Source of the DNA: a candidate division FCPU426 bacterium
Lineage (GTDB): Bacteria; Oederibacteriota; Muellerivitia; Muellerivitales; Muellerivitaceae
Length of the DNA stretch: 64,000 nt
Assembly: GCA_963796105.1 (NCBI GenBank)
Contig: CAWCKJ010000008.1
Location: 96,001-160,000, forward strand
Direction of reading: 5' to 3'
Part shown: in pieces, positions 1 through 64,000 of the stretch
Numbering within the stretch: position 1 is the stretch's first letter
How the letters are laid out: every line of letters starts with the position of its first letter
Made by a program: the position numbers and the translations under genes
The notes under the pieces: generated by a model
What the model saw: only the letters and a program-made list of their open reading frames with translations
What the model was told of the DNA's origin: nothing
Databases searched by the model: none

Positions 1-529
1 CTTGAAAACCATGGACGAGAAAAAATACCGCCGGATCCTGGTATCCCGGCCCATCGTGCCTTTGGGCAAGGACATCGGCTTCCTGCCCGGTTCCAAGGAC
101 GAGAAGCTCACCAACTGGATGCAGCCCATTTTCGACAATTTGGAGTTCATCCTGGACAAGGGCCACCTCCAAAATGAGGCGGAGGACGTGGACGACAAGG
201 TCCAATACCTCCTGGATTCCCACAAGCTGGAACTGGAGGCCCTTACCTATATCCGGGGCCGGTCCATCCCCAAGCAGTTCATGATCGTGGACGAGGCCCA
301 GAACCTCACCCCCCATGAGATCAAGACCATCGTTTCCCGCGCTGGCGTGGGCACCAAGATCATCCTTACTGGCGACCCCTACCAGATCGACAATCCCTAC
401 TTGGATTCCTCCTCCAACGGCATCGTGTACCTGGCCGAGAGGTTCAAGGGGAACGAGATGTTCGGGCATGTCACCCTCTCCAAGAGCGAGCGCTCCCCGC
501 TGGCGGCGCTAGCGGCGAAAGTACTATAA
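1..529 (+). CDS. PhoH-family ATPase, C-terminal part (5' end outside window)
   Basis: Motifs IGFLPG..EK..WMQPIFDNL, YIRGRSI, IVDEAQN, GDPYQID..L, ERS are PhoH-family hallmarks; frame open from the window start. Confidence 0.92.
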   Translation, partial: LKTMDEKKYRRILVSRPIVPLGKDIGFLPGSKDEKLTNWMQPIFDNLEFILDKGHLQNEAEDVDDKVQYLLDSHKLELEALTYIRGRSIPKQFMIVDEAQNLTPHEIKTIVSRAGVGTKIILTGDPYQIDNPYLDSSSNGIVYLAERFKGNEMFGHVTLSKSERSPLAALAAKVL

Positions 530-534
530 AAGGC

Positions 535-570
535 AATTTTGAATTATGAATTTTGAATTATAAATTGATG
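535..570. repeat. Left arm of 36-bp inverted repeat made of tandem heptamers (GAATTWT)
   Basis: AATTTTGAATTATGAATTTTGAATTATAAATTGATG; its reverse complement matches 982-1017 at 33/36 positions. Confidence 0.9.
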
Positions 571-604
571 TAGATTTTCAAAATGCGAAAATCAGGACAT
601 TTTA

Positions 605-961
605 TTGGTGGCCCAAAAACAAAATATAATTCAAACCAAATCCTTCAATTTCGCGTTAAAGATTGTCAAACTTTGTAAAACACTTCAAAGGACCTCTGAG
701 TTTCTCGCGTCCAAGCAATTATTCAGGTCTGGAACAAGCATCGGGGCAAACATTGAAGAAGCATTAGCGGCCGCAAGTCGAAAAGATTTCGCCTCGAAGA
801 TGACGATTGCCTTGAAAGAAGCCCGGGAGACCCTATATTGGCTTCGATTGATCCAAGAATCTCAGTTGGTTGAGGGAAACTACTCGTCACAAATTAGTGA
901 CATAACAGAAATAATAAAAATCCTGACGTCTATTGTTAAAACGACGGTTGAAAAATCATGA
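605..961 (+). CDS. Four-helix-bundle protein (23S rRNA IVS-protein / TIGR02436-like family)
   Basis: KSFNFALKIVKL...QLFRSGTSIGANIEEA..A.SRKDF..KM.IALKEARETLYWL.L signature; AGGA upstream; start could be TTG605 or GTG608. Confidence 0.9.
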   Translation: MVAQKQNIIQTKSFNFALKIVKLCKTLQRTSEFLASKQLFRSGTSIGANIEEALAAASRKDFASKMTIALKEARETLYWLRLIQESQLVEGNYSSQISDITEIIKILTSIVKTTVEKS

Positions 962-2010
962 AAAAAAGCAAAGCTTTTTCACATCAATTCATAATTCATA
1001 ATTCAAAATTCAAAATTGATGGCGCTCCTTGTGTTGCCATCTCAATGGGTGATCCCGCGGGCGTTGGGCCTGAAGTAACCCTCAAGGCAGTAGCTAGGTT
1101 ATTTAAAAATTCCCGAAGTCGTTTTTGTCTAGTCGGGGATTACCGTTTCCTGGTCTCGTGCGCTAAAAGATTCAAAACCAGACTGCCGCTGTTACAACTA
1201 AGGGAAGAAGACCCATTGATAGTCCCCAAAGGCAAGGTGGGAGTTTTAGACTTGGGCGGGGCGGAAAAGGCCCAATGGGGAAAAATCTCCGCTTCCTCGG
1301 GGACGGCGGCGGTGCATTACATCCTCAAGGGCGCGAAACTGGCCCTGGAGGGTAAAGTTGCCGCCTTGGTGACAGCCCCCATCCACAAGGAAGCCATACA
1401 CAAGGCAGGCTGCGTGTTTCCGGGGCATACCGAACTTCTGGCCCATCTCTCAAACACCAAAAAATACGCCATGATGATGGCGGGGGGGCCTTTCCGAATT
1501 GTCCTGCAATCCATCCATGTTTCCCTTAGGGAAAGCCTGTTCGACGTGACTCGCTCCAAGGTTTGGGAGAAATTGGAGATAACCCAAAAGACCATGACCC
1601 AGTGGTTTGGCATCAAAAATCCCCGGATCGCGGTTGCGGCTTTGAATCCCCACGCGGGAGAGAATGGGGCCTTTGGCAATGAGGAAATTAAGGTTTTGAA
1701 ACCCGTGGTGGCGGCAGCCAGAAGGAAAGGTTGGAATGTCACGGGCCCCCATCCTCCCGATACGCTTTATTACTGGGCCTCCAAGGGAAAATACGACGCG
1801 GTGCTTTGCATGTACCACGACCAGGGACTGATCCCCTTCAAGCTGATGGCTTTCGACATCGGGGTCAACCTGACGCTGGGACTGCCCTTTATCCGGACCT
1901 CGCCGGACCACGGCACTGCTTTTGATATCGCCGGGAAGGGAATAGCGGACCCCTCCAGCATGGTTTCCGCCATCAGAATGGCCGAGACGCTGGCCTTGAA
2001 AACCCGATGA
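958..2010 (+). CDS. pdxA: 4-hydroxythreonine-4-phosphate dehydrogenase PdxA
   Basis: MGDPAGVGPE, VTAPIHK, GHTE, LNPHAGE, MYHDQGLIP, RTSPDHGTAFDIAG motifs; start uncertain. Confidence 0.95.
   Translation: MKKSKAFSHQFIIHNSKFKIDGAPCVAISMGDPAGVGPEVTLKAVARLFKNSRSRFCLVGDYRFLVSCAKRFKTRLPLLQLREEDPLIVPKGKVGVLDLGGAEKAQWGKISASSGTAAVHYILKGAKLALEGKVAALVTAPIHKEAIHKAGCVFPGHTELLAHLSNTKKYAMMMAGGPFRIVLQSIHVSLRESLFDVTRSKVWEKLEITQKTMTQWFGIKNPRIAVAALNPHAGENGAFGNEEIKVLKPVVAAARRKGWNVTGPHPPDTLYYWASKGKYDAVLCMYHDQGLIPFKLMAFDIGVNLTLGLPFIRTSPDHGTAFDIAGKGIADPSSMVSAIRMAETLALKTR
982..1017. repeat. Right arm of heptamer inverted repeat (inside the 5' end of the pdxA ORF)
   Basis: CATCAATTCATAATTCATAATTCAAAATTCAAAATT. Confidence 0.9.
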
Positions 2011-2846
2011 GCCGGATCACCCAGCTATTCAAGGAATATTCCTACCGCCCCAGAAAGTCAGCCGGCCAGAATTTCCTGACTGATCCCGGAATCCTGAAAC
2101 AAATCGACGAGGTCATCCAATGCCCGGAAGGGGATTTGCTGTTGGAAGTGGGGGGAGGGTACGGAACCCTGACCGCGAAACTGGCGGCGAAGGGAAGGCC
2201 TTTGACGGTCGTGGAGGTGGACCACAAGCTTTTCGCCATGCTGGAACAAAGGTTCAAGGACGTTCCCCAGTTGAGTTTGGTGAAGGCCGATATCCTCAAG
2301 CTGGATTTGGTTCCCTTGGCGCCCCTGCCACCTGCAAAAATCACGGTTGCTGGGAATATCCCCTACTATCTCACGACCTCCTTGATGACCAGGTTCCTGG
2401 CCCAATACCACGGCGTTATCCGGAAAATTTACCTGATGGTGCAGAAAGAAGTGGCCTCCAGGCTGGTCGCGGAGCCGGGAACCAAGGCCTATGGGGCCCT
2501 GACGATCTGCGCCCAGTACTATTCCATCCCCAAAATGCTATTAGATGTTCCGGCCCGGTGTTTTAAGCCCAGGCCGAAAGTGGACTCAGCTTTCATTGAG
2601 CTTGAGGTGAAAAACGACCTGCCACTGGATGAAGCGGGGGAGAAAAGACTCTTCGCCCTGACGCGGGCCATATTTCAAAGCCGACGAAAAATATTGTCAA
2701 ATTCTTTGAAATCCCTTGGGAAAACCCAGGAGCAATCCAGCAAGGCTATGGAAAAATTGGGATTGGACCCGCAAATGCGCGGTGAACGATTGGATTTGGG
2801 GAAGTTGATTGAGCTATCCAAAGCCCTGGAGGGCGCGGAATTGTAA
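2007..2846 (+). CDS. rsmA: 16S rRNA dimethyladenosine transferase RsmA/KsgA
   Basis: GQNFL, LEVGGGYG, GNIPYYLT, MVQKEVA, F.PRPKVDS; classic pdxA-rsmA coupling (ATGA overlap). Confidence 0.95.
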   Translation: MSRITQLFKEYSYRPRKSAGQNFLTDPGILKQIDEVIQCPEGDLLLEVGGGYGTLTAKLAAKGRPLTVVEVDHKLFAMLEQRFKDVPQLSLVKADILKLDLVPLAPLPPAKITVAGNIPYYLTTSLMTRFLAQYHGVIRKIYLMVQKEVASRLVAEPGTKAYGALTICAQYYSIPKMLLDVPARCFKPRPKVDSAFIELEVKNDLPLDEAGEKRLFALTRAIFQSRRKILSNSLKSLGKTQEQSSKAMEKLGLDPQMRGERLDLGKLIELSKALEGAEL

Positions 2847-2869
2847 CCCCTTGGGGCGCGTGTTAAGAT
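2841..2869 (+). promoter_or_regulatory. Putative sigma70 promoter for glmS
   Basis: TTGTAA-17bp-TAAGAT with a TGn extended -10. Confidence 0.45.
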
Positions 2870-3053
2870 GCGGTTCAATTGTTGGTTTTTAAGTTTTTAG
2901 AAGTCATTGTGCCGATTGTCTTTTAATATATTATTTGGAAATCGGTACTATACCGACCACTTTAAAAGATTTATGGATGGTCGGCATGCGACGAGTGGCC
3001 GCTGAATAGGCGGACAATAACGAAGAAGCAACCCCAGTGCCTGGAGTTTGACC

Positions 3054-4904
3054 ATGTGCGGAATTGTCGGTTATACAGGTCCCAAAGCCGCCGCGCCCCT
3101 TTTATTGGAGGGCTTGGCCAAGTTGGAATACCGAGGCTATGATTCCGCCGGCCTTGCCCTGATTACCCCCCATCAGAAAGTCAAAATCATCAAGAAGGCC
3201 GGAAAAATCGGCAACTTGATGAAGGCTGTGAAGGAAGCAAGCCTTCCCGCCGTCATCACGGCTGGGATCGGCCATACCCGCTGGGCCACCCACGGCCATC
3301 CCACGGACCAGAACGCCCATCCCCATATCGACTGCAAGGGTGAAATCGCGGTTGTTCATAACGGTATAGTGGAGAACTTCCAGGAACTCAAAACCAAACT
3401 GCAATCCAAGGGCCATGTTTTCAAATCCCAGACGGATTCGGAAGTCCTGGCCCACTTGATGGAGGAGGGGTTGAAAAGCAGAAAATGGAAGGACGCTGTC
3501 CGATGGGCTCTTTCCCAAATCAAGGGGACCTATTCGGTGGTGGCGGTTTATGAGGGAGAGCCGGAAACCCTGATCGGGGCCAGGTTCGGGGGTGGGGGGC
3601 TGGTGGTGGGATTGGGCCGTGATGAAAATTACCTCGCTTCTGATGTTCCCGCACTCTTGGCCCGCACCAGGAAGGTTTTTTACCTGGATGACAACGAAAT
3701 GGTGTCGATCACGAGGTCTGGAACTCAAGTCACCAGCGTATTGAACGGCAAACCCATTCAAAAAAAGACCTTGGAAATCGAGTGGATCGCCGAGCAGGCC
3801 GAAAAGGGCGGTTACCCCTATTTCATGCTGAAAGAGATCATGGAACAGCCCCGCGCCTTGTTGGATACCTTTACCGGCCGGTTAGATCCCGAGACGGGAC
3901 AGGTTTTCCTGGAAGGAAAGTTTTGGACTTCTCCTTTCATCAAAAAATTCAAGAAGATGACACTTTTGGCCATGGGGACATCCTATTACGCCGCCTTAGT
4001 TGGCAAGTTTATCCTGGAAAAGTACCTTGGGATTCCGGTGGAAGTGGACAGCGCCTCGGAATTTCGTTACCGGAACCCCGTGATCGGGAAGGACTGCCTG
4101 GCGGTGGTCATTACCCAAAGCGGGGAGACTGTGGACACGTTGGTAGCCTTAAGGGAGGCAAAGGCCAAGGGCGCCAAGGTGGCGGCTATCTGCAATGTGA
4201 TGGGAAGTTCAGCGACCCGGGAAGCGGATGGAGTTTTATTGACGAGGGCTGGCCCCGAGATAGGGGTTGCCTCTACCAAGGCTTTTACCTGCCAGTTGGC
4301 CGCCTTTGGGTTGCTGGCCCTATATTTGGCCGGGGTCCGTAAGTCGCTAAAACCCAAGGAGTTGAGGACCAAGGCAAAAGAACTCTCGCGTTTGCCCCTT
4401 TTGGCGTCCTCAATATTGAAACAAAGGAAAGCCATTGCGAAATTAGCGGCAAAGTATGCCCATTATTTTAATTTCCTCTATATCGGAAGGGGAAACCTCT
4501 ATCCGATAGCCCTGGAAGGCGCGTTAAAGTTGAAAGAAATTTCCTACATCCACGCGGAGGGTTACCCTGGGGGGGAGATGAAGCATGGCCCTATTGCCTT
4601 GATTGATGAAAAGATGCCTGTAGTAGCTCTTGCCTTAAAATCCCATGAAATCTACGAAAAGATCCTCAACAATATTGAGGAGGTCAAGGCTCGGTCGGGA
4701 AAATTGATCGCTTTGGTTGAAAAAGGGGACAAGATAGTGTCTCACAAGGCGGATGATGTGATTGAAATTCCTGTTGGAGCCGAGGATATTTCCCCTATTC
4801 TAGCGGTTATACCTCTTCAGCTTTTGGCTTATGAAATCGCCTTGAAAAAGGGTCGAGAAATCGACCAACCCAGGAACTTAGCTAAGAGTGTGACTGTAGA
4901 ATAG
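3054..4904 (+). CDS. glmS: Glutamine--fructose-6-phosphate aminotransferase
   Basis: MCGIVG start at 3054 after GGAG, LEYRGYDSAG, GHTRWATHG, C-terminal PRNLAKSVTVE. Confidence 0.98.
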   Translation: MCGIVGYTGPKAAAPLLLEGLAKLEYRGYDSAGLALITPHQKVKIIKKAGKIGNLMKAVKEASLPAVITAGIGHTRWATHGHPTDQNAHPHIDCKGEIAVVHNGIVENFQELKTKLQSKGHVFKSQTDSEVLAHLMEEGLKSRKWKDAVRWALSQIKGTYSVVAVYEGEPETLIGARFGGGGLVVGLGRDENYLASDVPALLARTRKVFYLDDNEMVSITRSGTQVTSVLNGKPIQKKTLEIEWIAEQAEKGGYPYFMLKEIMEQPRALLDTFTGRLDPETGQVFLEGKFWTSPFIKKFKKMTLLAMGTSYYAALVGKFILEKYLGIPVEVDSASEFRYRNPVIGKDCLAVVITQSGETVDTLVALREAKAKGAKVAAICNVMGSSATREADGVLLTRAGPEIGVASTKAFTCQLAAFGLLALYLAGVRKSLKPKELRTKAKELSRLPLLASSILKQRKAIAKLAAKYAHYFNFLYIGRGNLYPIALEGALKLKEISYIHAEGYPGGEMKHGPIALIDEKMPVVALALKSHEIYEKILNNIEEVKARSGKLIALVEKGDKIVSHKADDVIEIPVGAEDISPILAVIPLQLLAYEIALKKGREIDQPRNLAKSVTVE

Positions 4905-5130
4905 TAATAGGTAAACTAATCTAGTTAAAGATAGATAATCAGCCACGAAACTCCGAATCAAAAAATGCTATTTCCAAGTTCTAAGCAAAAATTCGAGCCT
5001 TTTTATTGGAATTAATTTAGATTTTTTCTTCAAAAACCCCATATTTTGAAAGCAAATAGCTATATAACCACAGCCTATGGTGGTATTGGTCTTTTTATAC
5101 CCTTTTTCATGCTTCTGTATTAAGTGACCC

Positions 5131-5158
5131 TTGAAATAAAGGAATACATAGGTATACT
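5131..5158 (+). promoter_or_regulatory. Putative IS1595 transposase promoter
   Basis: TTGAAA-16bp-TATACT; the same motif is conserved in the second IS1595 type (57374-57401). Confidence 0.55.
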
Positions 5159-5179
5159 GTCCGCTACGGGAGGTGGTAC

Positions 5180-5715
5180 ATGAGCTACCAGCGGATGAAA
5201 AGCATTAAAATTCTGAGGAAAATCCACACGGAAGAAGAAGCCCGCCAATGGGTGTGGAGATGCCGTTTCGGCGGGAAAGACTTTGTTTGTCCCCAATGTG
5301 AGGGCGAAAGCTTCTGGCAACACCAGGCCAAGCCTGAAGTGAGGGAATGTGACTATTGCCGGAAACGTCTTCGGCTTCGCGCCGGGACGATTTTTGAAAG
5401 CTCCAAGCTGCCTCTTTTAACCTGGGTCAGGGCCATCAGTTTGATGATGCAGGGCAAACGGGGTATTTCGGCCCTGGAACTGAAGCGGCATTTAAATCTT
5501 TCGGATCATTCGGCATGGCTTCTATTGCATAAGATCCGGGAAGGTCTTAGGCAAAAGGACGAAAGCTATACTCTAAAGGGCGTCATTGAGTTGGATGGGG
5601 CGGTTTTTGGGAAAAAGGCCAAGGAAAACCAAGTGGAAGTCTTGGTGGCGGTGGAAAGCAAGGAATGGGTGGATGAGAATGGTTGCAAGAAGGAAAAAGC
5701 GGGTTTTGCCAAGGT
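5180..5715 (+). pseudogene. IS1595 transposase, N-terminal fragment (Zn ribbon CPQC..CDYC, IELD)
   Basis: Identical to the N-terminus of 59392-60300 up to AGFAKV; broken by IS21. Confidence 0.93.
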
Positions 5716-5746
5716 TGTCATTGGCCGCGAGCTTTAACCCCCTAGC

Positions 5747-5820
5747 TGGCCAAGCACTTTGACCCCACCTCTGGCCAGTCACTTTGACCCCCTGTCTGGC
5801 CACCGACTTTGACCCCCTTG
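5747..5820 (+). repeat. IS21 subterminal repeats CTGGCC-N4-CTTTGACCCC x3 (likely transposase binding sites)
   Basis: Three ~25-bp direct repeats resembling the terminal IR. Confidence 0.8.
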
Positions 5821-5878
5821 CCAAGGGCCTCTCTAACCGTCATTCCTTTCTTTTTTCACTTCATGTGAGGAGAACGGC

Positions 5879-7435
5879 ATGACCCGACAAGGGAGGCAGA
5901 GCGACATGGCGACTATTCGTGAGATTTTGAGGACTTACCAGGCCTTGGGCGGGTTCAAACCCACTGCCCGGGCCCTGGGATGCAATAAGCACACGGTCAA
6001 GCAATACGTGCGTTGGGCGAAAGAACATGGCTTTCTCCAAGGGGAACTTCCCCTGGAAAAGGATTTGGCGAAGGCTTGGGAAGACGGCGAAAAATCCACG
6101 CCCGTTCCCGCTCATGCCTTGGAGGCCCTCAAGGGAATCATCCAAGAATGGTTGAAGGAAGATTTCACCTTGATTCGCATCCAGGAGATGCTTCAAGAGC
6201 GGCACGGGTGGAAGGGGAGTTACTCGACCCTGAAGAGGTATACGGAGCCTTTTCGCAATGAGAAACCCGCCTACGTGAGGCTGGAGGTTGCGCCCGGCGA
6301 GGAGGCCCAAGTGGATTTCGGGCTTTTGGGCCGCTTGTGGGACGAGACGCGTGGCAAGCAAGCCAAGGCCTGGGTTTTCGTGATGACCCTTTCCCATTCC
6401 CGGCATATGTACGCCGAGATTGTATTCGCACAGGACGTGAGAACCTGGATCGCCTGCCACCGCCGGGCTTTCGAGTTCTTCAATTCAGTCCCTAAAAAAA
6501 TCGTAATCGATAACCTGAAAAGCGCCATCGTCAAGGCGGCCCTCTATGATCCCTTGGCCAACCGTACCTACGTGGAATGCGCCAACCATTACGGCTTCAT
6601 CATCTCCCCTTGCCGCGTCGCCACTCCACGCCACAAGGGTAAAGTTGAACGCGGCGTGCCCTATGTCCGTAATTCCTTCTTCAAGGGTCGTTCCTTCCAG
6701 GGCCGCACCGATGCCAACCATCAACTCCGCGATTGGGTGATGAACAAGGCAGGTTTACGGGATCATGGCACCACCCGGCTTCAACCCTTGGCCGTCTTCC
6801 AGAGCGTGGAACAGAAGGCCCTTTTGCCCCTGCCTACCGCGGCTTACCATCCAACTTTCTTCAAAGAAGCCACTCTGCACCCCGATTGCCACGTAGTCGT
6901 GGAAGGTTCCTATTACTCGGCTCCCTACCGTCTTCGGGGCCAAAAACTACTGGCCCAATTAACCGACACCACCGTTGATATATTTCTCAAACACGAATGC
7001 GTGGCTTCCCACGCCAAGGCCACACGCAAGGGAACCTGGCGCACCAACCCGGGCCACTATCCCCCTGAAAAAGCGGTCTTCTTGGAACGAACCCCACAAT
7101 GGTGCCTCAAACAGGCCCAGGCCATTGGACCTAATACCCATCAATTAATCCAACTCCTGCTGGAACACTCCCACCCCCTGGACCATCTGCGCAAAGCCCA
7201 GGGCATTCTGCGCTTGAGGGAAAAGTACCTGCCTTCCCGTCTGGAGGCAGCCTGTCTAAGGGCCCTCCATTTCGGAAACTACACGTACCAATCCATCAAA
7301 AACATCCTTCAAAAGAACCTCGATCAAAACCCGTTGGACCCGCCGTCGGATCCTTCACTCAAACCCCAGTCGTCTTTCGATTTCGCCCGGCCCGCGGAGG
7401 ATTTCCTCCGTGCCTTGGCTCTGGATAAAAATTGA
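5879..7435 (+). CDS. istA: IS21 transposase IstA
   Basis: PGEEAQVDFG, F..TLSHSR, DNLKSAI, P.HKGKVER DDE motifs. Confidence 0.95.
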   Translation: MTRQGRQSDMATIREILRTYQALGGFKPTARALGCNKHTVKQYVRWAKEHGFLQGELPLEKDLAKAWEDGEKSTPVPAHALEALKGIIQEWLKEDFTLIRIQEMLQERHGWKGSYSTLKRYTEPFRNEKPAYVRLEVAPGEEAQVDFGLLGRLWDETRGKQAKAWVFVMTLSHSRHMYAEIVFAQDVRTWIACHRRAFEFFNSVPKKIVIDNLKSAIVKAALYDPLANRTYVECANHYGFIISPCRVATPRHKGKVERGVPYVRNSFFKGRSFQGRTDANHQLRDWVMNKAGLRDHGTTRLQPLAVFQSVEQKALLPLPTAAYHPTFFKEATLHPDCHVVVEGSYYSAPYRLRGQKLLAQLTDTTVDIFLKHECVASHAKATRKGTWRTNPGHYPPEKAVFLERTPQWCLKQAQAIGPNTHQLIQLLLEHSHPLDHLRKAQGILRLREKYLPSRLEAACLRALHFGNYTYQSIKNILQKNLDQNPLDPPSDPSLKPQSSFDFARPAEDFLRALALDKN

Positions 7436-7448
7436 GGAGGAAGCATAT

Positions 7449-8228
7449 ATGGAAAATAAACATCAGTTGGAGCCGCACCTGAGAAGGTTAAAACTCGCAG
7501 GTATGTTGGAGACGCTGGAAATCCGAAACCAGCAGGCCATTGAATCCCAGATCGGTTATATGGATTTCCTGGGCCAGTTGCTGTTGGATGAGCTGGAGCG
7601 CCGCCAAGTGGGCCAACTCCAAAGAAGGCTGAAAAAGGCGGGCTTCTCAACCCATATGACTCTAACGGGGTTCGATTTCGCCTTCAACCCGGCCATCAAC
7701 CGGCAACAAATCCTGGATTTGGGTACTTGTTCTTTCGTGGAGCGAAAAGAGAACCTATTTTTCATCGGTCCCTCAGGTGTGGGCAAAACCCATTTGGCCT
7801 GCGCTTTGGCCCATGAAGTCTGCCGCAAGGGTTATGAGGTACTCTTTATCAAGACCTCGCATGCGGCCCAACGATTAGCGGCCTCGCGCGGGGACGGTAC
7901 CTGGGAAAACCGATTCGCATCCTTCCTGAAACCCGACCTCTTGATCCTGGACGACTGGGGTCTCAAGCCCTTCGACACCAAGGTCGCCGAGGATTTTTAC
8001 GACATCATCTGTGAGCGTTATGAAAAGGGCTCCTTGATTTTTACCACCAACCGCAGTCTGCGGGAGTGGCCGGAGCTTTTCGGCGACGCCCTCCTAGCCT
8101 CGGCTGCCATGGACCGCCTGGTCCACCATGCCACTGCCGTCGTCATTCAGGGCCCTTCCTTTCGGACCCGTTCCATGCGCGAAGAAATGAAAAAAGAACA
8201 CAGCAGGGAAAAAGAGGCAAAACTATGA
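7449..8228 (+). CDS. istB: IS21 helper ATPase IstB
   Basis: GAGGAGG RBS; GPSGVGKT Walker A, LLILDDWG, DRLVHH, G.SFR. Confidence 0.95.
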   Translation: MENKHQLEPHLRRLKLAGMLETLEIRNQQAIESQIGYMDFLGQLLLDELERRQVGQLQRRLKKAGFSTHMTLTGFDFAFNPAINRQQILDLGTCSFVERKENLFFIGPSGVGKTHLACALAHEVCRKGYEVLFIKTSHAAQRLAASRGDGTWENRFASFLKPDLLILDDWGLKPFDTKVAEDFYDIICERYEKGSLIFTTNRSLREWPELFGDALLASAAMDRLVHHATAVVIQGPSFRTRSMREEMKKEHSREKEAKL

Positions 8229-8491
8229 GAAACCCATCGTTCGATGCTGTCTTATTCGTGCAATCTTGCGCCTATTGGTTACGGGATTTGCGCGGGACTT
8301 CGTATCATCCAATGTTGGGGAAGCAAAACGCATCTTGTGAAAGGAGTTTGATGGGTCTAAATTAATCTAAAAAAGAGGCCCCGCAAGGCAGGGGTCGAAG
8401 TCCCCGAAACAGGCACCCCTCGAAGTGCCCAAAAGAGGGGGGGCAAAGTAGGCGGCCAGGGGGGTTAAAGTGGCTGGCCAGTGACAAAGGT

Positions 8492-8864
8492 GAAGGTAGC
8501 TATGGAAACCAAGTGGGAGAGCCAGGAATTCGTGAATCAGACTATGGAAAAAGGCTCTTTCCTCAACACAGATGCTTCGCCAGCCTTGCGTGAACTCAAA
8601 GGAGTGGAGGCAGACTACCGGGTGATGGCCAATGACCCGAAAGAGTTGGAAAGTTGGTTGCCCTGGGTACACCGGTTCATTTCCAACGCCAAGGCCTGGA
8701 TCATTGGAACTCATCATGGCGTTGATGCTAAGTATTTAGGCCGGTATCTAAGTGAATATGCCTATCGGTTCAACCGTCGTCATGATCCCGATTCCTTATT
8801 TCACCGTGCTTTGACCGCATGTGCCTTAGCAAAACCCATTACAGCACGGTCACTTTGTGCATAA
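8492..8864 (+). pseudogene. IS1595 transposase, C-terminal fragment
   Basis: NTDAS, HRFISNAKAWI.GTHHGV, YL.EY.YRFNRR; continues the 5180-5715 fragment. Confidence 0.93.
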
Positions 8865-8881
8865 GCATACCCTTTTTCGTC

Positions 8882-8910
8882 TTGACATGGGTCACCTCAA
8901 TCCTTATATT
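8882..8910 (+). promoter_or_regulatory. Near-consensus sigma70 promoter
   Basis: TTGACA-17bp-TATATT. Confidence 0.7.
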
Positions 8911-8928
8911 CGGGCCAATTGTTTACAG

Positions 8929-9224
8929 TTCTCCGGGTTTACCAAGCCAAATATCGCTCGGAGAGGGTTAAAAACCATAGGTTTCGATGTCCGGGGCCTA
9001 TGATCTTCGACCCAAGCGGATTGTGACCACAACCGTTTGGCCGTCGAGGAATTTGTCGAGGGTGGCACTTTTTTGGGAAGTGAACCACGCTCGTATAGTT
9101 CTTCTGCAGTGCGGGAGCGGTTGTAACGCTTCCATGAAGTTCGCAGGTCGGGTGTGGCACTCTTCCCTGAGGAGTGCAGGCCCAAAAGAGGGAAGGCTGG
9201 AGTCCCCCCGGGGATGACGGCCTT
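8929..9224 (+). ncRNA. Candidate highly structured leader RNA (seven consecutive hairpins), family unrecognised
   Basis: Back-to-back stems with many G-U pairs between the promoter and the RBS of 9249; no known riboswitch motif recognised. Confidence 0.55.
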
Positions 9225-9248
9225 AAAAAAAGAATAAGGAGAGAGAGA

Positions 9249-10625
9249 ATGAAGAAAGGACTTTTAATGTTGCTGTTGTCCGGCATCATGGCCTTCGGAT
9301 TTTCGGTGAAAGTTTCTGCCGATACCCGCTTGGATTCCATGTCCGCCGACGTAAGGCAGGTCGATGATCTGGATATCATCTGGATGTATCCAAATAAGGT
9401 ATTGCAATACAAGGATACGGTGGATTTCCGCTTGAACAACATTCAAGGCGCCTATTCCTATGAGACCGTATGGGGTCAGGGATACGAGGAATGGGGTGGA
9501 ATACTCAAGGATACCGGTGATGCCGGAGTCTTGGGTTTATACATCAACCGTCCCTTGAATTATGGCACTGAATATGCCGGTTATGAGGGTTATTGGAACA
9601 CCACCGACAACGCCGGTGATAATAGGTTTGCCAATTATGGCTTACCCTGGACCACTCCTTGGCAATTAGCTGGTTCCAGCCCTTATTTCCCGATGCCTAC
9701 CAATAAATTCGACCTTTTCTGGGCCAAGAACGTATCAGCGGGAGACTTGGGAATTCAAGTCAACTATGCCGATGCTAATCCGAACAACACGGGTTATTGG
9801 AACGGTCAGAACCTGACGGTTTCTTCCCAGTTGATCGGCATCAACATCGGGTTGGGAACCACCTTAGGTTCCTTCAACCAAGCCAACTTTCACTTAAGCG
9901 GTGAGGTCGGTGGAATTGACAACGAGGCGATCTTTCACGAAGCCCCTGCGATGTCCTTGAAGAGCAATGGGATATGGCAATGGCAATTGGGTGGTTTGAT
10001 CCAAACCGACCTCAGCACAGATGATGTTTTGAAGTTGGCACTGGATTTGACAGCTGACCAGTTCGGCTGGGCGGCTTTTACCCAATCTGCTGGAAAAGGT
10101 TTTGAGGAAGCTGATCAGAACCAAGCCGTTACGGCTCTTGTTGGGAACATAGCCATGAACCACAAAATCAGCGGCGGCAAGGGATTGATCAACGCCGGCT
10201 TGATGTTGGGGTGGCAAGGTTATAGCGAAACTGATACGGCTGGGGATATCCTCCAAGACGATTCATGGTTTGTTTTGGCCAATATTTCGGCTGAAACACC
10301 GCTCACCAGCTGGTTGACTTGGCGTTGCGGCTTGATGAAGCCTCTCATTGATTGGGAATATACGAACTATGGAAATGGTGATCATTTCGTCAATGACCCG
10401 ACTGCCCATTATGCTTGGGGCCAGCGTAACTATTCAGTGTTCAGCACTGGCTTGGGTTTCACCGTGGAAAACTGGACTCTGGATACTCAGATGTCAGTTC
10501 AAGCGTTGGACAACCTGATCAGCGATCCGAGCTTGGGTGGTGTGTTTTATGGAACCAACACCCCTGCCGGAAATGGCTATCCCATTGTTGAAATGGTGCA
10601 GGCCGATTTGAAGTACAAGTTCTAA
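9249..10625 (+). CDS. Putative outer-membrane beta-barrel protein / porin
   Basis: AAGGAG RBS; signal peptide MKKGLLMLLLSGIMAFGFSVKVSA; Gly/Asn/aromatic-rich alternating strands; C-terminal ADLKYKF beta-signal. Confidence 0.75.
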   Translation: MKKGLLMLLLSGIMAFGFSVKVSADTRLDSMSADVRQVDDLDIIWMYPNKVLQYKDTVDFRLNNIQGAYSYETVWGQGYEEWGGILKDTGDAGVLGLYINRPLNYGTEYAGYEGYWNTTDNAGDNRFANYGLPWTTPWQLAGSSPYFPMPTNKFDLFWAKNVSAGDLGIQVNYADANPNNTGYWNGQNLTVSSQLIGINIGLGTTLGSFNQANFHLSGEVGGIDNEAIFHEAPAMSLKSNGIWQWQLGGLIQTDLSTDDVLKLALDLTADQFGWAAFTQSAGKGFEEADQNQAVTALVGNIAMNHKISGGKGLINAGLMLGWQGYSETDTAGDILQDDSWFVLANISAETPLTSWLTWRCGLMKPLIDWEYTNYGNGDHFVNDPTAHYAWGQRNYSVFSTGLGFTVENWTLDTQMSVQALDNLISDPSLGGVFYGTNTPAGNGYPIVEMVQADLKYKF

Positions 10626-10635
10626 ATTAACTTTA

Positions 10636-10672
10636 AAAAGCCCTTCTCCTTCTGGAGAAGGGCTTTTTTTTT
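10636..10672 (+). terminator. Intrinsic terminator
   Basis: GCCCTTCTCC-TTCT-GGAGAAGGGC followed by T9. Confidence 0.92.
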
Positions 10673-10748
10673 ACCCGATTGCCTATTCCGGTGGGTTCCT
10701 TTAAGATTGCCCGACGGATTGTAAATCGAGTTTTTGGAGAGTAATGGA

Positions 10749-11570
10749 ATGAACCAACGTCTTTTCTTGGTATTATTGATCTCTTTATTGTTATTCAATG
10801 TTCAATTTGCTTTTGGCCAGGATGAACCGACGCCCGCGTCCACGTCTGTTTCAACAACCGATTCTGGTACGGACTCATCTAAATTCATTACCGAAAAACA
10901 AAAACTCGAATTGGAAAAGATGAAGTTGGAAAATGAAAAACTCCAATTAGAGCTTAACCAAATCAAGTCCCAGGCCATCCAGGCCCCCACACCGGTGCCG
11001 ACCAAAAAGGAAAAGGCAGACAAGGCGGAAATCGAGGCCTTTCAATTAGATGAGTCTAAAAAAGCCGAGGCCTTGGCCAAGGACAACAAGGACAAGGAAG
11101 ATCTTTTGATTCTTGACTTAGTGAATAGCGAAGTCTGGTTCAAGGGGACAAGATATAGCCTTCACGAGGTGAATAACCTGGTTACGGACCAAGGATGGAA
11201 GATGTCGAAAAAAATCGAAGCGTATAGTTCCTGGGGCCGCCCCAGAAGGCTTTATGTTTATCAAAACTTGACCCTATTAAAATATGACGGAAATGAAAAG
11301 GGAATTGTTACCCTGTCACAACCCCAAAAAGCTGGGGACCTGCGGTTTTTAACCACCAATAATATATCTTTCGACTCCAAGAGCTCGGAGGTGAGGGACA
11401 GCTTTCCGAACCTTTTCTACAAATTTGACGGACAGGGCGAAAAGGACAAACAAAAGGTTTTGAAATATAACCATAGCCGGGGATTGAGTTTTGACGACCG
11501 CATAGAGGTTTTATTCGACCAGCAAGATAAGATGACCGAGATACGATGCGGAGTGTTGGGCGAGCGTTAA
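10749..11570 (+). CDS. Exported hypothetical protein with coiled-coil segment
   Basis: Signal peptide MNQRLFLVLLISLLLFNVQFAFG; Ser/Thr linker; heptad KLELEKMKLENEKLQLEL. Confidence 0.75.
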   Translation: MNQRLFLVLLISLLLFNVQFAFGQDEPTPASTSVSTTDSGTDSSKFITEKQKLELEKMKLENEKLQLELNQIKSQAIQAPTPVPTKKEKADKAEIEAFQLDESKKAEALAKDNKDKEDLLILDLVNSEVWFKGTRYSLHEVNNLVTDQGWKMSKKIEAYSSWGRPRRLYVYQNLTLLKYDGNEKGIVTLSQPQKAGDLRFLTTNNISFDSKSSEVRDSFPNLFYKFDGQGEKDKQKVLKYNHSRGLSFDDRIEVLFDQQDKMTEIRCGVLGER

Positions 11571-11646
11571 TATAGAATAATCCAATGAGTCAAAGCATAT
11601 GCGATGGCTATTCATCATATAACTTCATGGTAAATCAACTAATCCC

Positions 11647-12513
11647 TTAAAGTTTTTCTAAGACTAATAATCTATCTAGACCCTGAAGGTCTTGGATTAG
11701 GGTTTTCTTGAATTTTGAATCCTCGAAAAGTTGGGTTATCAATATCGCCTGTTTTGAATGCAATTCAAAACAAGCGACTCCCTTCGGTGACAAACGATTC
11801 CAAAGATCAATTTGTATTTCTTTGTACGCATTAAGACCATTCGAACCGGCGAATAACGCCACTTCCGGCTCAAATTCAGAAACTTCAGGTGAAAGTTCTT
11901 TTTTTTCACTTTCCGCTAAATACGGCGGGTTGCTGACAATCATTTTAAAGCGCTTGGGGTCTGATTCTTCCAAGGCGAAAAACCAGGAACCTTTTCTCCA
12001 GCAAATATCAGGCGTTCCTAATTGGATACTGTTTTCTTTTGCGATTTCCAAAGCCGTTTCAGAATTTTCAACAGCCCAAACCTTGCATGGAATTGATTTC
12101 GCGATGGATATGGAGATACATCCGCTGCCAGTCCCGAGGTCCAGAACAGTCCGTTCGTCCTCTGGAATTTCACACAGGAATTTAACGGCGTTTTCCACCA
12201 ATATTTCTGTTTCTGGGCGTGGAATTAAAACAGCGGGGGTCACTTTGAAATTCAAACCGTAAAATTCCCTTGTTCCGATAATGTATTGCAGAGGCTCATG
12301 ATTAGAACGGCGTTTTATCAATTCACGGATGGTGGAAAGTTCAGAGGGAACCAAAGGCCGGTCAAATTGGAGATAAACCTTAAGGCGGTCGAGCCCTAAG
12401 GCGTGAGCCACCAAGCATTCCGCGTCAAACCTGGCGTTTTCAAACCCTTTTTGCTTTAGGTAAGGGACCGCCCATTGAATGATCTTGAGGGGAGTCCAAT
12501 TCGCGTTTTCCAT
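11647..12513 (-). CDS. prmC: Release factor glutamine methyltransferase
   Basis: EPLQYIIG.REFYG, VLIPRPETE, DLGTGSG, SNPPY; downstream of prfA; likely ATG at 12513. Confidence 0.95.
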   Translation of the reverse strand: MENANWTPLKIIQWAVPYLKQKGFENARFDAECLVAHALGLDRLKVYLQFDRPLVPSELSTIRELIKRRSNHEPLQYIIGTREFYGLNFKVTPAVLIPRPETEILVENAVKFLCEIPEDERTVLDLGTGSGCISISIAKSIPCKVWAVENSETALEIAKENSIQLGTPDICWRKGSWFFALEESDPKRFKMIVSNPPYLAESEKKELSPEVSEFEPEVALFAGSNGLNAYKEIQIDLWNRLSPKGVACFELHSKQAILITQLFEDSKFKKTLIQDLQGLDRLLVLEKL

Positions 12514-12541
12514 ATTTACTCGATGAAAAAATGATAAAGAA

Positions 12542-13609
12542 TCAGTCGGCATCCACCAATTGTTCTTCCTGATAGGCGAGGCTTAAGGCATCAATAAATA
12601 CTTTAATATCCCCATCCATGATTTTATCCAGCTGATAAAGGGTTAAGCCGACACGATGGTCCGAAATGCGGTTTTGAGGATAATTGTAAGTCCGGATTTT
12701 CTCGCTCCTGTCCCCGCTACCAATTTGGGTTTTTCTGGTACTTGATATTTTCTCCTGGGATTCCGTTTCCTTTTTTTCCTTCACCCGCGCGTATAGAACC
12801 TTCATGGCCTTTGCCTTGTTTTTCAATTGGGAGCGCTCATCCTGGCATTGAACCACGAGGCCGGTGGGAATATGGGTGATCCGAACCGCGGAATAGGTGG
12901 TGTTGACGCTTTGGCCGCCAGCGCCGGAGGAACAAAAGGTGTCGATCCGAAGGTCGGCGTCCTTGATTTGGATCTCCTCCTCGTCCACTTCCGGCAATAC
13001 GGCGACAGTCGCGGCGGAGGTATGGATTCTTCCGGAAGTTTCAGTTTGGGGTATTCTTTGGACCCGATGGGTTCCGCTCTCGAAACGGAAGAGGCCGTAA
13101 GCGCCTTTGCCGATGATTGAAAAGATGATTTCCTTGAACCCGCCTATTTCCGTCGGGCTGCTGGAAATCAGCTCGGTTTTCATGCCGATTTTTTCTATGT
13201 ATTTCGAATACATCCTGAAAAGATCAGCCGCGAAAAGAGCCGCCTCATCCCCGCCGGTCCCTGCCCTGATTTCCATAATCGCGTTCTTATCCCCGGATGG
13301 ATCCTTGGGAGTGAGCAGAATTTTCAATTCGCTTTCTATTCGATTTATCCTATCGTCCAAATCGGCAAGCTCCGTTTGCGCAAGCGATTTCATTTCGGAA
13401 TCGTTTCCGGCAATTAAAAGGCGTGTGTCCTCTCTTTCCTGCTGGGCCTTTCGGTATTCCCCGATTTTTCCCATCAAGGGTCCCATGTCGGAATATTCCT
13501 TGCTTATTTTTTGGAACTCCTTGGAATTGGCCTTGTAAACCTGAGTCGTCAGCTGTCCGGATAATTCCAGGTAGCGTTGTTCCGCTTTTTTCAATTTTAT
13601 ATCAATCAT
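12542..13609 (-). CDS. prfA: Peptide chain release factor 1
   Basis: EIRAGTGGDEA, HRVQRIPQTE (PxT), GAGGQSVN, RTYNYPQNR. Confidence 0.97.
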   Translation of the reverse strand: MIDIKLKKAEQRYLELSGQLTTQVYKANSKEFQKISKEYSDMGPLMGKIGEYRKAQQEREDTRLLIAGNDSEMKSLAQTELADLDDRINRIESELKILLTPKDPSGDKNAIMEIRAGTGGDEAALFAADLFRMYSKYIEKIGMKTELISSSPTEIGGFKEIIFSIIGKGAYGLFRFESGTHRVQRIPQTETSGRIHTSAATVAVLPEVDEEEIQIKDADLRIDTFCSSGAGGQSVNTTYSAVRITHIPTGLVVQCQDERSQLKNKAKAMKVLYARVKEKKETESQEKISSTRKTQIGSGDRSEKIRTYNYPQNRISDHRVGLTLYQLDKIMDGDIKVFIDALSLAYQEEQLVDAD

Positions 13610-13656
13610 TTCATCAGCCTGTCAGGAATGGATTTTTAATTGGGGCCTAGACGAAT

Positions 13657-13689
13657 AAAAATAGTCCCAATGATCATTGGGACTATTTT
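13657..13689 (-). terminator. Hairpin/terminator between rpmE and prfA
   Basis: AAAATAGTCCCAATG-AT-CATTGGGACTATTTT inverted repeat, T-run on either strand. Confidence 0.7.
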
Positions 13690-13705
13690 ATGTTGGTGTG
13701 ATTAA

Positions 13706-14017
13706 CTATGAATTTCTATCGGCGGGAGGAGGGGCGGCCAAGCGTTTGGACTTCTTCGCGGCGGCGGCGACGGCTTTCGCTTCCTCGCGGGCTTTATGTT
13801 CGGCTTGAACAGTAGCGGCCGTCGCCGATTTTTTCTGGAATTTCTCAACCCGGCCGGCTATATCCAGGTATTTCATTTTTCCGGTGAAGAAAGGATGACA
13901 AGCCGAGCAAACCTCGACTGAATAGGCTTCGCCTTTCGTGGAGGCTGTTTCGATGACATTACCGCACGCGCAAGAGATCTTGGTCTGAAAGTATTTGGGA
14001 TGAATTCCCGGTTTCAT
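13706..14017 (-). CDS. rpmE: 50S ribosomal protein L31 (Zn-binding type, Ala/Lys-rich tail)
   Basis: [29 protein letters not shown]. Confidence 0.96.
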
Positions 14018-14324
14018 GGTAAAGCTCCGTATGCATTTGAATTGTTGAATTGCGTTTAACTCGCTTTAACAACAGTGGCATAGTTTATTCAAAAAACAAA
14101 AAAAATCAATATTCGATTCTAAAAGGGTTTAGACAATATAGGCGTAAAAGGGCGTAGAGCAAGCGCCTTAAAGGAATATAACATGAGGTGATGTTGTTGC
14201 CAAAATCACTTTTTGCTGAAAAGTGGCTGAATGATGATGGGAATTTCTATATAGTACTTTTGCTTTTAAACAGTATTTGATTGAAAAGCCTGTTGTTGGA
14301 TTAAATCAATAGAGGTGAAAAACG

Positions 14325-14657
14325 ATGGACACGCTTTACGCACAAACAACTTCGCCGGCTGCGGCCTCCGCGCCGGGAGCCTCATCCACGACCGCAGGGT
14401 TGATCTCTTTTTTCCCCATAGTTTTGATAATGGTATTGTTTTATTTCCTAATGATCCATCCCCAAAATAAAGAACGGAAAAAAAAGGAGGAAATGCTGAA
14501 TAATATCCAACGAGGCGACAGGGTCCTAACCAGGGGTGGAGTTTTCGCCACGGTTGCGGATATCAAAGAAAAAATTCTGATTCTTAAGATAAACGAAAAC
14601 ACGAAAATAGAAGTTGACCGTGCTTACATTGATTCAGTCCAGAAACAAGGGGTGTAA
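14325..14657 (+). CDS. yajC: Preprotein translocase subunit YajC
   Basis: FYFLMIHPQ.K..K, GD.VLT.GG, KI.VDR motifs. Confidence 0.93.
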   Translation: MDTLYAQTTSPAAASAPGASSTTAGLISFFPIVLIMVLFYFLMIHPQNKERKKKEEMLNNIQRGDRVLTRGGVFATVADIKEKILILKINENTKIEVDRAYIDSVQKQGV

Positions 14658-14913
14658 AAGCAAGTCGGATCCAAATGATAATTTAGACTTAAGGGTAAAC
14701 AACTAACCGTGTGATGGACATTCTAGTCAACAAATTAATTTTACCCAATATGAGAATTGCCTGATTTTTAAAGAATTTGTTTTATAAAATATTTTGGGCA
14801 ATGTCTGACAAAGCAAGAGTTCATGGAATTTTCTCAAATGAAAATTTGCGTTGTTATTTATTTTTAAACCGTTTGAGTTGATTTAAAGGGATTTCTTTGT
14901 TTTTAGGTTTATA

Positions 14914-16557
14914 CCTGAATTTTGCGCCTAATAAAAAAACCATCTAGGAAACCATTATAGGATAAGGGTTGCGAAGCCAACTCATCCTAAAAGAGGGTCC
15001 CCCAGATGGTGAAACGTCAAGATACGCCTCAGAAATCAAACCCGCAAGTCCAGAAAAAAGCCAATCGAAACGGGAGAATCGCGCCCAAGATTACGGCCAA
15101 TACTCCCGTAGGTATTTGCGAAGACCGCCTAACAGCTTTTGGCGGATTGTTGGCATTGGCGAAGATGTTCGACCTTCTTGATTTTGAGCGGGAATTCAAA
15201 AAACACTATGCCGCACCTAAACGCCTTCCGAATTTGGGCCACTACCGGATGGTAAGCGGCATCCTAATGCTTCTTTTCATCGGGTTCCAAAGACTTGGCC
15301 ATTTTGCCTACCTGCGGGGTGAGGTCATGCTGTGCGGTTTACTGCGGGTTCCCTTGTTGCCGGTAGTGACAACTTTTTGGAGATACCTGAGGTCGCTGGG
15401 GATCGGGCAGTCGGCATCGTTGCTGAATCTGAGTGGGGCGTTACGGGCCAAGGTTTGGGGACAGGTGAAATATGCCCCCAAGAAGGTGGAGATCAACATC
15501 GATACCACCACCGCAACGGTCTACGGAAATATCGAGGGAAGCCGAAAAGGATACAACCCCAAGCACCGGGGCAAGAAGGGACTGAGGCCCATTCTGTGTT
15601 TTCTCCAGGAAACCCGGGAATATTTGTGCGGAACCCAAAGACGCGGAACCACCCTTAGTTCTGAGGAAGTGGCCCGCCAAATTAGACAATTCCGGCGACT
15701 CTTGCCGTCCTGTGTCCGGACGATTCTGGTGCGCGGTGACGGTGAAATGATCGGCTGGGAAAGCGTGAAAGCCTGTGAAAAAGAAGGGTTTTCTTTCATC
15801 TTCGGGAACAAGCGGCATGACCCGCCTTTCACGAAAAAGGGTTGGTACCGCCATGGAGAACACGAATACAACGAATGTGTCCATCAACCCATAGGCTGGC
15901 AACAACCAGTCCGGTTTGTGGCGATGAGGACGCTGGATGAAAAAGCGCGGGAGAAACAATTGAGCCTTCCTGAAATGGAAGGATATGTCTACCGAATCTT
16001 CGCGACCAACTGTCTGGGAGCACCCCATCGGGTGGTTGAGGAATACGACCTGCGCGCGGATGTGGAAAACCTGATTGGTGAGGCGCAACGGGAGGGGTTA
16101 TTAGCAATTCCCTCTAAGAGTTTCCAAAGCCACCATGCTTTTTTCCAGATCGTGATGCTGGCTTACAACCTCTGGAGGTGGATGAAACTAATGGTGGGCC
16201 ATTGTGGAAAAGAAAAGCGACCGGGAAAGAAGCCACAGGAGAAGGAACAGATCACCATGCCGGACCATACCCTTCGGATCGCACGTTTGAAGATGCTCTT
16301 TGTAGCCGCCCGAATCCAGTATCACGGCCATCGGGATGTGGTGAGGTATTCAATCCATGATGATAGGACAGCGGGCCTATTGGGTTTCCTCAAATACCTT
16401 GATCGAAAACGATTGGAAAGACCCAGGGCGGCCTAGAAGTGGCTTGGTGCAAAAAATTCTTTGCACATAAGTTCACTTCTGATGAAAATGGCCACTGTCG
16501 GGTCCCGATTCAGGCCGATCTGGCCACGGAATCGGTAAACTCGGTGCAAAATTCAGG
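14914..16557 (+). mobile_element. IS1380-family element, copy 1 (1644 bp)
   Basis: IR CCTGAATTTTGCGCC / GGTGCAAAATTCAGG; 5-bp target duplication TTATA; second copy at 61762-63405. Confidence 0.93.
15006..16436 (+). CDS. IS1380-family DDE transposase
   Basis: LTAFGGL, NIDTT...YG..EG...GYN, VRGD, Y..RA.VEN.I.E, LAYNL motifs. Confidence 0.9.
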   Translation: MVKRQDTPQKSNPQVQKKANRNGRIAPKITANTPVGICEDRLTAFGGLLALAKMFDLLDFEREFKKHYAAPKRLPNLGHYRMVSGILMLLFIGFQRLGHFAYLRGEVMLCGLLRVPLLPVVTTFWRYLRSLGIGQSASLLNLSGALRAKVWGQVKYAPKKVEINIDTTTATVYGNIEGSRKGYNPKHRGKKGLRPILCFLQETREYLCGTQRRGTTLSSEEVARQIRQFRRLLPSCVRTILVRGDGEMIGWESVKACEKEGFSFIFGNKRHDPPFTKKGWYRHGEHEYNECVHQPIGWQQPVRFVAMRTLDEKAREKQLSLPEMEGYVYRIFATNCLGAPHRVVEEYDLRADVENLIGEAQREGLLAIPSKSFQSHHAFFQIVMLAYNLWRWMKLMVGHCGKEKRPGKKPQEKEQITMPDHTLRIARLKMLFVAARIQYHGHRDVVRYSIHDDRTAGLLGFLKYLDRKRLERPRAA

Positions 16558-16620
16558 TTATAATTAATATATGAAAAAGCGAATATTGAATGTCCTTCTA
16601 AAAAAACGGAAAAGTGAATT

Positions 16621-17160
16621 ATGAATGAAATTATGACCGCCCAGGAATTATCGGCTTACCTTAAAATCACTACTACAACCATTTATAAATTGGCACAGCA
16701 GGGCGTGATTCCCGCTTTTAAAATTGGAAGTGAATGGCGGTTTAAAAAAGAATTAATTGATCGTTGGCTTGAGAAAGGGATCGGGACTAATCAAAAAAAA
16801 GTTTTGGTTGTGGATGATGAAACGGCCATTTGCGAATTGTTTTTGAGGGCGTTGGATAAAAAGAGTTATTCCGTGGACATGGCGCATTCTGGCCTAGAGG
16901 CTATCACCGCAGCCTCCCGAATTTCCTATGATTTTATTTTCCTGGATTTAAAAATGCTCGGCATGAATGGGGTGGAAGTATTCAAGGAAATCAAAAAACT
17001 AAATTTAAGATCCCTCGTTGTAATTGTGACTGCTTACCCGGATAGCGAACTTCTTGTGGAAGCCATGAAACTAGGACCTCTTACTGTTGTTTTAAAGCCT
17101 TTTGACCTTTCTGAAATTCAAAGATCAGTTGAATCTTTGGTTTTGATGACCTCCCGATAA
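16621..17160 (+). CDS. Excisionase-like HTH fused to a response-regulator receiver domain
   Basis: IMT..ELS.YLKI...TIYKLA..G.IPAFKIG.EWRF plus VLVVDD, FLDLKM, VTAY, KPF. Confidence 0.88.
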   Translation: MNEIMTAQELSAYLKITTTTIYKLAQQGVIPAFKIGSEWRFKKELIDRWLEKGIGTNQKKVLVVDDETAICELFLRALDKKSYSVDMAHSGLEAITAASRISYDFIFLDLKMLGMNGVEVFKEIKKLNLRSLVVIVTAYPDSELLVEAMKLGPLTVVLKPFDLSEIQRSVESLVLMTSR

Positions 17161-17231
17161 ATTCCTGGATAATAGATGTTCCGTTTTTTCTGCCTTTTTA
17201 GACCAAACCCCAACAAGGAATAATTGCAGTG

Positions 17232-17252
17232 TTTTCAGGAATTTCCTGAAAA
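17232..17252. promoter_or_regulatory. Perfect palindrome, possible operator
   Basis: TTTTCAGGAA-T-TTCCTGAAAA in the intergenic region upstream of coaE. Confidence 0.35.
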
Positions 17253-17436
17253 AAATATATGATTAATAAAAAAGTGGAATATATTTGTACTGGGGAGGCT
17301 TTTTAATGATTTTAAATTATGTTTCTATGGTTGTTTAGAAATTTAGAAAATCAAATAATAAAATTAAGAATTTAATATTATTTTACTTTAAGGTTTGGAA
17401 TGTTTTCGTTGTTAAAAGGCATAGGAAAAACAGAAT

Positions 17437-18159
17437 ATGAAACATCAGACACATTCGAAATCAATTTCCGGATTTAGGAGAGTCAACCATAAGGGCTTGA
17501 TTTCTCCATGCCTAATAGGGTTGACAGGAGGATTGAGTGCTGGAAAAAGTCTTGCTTTAAACATAATTAAATCCAAGGGAATCCCAACTCTCCAAACGGA
17601 TACGATAGGACATGATTGTTTAAAAAATGATAAAACAATAAATCAAATTACTAAGAGGTTAGGCAAAGGAATACTTGATTCCCGTCATGGGATTGATCGG
17701 CAAAAACTTGCGAAGTTGGTTTTTAATCATCCTAGCAAACTGCGAATTTTAAACCACTTATTACATCCTTTGATTATGAAAAAAGTCGAAAGATGGCTTG
17801 CGGAATTGACCACAAACAAAAAGAAGCCTTTTACCGCAGTGGTAGAAATACCCCTTTTATTCGAGTGTGGGTATGAACGAATTTTTGACGGTGTATTAAG
17901 CGTTTCCGCCTCGAAAATCACTCGACATAAGCGCTTTAATGCGAAAAAAAGTACAATGGGCGATATTACGAAAAGGGAGAAATCGCAATGGGCCCAAAAC
18001 AGAAAGAATAATAAAGCGAATTGGGTGATTTTCAACAATGGATCCCGGAATGCTTTAAAATATTCAATACTTGAATGGTTGAGAACGATTCGGTCTCTTG
18101 CTGAACAGCAATTTCCTTACGGGGTTTTTACCGCAAGGAAATATTTCGGGAAAAAATAA
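17437..18159 (+). CDS. coaE: Dephospho-CoA kinase
   Basis: IGLTGGLSAGKS, IDR.KLA.LVF, L...LHP, EIPLLFE, I.NNG; start uncertain. Confidence 0.9.
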   Translation: MKHQTHSKSISGFRRVNHKGLISPCLIGLTGGLSAGKSLALNIIKSKGIPTLQTDTIGHDCLKNDKTINQITKRLGKGILDSRHGIDRQKLAKLVFNHPSKLRILNHLLHPLIMKKVERWLAELTTNKKKPFTAVVEIPLLFECGYERIFDGVLSVSASKITRHKRFNAKKSTMGDITKREKSQWAQNRKNNKANWVIFNNGSRNALKYSILEWLRTIRSLAEQQFPYGVFTARKYFGKK

Positions 18160-19616
18160 TGGAATCAAAAAACATATTTTTGTTTATTGCGAATTGGACG
18201 AATTATAGGAAGTGGACTTTAGTTCTAAGTTTGTTTTTTATAATCATTCTTACGAGTTATTTTATTTTTCAACATAATGGAAATCTTTTTTCCGGCCTTC
18301 TCCTATTCTATGTTCCACTTACTCTTTCGGCTGTCATTCTTAATATAACCGTAACAACCGTCTTAACTGTTTTCATGATCCTTTTTTCGCTTTATTTTCT
18401 GACCGCGATTTCCGCCCCGGCTTGGGAACCCGCCATTTTAATATTAAGCGCGGCTATCAATTATTTTTATTGGTATTACTGGATTAGGGATAAAGAAAAT
18501 CAGGAATTCCATTATTTGAAATCAATGGAAGATTTGGAATTGAACTCCAATGATACACATTTATCCCATGAAAAAGTGAAAGTCGCTTTTCAAGCTAATC
18601 AAATCAAGATCCAACGTTATACCGCGCTTAATGAGTTAGCGCGAAGTCTCGCGATGGTTTTCAAAACTCAAGATGTTGTGATTCTTTTGATTGAAACAAT
18701 ATCAAAAACGTTTATGGCTCCAGGAGGGGTTTACACTCTGCTTTTATTTGACAGTAGTATTGGCAAATCCCTGCATGCGGTTCGTTACAGCGTGGACACC
18801 GAAATGGATGTGCGGTTGAATAGAGAAAGATTGAACCCGAATGAGGCCTTTAACGCCTGGGTGATTGCCCAGTTCAAGCCCCTTTTTGTAAGCGACACTT
18901 TCAATGATTTTCGATTCCAGAATCTGATCGCTGAAAGTGGGGTTCAAAGCCTGGTTTCAGCGCCGCTTATGGCCGGCAATGTGATATTGGGGCTCATTAG
19001 AATGGAAAGTTGCTTTGGGGGTGTTTTCCGGCAAGACGACGCGAGGCTTCTATCTAATTTCGCGGATCTTGGAACCGTCGCCCTGGAACACGTGGCTCTT
19101 TATAGACAAACAATCGAATTGGCTATTACCGATGGATTGACAGGGTTATATGTTCAACGCTATTACAAGGAAAGAGTGCGGGATGAGGTATACCGAGCTT
19201 TGGAACATAAGCTTCCTTTGAGTTTATTAATGATAGATGTGGATAATTTCAAGAGTTATAACGATCGGTATGGCCATTTGGTAGGAGACAGGGTTTTAAA
19301 AGTTGTGGCTCAAGTATTAAAAGAAACCGTGAGGACTGTTGATTTAGTCGCTCGTTATGGGGGAGAGGAGTTCTCCGTCCTATTGTTAAAAACACCAGGT
19401 CTAGGGGCGCAAACGGTCGCAGAGAGAATTCTGCAAAAAGTGGCGGAACAAGAAATCATTGCGGCTGGTCAGACAACCCACATCACCGTAAGCATCGGAG
19501 TAGCCGAGTTAAGGGATACTTATAAAGATGTTGAATCTTTTATCCGTCCCGCTGATCAAGCCCTTTATCAAGCGAAAGCTGATGGAAAAAATTGTGTTCG
19601 ACTTTCTAACGAATAA
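18159..19616 (+). CDS. Membrane-anchored GAF-GGDEF diguanylate cyclase
   Basis: N-terminal TM helices, GAF, TDGLTGL, DVDNFKSYND.YGH..GD, RTVD I-site plus GGEEF. Confidence 0.92.
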   Translation: MESKNIFLFIANWTNYRKWTLVLSLFFIIILTSYFIFQHNGNLFSGLLLFYVPLTLSAVILNITVTTVLTVFMILFSLYFLTAISAPAWEPAILILSAAINYFYWYYWIRDKENQEFHYLKSMEDLELNSNDTHLSHEKVKVAFQANQIKIQRYTALNELARSLAMVFKTQDVVILLIETISKTFMAPGGVYTLLLFDSSIGKSLHAVRYSVDTEMDVRLNRERLNPNEAFNAWVIAQFKPLFVSDTFNDFRFQNLIAESGVQSLVSAPLMAGNVILGLIRMESCFGGVFRQDDARLLSNFADLGTVALEHVALYRQTIELAITDGLTGLYVQRYYKERVRDEVYRALEHKLPLSLLMIDVDNFKSYNDRYGHLVGDRVLKVVAQVLKETVRTVDLVARYGGEEFSVLLLKTPGLGAQTVAERILQKVAEQEIIAAGQTTHITVSIGVAELRDTYKDVESFIRPADQALYQAKADGKNCVRLSNE

Positions 19617-19650
19617 CCATGTATACCCTTTGGTTCAGTTGAATTAATGA

Positions 19651-21057
19651 ATGGAGTTTTTAGTGTCTGAAATTTTAAAAAGACTTCTCGGAGCTATTTT
19701 GGGACTCGCCTTTCTAGCCCTCGGACTTGACCCCAATCGGGGAGTAATTTATTTTTCGTTGCCAATTTTTTTCATGATTCCCATGCGTTATAAATTTCCC
19801 ACAATTGCCATGTGGTTTTTTATTGTTTTTGTTGTTGGGTCATTAATCGGGGAATTCGGGTTCAATCATTTCAACACTTTTTTGATTTACCCTGAAATAG
19901 CGGCAATTGTGTTTTTATTCCTGACCCCAAATTATATAAGGGCGAGAAAGGAAATAGCTGAAATGACCTTCACTACCTCGTTTGCCTCTAAACAAAATGA
20001 ATTTAACATTCTTAAAATTGAGGCGGAGGGCCTAAAAAAAGAAAACAATCAAATTGAAAAGCAACTTCGGCAGATTGAGCATTTATATGATGTCATCAAG
20101 GAAGCGGGAAGTACCCTTAATGTGCAAGAAATGATTGAGCTCGCGAAGGAATTTACGGAACGGATGTTCGATCTGCCCCATTTTATAATTGCGGCTCTTA
20201 CAAATGATGGGAGGAAATTCGAGGTTCAAATTTCCTCCGGCTGTGATGATATATTTTTAAAATCGTTAGAAATAGATTTGGAGTCTGACGAAATTGGATC
20301 GGTTTTGGCCCGAGAAAAAAAACCTGTTTGGTTTTCGAGCTTTAGCGAGGATTCTCGGTTTTCCAAATTGGTTCATTACTCTATTCGAGCTTTCTTATTC
20401 TTGCCTTTTCTCGTTCAAGACCGTGTCATTGGTTTTCTTTGCTCATATTCTTTAAATAATGATTTTTTAGATGGCGAGAAATTTTCAAATTTACAGGTCT
20501 TCTGCAATCAAATTTCCATAGGACTCCAGAAATCCATGCTATATGAACGGGTTCAAAAACTTTCTATTACCGACGGTCTTACGAAACTCTATTCATACCG
20601 TTATTTCAAGCAACGACTGGAAGAGGAACTGATATTGGCAAACCGTTATTCCTCTCAGTTAAGTCTTTTAATACTCGATATCGATCATTTTAAGCATTAT
20701 AACGACACTTTTGGCCACGTAGCGGGAGACCATGTTTTAATGGAGGTGGCGAAAATATTAAAAGAACAATCCGATATCACTCATTTAGCCGCACGATATG
20801 GGGGTGAAGAAATGGTTTTGGTAGCTTCCGAAACTACGAAAGAACAAGCCATGGATTTGGCTGAAAAAATCCGGGAAAAAATCGAGAGCCACTCTGTTGC
20901 GGTTGGAAAAGAAACTACTAACGTGACGGTTTCAATTGGGGTGGCGACCTTTCCTCAAGATTCTCAAACGAATTTAGACTTAATCGCCAAAGCCGATAAA
21001 GCTTTATATGCGGCTAAATCGCGTGGTCGGAATAGGATTGTAGCCTATCCAATTTAA
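19651..21057 (+). CDS. Membrane-anchored GAF-GGDEF diguanylate cyclase
   Basis: TM helices, coiled coil, GAF, TDGLTKL, DIDHFK.YND.FGH..GD, RYGGEEM. Confidence 0.92.
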   Translation: MEFLVSEILKRLLGAILGLAFLALGLDPNRGVIYFSLPIFFMIPMRYKFPTIAMWFFIVFVVGSLIGEFGFNHFNTFLIYPEIAAIVFLFLTPNYIRARKEIAEMTFTTSFASKQNEFNILKIEAEGLKKENNQIEKQLRQIEHLYDVIKEAGSTLNVQEMIELAKEFTERMFDLPHFIIAALTNDGRKFEVQISSGCDDIFLKSLEIDLESDEIGSVLAREKKPVWFSSFSEDSRFSKLVHYSIRAFLFLPFLVQDRVIGFLCSYSLNNDFLDGEKFSNLQVFCNQISIGLQKSMLYERVQKLSITDGLTKLYSYRYFKQRLEEELILANRYSSQLSLLILDIDHFKHYNDTFGHVAGDHVLMEVAKILKEQSDITHLAARYGGEEMVLVASETTKEQAMDLAEKIREKIESHSVAVGKETTNVTVSIGVATFPQDSQTNLDLIAKADKALYAAKSRGRNRIVAYPI

Positions 21058-21087
21058 ACGGTAAAATGTAAAGACCCGGAAAAAAAG

Positions 21088-21116
21088 TTGACACCCTATA
21101 AAGCCTTCAGTAGGAT
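21088..21116 (+). promoter_or_regulatory. sigma70 promoter of rho
   Basis: TTGACA-17bp-TAGGAT. Confidence 0.65.
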
Positions 21117-21357
21117 GTTGCCGTTGGTGAAAGTTCCTTTTCTTATCTCTTTTACTCCCGACATTGGTCCCTTGATTTCATAATCGTTCTTTTGACGCAA
21201 TGTAAATAGGGAATTCCCAGATTAGCATATTTAAGCCATTTCGACCCCGAAATTTTCATGGATGAATTCACATTAAAAATCAATCCGATTTAAAAATACG
21301 ATTGTTACCCGACAATTTTCGTTTGGGAAACAATGAACGGAAAGGAAATTAGCAGTT

Positions 21358-22617
21358 ATGGATATAGCTGATTTAAAAAAGAAAAATATAGCTGAGTTGA
21401 CTGATGTCGCCCGGGAGTTGAAGATTGAAGATGTCGGATCCATGAAAAAACAGGATTTGATATTCAAAATTCTTGAAACACAGACGCAAAGAAACGGGGT
21501 CATTAACGCTGAGGGAGTACTAGAAATTCTTCCTGATGGTTTTGGCTTCCTGAGATCTGCCAACTACAATTATTTGCCGGGCCCGGATGACATCTATGTT
21601 TCCCCATCTCAAATTCGAAGGTTTAATTTGCGAACAGGCGATACGGTTACCGGTCAAGTTCGCCCGCCAAAAGAAGGTGAAAGATATTTTGCTCTTTTAA
21701 AAGTCGATAGTATTAATTTCGAGCCGCCTGAAGCTATAAAACACAAGGTACTGTTCGATAATCTTACCCCGATTTACCCCAATAAAAGAATTTGGCTTGA
21801 AACGACGCAAGAAGATCTTTCCATGAGAGTTATGGATCTTTTAATCCCGTTGGGAAAAGGCCAGAGGGGTTTAGTGGTTTCGCCGCCGCGCGCAGGAAAG
21901 ACAATTTTATTGCAAAAAATCGCCAACAGCATCACGAAAAACCACCCTGAGGTGTATTTGATCGTTCTTTTAATTGACGAACGACCAGAAGAAGTGACTG
22001 ATATGCAACGTTCTGTAAAAGGGGAAGTTGTTTCATCGACTTTTGATGAACCGCCGGAGCGCCATGTAACTGTTGCGGAAATAATTATCGAGAAAGCCAA
22101 ACGTTTAGTGGAGCATAAAAAAGATGTGGTCATTCTTCTGGATTCCATTACTCGTTTGGGTAGAGCCTATAACACTATTGTCCCGCCTTCTGGGAAGGTT
22201 TTATCCGGGGGTGTGGATTCTAACGCTCTTCAACGGCCAAAACGTTTTTTCGGGGCTGCTCGAGACATTGAAGAAGGGGGTAGCTTGACCATTATCGCTA
22301 CGGCGCTCATAGATACAGGAAGCCGAATGGATGAAGTGATTTTCGAAGAATTCAAGGGAACTGGAAACATGGAAATCATTTTGGATAGGAAACTTGCAGA
22401 CAGACGCGTATTTCCCGCATTTGACATTACTCGATCAGGAACTCGCCGTGAAGAACTCTTGTTAACAGAGGAGGAATTAAACAAAGTTTGGATTTTGAGA
22501 AAAATTCTCAATCCAAACAATCCTGTTGAAGCAATGGAATTTCTTCTTGATAAAATGAGACGTGCGAAAACCAACAAAGCCTTTTTGGATTCCATGAAGG
22601 GGACGGTAAACGATTAA
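21358..22617 (+). CDS. rho: Transcription termination factor Rho
   Basis: [24 protein letters not shown]...[26 protein letters not shown]. Confidence 0.98.
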
Positions 22618-22620
22618 ATC

Positions 22621-23550
22621 ATGGAGCCGCTTCTGAGGCGAGTTTATATTGCTGTTTCATCAATCCTTCTAATTCTTTGGTTTTCTATGTTGTTCTTTGC
22701 TGGCAATGATTACGAGACGAAAATATATGATTGGTTAATACCATCATCGTCAGTATATACCAAAGAATTACAAGACTTTATTCCGACCTTAACAGTTAAA
22801 GGTGTTGGATTTACGATTTATCATACAAAATCCGGAGAAACTTTTTCCGCGTTGGCCTCTCGATTTCATGTTTCGGAACAAGCCCTTCGTAGTTTGAATC
22901 AGGCTAATTTCAATGTTGAGCCTGGATCCGATACCGCTGTTATTATTCCTTCTAAAAATGGAATTTATCATATCGTGAGGCAGGGGCAAGGGCTTGCGGA
23001 TATTGCCCGAGCTTATAGGGCTCCGTTAAAGGAAATATTGAGGGCTAACCAAATAAAAGGGGACGAGGATCTTCGACCGGGAGAGATTTTGTTTCTCCCG
23101 CAGGCTCGTTATATAACCAGGAATGATTTTCACTGGATAACATTATGTTCAATTCAGTCGCAAAAAGGTTTTCTTAAACCCACGACAGGACGATTCGCGG
23201 ATGGATTTGGGATGCGCAGGCATCCGATAACAGGGAAAATGGCATTTCATTATGGTTTGGATTTGGCTCCTGGTTGGCGGGCAAGGGTAGTGGCTTCCCA
23301 GGATGGGCGAGTTGATTTTGCTGGAATTAAACCTGGTTTTGGCAGATTAATTGTTTTAAATCATGGAAATGGCCTTACCTCCTGGTATGCCCACTTGGAT
23401 CAGATTTTCGTGAAATTAAAGGAAAATGTGAAAAAGGGAACTTTAATTGGAAAAGTTGGAAAAAGCGGAAAAGTTACAGGGCCTCACCTGCATTTTGAAA
23501 TAAGGCTTAATGGGAAGCCCCAAAACCCGTTGCTTTATTTGGCAAAATAA
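22621..23550 (+). CDS. LysM-domain M23 family peptidase
   Basis: N-terminal TM, two LysM-like repeats, HYGLD, YAHL, TGPHLHFEIR. Confidence 0.9.
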   Translation: MEPLLRRVYIAVSSILLILWFSMLFFAGNDYETKIYDWLIPSSSVYTKELQDFIPTLTVKGVGFTIYHTKSGETFSALASRFHVSEQALRSLNQANFNVEPGSDTAVIIPSKNGIYHIVRQGQGLADIARAYRAPLKEILRANQIKGDEDLRPGEILFLPQARYITRNDFHWITLCSIQSQKGFLKPTTGRFADGFGMRRHPITGKMAFHYGLDLAPGWRARVVASQDGRVDFAGIKPGFGRLIVLNHGNGLTSWYAHLDQIFVKLKENVKKGTLIGKVGKSGKVTGPHLHFEIRLNGKPQNPLLYLAK

Positions 23551-23675
23551 TTCTCATGGTGTTTAACTATTAAAAAAGGATTAGGAAGAATTAATACATG
23601 ATTTAGGAAATATTTCTTGATTATTGTGCATTATGGGAAGAAAGAGTATTTAGCTTTTTTCAAATATAAAATTTT

Positions 23676-24663
23676 CATGCCTATCCGAACAACGCTTGCG
23701 CAGTAATGGGTTTTGCCAAAGCGCAAGCGGTTAAGGCCCGGTGAAATAAGGAATCTGGGTCATGGCGACGATTGAACCGATAAGTATATTCGCTCAAGTA
23801 TCCAGGCAGATATTTCACGTTGACTCCATGATGGGTTCCTAGGATCCAAGCCTTGGCGTTGGAAATGAATCGGTGGACCCAAGGTAACCAGTGATTTAAC
23901 ACCACTGGGTCATTGGCTGTTACCTGGTACTCCACATCCACGTTTTCCAAGTTTCTCAAGCTGGGACTGGCATCCGTGTTTATCATGGCGCCTTTCTGGA
24001 TTGCTTGATCGACGAATGCTTGGGCTTCCCACTTGGTTTCTGCGGTCACCTTTATCTTTGCAAAACCCGCTTTCTCTTTTTTGCGCCCTTTCTCATCTAT
24101 CCATTCTTTGCTTTCAACCGCCACCAGCACTTCAGCCTGGTTTTCCTTTTCTCTCTTGCCGAATACAGCCCCATCCAACTCAATGATTTCCTTGAGTTGG
24201 TAATTTTCATCCCTTTGTCGAAGACTTTCCCGAATCTTATGCAACATCCTCCAAACGGTATCGTAGGAGGGCATTCCCAATTGCCGCTGAAGTTCCAGGG
24301 CTGAAATGCCCCTTTTCCCTTGCATCACCAATCCAATCATCCTCAACCAGGTTAAGATTGGGATCTTGGATTTCCGGAAGATCGTTCCGGCTCGAAGCCG
24401 TATTTGCTTTCGACAATAGTCACATTCCCGCACTTCGGGGCGGTTTTTGTGTTGCCAGAAACTTTCTCCTTCACATTGTGGGCAAACAAAGTCTTTTCCG
24501 GCAAAACGGCTCTTCCACACCCATTGACGTGCCTTTTCTTCTGTATCGATTTCCTTGAAAATCTCAATCCCCTTCATCCGTTGGTAGTTCATAATTTGCC
24601 CCTCCAACAATGAGTATACTCCTGTATTCCTTTATTTCAACAGGTACCGTTTGGAGAGGCATT
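23676..24663 (-). mobile_element. IS1595-family element (type b), 988 bp
   Basis: Ends CATGCCTATCC / GGAGAGGCATT; 8-bp target duplication AAAATTTT (23668-23675, 24664-24671). Confidence 0.95.
23681..24592 (-). CDS. IS1595 transposase (type b)
   Basis: Zn ribbon, IELDG, NTD, YRFNRR; ATG at 24592 after GGAGG; protein identical to 57422-58333. Confidence 0.93.
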   Translation of the reverse strand: MNYQRMKGIEIFKEIDTEEKARQWVWKSRFAGKDFVCPQCEGESFWQHKNRPEVRECDYCRKQIRLRAGTIFRKSKIPILTWLRMIGLVMQGKRGISALELQRQLGMPSYDTVWRMLHKIRESLRQRDENYQLKEIIELDGAVFGKREKENQAEVLVAVESKEWIDEKGRKKEKAGFAKIKVTAETKWEAQAFVDQAIQKGAMINTDASPSLRNLENVDVEYQVTANDPVVLNHWLPWVHRFISNAKAWILGTHHGVNVKYLPGYLSEYTYRFNRRHDPDSLFHRALTACALAKPITAQALFG

Positions 24664-24746
24664 AAAATTTTATGTCGCTAGGGGAGTTCAATCAGAATGA
24701 AAAATCGCCTCATCAAATTGGTCTCTGCGAAAACAGCAAAGAAAGA

Positions 24747-24776
24747 TTGACTTGTTTAAAGATGAATCTGTATAAT
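24747..24776 (+). promoter_or_regulatory. Putative rpoB promoter
   Basis: TTGACT-18bp-TATAAT. Confidence 0.6.
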
Positions 24777-24860
24777 CCTTTCTCTTTGTCCCAAGAAAGA
24801 AAACTCCTAATCCGTGTTTTTAAAAGTTTTACATTCCTGCCATGATCCGGAGGATTTTCG

Positions 24861-27800
24861 GTGAAAAAAGTTAAATTTGGTCGTCGTGAACGAATAGATT
24901 TTAGCCGGATACCCATCATTATGGATATGCCGGATTTAATCGAATTTCAAAGAAAATCATATGAAGCTTTTTTGCAAAAAGATTTTTTAGCCGAAGAAAG
25001 GCAAGATCAAGGCCTCCAATCTGTTTTTAGTAGTGTTTTTCCAATTTGGGATTTCAATGAAGTTTCCTCCCTAGAGTTTGTTTCTTATTCACTCCTGGAA
25101 CCAAAGTATAACGTCCGTGAATGTCAGGAACGAGGGATGACCTATTCTGTGCCAATGAAAGTCACTTTGCGTTTGGTTATTCGGGAGGAAGATCCTGAGA
25201 CTGGAACAAAAAAAGTAAAAGATATTCGCGAACAAGAAGTCTTTTTTTGCGATTTGCCCATGATGACAAATCGCGGCACATTTATGATCAATGGCGCTGA
25301 AAGAGTTATCGTTTCACAATTACACCGATCGCCTGGGGTAACTTTTGACGAAGATGAAGGGAAATTTTCTTCAGCCGGAAAGAAAATGTATATGGCAAGC
25401 GTGATTCCTTATCATGGGTCCTGGCTTGAGTTTGAGTTTGATGTTAACGGAATACTTTACGCCCGCATTGATCGAAAAAGAAAATTTGTTGCCAGCACAT
25501 TGCTTCGTGCATGGGGTTTTTCAACAGATGAGGATATTTTAAAAATTTTCTTTGAATTAGAAAATTACGAGGTTTCTGAAAAAAAGCTCTTAGGAAAAAC
25601 AGCCGCACAGGACGTGACTAGTCCGGAAACTGGGGAGGTGGTTGTTGAAGCGGGCGCTGATTTTACGCCCGAGGTAATAGGTGTATTGAAGAAATTAGGA
25701 ATAAAACAAGTTAAGGCTGTTTCCGCGAACCCGAATGATGTTTCGATTTTAAACACATTACGGAAAGATAACACACATTCGACTGAATCGGCATTGGTGG
25801 AAATTTACAAAAAAATTAGGCCGGGTGATCCTCCGACTTTGGAAAATGCCAAGAACTTAATGGAGAATTTGTTTTTTAATAAAAAGCGTTATGATTTGGC
25901 GCGTGTTGGTCGATATAAATTAAATAAAAAACTCGGGTTAAAAACCACATTGGATCAACGCATTATTTCTAAAGACGACCTAGTTTATGTTATTCGATAT
26001 CTTTTTAATCTTTGCAATGGACAGGGTGAAAAAGATGACATTGATCATTTGGGCAACCGCCGCATACGAACGGCTGGCGAACTTCTGGAAAATAAACTTA
26101 GGCTAGGCTTTACACGGATGGAAAGGGCGGTTAGGGAGCGTATGTCCATTGTGGATATGGATATGAACCCCATGCCGAGTCAACTTATTTCCACAAAACC
26201 AATTACTGCAGCTGTAAAAGAATTTTTTGGGACCTCCCAGCTATCACAATTTATGGATCAGACAAATCCCTTGGCGGAGTTGACCCATAAAAGGCGTCTT
26301 TCCGCATTGGGCCCTGGTGGTTTAAACAGAGAACGCGCCGGGTTTGAAGTTAGAGACGTTCATCATACTCATTATGGAAGAGTATGCCCGATCGAAACCC
26401 CAGAAGGGCCTAATATTGGCTTAATTGCTTCATTGTCTACTTATGCTCAAATAAACGAGTTCGGTTTTGTTACTACTCCTTTGCGAAAAGTTGATGGGGG
26501 CCGGGTTGGCAAAAAAATCGAATTTCTACCAGCAGATGATGCCGACAAATACATTATCGCGCAAGCAAACTCTCCTTTGGATGAAAGTAATAAGTTTTCG
26601 AATGAGATTATTTCAGCGAGATTTAAAGATGATTTTCCGTTAGTTTCTTCCCATGAAATTCATTACATGGATGTTTCGCCCCGTCAGCTATTTTCGGTTG
26701 CGACCTCTCTTATTCCTTTTTTGGAGCATGATGATGCTAATCGAGCTCTCATGGGATCTAATATGCAACGGCAGGCGGTTCCATTGATACGAACCGAGGC
26801 ACCCTTAGTTGGGACGGGAATGGAATATAAAGCTGCTTATGATTCGGGAGTTTTAGTAATAGCTAAACGTGATGGAATTGTTGCAGGTGTTTCATCTGAT
26901 GAAATAATAATTTTCGCGGATGAGGGAGATGAAACTGGTTCCGTGGATATTTATAAGCTGATTAAATACAAACGATCCAACCAAGATACTTGTATTAATC
27001 AAAGACCTATTGTTAAGAAAAATGAAAAAATAAAAAAAGGTGATGTTATTGCCGATGGGCCATCAACAGACCAAGGAGAGTTAGCCTTGGGGAGAAATCT
27101 TTTGGTGGCTTTTATGCCTTGGAGGGGTTTCAACTTTGAGGACGCTATCATTGTTTCTGAAAAGCTGGTCAGGGAAGATTATTTCACTTCTGTCCACATT
27201 GAGGAGTTTGAGCTGGAAGCTCGCGATACTAAATTGGGAAAAGAAGAAATCACTCGAGACATACCTAATGTCGGAGATGATGCCCTTAAAGATTTGGATG
27301 AAGAGGGAATAATACGTATTGGCGCAGAGGTTGTTCCTGGCGATATTTTGGTTGGAAAAGTTACTCCCAAGGGCGAAACGGAATTAACCCCGGAAGAAAA
27401 ACTGCTTCGAGCTATATTTGGCGAAAAGGCGGGGGATGTACGGGATGCTTCTTTAAGGGTTCCCCCGGGAGTCGAGGGAAAAGTAATTGATATTAAAGTT
27501 TTTAAAAGAAAAGAAAAAGATGAAAAAGTAAAGGGACGGGATGCCTCGATGGTTAAATCCATCGAAAAAGAAGCTCTTCATCGGAATAAACAGTTGGAAA
27601 AAGAAACCTTAAGCCGGATTGAAAATTTGAGGAATCAGTATTCTGAAAAAGTTAAAAATCTAAATAAAGCAGAAAGCCTTGAACTGCAGGATAACTTAAA
27701 TGAGGAAGAGAAAAGATTAAAAGAAGTATTAGAAAATCGGTACAAGGAAATTGAACGCGATAAAAACAATGAAATAGAAAAAATAAAAAGAGGGGATGAA

Positions 27801-28565
27801 CTTGCTCCGGGAGTTATTAAATTAGTAAAAGTTTATATAGCCAAGAAAAGAAAGCTGTCGGTAGGCGACAAAATGGCTGGTCGACACGGAAACAAGGGTG
27901 TTGTTTCAAAAATAGTGCCGGAAGAAGATATGCCTTATTTGCCGGACGGCCGGCCGGTAGATATTATTCTAAATCCCCTTGGGGTTCCCTCTCGCATGAA
28001 TGTTGGACAGATATTGGAAACTCATTTGGGCTGGGCAGCTCATGAAGGTGGGTATCATGTTGCTTCCCCAGTATTTGATGGCGCAAAAGAAGAGGAAATA
28101 AAAAAAGCTCTTATTGAACAAAAATTGCCGGAGTCAGGAAAAATTAGGCTATATGACGGTATGACGGGTGAACCTTTTGATCAGGAAGTGACAGTTGGTT
28201 ATATATATATTCTTAAATTAGCTCATTTGGTGGACGACAAAATTCATGCGCGTTCAATTGGGCCATATTCCCTAATAACCCAACAACCACTTGGAGGAAA
28301 AGCGCAATTTGGTGGACAACGTTTTGGGGAAATGGAAGTTTGGGCTTTAGAAGCCTATGGGGCAGCCTACACCTTACAAGAACTTTTAACTGTTAAATCT
28401 GATGATGTTCAAGGAAGGACCAAAATTTATGAGGCGATTGTTAAGGGGAAAAATGCTCCAGAACCCGGAATTCCGGAGTCTTTCAACGTATTGGTCAAAG
28501 AATTGCAGGGTCTATGCTTAGATGTCAAACTCTTAAAAAATCCAAATAAAATATCTAATAATTGA
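24861..28565 (+). CDS. rpoB: RNA polymerase beta subunit
   Basis: [37 protein letters not shown] start after GGAGG. Confidence 0.99.
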
Positions 28566-28577
28566 AGGAGTTTAACT

Positions 28578-31500
28578 TTGAGCCAGTTGAAATCCAACAA
28601 CACTGAGAATAATGAAGAGCTTAAGGTGCAGATTACTGAAGGTGCATTAATAAGCGATAAAAAAACAGTCTTAGAGAATTTACTAAGGGAAACACCTCAT
28701 TTTGAAGCCATAAAAATAGGCCTTTCTTCGCCCGAAACGATTCGTTCCTGGTCTCATGGAGAAGTAAAAAAACCAGAAACCATTAATTATCGAACATTTA
28801 AGCCCGAGAAAAATGGGTTGTTTTGCGAAAAAATATTCGGGCCAACTAAGGATTGGGAATGTACTTGCGGAAAATACAAGCGAATCAAATATAAAGATGT
28901 TATTTGTGATCGTTGCGGAGTCGAAGTGACCCAGGCCAAAGTAAGGCGTGAACGAATGGGACATATTGAATTGGCCTGTTTGGTTTCCCACATTTGGTAT
29001 TTAAAAGGTGTGCCTTCAAGGATGGGATATCTTTTAGAGATGTCAACACGTAATTTAGAAAGAATAATTTATTACGAATCCTATGTGGTTATAGAACCAG
29101 GAAAAGCTCCAATTGATGTTGGCCAATTACTTTCGGAAGATGAATATCAGAAATTACGTTTGGAATATGGCGCATCCTTAAAAGCGAAAATGGGGGCCGA
29201 GGCGATCCGAGATTTGATTAGATCCGTTGATTTGGCTGATTTGGATAAAAAACTTCGTGTTCAGATGAAACAAACCAACAGTGAGCAAAAAAGAAAGACC
29301 ATCATTAAGAGATTGAAGGTGATCGAAAATTTTTTGAAAAGTGATAACAAACCGGAATGGATGTTCCTTGAAGTTTTGCCGGTAATTCCGCCTGAACTTC
29401 GGCCGTTGGTGCCGCTTGATGGTGGTCGCTTTGCTACTTCTGATTTAAACGATCTTTACCGGCGTGTAATAAATAGAAATAATCGATTGAAAAAACTTTT
29501 AGAATTACATGCACCTGAAGTTATTGTTCGCAATGAAAAGCGAATGTTACAAGAAGCAGTGGATGCATTGCTGGATAATGGGCGGAGAGGACATGCCGTT
29601 CGGGGTCCTGGGAACCGGCCTCTTAAATCACTTTCGGATATGTTGAAGGGAAAACAGGGGCGGTTTCGTCAAAACCTATTGGGTAAACGCGTTGATTATT
29701 CTGGGCGTTCTGTAATTGTAGTTGGGCCGGAATTAAAGATGCATCAGTGTGGATTGCCGAAGAAAATGGCATTGGAACTCTTTAAACCTTTTATAATAAA
29801 AAAACTAGAAGATCGGGGATATGTTCATACCATTAAAAGCGCTCGAAAAATGGTTGAAAGAGTAAAACCGGAAGTTTGGGATATTCTTGCTGAGGTTATT
29901 CGTGACCATCATGTCCTTTTAAATCGAGCGCCTACGTTACATCGACAAGGCATTCAGGCTTTTCAGCCTGTTTTAATTGAAGGGCGTGCTATTCAGATCC
30001 ATCCCTTAGTTTGTACTGCATTTAACGCGGATTTTGACGGGGATCAAATGGCGGTACATGTTCCACTTTCAAGCGAAGCACAAATGGAAGCAAGATTTCT
30101 AATGCTTTCGACAAACAATATTAACTCAACTTCCAATGGGCGTCCCATTGTTACTCCTACACAAGACATTGTTTTGGGGTCCTATTACCTTACTAAGGAA
30201 AAACCGGGAGATGTTGGAGAAGGAAGGGTTTTTTCCGCAGCTAAGGAGGTACTTATTGCGTTTGAAGAAAAAAAAGTAGGAAAACATGCAAGGATAAAAG
30301 TAAGGATCAATGGAAAAATTATTGACACTACTGTCGGAAGGGTTCTTTTTAATCAAGTCATTCCTACAGGGTTACCCTATAACAACCAAGTCATGAACAA
30401 AAAAGAATTAGGCGATTTGGTTGCTTTGTGCTATGAAAAACTCGGCTCGGAACCGACAGTCAAGCTTCTCGATGATGTTAAGGAGTTAGGATTCAAATAT
30501 GCCACTACAGCTGGGATAACCGTTTCTATCGATGATATGAAAATACCAAAAGATAAAGTTGATATATTAAAAAGATCCTATAAGGAAGTCGCGGAAATCG
30601 AAAATCAATACAAAAAAGGAATAATTACTGCGGGTGAGCGTTATAACAAAGTAATTGATATTTGGACCCATACAACCGATGAAATAGCCGAAGTTATGTT
30701 TGAGAATTTAAAAAAAGATAATCATGGGTTTAATCCCATTTATATGATGGCAGATTCTGGAGCACGTGGTTCTAAGATGCAAATTCGACAGCTTGCCGGA
30801 ATGCGGGGGCTAATGGCTAAGCCTCTCCAAAAAATTACCGGGTCAATTGGTGAAATCATCGAATCCCCTATTACAGCTAATTTCCGTGAAGGATTGACGG
30901 TTTTGGAATACTTTATTTCCACACATGGAGCTCGTAAAGGTTTAGCGGATACTGCCCTTAAAACCGCGGATGCGGGTTACTTAACACGTCGTTTAGTGGA
31001 TGTGGCACAAGAAGTCATCATCAATGCTGAGGATTGCGGGACGCTAAATGGAGTAAGGGTAGGTGCCATTAAAGAAGGTATAGAAATAATCGAACCTTTG
31101 AAAGATCGTATCGCTGGTCGGATAGCGGTCGATAATGTCGCTAATCTCCTAACTTCCGAAGTAATCATTCGATCTGGACAAGTGATTACTGAAAATGTTG
31201 CCGACAAACTTGAGGAAGCTGGAATTGAACAAATTAGAGTGCGTTCAGTTTTAACCTGTGAATTGGAACGGGGAGTTTGCGCAAAGTGTTATGGTTTAAA
31301 TTTGGCGAATGGCAAACTAGTTCAAATGGGTGAGGCGGTTGGTATTATTGCGGCTCAATCTATTGGCGAACCAGGTACTCAATTGACCCTGAGAACTTTC
31401 CATGTTGGTGGAGCAGCCAGTAGGGCATTGGAACAATCTAAAATTGAGTCACATAGGACTGGTAAAGTTCGGTTCCACAATTTGAAACTAGTGGAAAACC

Positions 31501-32810
31501 GGGCAAGGGATTTAATTGTATTAAACCGTAATGGTGAGATTTCTATATATGATGAAAAAGGACGTATCGTTGAAAATTACGTCGTCCCATTTGGGTCAAC
31601 TTTGAAAGTTCATGAAGGTGATGCTGTGAGAGAAAATCAAATGTTGGCGCACTGGGATCTTTATAAGGTGCCGATATTTTCCGAAGTTAGCGGTAATTTA
31701 AAATTACAAGATGTTATCAGGGGGGTTACTGTTCGGGAGGAAATTGATTCCACGACAGGTCTTAAAGAACGAGCCATAATGGAGTATAAAGACGAAAATT
31801 TATCACCACGTTGTCTTATTATCAATCCAGAAACAGGCGAAGCGATAAAGAGTTATCGGCTACCAACAGGTTCTTTAATTAATGTCGCAGATGGTGACAA
31901 AGTTATGGCTGGTGATATTCTCGCAAAGATACCTCGCGAAATCTCTAAAACACGTGACATTACTGGGGGGCTTCCACGAGTTGCCGAGCTTTTTGAGGCT
32001 CGAAGACCTAAAAATAACGCTATTATCGCAAAAATCAGTGGGACCGTTAATTTTGGTACTGCCTCAAAGGGCTATCAAAGAGTAATTATTGCAAATACTG
32101 AGGGTAAAAAGACAATCGAGGAAGAATACGCGATACCCTATGGTAAGCATTTAAATGTTCATGAAAGTGATTATGTTCGGGCCGGGGATGCTTTGACCGA
32201 TGGACCAATAGATCCTCACGATATCTTGGAAGTACAAGGTGAAGCAGCGGTACAAGAATATTTATTAAGCAAGGTTCAAGAAGTATATCGGCTTCAAGGT
32301 GTAAAAATTAACGACAAGCATATTGAAGTTATTGTCAGGCAAATGATGAGAAAAGTACTTATTCAGGAAGCTGGGGATACTGAATTCTTGCCCAAACAAC
32401 AAATTGACAAGGGGAAATTCAGTAAGGAAAATGACAAAATACAAGACAAGGATGGAAAAATATCTACGGCAAGGCCGCTTTTATTGGGAATTACTAAAGC
32501 ATCTTTGGGAACGGAAAGTTTTATTTCCGCAGCGAGTTTTCAGGAAACGACAAAGGTTTTAACTGAGGCAGCTGTTTCTGGAAAAATTGATGAATTACGT
32601 GGTCTCAAAGAGAATGTGATAATGGGGCATTTAATTCCAGCTGGGACTGGAAGCCCCTCTTATCGGGCATTGAAAATTAAAGTTGATGAATTAGATGAAG
32701 AATTACCCGCCGGTATAACTGCAACTCAGCAAACGGCTGAATTTATTGAGGAAAATGAATTTAAAGGTGAAGAAGCTTTTTTGAATAAAAAAAGCCTTGA
32801 CCAAACATAA
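28578..32810 (+). CDS. rpoC: RNA polymerase beta' subunit
   Basis: NADFDGD catalytic motif, Zn fingers, SAASFQET. Confidence 0.99.
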
Positions 32811-32825
32811 GCGTTTTGATAGCCT
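32797..32825 (+). promoter_or_regulatory. Putative str operon promoter
   Basis: TTGACC-17bp-TAGCCT with TGn. Confidence 0.45.
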
Positions 32826-32990
32826 TCCCGTCTGCGTTTTTACATCGATAAGGCTAGACGTAGTTGAAAATCCTCCTTTTGAATGGAAATTTAAGTTTCA
32901 TTTTCATTCAAAATGGTGAGCCAGAGGAGGGCTTTGCTTAAGGAATCCTACCGGGGATGATACCTGGGTTGGGAAAAAGAATTCTTACTT

Positions 32991-33027
32991 GGCAAAGACA
33001 GAGCTCATTGTCTTTGCCTTTTTTTTT
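32991..33027 (+). terminator. Intrinsic terminator-like hairpin in the rpsL leader
   Basis: GGCAAAGACA-N8-TGTCTTTGCC plus T9, 8 nt before the rpsL RBS. Confidence 0.75.
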
Positions 33028-33045
33028 AAAAATTTGGAGGATTAT

Positions 33046-33438
33046 TTGCCAACGTTAAATCAATTGGTCCGATTAGGCCGGGAAAAAAATAAACATAAAA
33101 CAAAATCGCCAGCTCTAAAGGCATGCCCTCAAAGACGCGGTGTTTGTGTAAAAGTTGCGACGATGACCCCTAAAAAACCTAATTCGGCTTTGAGAAAAAT
33201 TGCTAGGGTTCGTTTAACAAATGGAATGGAGGTTACCTGTTATATTCCGGGAGTGGGGCACAATTTACAAGAACATTCGATTGTTTTAATCCGGGGCGGA
33301 CGCGTAAAGGACCTTCCGGGAGTTCGTTATCACATTATCCGTGGAACGCTAGACGCTGCTGGGGTTGTGGATAGAAAACAAGGGCGTTCTAAATATGGTA
33401 TGAAGCGACCCAAAAAAGAGACGCTTCCGAAAGGTTAA
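33046..33438 (+). CDS. rpsL: 30S ribosomal protein S12
   Basis: TTG start after [33 protein letters not shown]. Confidence 0.98.
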
Positions 33439-33447
33439 GGTGTTCTT

Positions 33448-33918
33448 ATGCCTCGCAGAAAAGTTGCTGCCCAAAGAGAAGTGCTTTCAGATTCCCGATA
33501 TAACAATAAACTTGTTACGAAATTCATAAATTCAATGATGTATAACGGAAAAAAAATGGTGGCTTCGCGAAGTTTTTATGATGCTATGGATATTTTAGGG
33601 CAGAAACATGGTGAAGGGGCGTTAAATGTTTTTAAAACGGCGATAGATAATGTAAAGCCTGTTTTGGAAGTCAAATCAAGGCGAGTTGGTGGCGCCACTT
33701 ATCAAGTACCTGTCGAGATTCGACCTGAGCGTAGAACTTCACTAGCAATTCGATGGATTCTTATAGCTGCCCGTGCGAGAAAAGAAAAAACAATCGCAGA
33801 AAAATTAGCTGCCGAATTAACGGATGCATTTAAAAATCAAGGTGTTTCGATAAAGAAAAAAGAAGATACTCATAAAATGGCGGAAGCTAATCAAGCTTTT
33901 GCTCATTATCGTTGGTAA
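33448..33918 (+). CDS. rpsG: 30S ribosomal protein S7
   Basis: [26 protein letters not shown]. Confidence 0.98.
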
Positions 33919-33930
33919 CCGAGGAAGAAA

Positions 33931-36009
33931 TTGCCGAGACCTATACCATTAGCGAAAACCAGAAATATTGGAATCATGGCTCATATAGATGCTGGCAAAA
34001 CCACTTTAACCGAACGTATTCTTTATTACACTGGGAGGACTCACAAAATCGGCGAAGTGCATGATGGGACTGCCACCATGGATTGGATGCCGCAAGAACA
34101 GGAACGAGGGATAACTATTACTTCGGCGGCTACTACTTGTTTTTGGAAAAATCATCGTATCAATATTATTGATACTCCTGGCCACGTTGATTTTACAATA
34201 GAAGTTGAAAGATCATTGAGGGTTTTGGATGGCGCCATTGGTGTTTTTGGTGCTGTCGAAGGGGTGGAGCCGCAATCTGAAACTGTTTGGCGGCAAGCTA
34301 CTCGTTATGGAGTCCCGCGTATTGCGTTCGTGAATAAGATGGATCGCATTGGAGCTGATTATTTCAGCGCGATCGATCAAATGAAAAAGAAGCTGAATGC
34401 CAATGCTCACCCGTTAACTTTACCTGTCGGCGCAGAAGAAAAATTTGATGGAATTATTCATCTTGTTGAAATGAAAAGATACCGTTGGCTTGATGACAAT
34501 CTTGGCGCTCAATTTGAGATTGAGGAAATCCCGGAAGAAATGAAACAAATGGCGCAGGAATATCGCCAACAGTTATTAGAAGCTGTTGCCGAGTTTGATG
34601 ATGTGGTAATGCAAAAATATCTTGATGGAAAGCCAGTTACTGGAGAAGAACTTAATAATTGCATTCGTAAAGGGACAATCCAAAATAAGTTCAATCCGGT
34701 ATTTTGTGGATCTGCTTTTAAAAATAAGGGAGTTCAGCCTTTGTTGGATGCGGTGTTGGCTTATTTGCCTTCACCAATAGATATACCTCCTGTAAAGGGT
34801 CACAATCCAGAGACGAACGCTGAGGAGATTAGAGAAACAAGTGATGAAGCTCCATTTTCAAGTTTGGCTTTTAAAATAATGACCGATCCACATGTTGGAA
34901 AACTTGTTTATTTTAGGGTTTATTCTGGGGTTCTTTCAACTGGTTCATATGTTTACAATTCAACCAAGGGAAGTAGAGAAAGAATTGGAAGATTGTTGCA
35001 AATGCACGCAAATAAACGCGAGGAAATTAAAGAAGTGCATGCTGGAGATATTGCTGCAACAGTTGGTATAAAAGCTATTACCACTGGGGATACGCTTTGT
35101 GATGAGAATAAGTCCATTGTTTTGGAAAGAATGGTATTTCCTGATCCGGTCATTTCCGTTGCTATCGAGCCTAAAACTAAAGCTGATCAGGAAAAATTGG
35201 GTTTGGCATTGAGCAAGCTAGCCGAAGAAGACCCATCCTTTAGGGTGAAAACGGATGAAGAAACAAGTCAGACAATAATACAAGGAATGGGAGAGCTTCA
35301 CCTTGAGATTATTGTGGACCGAATGATGCGAGAATTTAATGTTCAAGCCAACGTTGGAAAGCCCCAGGTCGCATATCGGGAAACTATTAGGAAGAGTGTT
35401 GAGGCCGAGGGGAAATATATTCGTCAAACGGGGGGGAGAGGTCAATACGGACATGTTTTCATTACCATGGAGCCACAAGAACCTGGTAAGGGCATAGAGT
35501 TTAAAAACGCTATCGTTGGTGGCACTGTTCCAAAGGAATATATCCCCGCCATTCAAAAAGGCATTGATGAAGCAAAAGATACGGGTGTTCTTGCTGGGTA
35601 TCCAGTGGTGGATTTTAAAGTTACCCTAACAGATGGTTCATACCATGAAGTGGATTCATCTGAAATGGCGTTTAAGATTGCGGCATCTATGGCTTTTAAA
35701 GAAGCTATGCGCAAAGCAGATCCCATCATTTTAGAACCAGTTATGGATGTTGAAGTAGTTACTCCAGAAGATTTTATGGGTGCTGTTATGGGGGATCTTC
35801 AATCTAAAAGAGGAAAAATAGAAGGAATGGAATTGCGCGGCCAAATGCAAACCATCCGGTCGAAAGTGCCTTTGTCTGAAATGTTTGGCTATTCCACAAA
35901 TTTGCGTTCAATGAGTCAAGGAAGAGCAACGTATACAATGCAGTTCGCACATTATGAGGAAACGCCTCGATCAATTCAGCAGGAAATAATTGCTAAAGTA
36001 AAAGGTTAA
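33931..36009 (+). CDS. fusA: Elongation factor G
   Basis: [30 protein letters not shown]. Confidence 0.99.
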
Positions 36010-36051
36010 TTAAGTACACTGAAACAGTTTGAATGAAAAGGAGGCGAATAA

Positions 36052-37242
<1,191 letters not shown>

Positions 37243-37272
37243 AGATTAAAAGAAATAATGAGGTAGGGAATA

Positions 37273-37590
37273 ATGGCCACGGCCACAAGTCAGAAAATCA
37301 GGATTAAGTTAAAGGCTTATGATCATAGATTATTGGATCGATCAACGGTTGAGATTATTGAAACGGTTCGGCGTACAGGTGCTGTTGTATTAGGCCCTGT
37401 GCCTCTCCCGACAGATATTAATCGTTATACGGTATTAAGAAGTCCGCATGTTGATAAGAAATCAAGGGAGCAGTTTGAGATACGAACACATAAAAGACTT
37501 GTTGATATTGTTAATCCAAACCAAAGAACAATAGATGCATTAATGAAACTTGATTTGCCGGCTGGTGTCGATGTCGAGATTAAACTGTAG
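37273..37590 (+). CDS. rpsJ: 30S ribosomal protein S10
   Basis: [29 protein letters not shown]. Confidence 0.98.
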
Positions 37591-37601
37591 AGGAAATTTT
37601 A

Positions 37602-38240
37602 ATGAGCGAAATATTACAGACATTAATTGGCAAAAAATTGGGACAAACGACTTTTTTTGAAGAAAGCGGAAAGGCAAGTCAAGTTACTGTATTGGAAATC
37701 GGGCCTTGTATTGTAATTCAAAAAAAGACGATAGAAAATGAAAGCTATAATGCTGTTCAAATTGGATTTAAAGAAAATAAAGAAAAACATACAACTAAAT
37801 CGCTTCAGGGCCATTATAAAAAATCTGGCGCGACGCCCAAGGTGGTTTTAAAAGAAGTGAGAATACAAGATCCTTCCCAGTACCAAGTCGGACAAATCTT
37901 GACTGTCGAGAACTTGAAAAATATAAATTGGGTTGATGTAACTGGGATTTCCAAAGGAAAAGGATTTCAAGGAGTTGTTCGTAGGCATGGATTTAAGGGT
38001 GGCAGGAATTCCCACGGAAGTATGTTTCATAGAGCGCCGGGTGGCATTGGTGCGTCTTCAGATCCTTCGCGTGTTTATCCCGGGAATAGAATGCCCGGCC
38101 ACATGGGAACTCAAAAAAATACTGTTTTAAATTTGAAAGTGATTAGGGTCGACATGGACAACCAGTTGTTATTTGTGAGAGGCGCTGTTCCTGGGGCTTG
38201 TGGTGGAACTGTCATGGTTCGTCCGAGTATAAAAAAATAA
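37602..38240 (+). CDS. rplC: 50S ribosomal protein L3
   Basis: SKGKGFQGV..RHGF.G, SHGS, RMPGHMG. Confidence 0.97.
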   Translation: MSEILQTLIGKKLGQTTFFEESGKASQVTVLEIGPCIVIQKKTIENESYNAVQIGFKENKEKHTTKSLQGHYKKSGATPKVVLKEVRIQDPSQYQVGQILTVENLKNINWVDVTGISKGKGFQGVVRRHGFKGGRNSHGSMFHRAPGGIGASSDPSRVYPGNRMPGHMGTQKNTVLNLKVIRVDMDNQLLFVRGAVPGACGGTVMVRPSIKK

Positions 38241-38251
38241 GGTGAAAATCT

Positions 38252-38893
38252 ATGCCTAAAACGACAGTTTTTAATTTGAACGGTCAATCCACAGAACAAT
38301 TGGAATTGCCTGAAAAATTATTCGGTTTGAAACCACGGGTACATCATTTATGGAGGGGCGTAACAACTTATTTGTCGAATCAACGATTAGGAACAGTAAA
38401 GACGAAGCGCAAAGGGGAAGTTTCGGGTGGTGGTAAAAAGCCCTTTAAACAAAAAGGAACTGGTAATGCCCGCCAAGGATCAATTCGTGCTGTTCAATTT
38501 GTTGGTGGGGGCATTGCGCATGGACCAAAGCCGAGAGATTATTCACTTGGTTTTTCAAAAAAAATGAAACGGCAATGTTTGGCTGAATCCCTTTCCGATA
38601 AAGCAGCTCAAGGAAAAGTTATTGTTATGGAGAGTCTGAATTTTGGTACTCCTAAAACTAAGCAAGCAATAAGTGTGCTGAAGCATTTAGGCATTTATGG
38701 GAAAAAATGTTTAATTATTTTAGGGCATTCTAATTTACCTACTTTTAATAGTTTTCGTAATATTCCTACAGTTACGGTTATTTCGAATGAAAATTTAAAT
38801 ATTTATGAGGTAATAAATCATGACGTCGTGTTATTGACAAAAGATTCGTTAAATAAACTAACTTTTCTAAATTCTCAGGCGAGGAAAGTATGA
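38252..38893 (+). CDS. rplD: 50S ribosomal protein L4
   Basis: EVSGGGKKP.KQKGTGNARQGS, GGG.AHGPKPRDY. Confidence 0.97.
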   Translation: MPKTTVFNLNGQSTEQLELPEKLFGLKPRVHHLWRGVTTYLSNQRLGTVKTKRKGEVSGGGKKPFKQKGTGNARQGSIRAVQFVGGGIAHGPKPRDYSLGFSKKMKRQCLAESLSDKAAQGKVIVMESLNFGTPKTKQAISVLKHLGIYGKKCLIILGHSNLPTFNSFRNIPTVTVISNENLNIYEVINHDVVLLTKDSLNKLTFLNSQARKV

Positions 38894-39186
38894 AAAAAAA
38901 AGAAGAAGTTATTATTCGGCCATTGATCACCGAGAGAAGCACTGCTCTTCGTGAAAAAGGAAAATATTGTTTTGAGGTTCATCCAAATTCCACAAAAAAA
39001 GAGATTAAGGAAGCTGTGGAAAAAATTTTTAAAAAAGAAAAAATAAATGTTTTGAAGGTTAATACTATGAAGATTTCTGGAAAACTTAGACGTTTTGGGA
39101 AAAATCTATCCAAATCTTTTCGCTGGAAAAAAGCATTTGTTACTCTTAAACCTGGTCAAAAATTAGAATTTTTTGAAGGGGCCTAA
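38890..39186 (+). CDS. rplW: 50S ribosomal protein L23
   Basis: [23 protein letters not shown]; operon position. Confidence 0.95.
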
Positions 39187-39188
39187 AA

Positions 39189-40013
39189 ATGCCGATTCGA
39201 TTTTATAAACCAACTTCACCGGGTAGAAGGGCTATGACTGCGGTAAGCGCAGAAAATTTGTCTAAAAAAAGACCCGAGAAAAATCTGACAGTATCCATAA
39301 ATAAAACTGGTGGTCGTAACATGTATGGCCGCATTACCAGCAGACACCGCGGGGCAGGTCATAAGCGTAGATACCGTTTATTGGATTTTGAGAGGAATAA
39401 ATCAGGAATGCGGGGAAAAGTATTGGCTTTAGAATATGACCCGAACAGAACATCTAGGATTGCCCTGGTTCAGTACGCTGATGGTGAAAAAAAATATATT
39501 ATTGCCCCGGATGGTTTGAAAAAAGGTGATCCAATTTTCTCGGGTTCAGGTGCAGACGTTAAACCAGGGTATTCAATGAAATTGAAAGATATACCATTGG
39601 GTACGATGATCCATAATATTGAAATTAAGCCCGGTAAAGGTGGTCAATTAGTACGTTCTGCTGGGGCGGTTGCACAGTTAATGGCGAGGGAGGGAAGCTA
39701 TGCGACTATTAAATTGCCATCAGGAGAAATTCGGAAAATACACATTGAGTGTAATGCTTCTGTGGGCCAGGTTGGAAATATTGAACATATTAACGTAAGC
39801 ATAGGTAAAGCGGGACGAATGAGATGGATGGGAGAAAGGCCACAATCTAGAGGAGTTGTGACTCGTCCTGGAGACGGACATCCCATGGGAGGAGGCGAAG
39901 GCAAATCTTCCGGAGGAAGACATCCTACAACACCCTGGGGAAAACCGACAAAAGGTTATAAAACACGTCAAAACAAATTAACTGAAAAATTCATTTTAAA
40001 ACATCGTAAATAA
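39189..40013 (+). CDS. rplB: 50S ribosomal protein L2
   Basis: GRN..GRIT.RH.G.GHKR.YR, EYDPNR, GKAGR, GGGEG, TPWGKP. Confidence 0.98.
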
Positions 40014-40037
40014 ACTTACTAATAAGAGGTTTGAACA

Positions 40038-40325
40038 ATGGGACGATCACTGAAAAAGGGGCCATATGTCACTTTAAAACTTTTGAAAATTGTTCAAAAA
40101 ATGAATAGAGTCGGGGATAAAAAGGTGATTAAGACATATTACAGGAGATCCTCAATCCATCCAGAAATGGTTGGGCATACTTTTGCGATTCATAATGGGA
40201 AAAAATTCATTCCTGTGTTTATCACCGAAAATATGGTAGGCCATAAACTCGGTGAATTTTCCCCGACAAGAACTTTTAAGGCTCATGGCGTTGTTAAAAC
40301 AGAAAAGGCAGTTGCGCTTAAGTGA
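40038..40325 (+). CDS. rpsS: 30S ribosomal protein S19
   Basis: [26 protein letters not shown]. Confidence 0.98.
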
Positions 40326-40350
40326 AAATGTAATTAAGTGAGGTTTTTTA

Positions 40351-40701
40351 ATGCAAGCAAAGGCGATTTCCAGGTTTACGAGGCTAACTCCTCGAAAAGC
40401 AAGGCAAGTAGTTAATTTAGTAAGGAAAAAAAAAGTTGTTGATGCGTTAAATATTTTGGCATTTACAAAAAAAAGAGCTGCTACCGAAATTGCGAAAATC
40501 ATTAAAGCGGCAGTATCCAATGCGGGGCAAAAAAACCGAGTGGATGTGGATAAGCTTTTTATTAAATCTATCCAGGTTGATGGTGGCCCTATGCTTCAAA
40601 ATGTCCGGCGTTTTATACCTCGGGCCATGGGAAGGGCTAGTTTAATTCATAAAAGAACAAGTCACATACAGGTTATTGTGTCCGACGAGAGTAAAAATTG
40701 A
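40351..40701 (+). CDS. rplV: 50S ribosomal protein L22
   Basis: PRKARQV, PRAMGRA..I.KRTSHI. Confidence 0.97.
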   Translation: MQAKAISRFTRLTPRKARQVVNLVRKKKVVDALNILAFTKKRAATEIAKIIKAAVSNAGQKNRVDVDKLFIKSIQVDGGPMLQNVRRFIPRAMGRASLIHKRTSHIQVIVSDESKN

Positions 40702-40725
40702 TTGTAAAAAAATACGGAGGGTCTC

Positions 40726-41460
40726 TTGGGTCAGAAAATTAACCCGATTGGTTTAAGGGTAGGAATTATCAAAGATTGGGAATCATTGTGGTTTATTGCA
40801 AAGAAAAAAAATTATACATCAACCCTTCTTGAGGACATAGAGATACGAAGATTCGTTAAATTAAGATTAAAACATGCAGGAATTGCAAAAGTTATATTGA
40901 AAAGAAAAGGAGAAATGGTTGAGGTGGATATATTTGCATCCCGGCCGGGAATAGTTATAGGGAAAAAAGGTTCGGAAGTAGATAAGTTGAAAGAAGAATT
41001 GCAGAGATTCACAAAAAAAGAAATACGCATAAACATTAATGAGGAAAAGCACTCTGAAACAAATGCCCAATTGATAGCTGAAAACGTAGCGGGACAGCTT
41101 GAAAAAAGGGTTGCGTTTCGAAGAGCAATGAAAAAATGCATTCAAAGTGCATTGGATGGTGGGGCTAAGGGTATAAAAATAATGTGTTCTGGCCGTTTAG
41201 CAGGAGCTGAAATTGCTCGTAGCGAATGGTATCGGGAAGGTCGAGTTCCACTTCATACTTTAAGAGCGGATATCGACTTTGGAATTACTGTGGCAAACAC
41301 CACTTTTGGAACAATTGGAGTGAAGTGCTGGGTTTTTAAACGCGAAATATTTGGCCTTAAAGAAAAGTTCATGGAAGATACCGCAACCTCTAAACCAAAA
41401 CCAATAGGAAAAGATCGTAAAAATAGTAATCGCGATCTTAATCTGAAAGCTAATAATTAA
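40726..41460 (+). CDS. rpsC: 30S ribosomal protein S3
   Basis: GQKINP.G.R, RPGIVIGKKG, GRL.GAEIAR, PLHTLRADID. Confidence 0.98.
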   Translation: MGQKINPIGLRVGIIKDWESLWFIAKKKNYTSTLLEDIEIRRFVKLRLKHAGIAKVILKRKGEMVEVDIFASRPGIVIGKKGSEVDKLKEELQRFTKKEIRININEEKHSETNAQLIAENVAGQLEKRVAFRRAMKKCIQSALDGGAKGIKIMCSGRLAGAEIARSEWYREGRVPLHTLRADIDFGITVANTTFGTIGVKCWVFKREIFGLKEKFMEDTATSKPKPIGKDRKNSNRDLNLKANN

Positions 41461-41475
41461 ATAAGGAATGAATTC

Positions 41476-41901
41476 ATGCTGATGCCAAAGCGAGTTAAAT
41501 ACAGAAAAACGATGAAGGGGAGGATGAGGGGAAAAGCAAAAAATGGTTTTTCTTTTGCTTTTGGTGAATACGCTTTGAAATCTGAAAGTGCTAGTTATGT
41601 TACTGACCGTCAAATTGAGGCTGCGCGAGTAGCGATTAACCGGCACATGAAAAGAGTTGGAAAGTTATGGGTACGTATATTCCCCGATAAGCCTATTACT
41701 CGTAAACCAGCTGAGGTTCGAATGGGGGGTGGAAAAGGTGCTCCTGATCATTGGGCTGCTGTAGTAAAGCCTGGGAGAATATTGTTTGAAGTAAGTGGAT
41801 GCCCAGAACCCATAGTTCGCGAGGCGTTTGAGCTTGCAGCGCATAAACTTCCAGTCATGACAAAATATATTAAAAGGGTTAATGCCGGAGGTCTTTCATG
41901 A
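41476..41901 (+). CDS. rplP: 50S ribosomal protein L16
   Basis: [30 protein letters not shown]. Confidence 0.98.
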
Positions 41902-42107
41902 AAATAAAAGAAATTCGTGAATTGAATGTTGAACAATTAAAACAGCAGTTGATTTCTAAAGAAGAGGAATTATTCAATTTGAAAATACAGCTATCAACAA
42001 AACAATTAGAAAATCCGATGAAGATACGCGAAGCGAGGCGTCATATTGCGCGTTTGAAAACTATTCTGAAAATTAAAGAAAAAGGTTCAAGAATTGAGAG
42101 GAGCTAA
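41898..42107 (+). CDS. rpmC: 50S ribosomal protein L29
   Basis: ELFNL, QLENP..IR..RR.IAR.KT. Confidence 0.95.
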
Positions 42108-42402
42108 GTCTTTGATGAAACCAAAAAAAGATATTAAGGGACCTCGTTTAAAAAAGGCAATTGTTTTGAGCCGCAATATGGACAAAACGGCTATAGTTTT
42201 AATTGAAGGCGTTGTGAAACATTCTTTTTATAAAAAATTGGTAAGAAAACGAAGTAAATTTAAAATCCATGATCCGAAGAATGAAACCAATAAAGGGGAT
42301 ATCATTCTAATCTCCGAGACTCGCCCCATCAGCGCTGAAAAACATTGGCGGCTGGTAAAAATATTAAAGAAGGCAGTCGAGATCCAGGAGGCCCTATTAT
42401 GA
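42094..42402 (+). CDS. rpsQ: 30S ribosomal protein S17
   Basis: MDKT.IV, H..Y.K, HD..N...GD...I.ETRPIS..K.W; start could be 42115. Confidence 0.94.
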
Positions 42403-42767
42403 TAATGCCTCAAACTATGTTAACTGTTGCTGACAATAGCGGCGCCACAAAGATAATGTGTATCCATGTTTTAGGCGGAACAAAAAGACGATATGCGTCC
42501 ATTGGTGACATTATTGTTGCTGCCGTAAAGGAAGCGATTCCGGGCGCCGGAGTAAAAAAGAGCGAAGTGGTAAAGGCTGTTGTAGTTCGGCAGAAACGTG
42601 TTTATACCCGTCCCGATGGCTCAAATATACGTTTTGATGAAAATGCCGCAGTTATTATTAATGATCAAATGAATCCGCGAGGGACGAGAATTTTTGGTCC
42701 AGTAACTAGAGAATTGAGGGAAAAAAATTTCATGAAAATAATATCTTTAGCTCCGGAGGTTTTATAG
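42399..42767 (+). CDS. rplN: 50S ribosomal protein L14
   Basis: ATG after [31 protein letters not shown]. Confidence 0.98.
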
Positions 42768-42770
42768 GCC

Positions 42771-43091
42771 ATGCATGTACACCGTGATGACACAGTGTTG
42801 GTATTAACCGGAAAAGACAGAGGGAAAAAAGGCCGGATTATCCGTTTATTCCCGTTAAAAAATAAGGCTTTGATTGAAAAAATCAATATGGTTAAAAGAC
42901 ACACGAGGCCCAATCAACAAATGCCCCAGGGTGGAATTGTTGAAAAAGAATCACCCATACACATATCAAATTTAAAAGTCATATGTTCTAAGTGCGGAAA
43001 ACCAACACGTGTTGGATATAAAAAATTAAATGAAAATAAATCAACCAGAATATGTAAAAAATGCGGGGAAATTCTGGATAGGGAAAAGTAA
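42771..43091 (+). CDS. rplX: 50S ribosomal protein L24
   Basis: D.V.V..GKD.GK.G, GGI.EKE.PIHISN. Confidence 0.97.
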
Positions 43092-43092
43092 G

Positions 43093-43644
43093 ATGAAAAA
43101 GACAATTATTAAAGAAAAATACGAAAAAGAAATAATACCAGCTTTGATGAAAAGATTTGATATTAAAAATATTATGAAAGTTCCTAAAGTAGAAAAAATA
43201 GTTATTAATATTTGTGTTGGCAAAGCTGCCTCGGAAAACAACATTAAACTGCTCGATATTGCGGTTGATGAATTAAAACTCATTAGCGGGCAAAAACCAG
43301 CAATTACTCGCTCGAAAAAGGCAATTTCCAATTTCAAACTTCGTGCTAATCAACCTTTGGGAGCAAAAGTAACATTAAGAGGGGAGCGAATGTATCAGTT
43401 TATGGAACGCTTATTTATGGTGGCGTTGCCAAGAATCCGGGATTTTAGAGGGGTTCCGACAAGGTCTTTTGATGGCAGAGGTAATTACACGCTTGGTTTG
43501 AAAGAACAGATAATATTTTTAGAAATTAATTTTGACAACGTTCAATCCATTCATGGCATGGATATTACTTTTACGACATCTACCCAAGATGACATGCAGG
43601 CAAAAGAACTATTAACCTTGCTGGGCATGCCTTTTAGAAATTAG
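43093..43644 (+). CDS. rplE: 50S ribosomal protein L5
   Basis: [31 protein letters not shown]. Confidence 0.98.
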
Positions 43645-43652
43645 GAGATTTC

Positions 43653-43838
43653 ATGGCAAAGAAATGTTTGATAAATAAGCAAAAGTTGACGCCTAAGTTT
43701 AAGGTTAGGGCGTATCATCGTTGTAAACTTTGTGGACGTCCTCGGGGTTACTTGAGACGTTTTGGAATGTGTAGAATTTGTTTTAGGAACCTTGCGGGTG
43801 AAGGGAAAATACCTGGCGTGATTAAAGCTAGCTGGTAA
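43653..43838 (+). CDS. rpsN: 30S ribosomal protein S14 (Zn-binding type Z)
   Basis: [10 protein letters not shown]...[16 protein letters not shown]. Confidence 0.97.
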
Positions 43839-43854
43839 GAGGAGTAATTATATT

Positions 43855-44256
43855 ATGTCAATGACTGATCCGATTGCTGATATGTTGACCAGAATTCGTA
43901 ATGCTAATCACACATATAAGGAAAAAGTGGATGTGCCTTTTTCTAAATTGAAACTCGAAATTTCCAGAATACTTTCTGAAGAGGGGTTTATAAAGAATTA
44001 CAAAGTTGTAGAAGAGAAAGGAAAACCCTCTTTAATTCGAATTGTTATGAAATATGGAGATAATAGAGAAAGGGTCATTTCAACTATTAGCCGCATTAGC
44101 CGTTCAGGTAAGCGTTATTACGCCCAAAGAATGAACGTCCCAAAAGTAATTGGGGGCATGGGCATCGCCATTCTTTCAACATCAAAGGGAATTCTAACTG
44201 ATCAACAAGCTCGTCAACAGGGTGTTGGCGGCGAAGTACTCTGCTTGGTTCATTAA
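43855..44256 (+). CDS. rpsH: 30S ribosomal protein S8
   Basis: [25 protein letters not shown]. Confidence 0.98.
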
Positions 44257-44278
44257 GTTCTAATCAAAGGGAGATTTT

Positions 44279-44851
44279 ATGGCGCGAATCGCCAAAAAAC
44301 CAATAAATATACCACCTGGCGTGAAAATCAAAATCGAGGGGAAGAAAGTTGTTGTGGAGGGATCAAAAGGTATTTTATCACATGATTTGCTACCTGGAAT
44401 TAAAGTAGCACTTACCGATAAAAATTTACTCGTTTCACCTGAACCCATAGAAAATGCCGATATGAAATTATTAAATGCTCGTCAAGGCTTAACTCACGCT
44501 TTAATTAAAAATATGGTTTTAGGCGTATCGTTTGGATTTGAAAAAAAACTGGAAATTCAAGGTGTGGGTTATCGTGCCTCATTAGATAAGGGTAAATTAA
44601 GCATGACTTTAGGATTCAGCCATCCAGTTCTTTTAGATTTACCCAAAGGCGTATCAGTGGAAATTGAAAAACAAACCCTATTAACGGTGAAAGGAATTGA
44701 CAAATATCAAGTGGGAGAAATGGCAGCGAAAATACGCCAATCAAAACCACCGGAAGTTTACAAAGGGACGGGTATTCGTTATCTGGGTGAATATGTAAGA
44801 AAGAAAGTTGGGAAAACAGGAGCCACCGGTAAAACGGATGGGGCGAAATAA
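44279..44851 (+). CDS. rplF: 50S ribosomal protein L6
   Basis: GVGYRA, LGFSHP, PPEVYKG.GIRY. Confidence 0.97.
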
Positions 44852-44867
44852 AAACAAGGGGCTAAAG

Positions 44868-45233
44868 ATGTCATCGAAAATACAAAAAGAATCTAGGATC
44901 CACCGGCATTTACGAATCCGAAAAAAAGTATTTGGATCTCTTGAAAGACCGCGTTTGGTAGTCCATCGCGGCGCTAAAAACATCACTGCTCAAATTATTG
45001 ATGATTTGAGAGGTGTTACGTTGGTTTCTTCGGCGAGTTTTGATAAAAATCTCCGAAAAAACATTAAAAGCGGCGGAAACATTGAGGCTGCAAAGAAGGT
45101 TGGTGAACAAATAGCCATTTTGGCAAAAGAGAAATCTGTTACTAGAGTGGTTTTTGACAGAGGTGGATATCTTTTCCATGGGCGTATTAAGGCATTGGCG
45201 GATGCAGCCCGTGCCAATGGTCTTCAATTCTAA
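44868..45233 (+). CDS. rplR: 50S ribosomal protein L18
   Basis: RPRL.V.R, AQIIDD, FDRGGY.FHGR.KALA..AR..GL.F. Confidence 0.97.
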
Positions 45234-45247
45234 AGTTAAGGAAACTT

Positions 45248-45760
45248 ATGGCACGGATAGATGTTTCAAAGCTTGATTTGAAGGAAAAGGTAATTCACAT
45301 TAACCGGGTTGCTAAAGTGGTAAAAGGCGGAAGAAGGTTTAGCTTTTCAGTTCTAGTGGTTGTGGGGGACGGCCATGGTTTTGTTGGAATTGGAATGGGA
45401 AAAGCCAGTGAGGTACCGGATGCTATTCGGAAAGCAGTTGAAGATGCCAAGAAAAACTTAATTAAGGTTCCTTTGAAAGGTTTTACTTTATACCATGAAA
45501 TTATAGGTGTTTTTAAAGCTTCACGAGTCCTATTAAAGCCAGCGGCGCCTGGAACAGGTATCATCGCTGGAGGTGGAGTCAGAGCAGTATGTGAATTAGC
45601 CGGTATCCACGATGTATTAACTAAATCGATCCGGTCTGATAATGTTTTTAACGTTGTTCAGGCTGCATTAAATGGTCTTAAGAACATGCAATCGCCGGAT
45701 AAGGTGTTGTTGTTAAGAGGGAAGCTAATTGAGGGTATGGTAGGGGTGGGTAAATCATGA
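45248..45760 (+). CDS. rpsE: 30S ribosomal protein S5
   Basis: [24 protein letters not shown]. Confidence 0.98.
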
Positions 45761-45933
45761 CAGATATTAAAATCCAATTAATTAAAAGTCTAAATGGACG
45801 TTTGCCAAAACATGTCCGCATCGCAAAAGCGTTAGGACTACAAAACGTTCGGCAAATCATAATTAGGCCGGATACTCCGGTAATTCGAGGAATGATAAAT
45901 AAAATTGGCTACTTGTTAGAAATAAAAAAATGA
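45757..45933 (+). CDS. rpmD: 50S ribosomal protein L30 (not in ORF track; 58 aa)
   Basis: Hand-translated [28 protein letters not shown]...[16 protein letters not shown] between rpsE and rplO. Confidence 0.93.
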
Positions 45934-45946
45934 AAAGGTAATTAAA

Positions 45947-46384
45947 ATGAAAATCGTTGATCTTAAGCCTGCGCACGGAGCTACAAAAAGGCGGAAAATT
46001 GTTGGAAAAGGTCCTGGCTCTGGACACGGGAAGACATCAACCAGGGGAAACAAGGGCCAAAATTCTCGAACGGGCGGTGGTGTCCGTGCCGGATTTGAAG
46101 GGGGACAAACTCCCGTTTATCGACGGTTGCCAATTCGGGGTTTCAAGTCTCTAAGTATTTCTCGGTTCTCGATTGTCAATTTGGATCAGTTATCGATTTT
46201 TGAAAATGGATACACAGTTACCCCTGAGGTTTTGAAAGAAAGAGGCCTTATTCATGATCTCAAAAAGGTAAAGGTATTAGGCGATGGAGAATTAAAAAAC
46301 AAACTTACTATAAAAGCACATGCTTTTAGTACCTCTGCGATGGAAAAAATCAAAAAAGCCGGTGGAACAATGGAGGTATTGTAA
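45947..46384 (+). CDS. rplO: 50S ribosomal protein L15
   Basis: GSG.GKT..RG.KGQ.SR, GFEGGQTP..RRLP. Confidence 0.97.
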   Translation: MKIVDLKPAHGATKRRKIVGKGPGSGHGKTSTRGNKGQNSRTGGGVRAGFEGGQTPVYRRLPIRGFKSLSISRFSIVNLDQLSIFENGYTVTPEVLKERGLIHDLKKVKVLGDGELKNKLTIKAHAFSTSAMEKIKKAGGTMEVL

Positions 46385-47725
46385 GTGTTTTCAGCTTTTA
46401 CCAATATTTTTAGAGTTCCAGAATTAAAGTCACGCGTTTTATTCACTTTTGGTATTTTATTGGTTTACCGCATTGGAATTCATATACCTATTCCCGGTGT
46501 GAATGTCGGTGTTTTAGAGAATTTTTTTAAAAGCCAGGGAAATGGAATTCTGGGATTTTTAAATCTTTTTTCGGGAGGAGCTTTAAAACAATCTTCTATT
46601 TTTGCACTTGGTGTCATGCCCTATATAAGTATGTCGATTATTCTTCAACTATTAACAGCTGTTATTCCCACTCTTGAAAAACTTTCTAAGGAAGGGGAAA
46701 CCGGGCGAAGAAAAATAACGCAATACACAAGAATAGGAACAGTGGCTCTTTGTATCGTTCAGGGGACAGGAACCACTTATTTATTGCGTAGCTTAGGAGA
46801 AAGTTTTGTGTATCACTGGGGTTTTGGTTTTCAAGTAATGACTGTTTTGGCATTAACGACTGGTACCATATTCATCATGTGGCTAGGAGAGCAGATTACA
46901 GAATTTGGGATTGGAAATGGAATTTCATTAATAATATTCGCGGGTATTGTAGCGGGGTTGCCCGGCGAATTGGCCGCCACATTTAGGCTTTTTAAAATTG
47001 GACAGGTGAGTCTTTTTTCATTCTTGTTTTTTGCTCTTTTTACTATAGCAACAATTGCTTTTATCGTTATCCTCCAACAAGGCGCCCGGAAAATCCCGGT
47101 TCAATATGCAACTCGGGTTGTAGGAAGACAGGTATTTAAAGGACAATCGACTCAATTACCTTTAAAAGTGGATTATTCTGGAGTTATTGCCGTTATTTTC
47201 GCTTCCTCCATTTTAGTTTTCCCCGCCCAGGCAGCTAAATATATACAAACTCTCCCGATTGTTTCTTCTGAAGTCAATGGATGGGTCTATAACTTCGCGG
47301 ATTTAATCATTCGAAATTTATCACCGGGAGCGTTTTTTTATTATGTTTTATATTCCGGGTTAATTGTCTTTTTTTGTTATTTTTATACCGCAATTGCTTT
47401 TAATCCTACTGATTTGTCCGAAAATATGAAGAAGTACGGTGGTTTTATTCCTGGTATTCGTCCTGGCCAACCGACCGCTGAATTTATTGATAGAACGTTA
47501 ACAAGAATTACGATTTGGGGTGCTCTTGCGGTTTGCGTTGTCGCGGTGGCACCTGATGTATTAACACGGAAATTAAATATCCCAATATATTTTGGGGGTA
47601 CTTCTCTTTTAATTATTGTTGGGGTCGCTTTGGATACCATGAAACAGATTGAGTCGCATTTGTTAATGAGACACTACGATGGTTTTATGAAAAAAGGCCG
47701 TTTAAAAGGACGGAGCGCCTTTTAA
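46385..47725 (+). CDS. secY: Preprotein translocase SecY
   Basis: SIFALG.MPYI, WLGEQIT..GIGNG.S, FIPGIRPG, FGGTSLLI.VGV. Confidence 0.98.
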   Translation: MFSAFTNIFRVPELKSRVLFTFGILLVYRIGIHIPIPGVNVGVLENFFKSQGNGILGFLNLFSGGALKQSSIFALGVMPYISMSIILQLLTAVIPTLEKLSKEGETGRRKITQYTRIGTVALCIVQGTGTTYLLRSLGESFVYHWGFGFQVMTVLALTTGTIFIMWLGEQITEFGIGNGISLIIFAGIVAGLPGELAATFRLFKIGQVSLFSFLFFALFTIATIAFIVILQQGARKIPVQYATRVVGRQVFKGQSTQLPLKVDYSGVIAVIFASSILVFPAQAAKYIQTLPIVSSEVNGWVYNFADLIIRNLSPGAFFYYVLYSGLIVFFCYFYTAIAFNPTDLSENMKKYGGFIPGIRPGQPTAEFIDRTLTRITIWGALAVCVVAVAPDVLTRKLNIPIYFGGTSLLIIVGVALDTMKQIESHLLMRHYDGFMKKGRLKGRSAF

Positions 47726-48381
47726 TGAGAGTTATTTTATTGGGGGAGCCTGGAGCAGGAAAGGGAACTTATTCATTAGAGATAGTGCGAAAATATAATA
47801 TTCCCCAAATCTCAACTGGCGATATGTTACGAAATGCGATTAAACACGGAACGAATCTGGGCCTTCATGCACAAGAATTTATGAAAAAGGGTGAATTGGT
47901 TCCAGATTCACTTGTGATTGGATTAATTCATGATCGGATTAAACAATCTGATGCGGTCGATGGATTCATATTAGATGGGTTTCCAAGAAACGTGTCTCAA
48001 GCAGTAAAACTTGAAGAAATTTTATCAAGTGAAAAAATACAGTTAAATATTGTTTTGAAAATAGAAGTGGATAAACAAATTATAGTCAGAAGATTAACGT
48101 CGAGAAGAGTTTGCCCCAATTGTAATTCGACTTTTAATATTGAAACAATGAAACCTAAGACGGAAGGTATTTGCGATAAATGCGGTGAAAAGTTGATACA
48201 AAGATCAGACGATCGAGTAGAAACAATTGAAAATCGCCTGGCCGTTTATCAAAAAGATACTGCTCCATTAATTAATTTTTATGAAGAAAAGAAATTGTTA
48301 AAAAAAGTTTTATGTAATGGGGATCTAAAAAATTCGTTAGAGAAAATTTTCAATGTGCTGATGAAAGCGGTCATTGATTAG
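47725..48381 (+). CDS. adk: Adenylate kinase (Zn-lid)
   Basis: G.PGAGKGT, STGDMLR, LDGFPR, CPNC...CDKC lid. Confidence 0.97.
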   Translation: MRVILLGEPGAGKGTYSLEIVRKYNIPQISTGDMLRNAIKHGTNLGLHAQEFMKKGELVPDSLVIGLIHDRIKQSDAVDGFILDGFPRNVSQAVKLEEILSSEKIQLNIVLKIEVDKQIIVRRLTSRRVCPNCNSTFNIETMKPKTEGICDKCGEKLIQRSDDRVETIENRLAVYQKDTAPLINFYEEKKLLKKVLCNGDLKNSLEKIFNVLMKAVID

Positions 48382-49127
48382 TGATTACTATTAAGTCTGA
48401 GTATGAATTGAAGCTAATGCGAATTAGCGGCCGGGTCGTTTGCGAAGCTCTACAAGAACTTCACAAATTAATAAAACCTGGGTTATCAACTGTGGAGTTG
48501 GATAAATTCGCATATGATTTCATCACTCGGAATAAATGCAAACCAGCTTTTTTAGGGTATCACGGATATCCTGCTACTATATGTACTTCTATTAACGAAC
48601 AAGTTGTTCATGGAATACCTGGAATCCGGATTTTAAAAGAGGGGGATATAGTCGGAATCGATATTGGAGCTTTTTATAAAGGCTATTGCGGTGATTCGGC
48701 CCGGACATTTGCTGTCGGCGAAGTTGCTCCGGAAGTGAAAATGTTACTTGATATTACATATTCAGCTTTGAATGTTGGAATTAGTAAATGCCGTGAAGGG
48801 AACAGAATTTCTGATATAGGATTTGCAATCCAGAATTTTGTTGAAATGAATGGTTATTCAATCGTTAGGGATTATGTAGGTCATGGAATAGGGCAGGAAA
48901 TGCATGAAGAACCTCAAGTCCCTAATTATGGAGTACCAAACCAGGGCCCTCCAATCGTTTCGGGTATGTGTTTAGCGCTGGAACCGATGGTAAATATGGG
49001 TTCTGAAGAGGTAAAGATTTTGGATGACGGCTGGACAGTAGTGACTAAAGATGGTAAATTTTCCGCCCACTTTGAAGATACTATTTCAGTTGGATTGAAA
49101 GGTATAGAGAACTTGACGCGGGTTTAA
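48381..49127 (+). CDS. map: Methionine aminopeptidase type I
   Basis: [31 protein letters not shown]. Confidence 0.97.
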
Positions 49128-49150
49128 CCCCCAAAAGGGGATGGAGAGGT

Positions 49151-49369
49151 ATGGCCAAAGAAGAAGCGATTTCAATAGAAGGAACCGTAATTGAGGCTCT
49201 TCCAAATGCGAGTTTTAGGGTTGAATTAGAAAATAAGCACGTTGTATTAGCCCACGTGTCAGGGAAGATGAGGATGAATTTTATTCGCATACTTCCTGGT
49301 GATCGAGTTACAGTTGAATTATCACCCTATGATTTGACTCGAGGGCGAATAACTTACCGATTTAAATGA
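49151..49369 (+). CDS. infA: Translation initiation factor IF-1
   Basis: LPNA.F.V.LEN, SGKMR...IRILPGD.V.VE.SPYDL. Confidence 0.98.
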
Positions 49370-49400
49370 TGACGGGAATGTAAAAAGGAGATGTTCAAAA

Positions 49401-49514
49401 ATGAAAGTTAGATCATCTGTTAAACCCATCTGTGATAAATGTAAAGTCATTCGACGGAAACGTGTAATACGAGTTATTTGCACTAATCCGAAACATAAAC
49501 AAAGGCAAGGCTAA
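49401..49514 (+). CDS. rpmJ: 50S ribosomal protein L36 (not in ORF track; 37 aa)
   Basis: Hand-translated [37 protein letters not shown]. Confidence 0.97.
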
Positions 49515-49531
49515 TCAAGGAGTAAAGATAT

Positions 49532-49912
49532 ATGGCAAGAATTTCGGGCGTGGATTTACCTAAAGAAAAGCGCATGGAAACAGCTTTAACATATGTTTAT
49601 GGAATCGGGTTGGCGCTTTCCAAGGGAATTTTGATCAAGGCAAATGTTAATCCTGATATTCGTGTAAAAAATCTTAAAGATGACGAAGTCGCTAGAATTC
49701 AGAATATTATAAATACAAATAATATTAAGGTAGAGGGTGACTTGAGAAGAGAAATATCGATGAACATTAAAAGATTAATTGATATCGGGACTTACCGAGG
49801 CATGAGGCATAGAAAAGGTCTCCCAGTAAGGGGCCAGCGGACTAAAACGAATGCACGAACAAGGAAGGGACCAAAGAAAACAGTTGGAAGCGGTCGAAAA
49901 AAAGAGGAGTAA
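49532..49912 (+). CDS. rpsM: 30S ribosomal protein S13
   Basis: [35 protein letters not shown]. Confidence 0.98.
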
Positions 49913-49998
49913 TAAATGGCCGCTAAGTTTTGCGGCATTTATCCTTGTTGGATAATTAATATTTATTGAATATAAAAATGTTACTAGAGGAGAAATAA

Positions 49999-50442
49999 GT
50001 GGTTGAAAAATCAGATAATTCTGAAGAGAAAGAAATAAAATCGGAAGGAAGTGAGAAGGCTATGGTCTCATTTTCTCCTAAAAAAGGAAAAAAAGCCCCA
50101 AGAAATGGTGTTGTTCATATTCAATGTACTTTTAACAATACCTTAGTGACAGTGACAGATCCAAAAGGTAATGTTATTGCTTGGTCTTCTGCAGGTTTAA
50201 TGAATTTTAAAGGAAGCCGAAAATCAACACCCTTTTCCGCTCAAGTTGCCGCTGAAGCTGCGGGAAAGAAAGCTGTTGATGCCGGGATGAAATCAGTTGA
50301 AGTTTATGTAAAAGGTCCCGGCTCGGGACGAGAAGCAGCCATTCGCGCAATCCAAACAAGTGGGTTGCAGATTTCCATGATTAAAGATGTTACCCCTGTG
50401 CCGCATAACGGATGTCGACCGCCGAAACGCAGACGGGTTTAA
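49999..50442 (+). CDS. rpsK: 30S ribosomal protein S11
   Basis: [35 protein letters not shown]. Confidence 0.98.
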
Positions 50443-50453
50443 AGGAGAATTTA

Positions 50454-51074
50454 ATGAGTGATCAATCCGTATGTAGGATTTGCCGGCGTGAGGGGATGAA
50501 GCTTTATTTAAAAGGGAATCGCTGTGACACTGAAAAGTGCGCTTTTGAAAGAAGAAGTTATGCGCCTGGCCAACATGGCCAGAAGCGTCGTAAAGACACG
50601 GAATACGGGACACAATTACGTGAAAAACAAAAGGTTAAAAGAATTTATGGACTTTTTGAAAAGCAATTCAAAAGATATTTTTCAATGGCTTCACGCAAAA
50701 AAGGTGTTACGGGGGAAACTCTGTTGCAATTATTAGAACAACGGTTAGACAACACCGTTTATCGATTGGGTTTTGCTGAGTCTCGTTCGCAAGCGCGTCA
50801 AATTGTTCGGCATGGAATGATTATGGTAAATGGAAAAAAGGTTGATATCCCTTCATATACCTTAAAAGCCGGGGATAAGATTTCAGTGGTTGATAAATAT
50901 AAAGAGAACTTAGTGATTAAACGTTCTTTGGAAATTCTCCAAAAAAAGAATGTTCCCGAGTGGCTTGAAGTGGATGCTAGCTCTCATTCAGGTGTTTTCA
51001 AAAAAATTCCGACAAAAGAAGAAATCGCACTTCCGGTTCAAGAACAATTAATTGTTGAGTTATATTCAAAGTAA
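50454..51074 (+). CDS. rpsD: 30S ribosomal protein S4 (Zn-binding type)
   Basis: ATG after [20 protein letters not shown]...[26 protein letters not shown]. Confidence 0.97.
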
Positions 51075-51125
51075 TCAGTAATAAAAAATGTCTCATGTTT
51101 TGGGACAATTCTCGCAGGAGGCGTT

Positions 51126-52139
51126 ATGCAAATCGGAAACGTACAAATTCCGAAATTTTTGGATTACGAAAAAGAGAGTCTTACTCCGACTTATGGAAAG
51201 TTCATAGCGGAACCTTTTGAAAGGGGATATGGCCAATCAGTCGGTAACTCTTTGCGAAGAATCTTACTTTCGTCGATCACCGGCGCGGCGGTTACATCCG
51301 TCAAATTTCAAGGTGTTTCGCACGAGTTTTCCTCAATCCCGGGCGTAGTAGAAGATACAACTGAAATCATACTGAATTTGAAAGAATTAAAAATAAAACT
51401 ATTTAATTCAAGTTCAAAAGTTTTGCATTTAGAAATAAAAGGCGAAAGAAATGTAGTGGCTGCTGACATACAAACTGATGGCGATGTTGAGATGTTAAAT
51501 CCTCAGCTACATTTGGCGACCTTGACGGAGGAAGAGGCTTCTCTTGATATTGAAATAGAAATATCGGAAGGGCGTGGGTATGCTCCTGCAGAACGGAATA
51601 AAAGAGAGGGACAATCCATAGGCGTAATCCCGATTGATTCAATTTTTACACCAGTCATACAAGTGAAATACTCGGTGGAATCCGCTCGTATTGGCCAAAT
51701 CACTGATTATGATAAACTCATAATAGAGATTTGGACTGATGGGAGAATTCGACCTGAAGACGCTTTGGCGCATGCATCAAAAATACTTAGAGATTCTCTT
51801 CAGATTTTTATTAATTTTGAAGAAGAACCAATACAACAAGATGATTCGGTTAGCGAGGAAGAAGAGCGCCTTCGTGAGTTGTTGAATGAGAGTGTTGAAG
51901 AACTCGAGTTATCGGTGCGTTCCGCCAATTGCTTGAAAACGGCTAATATTAAAACTATTGGGGATTTGGCAAGAAAAACCGAATCAGATATGTTGAAATA
52001 TAAAAACTTCGGCAGAAAATCGCTTAATGAAATCAAGGAAATCCTAAATGGAATGGGGCTTTCTTTTGGAATGGATGTTGATTCAATTTTAGCTAAAGGA
52101 AAACCTGTTTCTTTGCCGCGTGTTGAAACAAACGTTTAA
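51126..52139 (+). CDS. rpoA: RNA polymerase alpha subunit
   Basis: EP.ERGYG...[40 protein letters not shown]. Confidence 0.98.
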
Positions 52140-52164
52140 ATTGAAGAGAAATTAGGAGAATAAA

Positions 52165-52650
52165 ATGAGGCATAGAGCTCATCACGGACATCTTGGTGTT
52201 CAACCCGCGCACCGTCGCTCCATTTTAAGAAATATGGTGACATCCCTCTTAAAACATGAACGTATTAAGACAACAAAAGTTAGGGCAAAAGAAGTAAGAA
52301 GATTTGCGGAAAAAATGATCACTCTTGCTAAAAAGGAAACCTTAGATTCAAAAAGAAGAGTTCTTGGTTATATCCGTGAAAGAGAAGTGGTCAATAAATT
52401 ATATAAATCCCTGGTTTATCGATATGCCCAAAGAAAAGGAGGGTATACTAGGATTCTAAAGCTGGGATTTAGAGCTGGCGATGGTGCGGATATGGTGTTT
52501 TTAGAGTTGGTGGACCGGCCAATTACAGAAGTGCCTGTGGATAATAAAACAGAGAAAAAAGGCAAAAAGGAAAGTAACGCTATACCGGAATCTTCTGATA
52601 AAGCGGTAGATAAGAAAAAGCCAAAAGAAGTTGCTGTTTCTGAAAAGTAG
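52165..52650 (+). CDS. rplQ: 50S ribosomal protein L17
   Basis: MRH, I.TT..RAKE.R..AEKMIT, R.GGYTRI.K...R.GD.A. Confidence 0.97.
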   Translation: MRHRAHHGHLGVQPAHRRSILRNMVTSLLKHERIKTTKVRAKEVRRFAEKMITLAKKETLDSKRRVLGYIREREVVNKLYKSLVYRYAQRKGGYTRILKLGFRAGDGADMVFLELVDRPITEVPVDNKTEKKGKKESNAIPESSDKAVDKKKPKEVAVSEK

Positions 52651-52733
52651 CCTCTTTCGCCAGAAAAATGTTCCAATCGATTCAATTTTCTTTTGACCGA
52701 GTTCTTTTAATTTCGTAAAATGAAAGTAATAAT

Positions 52734-53255
52734 ATGAAAAATAATCAGAAAAACCTCTTTAAAATTTTCTTCACCCTCTTTTTTTTACTGTCCACTATAC
52801 ACTTATTCGCTCAAAGTTCAGATACTGGTTTATCAGGTAGTCTTGAGACTAATCATCAAAGTTATTTTTATAAGGATCCCAATAAGGCGTTCCTACTGGC
52901 CTTTTTTCCAGGTCTTCTAATTCACGGTTATGGACATTTTTACGCCGAGGATCATTTGACGGGTGATTTATTATTGACCGGTGAAGTAATCTCTGTGCTT
53001 TCTGTTGGCATGGGAGCCCTCATCAAATCCGATACAAACACATTTTCAGGCGGGTTGTTAGGTGACCCCAATAATGCAAAAGATGTTGGCACTAATTTAA
53101 TCTGGGGCGGGGTCATAGCCTTTACTGCATTATGGATTGTGGATATGGCTCATGCGCCTACGGCAGCTAAAGACTATGATGATGAGCATGGTTTAAAGCC
53201 CATTGCTTATATAGATCAGAATAGACCGACATTAGCTTTGGCTTTACGTTTTTAA
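52734..53255 (+). CDS. Exported/membrane hypothetical protein
   Basis: Signal peptide, KDP..A.LL...PG....G.GHFY motif, C-terminal LALRF; TTGACC-17-TAAAAT promoter at 52693-52721. Confidence 0.7.
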   Translation: MKNNQKNLFKIFFTLFFLLSTIHLFAQSSDTGLSGSLETNHQSYFYKDPNKAFLLAFFPGLLIHGYGHFYAEDHLTGDLLLTGEVISVLSVGMGALIKSDTNTFSGGLLGDPNNAKDVGTNLIWGGVIAFTALWIVDMAHAPTAAKDYDDEHGLKPIAYIDQNRPTLALALRF

Positions 53256-53341
53256 TCAGGGAATAATTTAGATCGCTTCACCTCGATTCATTTCCATTCT
53301 TCGCTTAATTCCAAAAGCAACAAATTCTTTTATTGCTGAAT

Positions 53342-53717
53342 TTACGGAGTAAGTCCAACACTTCGCCGGAAGACTTCCGCCGGAGTTTTAAAGCCCAAAC
53401 ATTTTCTGGGCCTGTTATTAAGCCATCTTTCAATGGCTTTGAATTCTTTGAGGGACACTTTAGCAAGGTCGGTCTTTTTTGGCAAATATCGGCGAACCAG
53501 ACCGATAGTATTTTCCACGGTGCCTTTTTCCCAACTGTGGAAAGGAGCACAGAAAAAGGATTTGGTACCAAGCACGTGGTTGGTTTCCAGGTGGTTGGTG
53601 TTTTTGGTTCCGTTGTCATAGGTCAGACTCAGACGGGCTTCTTGAGGAAAGCGGCATAAAGTGCGGTTGAGGCTGTGGCTCATTTGGAGTGCAGTCTTTC
53701 GCTTGAACTTTCCCAAC
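53342..53717 (-). pseudogene. IS30 transposase, C-terminal fragment
   Basis: SLTYDNG, PFHSWEKGTVEN.IGL.R.YLPK, LNNRPRKCLGFKTP. Confidence 0.9.
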
Positions 53718-53945
53718 TGCGTATGGCGGTGAAAGAGGCCAGTCAAGACGGAACGAATCCGGCCACCTGTAACGGATGAAAGCGGCCACCTGCGGAGCGA
53801 AGCGACGAGGGTTATCCTCTTGATGTTGGAAGAAACATTTGATCCTTCCGTGTTGAAACTCAAATAGTTCAGGGGATGATAGTCCAATTTAACCTCGTTT
53901 GAAAAGGTTTGATTAAATCCTCCCTTCGTATAATCCTTTTTCCCA

Positions 53946-54686
53946 TTATTTTCGACCTGCCCTTCGGGTTTTCCGCATGGATTCTCCCTTCATGGTGATC
54001 TTGTGAGCGTTGTGCACCAAACGATCCAGGATGGCGTCGGAAAGAGTTGGGTTTCCCAAAGCGTCATGCCATTTCTCCACCGGAATTTGGGCGGCTACTA
54101 GAGTGGACTTGCGGTCGTAGCGATCTTCCAGAATCTCAAATAAAGCCCGCCGTTGTTCATCTACCAATGGCATGGAAGCCCAATCGTCCAAGATCAAAAG
54201 ATCAAACTTGGCCAGGTAGGAAAGAAGTTTTAAATACTTTCCGTCCACCCGGGAGACAGCCAATTCCTCAAAGAGCCGGGGGAATCTCAAGTAAAGAACC
54301 CGATGGCCTTCCCGGCAGGCCTTTTGCCCAAAGGCACAAGCTAGATAACTCTTGCCCGCCCCTGTGGGCCCCACAATCAGACAGTTATCGTGGTCTGAAA
54401 TCCATCGGCACGAAGCCAGGGACATCACTTGGCCTTTGTCCAGCCCTCGGGGTTGCTTGAAGTCTAAATCTTCCACACAGGCGTTCAAGCGAAGCTTGGC
54501 CGTGCGGAGGCGGCTTTTGAGCTTTTTGTTCTCCCGTGTCGTCATCTCCCGGTCCACCAAAAGCCCAAGTCTTTCTTCGAAACTCAAGGATTTGCAGTTC
54601 TTGTTTTCTATCTGCTCCTTGTAAGCCGTAAGCATTCCTTCCAGGCGTAAGTCGGACAGCTTTTCCAACATCGGTTGAGCCAACAT
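53946..54686 (-). CDS. istB: IS21 helper ATPase IstB
   Basis: GPTGAGKS, LLILDDW, AILDRLVHNA..I...GESMR. Confidence 0.95.
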   Translation of the reverse strand: MLAQPMLEKLSDLRLEGMLTAYKEQIENKNCKSLSFEERLGLLVDREMTTRENKKLKSRLRTAKLRLNACVEDLDFKQPRGLDKGQVMSLASCRWISDHDNCLIVGPTGAGKSYLACAFGQKACREGHRVLYLRFPRLFEELAVSRVDGKYLKLLSYLAKFDLLILDDWASMPLVDEQRRALFEILEDRYDRKSTLVAAQIPVEKWHDALGNPTLSDAILDRLVHNAHKITMKGESMRKTRRAGRK

Positions 54687-54696
54687 ATTTTCTCCT

Positions 54697-56254
54697 TTAG
54701 TTTTGAGTTTGGTAATACTCCGCGCCTCTCACAAACTCATGGGTGAGGGCGGGTAATACCGGCTGTTCGGACTCAAGGGGTTTTTGATCCAGTCCCAACT
54801 TGAGGATGGACTCGATGTTGTGATAACGGGGAGAAGGGATGCTCGAGGCCCTGCGGCAGGCTGCTTCCAGACGATCCTTGCCGTATTTTTTGCCCAACCT
54901 CATAATGCCAAGACAAGACCTGTAACCCTGCTCAGGGTGGAAGTGAGAAGCCAATATCTTCTCCACCACGGCCCTTGTGGCTTCACCCGACTCACCCGCC
55001 CATTGGGCCAACCTCACCGGTGTCCATTCGGCATACTGGCGGTGGCCTTGAGGCATATGCTCCAAAACCGTTGTGTGTCGGTGCTCAACGAAAGATCGTG
55101 CGTGACTGGCCACTCTTTTGCCTTGGTGGAAGATTTCCACCACACTAGAGGTAAGCCGGACATCCAGTTGTTGGCGCACCAGTTGGTAGGGCACGCTGTA
55201 ATAATGCTTTTGGACTTCAACGTGGTAGTCAATGTTCACCCGAACCTTTTTCCATTCAGCGAATTCGTAGGGCTGTGAGGGTAGTGGCTTCAAAAGGGGT
55301 TTTTCCAGGGTTTCAAAGAGGGTTTGGCGGTTGGAAGAAAGCTTTTGGAAGGGCCGCTGGTTGTAGACCTGAAGGAGTTCCCAAATGGCTTCATTGAGTT
55401 CTTGAAGGGAGAAGAAGGTACGGTTGCGCAAAGGAGCCAGGATGCGGCGCTCTACCCCTTGAACTCCCACCTCCACTTTTGCCTTGTCCCGAGGTTTGAC
55501 TGGGCGGGCAGGGAGAACGGCGATGCCGTAATGCTCAGCCATTTCCTGATAGGTGCGGTTGAGGAAAGGTTCATACCGATGGGCGGTGGTAACTCCGGAC
55601 TTCAAATTGTCCGGGATCAGCAGTTCGCAAACTCCACCCATGAACTCGAACGTTCTTACGTGTGAGGCGATCCAGTTGGGCAGTTCCTGGCTCCAAGTGG
55701 CTTCCACGTAGGTATAGTTGCTCGCTCCTAGCACGGCCACGAAGATACTGGGCTTCCCTCACTTCGCCGGTTTGACGATCCACTACACCCATGGTCATTC
55801 CGGCGTAGTCCACGAACATCTTTTCACCGGCCTTGTGGGTCTGCCGCATCACCGGCTCCAACGTCTTCTCCCACTGTCGGTAATGCACGCGGAACTGTGT
55901 GTACTGGTAGCCTTGAGGGTTGGCCTGCTGGTATTCCTCCCACAAAAGCTGGAGGGTAACCCCTTTCTTTTTGAGTTCCTTGTGGAGGTATAGAAAATCA
56001 GGAAAGGGTCTTGAGGCGTTTTTTTCGAACTTTAAAGGGCCGGAGGGAAAAAAGAGTTTCTCCAACTGCACATCGTTCAATTCTGGTGGCAGGGGCCAAG
56101 TGAGTTGGGCTTGAGCCGCCTTCTTGAGGAACCCTTGGATGGTTGTCCGGCCAACCCCGATGGCCTGAGCCATCTGTCGTTCACTGAGGTTTTTCTCGAA
56201 TCTCAACCGCAAAACTTCACGAATCTGGCGCATAGGTATCCTTGCTCTTGGCAT
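54697..56254 (-). pseudogene. istA: IS21 transposase IstA with a +1 frameshift
   Basis: Two ORFs join as [13 protein letters not shown] if one extra base at ~55747 is removed; could be a sequencing error. Confidence 0.88.
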
Positions 56255-56360
56255 GGTTCCTCCCGTTGATAGTGTCCAACGGGGAGTCACCGTACCATTT
56301 TGGTAAGGATTCCCTCTGTCGCTTGGTCCTAAAAGCTCCTCAATAAACTATCCGGCAAAG

Positions 56361-56455
56361 GTGGCCGGATTGGGCCGTCACAGGTGGCCGCTTTGCTCCG
56401 TTTTAGGTGGCCGGATTCAACCGTTTTGGGTGGCCGCTTTCGTCCGTTTTACGCA
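56361..56455. repeat. IS21 subterminal 23-bp-period repeats GGTGGCCG(GATT/CTTT) x4
   Basis: Four direct repeats; inverted counterparts at 53730-53792. Confidence 0.85.
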
Positions 56456-56461
56456 CCCAAC

Positions 56462-57067
56462 TTGAAAAAACGACTTTGACGCTCGACGAGAGCCCGCATA
56501 GCAACCTTACTTTGGCGAGAGATCATGGTGTCAGTTTCCCAATGACCGAATTGTTTACGCTGGTTGACAGCCTTGGGTCTCTTGTCGATGGAAATACGGC
56601 CTGGGATATGGTTTTTTGCGTGCTTGCGACTGTGACCGAAGGAGAGACGTCGCCGGTGGTGTCGAACCAGGCAAGGAATCAGATCAGTGGCTTCAGCGTA
56701 AACCCACTGATAGATAGCTTCAGGGCCAATGCTTTGCTTTGGCTGTAGGTGACCTAAACGACCTGAAATGAGTTCCGGGGACCAGCCTCGTTTCAATTGA
56801 CGGCGAACGTAGGCACGATTTCATTTTGTTTTCAGGCGTAAACGGCGAGCCCGTTGTTGATTGCGGGCAACATACCGTTAATGTGCCCGATGAGAAAGAT
56901 AATAACCAGAGCAGATGGGGGGGAGCATTGCGCTTGAGTTCTCGGGAGAGGGTGGAGGGGGACCTCTTCAAGGCCCGGGAAATGGCTCGAAGGCTAAGGC
57001 CCTTTCCTTTCAAGACGGATAAATGATCTCTTTCTTCGATACTTAAATGCTTGTAGTTCTTTTTCAT
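56462..57067 (-). pseudogene. IS30 transposase, N-terminal fragment (frameshift and stops)
   Basis: YKHLS.EER, RSPSTLSRELKRN HTH; WSPE.IS, EAIYQW.Y, GHWE.DT; frameshift in a C-run near 56920 and in-frame stops. Confidence 0.88.
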
Positions 57068-57350
57068 GGCCGCATATCCTATTCATGCGGCCTTCTTCAG
57101 GCACTAAGTGTTGTACTTACTTATGGAACTCGGGATTAATATTTTTCCAAAAGTCTCCAGAGTTTTAGTTTAGTCAAGAATGATCCTGCGGGGATCTGAT
57201 ATTTCGTACTTGAAAAGTTGAAGCTAGAAGAAATGTAATTGTAGGTATGAAAAAATTTACAGATAGAAGCAAATACTTATCTTATTTCCAATTTCGTCAG
57301 AATAAAACAAAGAGTAGAATTTGTATTTTATTAGGAGGATTAGAATTTTA

Positions 57351-58338
57351 AATGCCTCTCCAAACGGTACCTGTTGAAATAAAGGAATACAGGAGTATAC
57401 TCATTGTTGGAGGGGCAAATTATGAACTACCAACGGATGAAGGGGATTGAGATTTTCAAGGAAATCGATACAGAAGAAAAGGCACGTCAATGGGTGTGGA
57501 AGAGCCGTTTTGCCGGAAAAGACTTTGTTTGCCCACAATGTGAAGGAGAAAGTTTCTGGCAACACAAAAACCGCCCCGAAGTGCGGGAATGTGACTATTG
57601 TCGAAAGCAAATACGGCTTCGAGCCGGAACGATCTTCCGGAAATCCAAGATCCCAATCTTAACCTGGTTGAGGATGATTGGATTGGTGATGCAAGGGAAA
57701 AGGGGCATTTCAGCCCTGGAACTTCAGCGGCAATTGGGAATGCCCTCCTACGATACCGTTTGGAGGATGTTGCATAAGATTCGGGAAAGTCTTCGACAAA
57801 GGGATGAAAATTACCAACTCAAGGAAATCATTGAGTTGGATGGGGCTGTATTCGGCAAGAGAGAAAAGGAAAACCAGGCTGAAGTGCTGGTGGCGGTTGA
57901 AAGCAAAGAATGGATAGATGAGAAAGGGCGCAAAAAAGAGAAAGCGGGTTTTGCAAAGATAAAGGTGACCGCAGAAACCAAGTGGGAAGCCCAAGCATTC
58001 GTCGATCAAGCAATCCAGAAAGGCGCCATGATAAACACGGATGCCAGTCCCAGCTTGAGAAACTTGGAAAACGTGGATGTGGAGTACCAGGTAACAGCCA
58101 ATGACCCAGTGGTGTTAAATCACTGGTTACCTTGGGTCCACCGATTCATTTCCAACGCCAAGGCTTGGATCCTAGGAACCCATCATGGAGTCAACGTGAA
58201 ATATCTGCCTGGATACTTGAGCGAATATACTTATCGGTTCAATCGTCGCCATGACCCAGATTCCTTATTTCACCGGGCCTTAACCGCTTGCGCTTTGGCA
58301 AAACCCATTACTGCGCAAGCGTTGTTCGGATAGGCATG
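57351..58338 (+). mobile_element. IS1595-family element (type b), copy 2, 988 bp
   Basis: 8-bp target duplication GAATTTTA (57343-57350, 58339-58346); inverted relative to 23676-24663. Confidence 0.95.
57422..58333 (+). CDS. IS1595 transposase (type b)
   Basis: Protein identical to 23681-24592. Confidence 0.93.
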   Translation: MNYQRMKGIEIFKEIDTEEKARQWVWKSRFAGKDFVCPQCEGESFWQHKNRPEVRECDYCRKQIRLRAGTIFRKSKIPILTWLRMIGLVMQGKRGISALELQRQLGMPSYDTVWRMLHKIRESLRQRDENYQLKEIIELDGAVFGKREKENQAEVLVAVESKEWIDEKGRKKEKAGFAKIKVTAETKWEAQAFVDQAIQKGAMINTDASPSLRNLENVDVEYQVTANDPVVLNHWLPWVHRFISNAKAWILGTHHGVNVKYLPGYLSEYTYRFNRRHDPDSLFHRALTACALAKPITAQALFG

Positions 58339-58555
58339 GAATTTTACATTTGTATTAAATGAGAGAAACGGTTCGGCTAATTGGATAGAAAAGCTTGAGT
58401 TATAAACGCAGGATATCATTGGCACATTTAAATTGAAGGGGTAGTTTCCCGCAGATCAAATAAGGAACTGATCAAGGTATCCAAACGACCAAATTCAAAG
58501 GAGATGCCTGTAAAAAAGTAGAATGTTGAAAGCTAGATCAAAATACCTTTCAACA

Positions 58556-58690
58556 GTCGTCCAAATTGATGAAGCCAAGCTTAAGGATCACCTGGGGATG
58601 GTCGTGCAAAATACAGTTGAAAATACTCTTAACCAGATGTTGGACGCTGTAGCGGATGTATTTGCGAGGGATAAATTATGAAAGAAGTCA
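58556..58690 (+). pseudogene. IS256-like transposase N-terminal relic
   Basis: Hand-translated VVQIDEAKLKDHLGMVVQNTVENTLNQMLDAVAD then YERS in another frame; resembles IS256 N-termini from memory. Confidence 0.55.
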
Positions 58691-58783
58691 ATATCTGTTA
58701 GAAAACGGAATAAAGAAAACCCGTTAAAACCCTTGGGGCGGTCCCGGGGTTTTAGCGAGTATGAATAAAGCGTATTGAGAGAC

Positions 58784-59248
58784 TTAAGACAGAGACGAAT
58801 TAGAAGTTGCTACCTCTTGTTCTTCCTTTTTAAAAATTTGGTTAGAATTTTTGTGAGAGCCTTTTGTTAAGCGATATCCAGCGGCTTCTAACGCTTGTTT
58901 CCAGCTACCGAATTCTCTGCGGGCTGCAGAATAAAGGGCCAAACGATCACGATATGTCGTTAATAAATTTTTGGAATCGGCTGATCTAACCAAATCAAGA
59001 ACTTGGTCTTTTGACCATTTAGTTAATTTTTTTCGGCGGCGAGATTTTCCCGCCTCCAAAATCTGCTCGTAATCAATTCCGGCTGCTTTTATTGCATTTG
59101 CCCAACTTGCAAAATAACGTCTGGAACAAGCGGCGGTAAAAAGGGGAATATAATTCTTGGAAATATTACTGGCGGAAATATCAATGTTTTGTTTTTGCAA
59201 ATCCTTTATAGTCTCAACAATTTTTTCTTTAGACCATTTTTGCTTCAT
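58784..59248 (-). CDS. Small basic protein of two homing-endonuclease-associated-like repeats; putative DNA-binding
   Basis: Two KWSK..(I/V)...L(F/Y).AA..R.F.SW..A..AAG units; AGGAG RBS; no nuclease motif. Confidence 0.75.
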   Translation of the reverse strand: MKQKWSKEKIVETIKDLQKQNIDISASNISKNYIPLFTAACSRRYFASWANAIKAAGIDYEQILEAGKSRRRKKLTKWSKDQVLDLVRSADSKNLLTTYRDRLALYSAARREFGSWKQALEAAGYRLTKGSHKNSNQIFKKEEQEVATSNSSLS

Positions 59249-59312
59249 TTTTCGTTCTCCTTGTAATTTAGATAAATAAAGTGGAAAAATTGAAAAGACT
59301 ATAACCTAAGCA

Positions 59313-59360
59313 ACATTATGATATGTTATGACATGTTATGACATTATGATTTACATTAGG
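59313..59360. repeat. Short tandem array of TTATGA-containing units
   Basis: ACATTATG ATATGTTATG ACATGTTATG ACATTATG ATTTACATTAGG upstream of 58784-59248. Confidence 0.6.
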
Positions 59361-59386
59361 TTGTGATGAATATTATTAAAATATTT

Positions 59387-60372
59387 TATGCTTATGCACA
59401 AAGTGACCGTGCTGTAATGGGTTTTGCTAAGGCACATGCGGTCAAAGCACGGTGAAATAAGGAATCGGGATCATGACGACGGTTGAACCGATAGGCATAT
59501 TCACTTAGATACCGGCCTAAATACTTAGCATCAACGCCATGATGAGTTCCAATGATCCAGGCCTTGGCGTTGGAAATGAACCGGTGTACCCAGGGCAACC
59601 AACTTTCCAACTCTTTCGGGTCATTGGCCATCACCCGGTAGTCTGCCTCCACTCCTTTGAGTTCACGCAAGGCTGGCGAAGCATCTGTGTTGAGGAAAGA
59701 GCCTTTTTCCATAGTCTGATTCACGAATTCCTGGCTCTCCCACTTGGTTTCCATAGCTACCTTCACCTTGGCAAAACCCGCTTTTTCCTTCTTGCAACCA
59801 TTCTCATCCACCCATTCCTTGCTTTCCACCGCCACCAAGACTTCCACTTGGTTTTCCTTGGCCTTTTTCCCAAAAACCGCCCCATCCAACTCAATGACGC
59901 CCTTTAGAGTATAGCTTTCGTCCTTTTGCCTAAGACCTTCCCGGATCTTATGCAATAGAAGCCATGCCGAATGATCCGAAAGATTTAAATGCCGCTTCAG
60001 TTCCAGGGCCGAAATACCCCGTTTGCCCTGCATCATCAAACTGATGGCCCTGACCCAGGTTAAAAGAGGCAGCTTGGAGCTTTCAAAAATCGTCCCGGCG
60101 CGAAGCCGAAGACGTTTCCGGCAATAGTCACATTCCCTCACTTCAGGCTTGGCCTGGTGTTGCCAGAAGCTTTCGCCCTCACATTGGGGACAAACAAAGT
60201 CTTTCCCGCCGAAACGGCATCTCCACACCCATTGGCGGGCTTCTTCTTCCGTGTGGATTTTCCTCAGAATTTTAATGCTTTTCATCCGCTGGTAGCTCAT
60301 GTACCACCTCCCGTAGCGGACAGTATACCTATGTATTCCTTTATTTCAAGGGTCACTTAATACAGAAGCATG
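59387..60372 (-). mobile_element. IS1595-family element (type a), intact, 986 bp
   Basis: 8-bp target duplication AAATATTT (59379-59386, 60373-60380). Confidence 0.95.
59392..60300 (-). CDS. IS1595 transposase (type a)
   Basis: Zn ribbon plus IELDG/NTD/YRFNRR. Confidence 0.93.
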   Translation of the reverse strand: MSYQRMKSIKILRKIHTEEEARQWVWRCRFGGKDFVCPQCEGESFWQHQAKPEVRECDYCRKRLRLRAGTIFESSKLPLLTWVRAISLMMQGKRGISALELKRHLNLSDHSAWLLLHKIREGLRQKDESYTLKGVIELDGAVFGKKAKENQVEVLVAVESKEWVDENGCKKEKAGFAKVKVAMETKWESQEFVNQTMEKGSFLNTDASPALRELKGVEADYRVMANDPKELESWLPWVHRFISNAKAWIIGTHHGVDAKYLGRYLSEYAYRFNRRHDPDSLFHRALTACALAKPITARSLCA

Positions 60373-60800
60373 AAATATTTTAATGGGACATTTAGGAGCC
60401 AGAAAACAATAAATCGTGTAATTTAAACAAGTTTATATATTGTCAAGTATTTAATGGCTAGAAAGCCTTATAAAAGACGCATGAGTTACTTTGGGACAAC
60501 TTGCAAGAATTTGATCAGCCCCTAAATACTTTCAAATAATAGTACTAAGAATTTTTGTCAATCATTATTCCGAATATCCAAATTTCGTTAAAGGAATGAT
60601 CGTATTTAAGTTAGATAATTTCCGGTTTCTAAAGAAAATGCGTGTTCTTTGGACATAAAAGAAATTACTAGTTAAATAAACATGAATTATTCACCAATGG
60701 GGTAATAAGCTAACTTATCTCCAATCATTAGATTCAATGACTACTATTCAAATTTAGATTGTTTAAATCAATTTACCTATTCACAAGGCAGGTATTTTAA

Positions 60801-61511
60801 GTGAATAAAATAAAATTAAGCATTCAACTAATTATTTTCTTTTCACTTTCTTTGGTTCTGTACTTTCTTTTTTTATCGATTGGATCATTTAATCAAGTTG
60901 ATCACGTTTTCCCATTTGCGTTTGGAAGTTTAGATCAAAATAAAACCAACGGATTTTTAAATATTATTTTCGCATCCACGTTCATTATCGCATTTTTGGG
61001 TTCGATCCTAATAGCGTGGATTCCCAGATTGAACCCGGGTATTGCCTCCAATCTATTGGCGATGACTTTTTTTTATCTTTGGTTATTAGGGACGTTAAGC
61101 GCAAAAAACCATAACCATTTCAGTATTTATTACTTATCAATTATTTTGGGGCTGATATTTTTATATCTATTTTTTTATATTATTGACGCTTGCCTCCCCG
61201 AAGAAACAAATCGGAATTCAACTCCAGAATGGATCCATAAAATTGTCATCGGCTGGCTCTGGTGTTGGATGGGATTTTATTTCATCCTTTCTGCTATTTT
61301 GGCTTTAGAATCATTTGGATATTCACACGATAGACTTTATTATTCTTTTGGCTCGTTGGCGCTTTGTTTTTCTTATTTTCTTGTTTATTTGCATTTGAAA
61401 AATACGAAACAAAAAAGCTTCACGATATTTTCTTTCGCGGGAAGAATGGTTTTCATTTTTTGGTTATTTTTATTATTTGTTTTATGGGTGGCCCAAAAGA
61501 TTCTGATTTGA
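60801..61511 (+). CDS. Polytopic membrane hypothetical protein
   Basis: About 7 hydrophobic segments; AT-rich. Confidence 0.65.
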   Translation: MNKIKLSIQLIIFFSLSLVLYFLFLSIGSFNQVDHVFPFAFGSLDQNKTNGFLNIIFASTFIIAFLGSILIAWIPRLNPGIASNLLAMTFFYLWLLGTLSAKNHNHFSIYYLSIILGLIFLYLFFYIIDACLPEETNRNSTPEWIHKIVIGWLWCWMGFYFILSAILALESFGYSHDRLYYSFGSLALCFSYFLVYLHLKNTKQKSFTIFSFAGRMVFIFWLFLLFVLWVAQKILI

Positions 61512-61761
61512 CGAATAAAAATATTGAAACCTCTGAAAAACTAAAATAAAGTTTCGAACAGAGGTTTCGACCCCTTAGATTTCCGCAGGCTTTGGTTTTG
61601 GGGGTACATAGAGGATTTTCCCTAAGATCGCCGTCAAATCGGGAGTTAAGATCAATGATTGCTGAAAAAACCGACAATATGCGACTTTTTCAGCACTTAC
61701 ATATTTTATAAACCATTCCATTCAACCCCAAGCTTTAAAGACTGGTATGATCAATGTATTA

Positions 61762-63405
61762 CCTGAATTTTGCGCCTAATAAAAAAACCATCTAGGAAAC
61801 CATTATAGGATAAGGGTTGCGAAGCCAACTCATCCTAAAAGAGGGTCCCCCAGATGGTGAAACGTCAAGATACGCCTCAGAAATCAAACCCGCAAGTCCA
61901 GAAAAAAGCCAATCGAAACGGGAGAATCGCGCCCAAGATTACGGCCAATACTCCCGTAGGTATTTGCGAAGACCGCCTAACAGCTTTTGGCGGATTGTTG
62001 GCATTGGCGAAGATGTTCGACCTTCTTGATTTTGAGCGGGAATTCAAAAAACACTATGCCGCACCTAAACGCCTTCCGAATTTGGGCCACTACCGGATGG
62101 TAAGCGGCATCCTAATGCTTCTTTTCATCGGGTTTCAAAGGCTTGGCCATTTTGCCTACCTGAGGGGTGAGGTCATGCTGTGCGGTTTACTGCGGGTTCC
62201 CTTGTTGCCGGTAGTGACAACTTTTTGGAGATACCTGAGGTCGCTGGGGATCGGGCAGTCGGCATCGTTGCTGAATCTGAGTGGGGCGTTACGGGCCAAG
62301 GTTTGGGGACAGGTGAAATATGCCCCCAAGAAGGTGGAGATCAACATCGATACCACCACCGCAACGGTCTACGGAAATATCGAGGGAAGCCGAAAAGGAT
62401 ACAACCCCAAGCACCGGGGCAAGAAGGGACTGAGGCCCATTCTGTGTTTTCTCCAGGAAACCCGGGAATATTTGTGCGGAACCCAAAGACGCGGAACCAC
62501 CCTTAGTTCTGAGGAAGTGGCCCGCCAAATTAGACAATTCCGGCGACTCTTGCCGTCCTGTGTCCGGACGATTCTGGTGCGCGGTGACGGTGAAATGATC
62601 GGCTGGGAAAGCGTGAAAGCCTGTGAAAAAGAAGGGTTTTCTTTCATCTTCGGGAACAAGCGGCATGACCCGCCTTTCACGAAAAAGGGTTGGTACCGCC
62701 ATGGAGAACACGAATACAACGAATGTGTCCATCAACCCATAGGCTGGCAACAACCAGTCCGGTTTGTGGCGATGAGGACGCTGGATGAAAAAGCGCGGGA
62801 GAAACAATTGAGCCTTCCTGAAATGGAAGGATATGTCTACCGAATCTTCGCGACCAACTGTCTGGGAGCACCCCATCGGGTGGTTGAGGAATACGACCTG
62901 CGCGCGGATGTGGAAAACCTGATTGGTGAGGCGCAACGGGAGGGGTTATTAGCAATTCCCTCTAAGAGTTTCCAAAGCCACCATGCTTTTTTCCAGATCG
63001 TGATGCTGGCTTACAACCTCTGGAGGTGGATGAAACTAATGGTGGGCCATTGTGGAAAAGAAAAGCGACCGGGAAAGAAGCCACAGGAGAAGGAACAGAT
63101 CACCATGCCGGACCATACCCTTCGGATCGCACGTTTGAAGATGCTCTTTGTAGCCGCCCGAATCCAGTATCACGGCCATCGGGATGTGGTGAGGTATTCA
63201 ATCCATGATGATAGGACAGCGGGCCTATTGGGTTTCCTCAAATACCTTGATCGAAAACGATTGGAAAGACCCAGGGCGGCCTAGAAGTGGCTTGGTGCAA
63301 AAAATTCTTTGCACATAAGTTCACTTCTGATGAAAATGGCCACTGTCGGGTCCCGATTCAGGCCGATCTGGCCACGGAATCGGTAAACTCGGTGCAAAAT
63401 TCAGG
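61762..63405 (+). mobile_element. IS1380-family element, copy 2 (1644 bp)
   Basis: Same IRs as copy 1; 5-bp target duplication TATTA. Confidence 0.93.
61854..63284 (+). CDS. IS1380-family transposase
   Basis: Protein identical to 15006-16436. Confidence 0.9.
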   Translation: MVKRQDTPQKSNPQVQKKANRNGRIAPKITANTPVGICEDRLTAFGGLLALAKMFDLLDFEREFKKHYAAPKRLPNLGHYRMVSGILMLLFIGFQRLGHFAYLRGEVMLCGLLRVPLLPVVTTFWRYLRSLGIGQSASLLNLSGALRAKVWGQVKYAPKKVEINIDTTTATVYGNIEGSRKGYNPKHRGKKGLRPILCFLQETREYLCGTQRRGTTLSSEEVARQIRQFRRLLPSCVRTILVRGDGEMIGWESVKACEKEGFSFIFGNKRHDPPFTKKGWYRHGEHEYNECVHQPIGWQQPVRFVAMRTLDEKAREKQLSLPEMEGYVYRIFATNCLGAPHRVVEEYDLRADVENLIGEAQREGLLAIPSKSFQSHHAFFQIVMLAYNLWRWMKLMVGHCGKEKRPGKKPQEKEQITMPDHTLRIARLKMLFVAARIQYHGHRDVVRYSIHDDRTAGLLGFLKYLDRKRLERPRAA

Positions 63406-63530
63406 TATTAATAAACCAACATGATCAGAAGCTTCAAGGGTTTGAACCCCTACTTTTCACTCAAGGATTGACTTGATTTTAACCGAACTGCAAACTAATG
63501 GCGATATATGAACGGGAAGGACGTTGATTT

Positions 63531-64000
63531 ATGAGTTGGGCCTCAGTTTTAATTCTGCCCGTTTTACTTACAGCGTTGGGAAAGGGCTGGAAATACATTC
63601 TAGAGACGTCAGAAGATTTGAACTTAATTCGGGTTTTGGAACCATGGTATTGGTTTTTATTCTTAAATCTCGTTTTGAGCTTGATCACTTCTTATTATGA
63701 TTATCAATTTATTTATGTCGGCTTTTTATTTCAAGTTGCCCTATGCGCCTGGTTCTCGATTTCCATGTCCTGGATCGTAAAAATTTGTCCCCATAAAAAG
63801 GCAATCCAATATCACAGTTGGTTTCAAAAGGGGAGACAAGCAAGGTTTTGCTATCGATGTGGAACTCGCCTGCCGAAAGATCATCATGGGGTGGTTATGA
63901 ATGTAATGTCATGGGAAATTTATATTTTCCAAATCCCTCCTCATCTTTTTAAATATGTCATATTTTGGATCATTCAATCCGTGATGGGATTAATCTCTTT
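63531..64000 (+). CDS. Membrane hypothetical protein, 3' end outside window (not in ORF track)
   Basis: Hand-translated frame MSWASVLILPVLL... open to the window end; hydrophobic segments plus CPH...CYRCG; AAGGA upstream. Confidence 0.6.
   Translation, partial: MSWASVLILPVLLTALGKGWKYILETSEDLNLIRVLEPWYWFLFLNLVLSLITSYYDYQFIYVGFLFQVALCAWFSISMSWIVKICPHKKAIQYHSWFQKGRQARFCYRCGTRLPKDHHGVVMNVMSWEIYIFQIPPHLFKYVIFWIIQSVMGLIS

What the first reader, a model, noticed from the sequence alone, without database searches (positions are those of the whole stretch)
8911..9248. ~330-nt seven-hairpin leader RNA between a consensus promoter and an outer-membrane protein gene
Seen: after TTGACA-17-TATATT the sequence is almost continuously paired. 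Stems: H1 8929-8965; H2 CATAGGTTTCG/CGGGGCCTATG 8976-9002; H3 TCTTCGAC-CCAAGCGG-TTGTG/CACAA-CCGTTTGG-GTCGAGGA 9004-9050; H4 9057-9093; H5 9104-9146; H6 GCACTCTT/AGGAGTGC 9150-9183; H7 AAGGC..TCCCC/GGGGA..GCCTT 9193-9224. Many pairs are G-U and work only on the + strand, which points to selection on RNA. CTTCCCT (9162-9168) can alternatively pair with AGGGAAG (9189-9195), competing with H6/H7 next to the RBS. I recognise no known riboswitch. Inference: a novel cis-regulatory or stabilising leader, or an independent ncRNA.
Basis: partly seen in the sequence, partly recalled or inferred. Interest (0 to 1): 0.72.

Follow-up and report, generated by a model that had tools for sequence, protein, structure and literature searches.

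The report
Repeated triloop hairpin in porin leaders
A 330-base folded RNA that Rfam does not list precedes an outer-membrane barrel gene in an uncultured bacterial class, and its most conserved part, a small hairpin repeated up to three times and reused before a second porin-like gene, is likely a protein-binding site that would shield these messages from decay.

Summary
The leader is real. All seven hairpins are at the stated places, the fold is strand-specific (z -4.9), and Rfam has no match. Promoter, leader and gene are conserved across an uncultured class, and H2, H3, H4 and H6 show compensatory changes. The gene encodes a PopA-like barrel (PopA is the major outer-membrane protein of Bdellovibrio).

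The conserved core is a hairpin capped by C(CCU)GAG. It occurs in 34 of 38 leader stretches, in 1-3 copies, with the last copy 34-47 nt before AUG in 31 of 34. The same cap, on freely covarying stems, sits before an unrelated porin-like gene in 7 of 27 orthologous loci. RNase J is found in the class; RNase E/G is not.

Best reading (0.45): a protein binds the cap and blocks 5'-to-3' decay, stabilising envelope-protein mRNAs. No ligand is identified. A different refolding (H4 and H6 into one rod) is energetically equal but lacks covariation and leaves RBS access unchanged. Nothing supports an independent ncRNA.

The parts
8882..8910 (+). sigma70-type promoter, TTGACA-17-TATATT
   Evidence: the same pattern anchors 30 of the 38 leader stretches examined
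8917..9248 (+). structured 5' leader, about 332 nt (start inferred from the -10 box, not mapped)
8929..8965 (+). H1, 5'-proximal hairpin; a hairpin is predicted here in most relatives but the sequence varies
   Evidence: local folds; not recovered as a consensus helix
8976..9002 (+). H2 hairpin
   Evidence: 7 of 12 pairs with a change on both sides
9004..9050 (+). H3 hairpin
   Evidence: 8 of 19 pairs with a change on both sides
9057..9093 (+). H4 hairpin with a U-rich/GGGAAG tip; can also pair with H6 as a long rod
9104..9146 (+). H5, variable spacer hairpin
9150..9183 (+). H6, the conserved hairpin capped by C9165-(CCU)-G9169-A-G
9193..9224 (+). H7, second copy of the module about 40 nt before AUG; cap degenerate here, intact in the sister genome G001
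9225..9248 (+). A-rich linker and purine-rich RBS (AAGGAG at 9236)
   Evidence: 16S 3' end read from the genome
9249..10625 (+). PopA-like outer-membrane barrel gene, 458 aa, signal-peptide-like N-terminus, C-terminal Phe
   Evidence: Foldseek E 1.3e-11, TMt 0.69; profile E 8.5e-9
10640..10672 (+). intrinsic terminator (hairpin plus T9)
   Evidence: a hairpin plus T-run follows all 15 homologues printed

Best explanation
This is the structured 5' leader of a PopA-like outer-membrane protein gene, and its conserved, repeated C(CCU)GAG-capped hairpin is likely a binding site for an unidentified RNA-binding protein that would block 5'-to-3' decay by RNase J and so keep envelope-protein mRNAs long-lived. 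Shown: the fold, its conservation and covariation, 1-3 capped copies, the fixed distance of the last copy from AUG, the same cap just after the upstream stop codon at a second porin-like locus, RNase J in the class and no RNase E/G match. Inferred: the start site, high expression, that the cap is read by a protein, and that the effect is on mRNA stability. In this model the hairpin array hides the 5' end and cleavage sites, and the bound cap stops trimming about 30 nt short of the RBS, leaving a translatable message. KhpA/KhpB are speculative candidates only.
For: Cap conserved on different stems: 34 of 38 leader stretches carry it, 31 of 34 with the last detected copy 34-47 nt before AUG, extra copies often near 80 and 122 nt. 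In 35 distinct copies 6 of 9 pairs change on both sides, 0 of 500 shuffles reach the covariation score. Second locus (yceI-like then porin-like gene): present in 7 of 27 loci chosen by protein; the 9 cap nucleotides are invariant while 5 of 12 pairs covary, 0 of 500. Two or three copies occur in leaders that lack H4, so the cap does not need H4. RNase J matches in 30 of 32 genomes, 26 over the cut-off; RNase E/G in 0 of 32; no CsrA, Hfq or RNase Y match in G000, KhpA/B present. One transcript: an RNA-library contig joins leader to start codon; 9 of 16 metagenome loci examined end 5-22 nt after the stop codon, 7 of these starting inside the leader. Precedent: 5' leaders stabilise mRNA in RNase E-less bacteria (PMC3997798, passages); bound proteins are proposed to define 5' ends by blocking RNase J in chloroplasts (PMC3799425, search listing only).
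Against: No ligand, binding, half-life or 5' end was measured. Copies were collected with a cap pattern plus a pairing filter, so cap conservation and percent pairing are partly built in, and the genomes are kin. Twenty of 27 second-locus regions lack the cap, and the second-locus hairpin resembles the 5' copy of one genus, so it may stem from one copying event (tree needs 4 changes). No wider regulon: 17 of 20 weaker model hits and 8 of 17 pattern hits showed no consistent context. One genus has a different leader with CCUGA loops in only some members, and nine genomes of other classes with distant homologues show no motif at the gene. The cap of H7 is degenerate in this window. Codon usage did not show high expression. 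Library type of the short contigs is not given by the tool.
Confidence: 0.45

Rival explanations
1. The cap is a protein-binding site, but the protein controls translation initiation (activation, or feedback repression under envelope stress) rather than decay.
For: The last copy is fixed 34-47 nt before AUG, at the edge of the ribosome footprint, in 31 of 34 leaders; both target genes encode barrels.
Against: At the second locus the cap is 100-147 nt from AUG and tied instead to the upstream stop codon; extra copies lie up to 276 nt upstream.
Confidence: 0.2
2. Protein-free stabiliser: the array protects by structure alone, and the cap is kept for an RNA-RNA contact such as a kissing loop with the H4 tip.
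For: H4 GGGAAG is complementary to H6 CUUCCC, with one compensatory change (G017); the two central G-C pairs are 19 of 19.
Against: The cap is equally conserved in leaders without H4 and at the second locus; the outer loop-loop pair is broken in 3 of 19.
Confidence: 0.13
3. Conformational switch (riboswitch- or thermometer-like): H4 plus H6 interconvert with a 26-bp rod that hides the cap.
For: The rod is the lower-energy fold in 11 of 15 cores, within a few kcal/mol, and equal in the full window leader (-149.9 versus -149.3). 92% of rod cells pair. The U residues that must pair with G in one state and A in the other stay U (columns 44 and 46: 19 of 19; column 157: 18 of 19).
Against: No covariation above shuffles for the rod (99 of 500) against 0 of 500 for two hairpins. 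H4 resembles a diverged duplicate of H6, which gives cross-pairing for free (inference). RBS accessibility is the same in both states, no conserved anti-SD partner exists, and no terminator lies in the leader.
Confidence: 0.12
4. The 3' arm (UGAGGAG) is read by base pairing, either by the 16S tail (STAB-SD-like roadblock) or by a Yfr1-like sRNA.
For: The 3' arm is more conserved than the 5' arm. Many copies could pair with the anti-SD at -8 to -13.6 kcal/mol, close to hairpin energy in the weaker copies. UGAGGAGU complements 8 of the 11 nt of the Yfr1 motif (PMC2190773, passages), and Yfr1 targets porins (PMC6778093, passages).
Against: The arm is base-paired with covariation; several copies have weak SD likeness (-2.7 to -5.9); none of the 14 non-coding antisense seed sites among 188 in G000 has the seed mostly unpaired (at most 4 of 9 nt).
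Confidence: 0.07
5. An independent non-coding RNA that happens to lie upstream.
For: Length and stability; two of three laid RNA runs had contigs on the leader only, from a relative.
Against: No terminator; every strong model hit lies before an ORF with the conserved RBS; the X2 contig continues into the start codon; hairpin content differs between genera.
Confidence: 0.03

Closest known systems
5' stabiliser leaders of long-lived bacterial mRNAs (cryIIIA, ermC, atpE: PMC3997798 passages; E. coli ompA 5' UTR: reference title seen there, details recalled)
   Same: Long structured leader on an envelope-protein mRNA, a 5'-proximal hairpin, strong purine-rich RBS, RNase J background.
   Different: Here a sequence-specific triloop cap is repeated 1-3 times and shared with a second operon; the known cases rely on a 5' hairpin or a bound ribosome.
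Protein roadblocks to RNase J (PPR proteins on chloroplast mRNAs; PMC3799425, search listing only)
   Same: A sequence-specific site near a cistron start or just after an upstream stop codon, in an RNase J system.
   Different: The site is a hairpin cap in a bacterium and no binding protein is known.
Yfr1/Yfr2 sRNAs of cyanobacteria (Rfam RF01701; PMC2662882, PMC6778093, PMC2190773, passages)
   Same: Link to porin mRNAs; the 3' arm is complementary to part of the Yfr1 motif.
   Different: Yfr2 has a 12-nt loop and an unpaired 5' motif; here a 3-nt loop with the motif paired; RF01701 matches 0 of 32 genomes.
CsrA/RsmA repeated hairpin sites (recalled)
   Same: Several short hairpins with one conserved motif in a leader.
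   Different: The loop is CCU, GGA is paired or absent, and G000 has no CsrA match.
PopA superfamily (Bdellovibrio Bd0427; PMC12228718, passages)
   Same: The downstream protein: predicted 16 barrel strands, N-terminal helical plug, long last loop; sequence and fold match.
   Different: Oligomer state untested; the words UTR and transcript do not occur in that paper's main text.

Membership tests
Any Rfam 15 family | Score at or above the gathering threshold | tested here: not met
   0 hits in the window and in 20 related loci; best E 2.8 in permissive mode
Riboswitch / attenuator | Expression platform (terminator or conserved anti-SD) | tested here: not met
   No + strand terminator in the leader; SD partner differs among 30 leaders; SD access equal in both folds
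Riboswitch / attenuator | Two mutually exclusive folds, both under selection | tested here: inconclusive
   Rod is isoenergetic and 92% compatible but has no covariation above shuffles
Riboswitch / attenuator | Ligand binding | not testable with these tools
   Needs in-line probing
5' stabiliser leader | Co-transcribed with the coding sequence | tested here: met
   RNA-library contig of a relative spans leader into start codon (one study); contig end pattern. Moderate strength.
5' stabiliser leader | Extends mRNA half-life | not testable with these tools
   Needs reporter or rifampicin decay data
STAB-SD | Accessible SD-like sequence without a start codon | tested here: inconclusive
   SD-like arm present but paired; duplex energies -2.7 to -13.6 kcal/mol against hairpins -6.6 to -18.2
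Yfr2 (RF01701) | 12-nt loop on a bulged stem; model match | tested here: not met
   Triloop; 0 of 32 genomes, control genome positive
CsrA target | GGA in loop and CsrA in the genome | tested here: not met
   Loop CCU; no PF02599 match in G000, 96.8% complete
REP-like dispersed repeat | Many intergenic copies per genome | tested here: not met
   0-7 model matches per genome at E <= 1, only 150 candidates scored per genome; 24 such hairpins in all of G000, most in ORFs
PopA superfamily (protein) | 16 strands, plug, loop 8; similarity to PopA | tested here: met
   16 barrel strands by my count from DSSP; top four Foldseek hits are PopA; profile E 8.5e-9
PopA superfamily (protein) | Radial oligomer with lipid chamber | not tested
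   A pentamer exceeds the complex tool's size limit

The most novel reading that the evidence does not exclude
A two-membraned class without RNase E/G, Hfq or CsrA controls its barrel proteins through a new RNA-binding protein that reads CCU-triloop hairpins: copy number tunes mRNA lifetime, and in the main clade H4 acts as an internal antisense arm that refolds into a rod to hide the site, giving an envelope feedback switch with no sRNA.
Probability: 0.15. Interest if true: 0.78.

Novelty: new variant of a known kind. Interest (0 to 1): 0.52.

Why it matters
It adds an uncatalogued, covariation-supported RNA family. It also gives a 21-30 nt bait for finding a new RNA-binding protein in a lineage that has an outer membrane but appears to use RNase J without RNase E/G, Hfq or CsrA. 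How such bacteria set the levels of major outer-membrane proteins is not addressed by the enterobacterial sRNA model (recalled). A portable hairpin that stalls RNase J would also be a useful expression part. The range found is one class and the mechanism is inferred, which limits the score.

Tried and rejected
Rfam: nothing. Viral contigs: 0 matches to the H6 pattern. H1 5' arm as anti-SD: appears in the window's MFE, but partners vary among 30 leaders. Wider regulon: 3 of 20 weaker model hits were informative (G001 and G043 at the second locus only gave 2; G000's copy came; the other 18 regions showed no consistent context), and 8 of 17 pattern hits were scattered. A complementary hairpin after the second porin gene exists only in G000; other CTCAGGG hits there lie in the next gene's coding start. 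Antisense sRNA seed in G000: no convincing candidate. Codon-usage test of expression: confounded by regional GC, rank 950 of 3229, uninformative. RNA runs: contigs only, one study, no start or level information; uncovered parts prove nothing. The VIA-align second look never ran. Literature: three searches combining S-layer/leader/stability, triloop/porin/RNA-binding protein, and RNA motif/CMfinder/outer membrane returned 0 papers with all five terms; these are narrow and cover open-access text only, so absence from print is not shown. Supplementary tables of PMC12228718 and of RNA-motif screens were not read. The lineage name was not established; one search covered a guessed phylum name and was not used.

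Full report
Observation. The + strand folds at -136 kcal/mol with z -4.92 and the - strand at -106 with z -2.64. Rfam gives nothing in the window, in permissive mode, or in 20 related loci. The leader is single-copy in the genome.

The gene. The ORF 9249-10625 has no Pfam match. Its model (pLDDT 78.6) shows an N-terminal helical plug and, by my count, 16 barrel strands. The four best Foldseek hits are PopA of Bdellovibrio (E 1.3e-11), and a profile of 22 homologues finds PopA by sequence (E 8.5e-9). PMC12228718 (passages) describes PopA as the major outer-membrane protein of Bdellovibrio and notes highly expressed relatives in Fibrobacter. That this protein is abundant here is an inference; codon tests were uninformative. 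Homologues occur in 26 of 32 genomes of the class. A terminator follows the gene.

Conservation. I collected 38 leader stretches from loci found mostly through the protein; some are near-duplicates and all are kin. Thirty begin with the TTGAC...TA-T promoter, giving leaders of 218-353 nt, and all 30 fold better on the sense strand. In 14 leaders of the main type, 23 of 64 consensus pairs change on both sides, including 7 in H2 and 8 in H3. For H4 plus H6 in 19 sequences, 97% of cells pair and 0 of 500 shuffles reach the covariation score. The tool warns that relatedness inflates such scores.

The module. Across genera the other hairpins turn over, but one unit persists: a stem capped by C(CCU)G-A-G. 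A pattern-plus-pairing scan found it in 34 of 38 stretches (I discounted two spurious hits, and three stretches had none by the filter). There are 1-3 copies. The last detected copy is 34-47 nt before AUG in 31 of 34; in the other three, including this window, a weaker copy sits at that place by eye. Upstream copies often fall near 80 and 122 nt. Of 44 distinct hits I aligned 35, leaving out two spurious, one truncated and six near-identical ones; 6 of 9 pairs change on both sides. The filter builds in part of the cap conservation and pairing. However, a similar, stricter filter finds only 24 such hairpins in the 5-Mb genome, so near-universal presence at a fixed distance is not chance.

Second locus. 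A perfect copy lies at G000 C4:413411, between a yceI-like gene and a porin-like gene. Among 27 loci chosen by that protein, 7 carry the cap shortly after the upstream stop codon and 20 do not. In the seven, nine cap nucleotides are invariant while 5 of 12 pairs covary. On a tree of 25 of these proteins (two truncated rows left out) the label needs 4 changes, which may be one gain and losses. In G019 the leader is also duplicated before two lipoprotein-like genes, the first with NHL repeats. No broader regulon emerged, although the model search scored only 150 candidates per genome and missed four of the seven known second-locus copies. Nine genomes of other classes with distant homologues show no motif at the gene.

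One transcript. No terminator lies in the leader. In RNA runs of one study, a 300-nt contig of a relative covers 9021-9187 and continues into the RBS and start codon. Of 16 metagenome loci examined (of 26 found), 9 end 5-22 nt after the stop codon and 7 of those begin inside the leader. This is the pattern expected from assembled transcripts, but the tool does not give their library type.

Switch tests. A better candidate is the rod formed by H4 with H6. It is the lower-energy fold in 11 of 15 cores and equal in the full leader, and 92% of its cells pair, but covariation is not above shuffles (99 of 500). It does not change RBS access, and no conserved anti-SD exists. The bases that would have to serve both folds are invariant or nearly so, so I keep it as a minority reading.

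Mechanism. RNase J matches in 30 of 32 genomes and RNase E/G in none. G000 has KhpA/B but no match to CsrA, Hfq or RNase Y; it is 96.8% complete, so absence is not proven. In such a system 5' protection is a main determinant of stability (PMC3997798, passages). A fixed cap on variable stems, repeated, reused at a second envelope operon, and placed either just upstream of the ribosome footprint or just after an upstream stop codon is what a protein roadblock would look like. The chloroplast PPR case is the nearest precedent (PMC3799425, listing only). Protein binding and the stability effect are inferred, not shown. KH proteins as ligand are speculation; the preprint 10.64898/2026.10.12.757534 (abstract only) gives no motif.

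Comparison. It works like a 5' stabiliser leader and is not a member of any Rfam family, of Yfr2 (PMC2662882 passages), or of the CsrA target class. Earlier scan notes describe recurrent hairpins in outer-membrane leaders of other phyla, but no earlier finding matches this sequence, and I could not compare their loops except through the Yfr2 test.

Verdict. A real, previously uncatalogued RNA family as far as Rfam and three narrow literature searches show. New variant of a known kind; interest 0.52.

Noticed in passing
window 5109-8868: An IS1595-family element (21-nt imperfect terminal repeats, 10-nt direct repeat at 5099 and 8869) is inserted 3 nt upstream of the repeat that abuts the -35 box, and is itself split by an IS21 element (istA 5879-7435, istB 7410-8228). 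It leaves the core promoter intact but separates it from its upstream region.
   Followed up: partly
window about 5037-5083; 45-75 nt upstream of the -35 box in relatives: Two roughly palindromic 16-nt boxes about 31 nt apart recur upstream of the promoter in many relatives. They resemble tandem NrdR boxes (recalled, untested); G000 encodes NrdR. In this genome the IS has moved them 3.8 kb away.
   Followed up: partly
class-wide; G000: No RNase E/G match in 32 genomes and no RNase Y match in G000, leaving the main decay endonuclease of this class unexplained.
   Followed up: no
L100 (G019:C107:26500-33500): The leader is present three times: with its promoter before a lipoprotein-like NHL-repeat gene, as a promoter-less H4-H6 part before its tandem paralogue, and before the PopA-like gene.
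   Followed up: partly
L101 (G022), L005/L024 (G011), L015/L026 (G014): Tandem arrays of two or three PopA-like genes; in the stretches printed, only the first gene has the promoter and capped hairpins.
   Followed up: partly
L075, L081, L083, L086, L070, L197 (G041 and similar contigs): A different leader and RBS type; RBS-proximal hairpins carry CCUGA loops in L075 and L081 but not in the others.
   Followed up: partly
G000 C4:412653-415833: Conserved operon of a secreted YceI-like protein, a Porin_O_P-like barrel and a third exported protein, in 25 of 32 genomes by the porin; function unexplored.
   Followed up: partly
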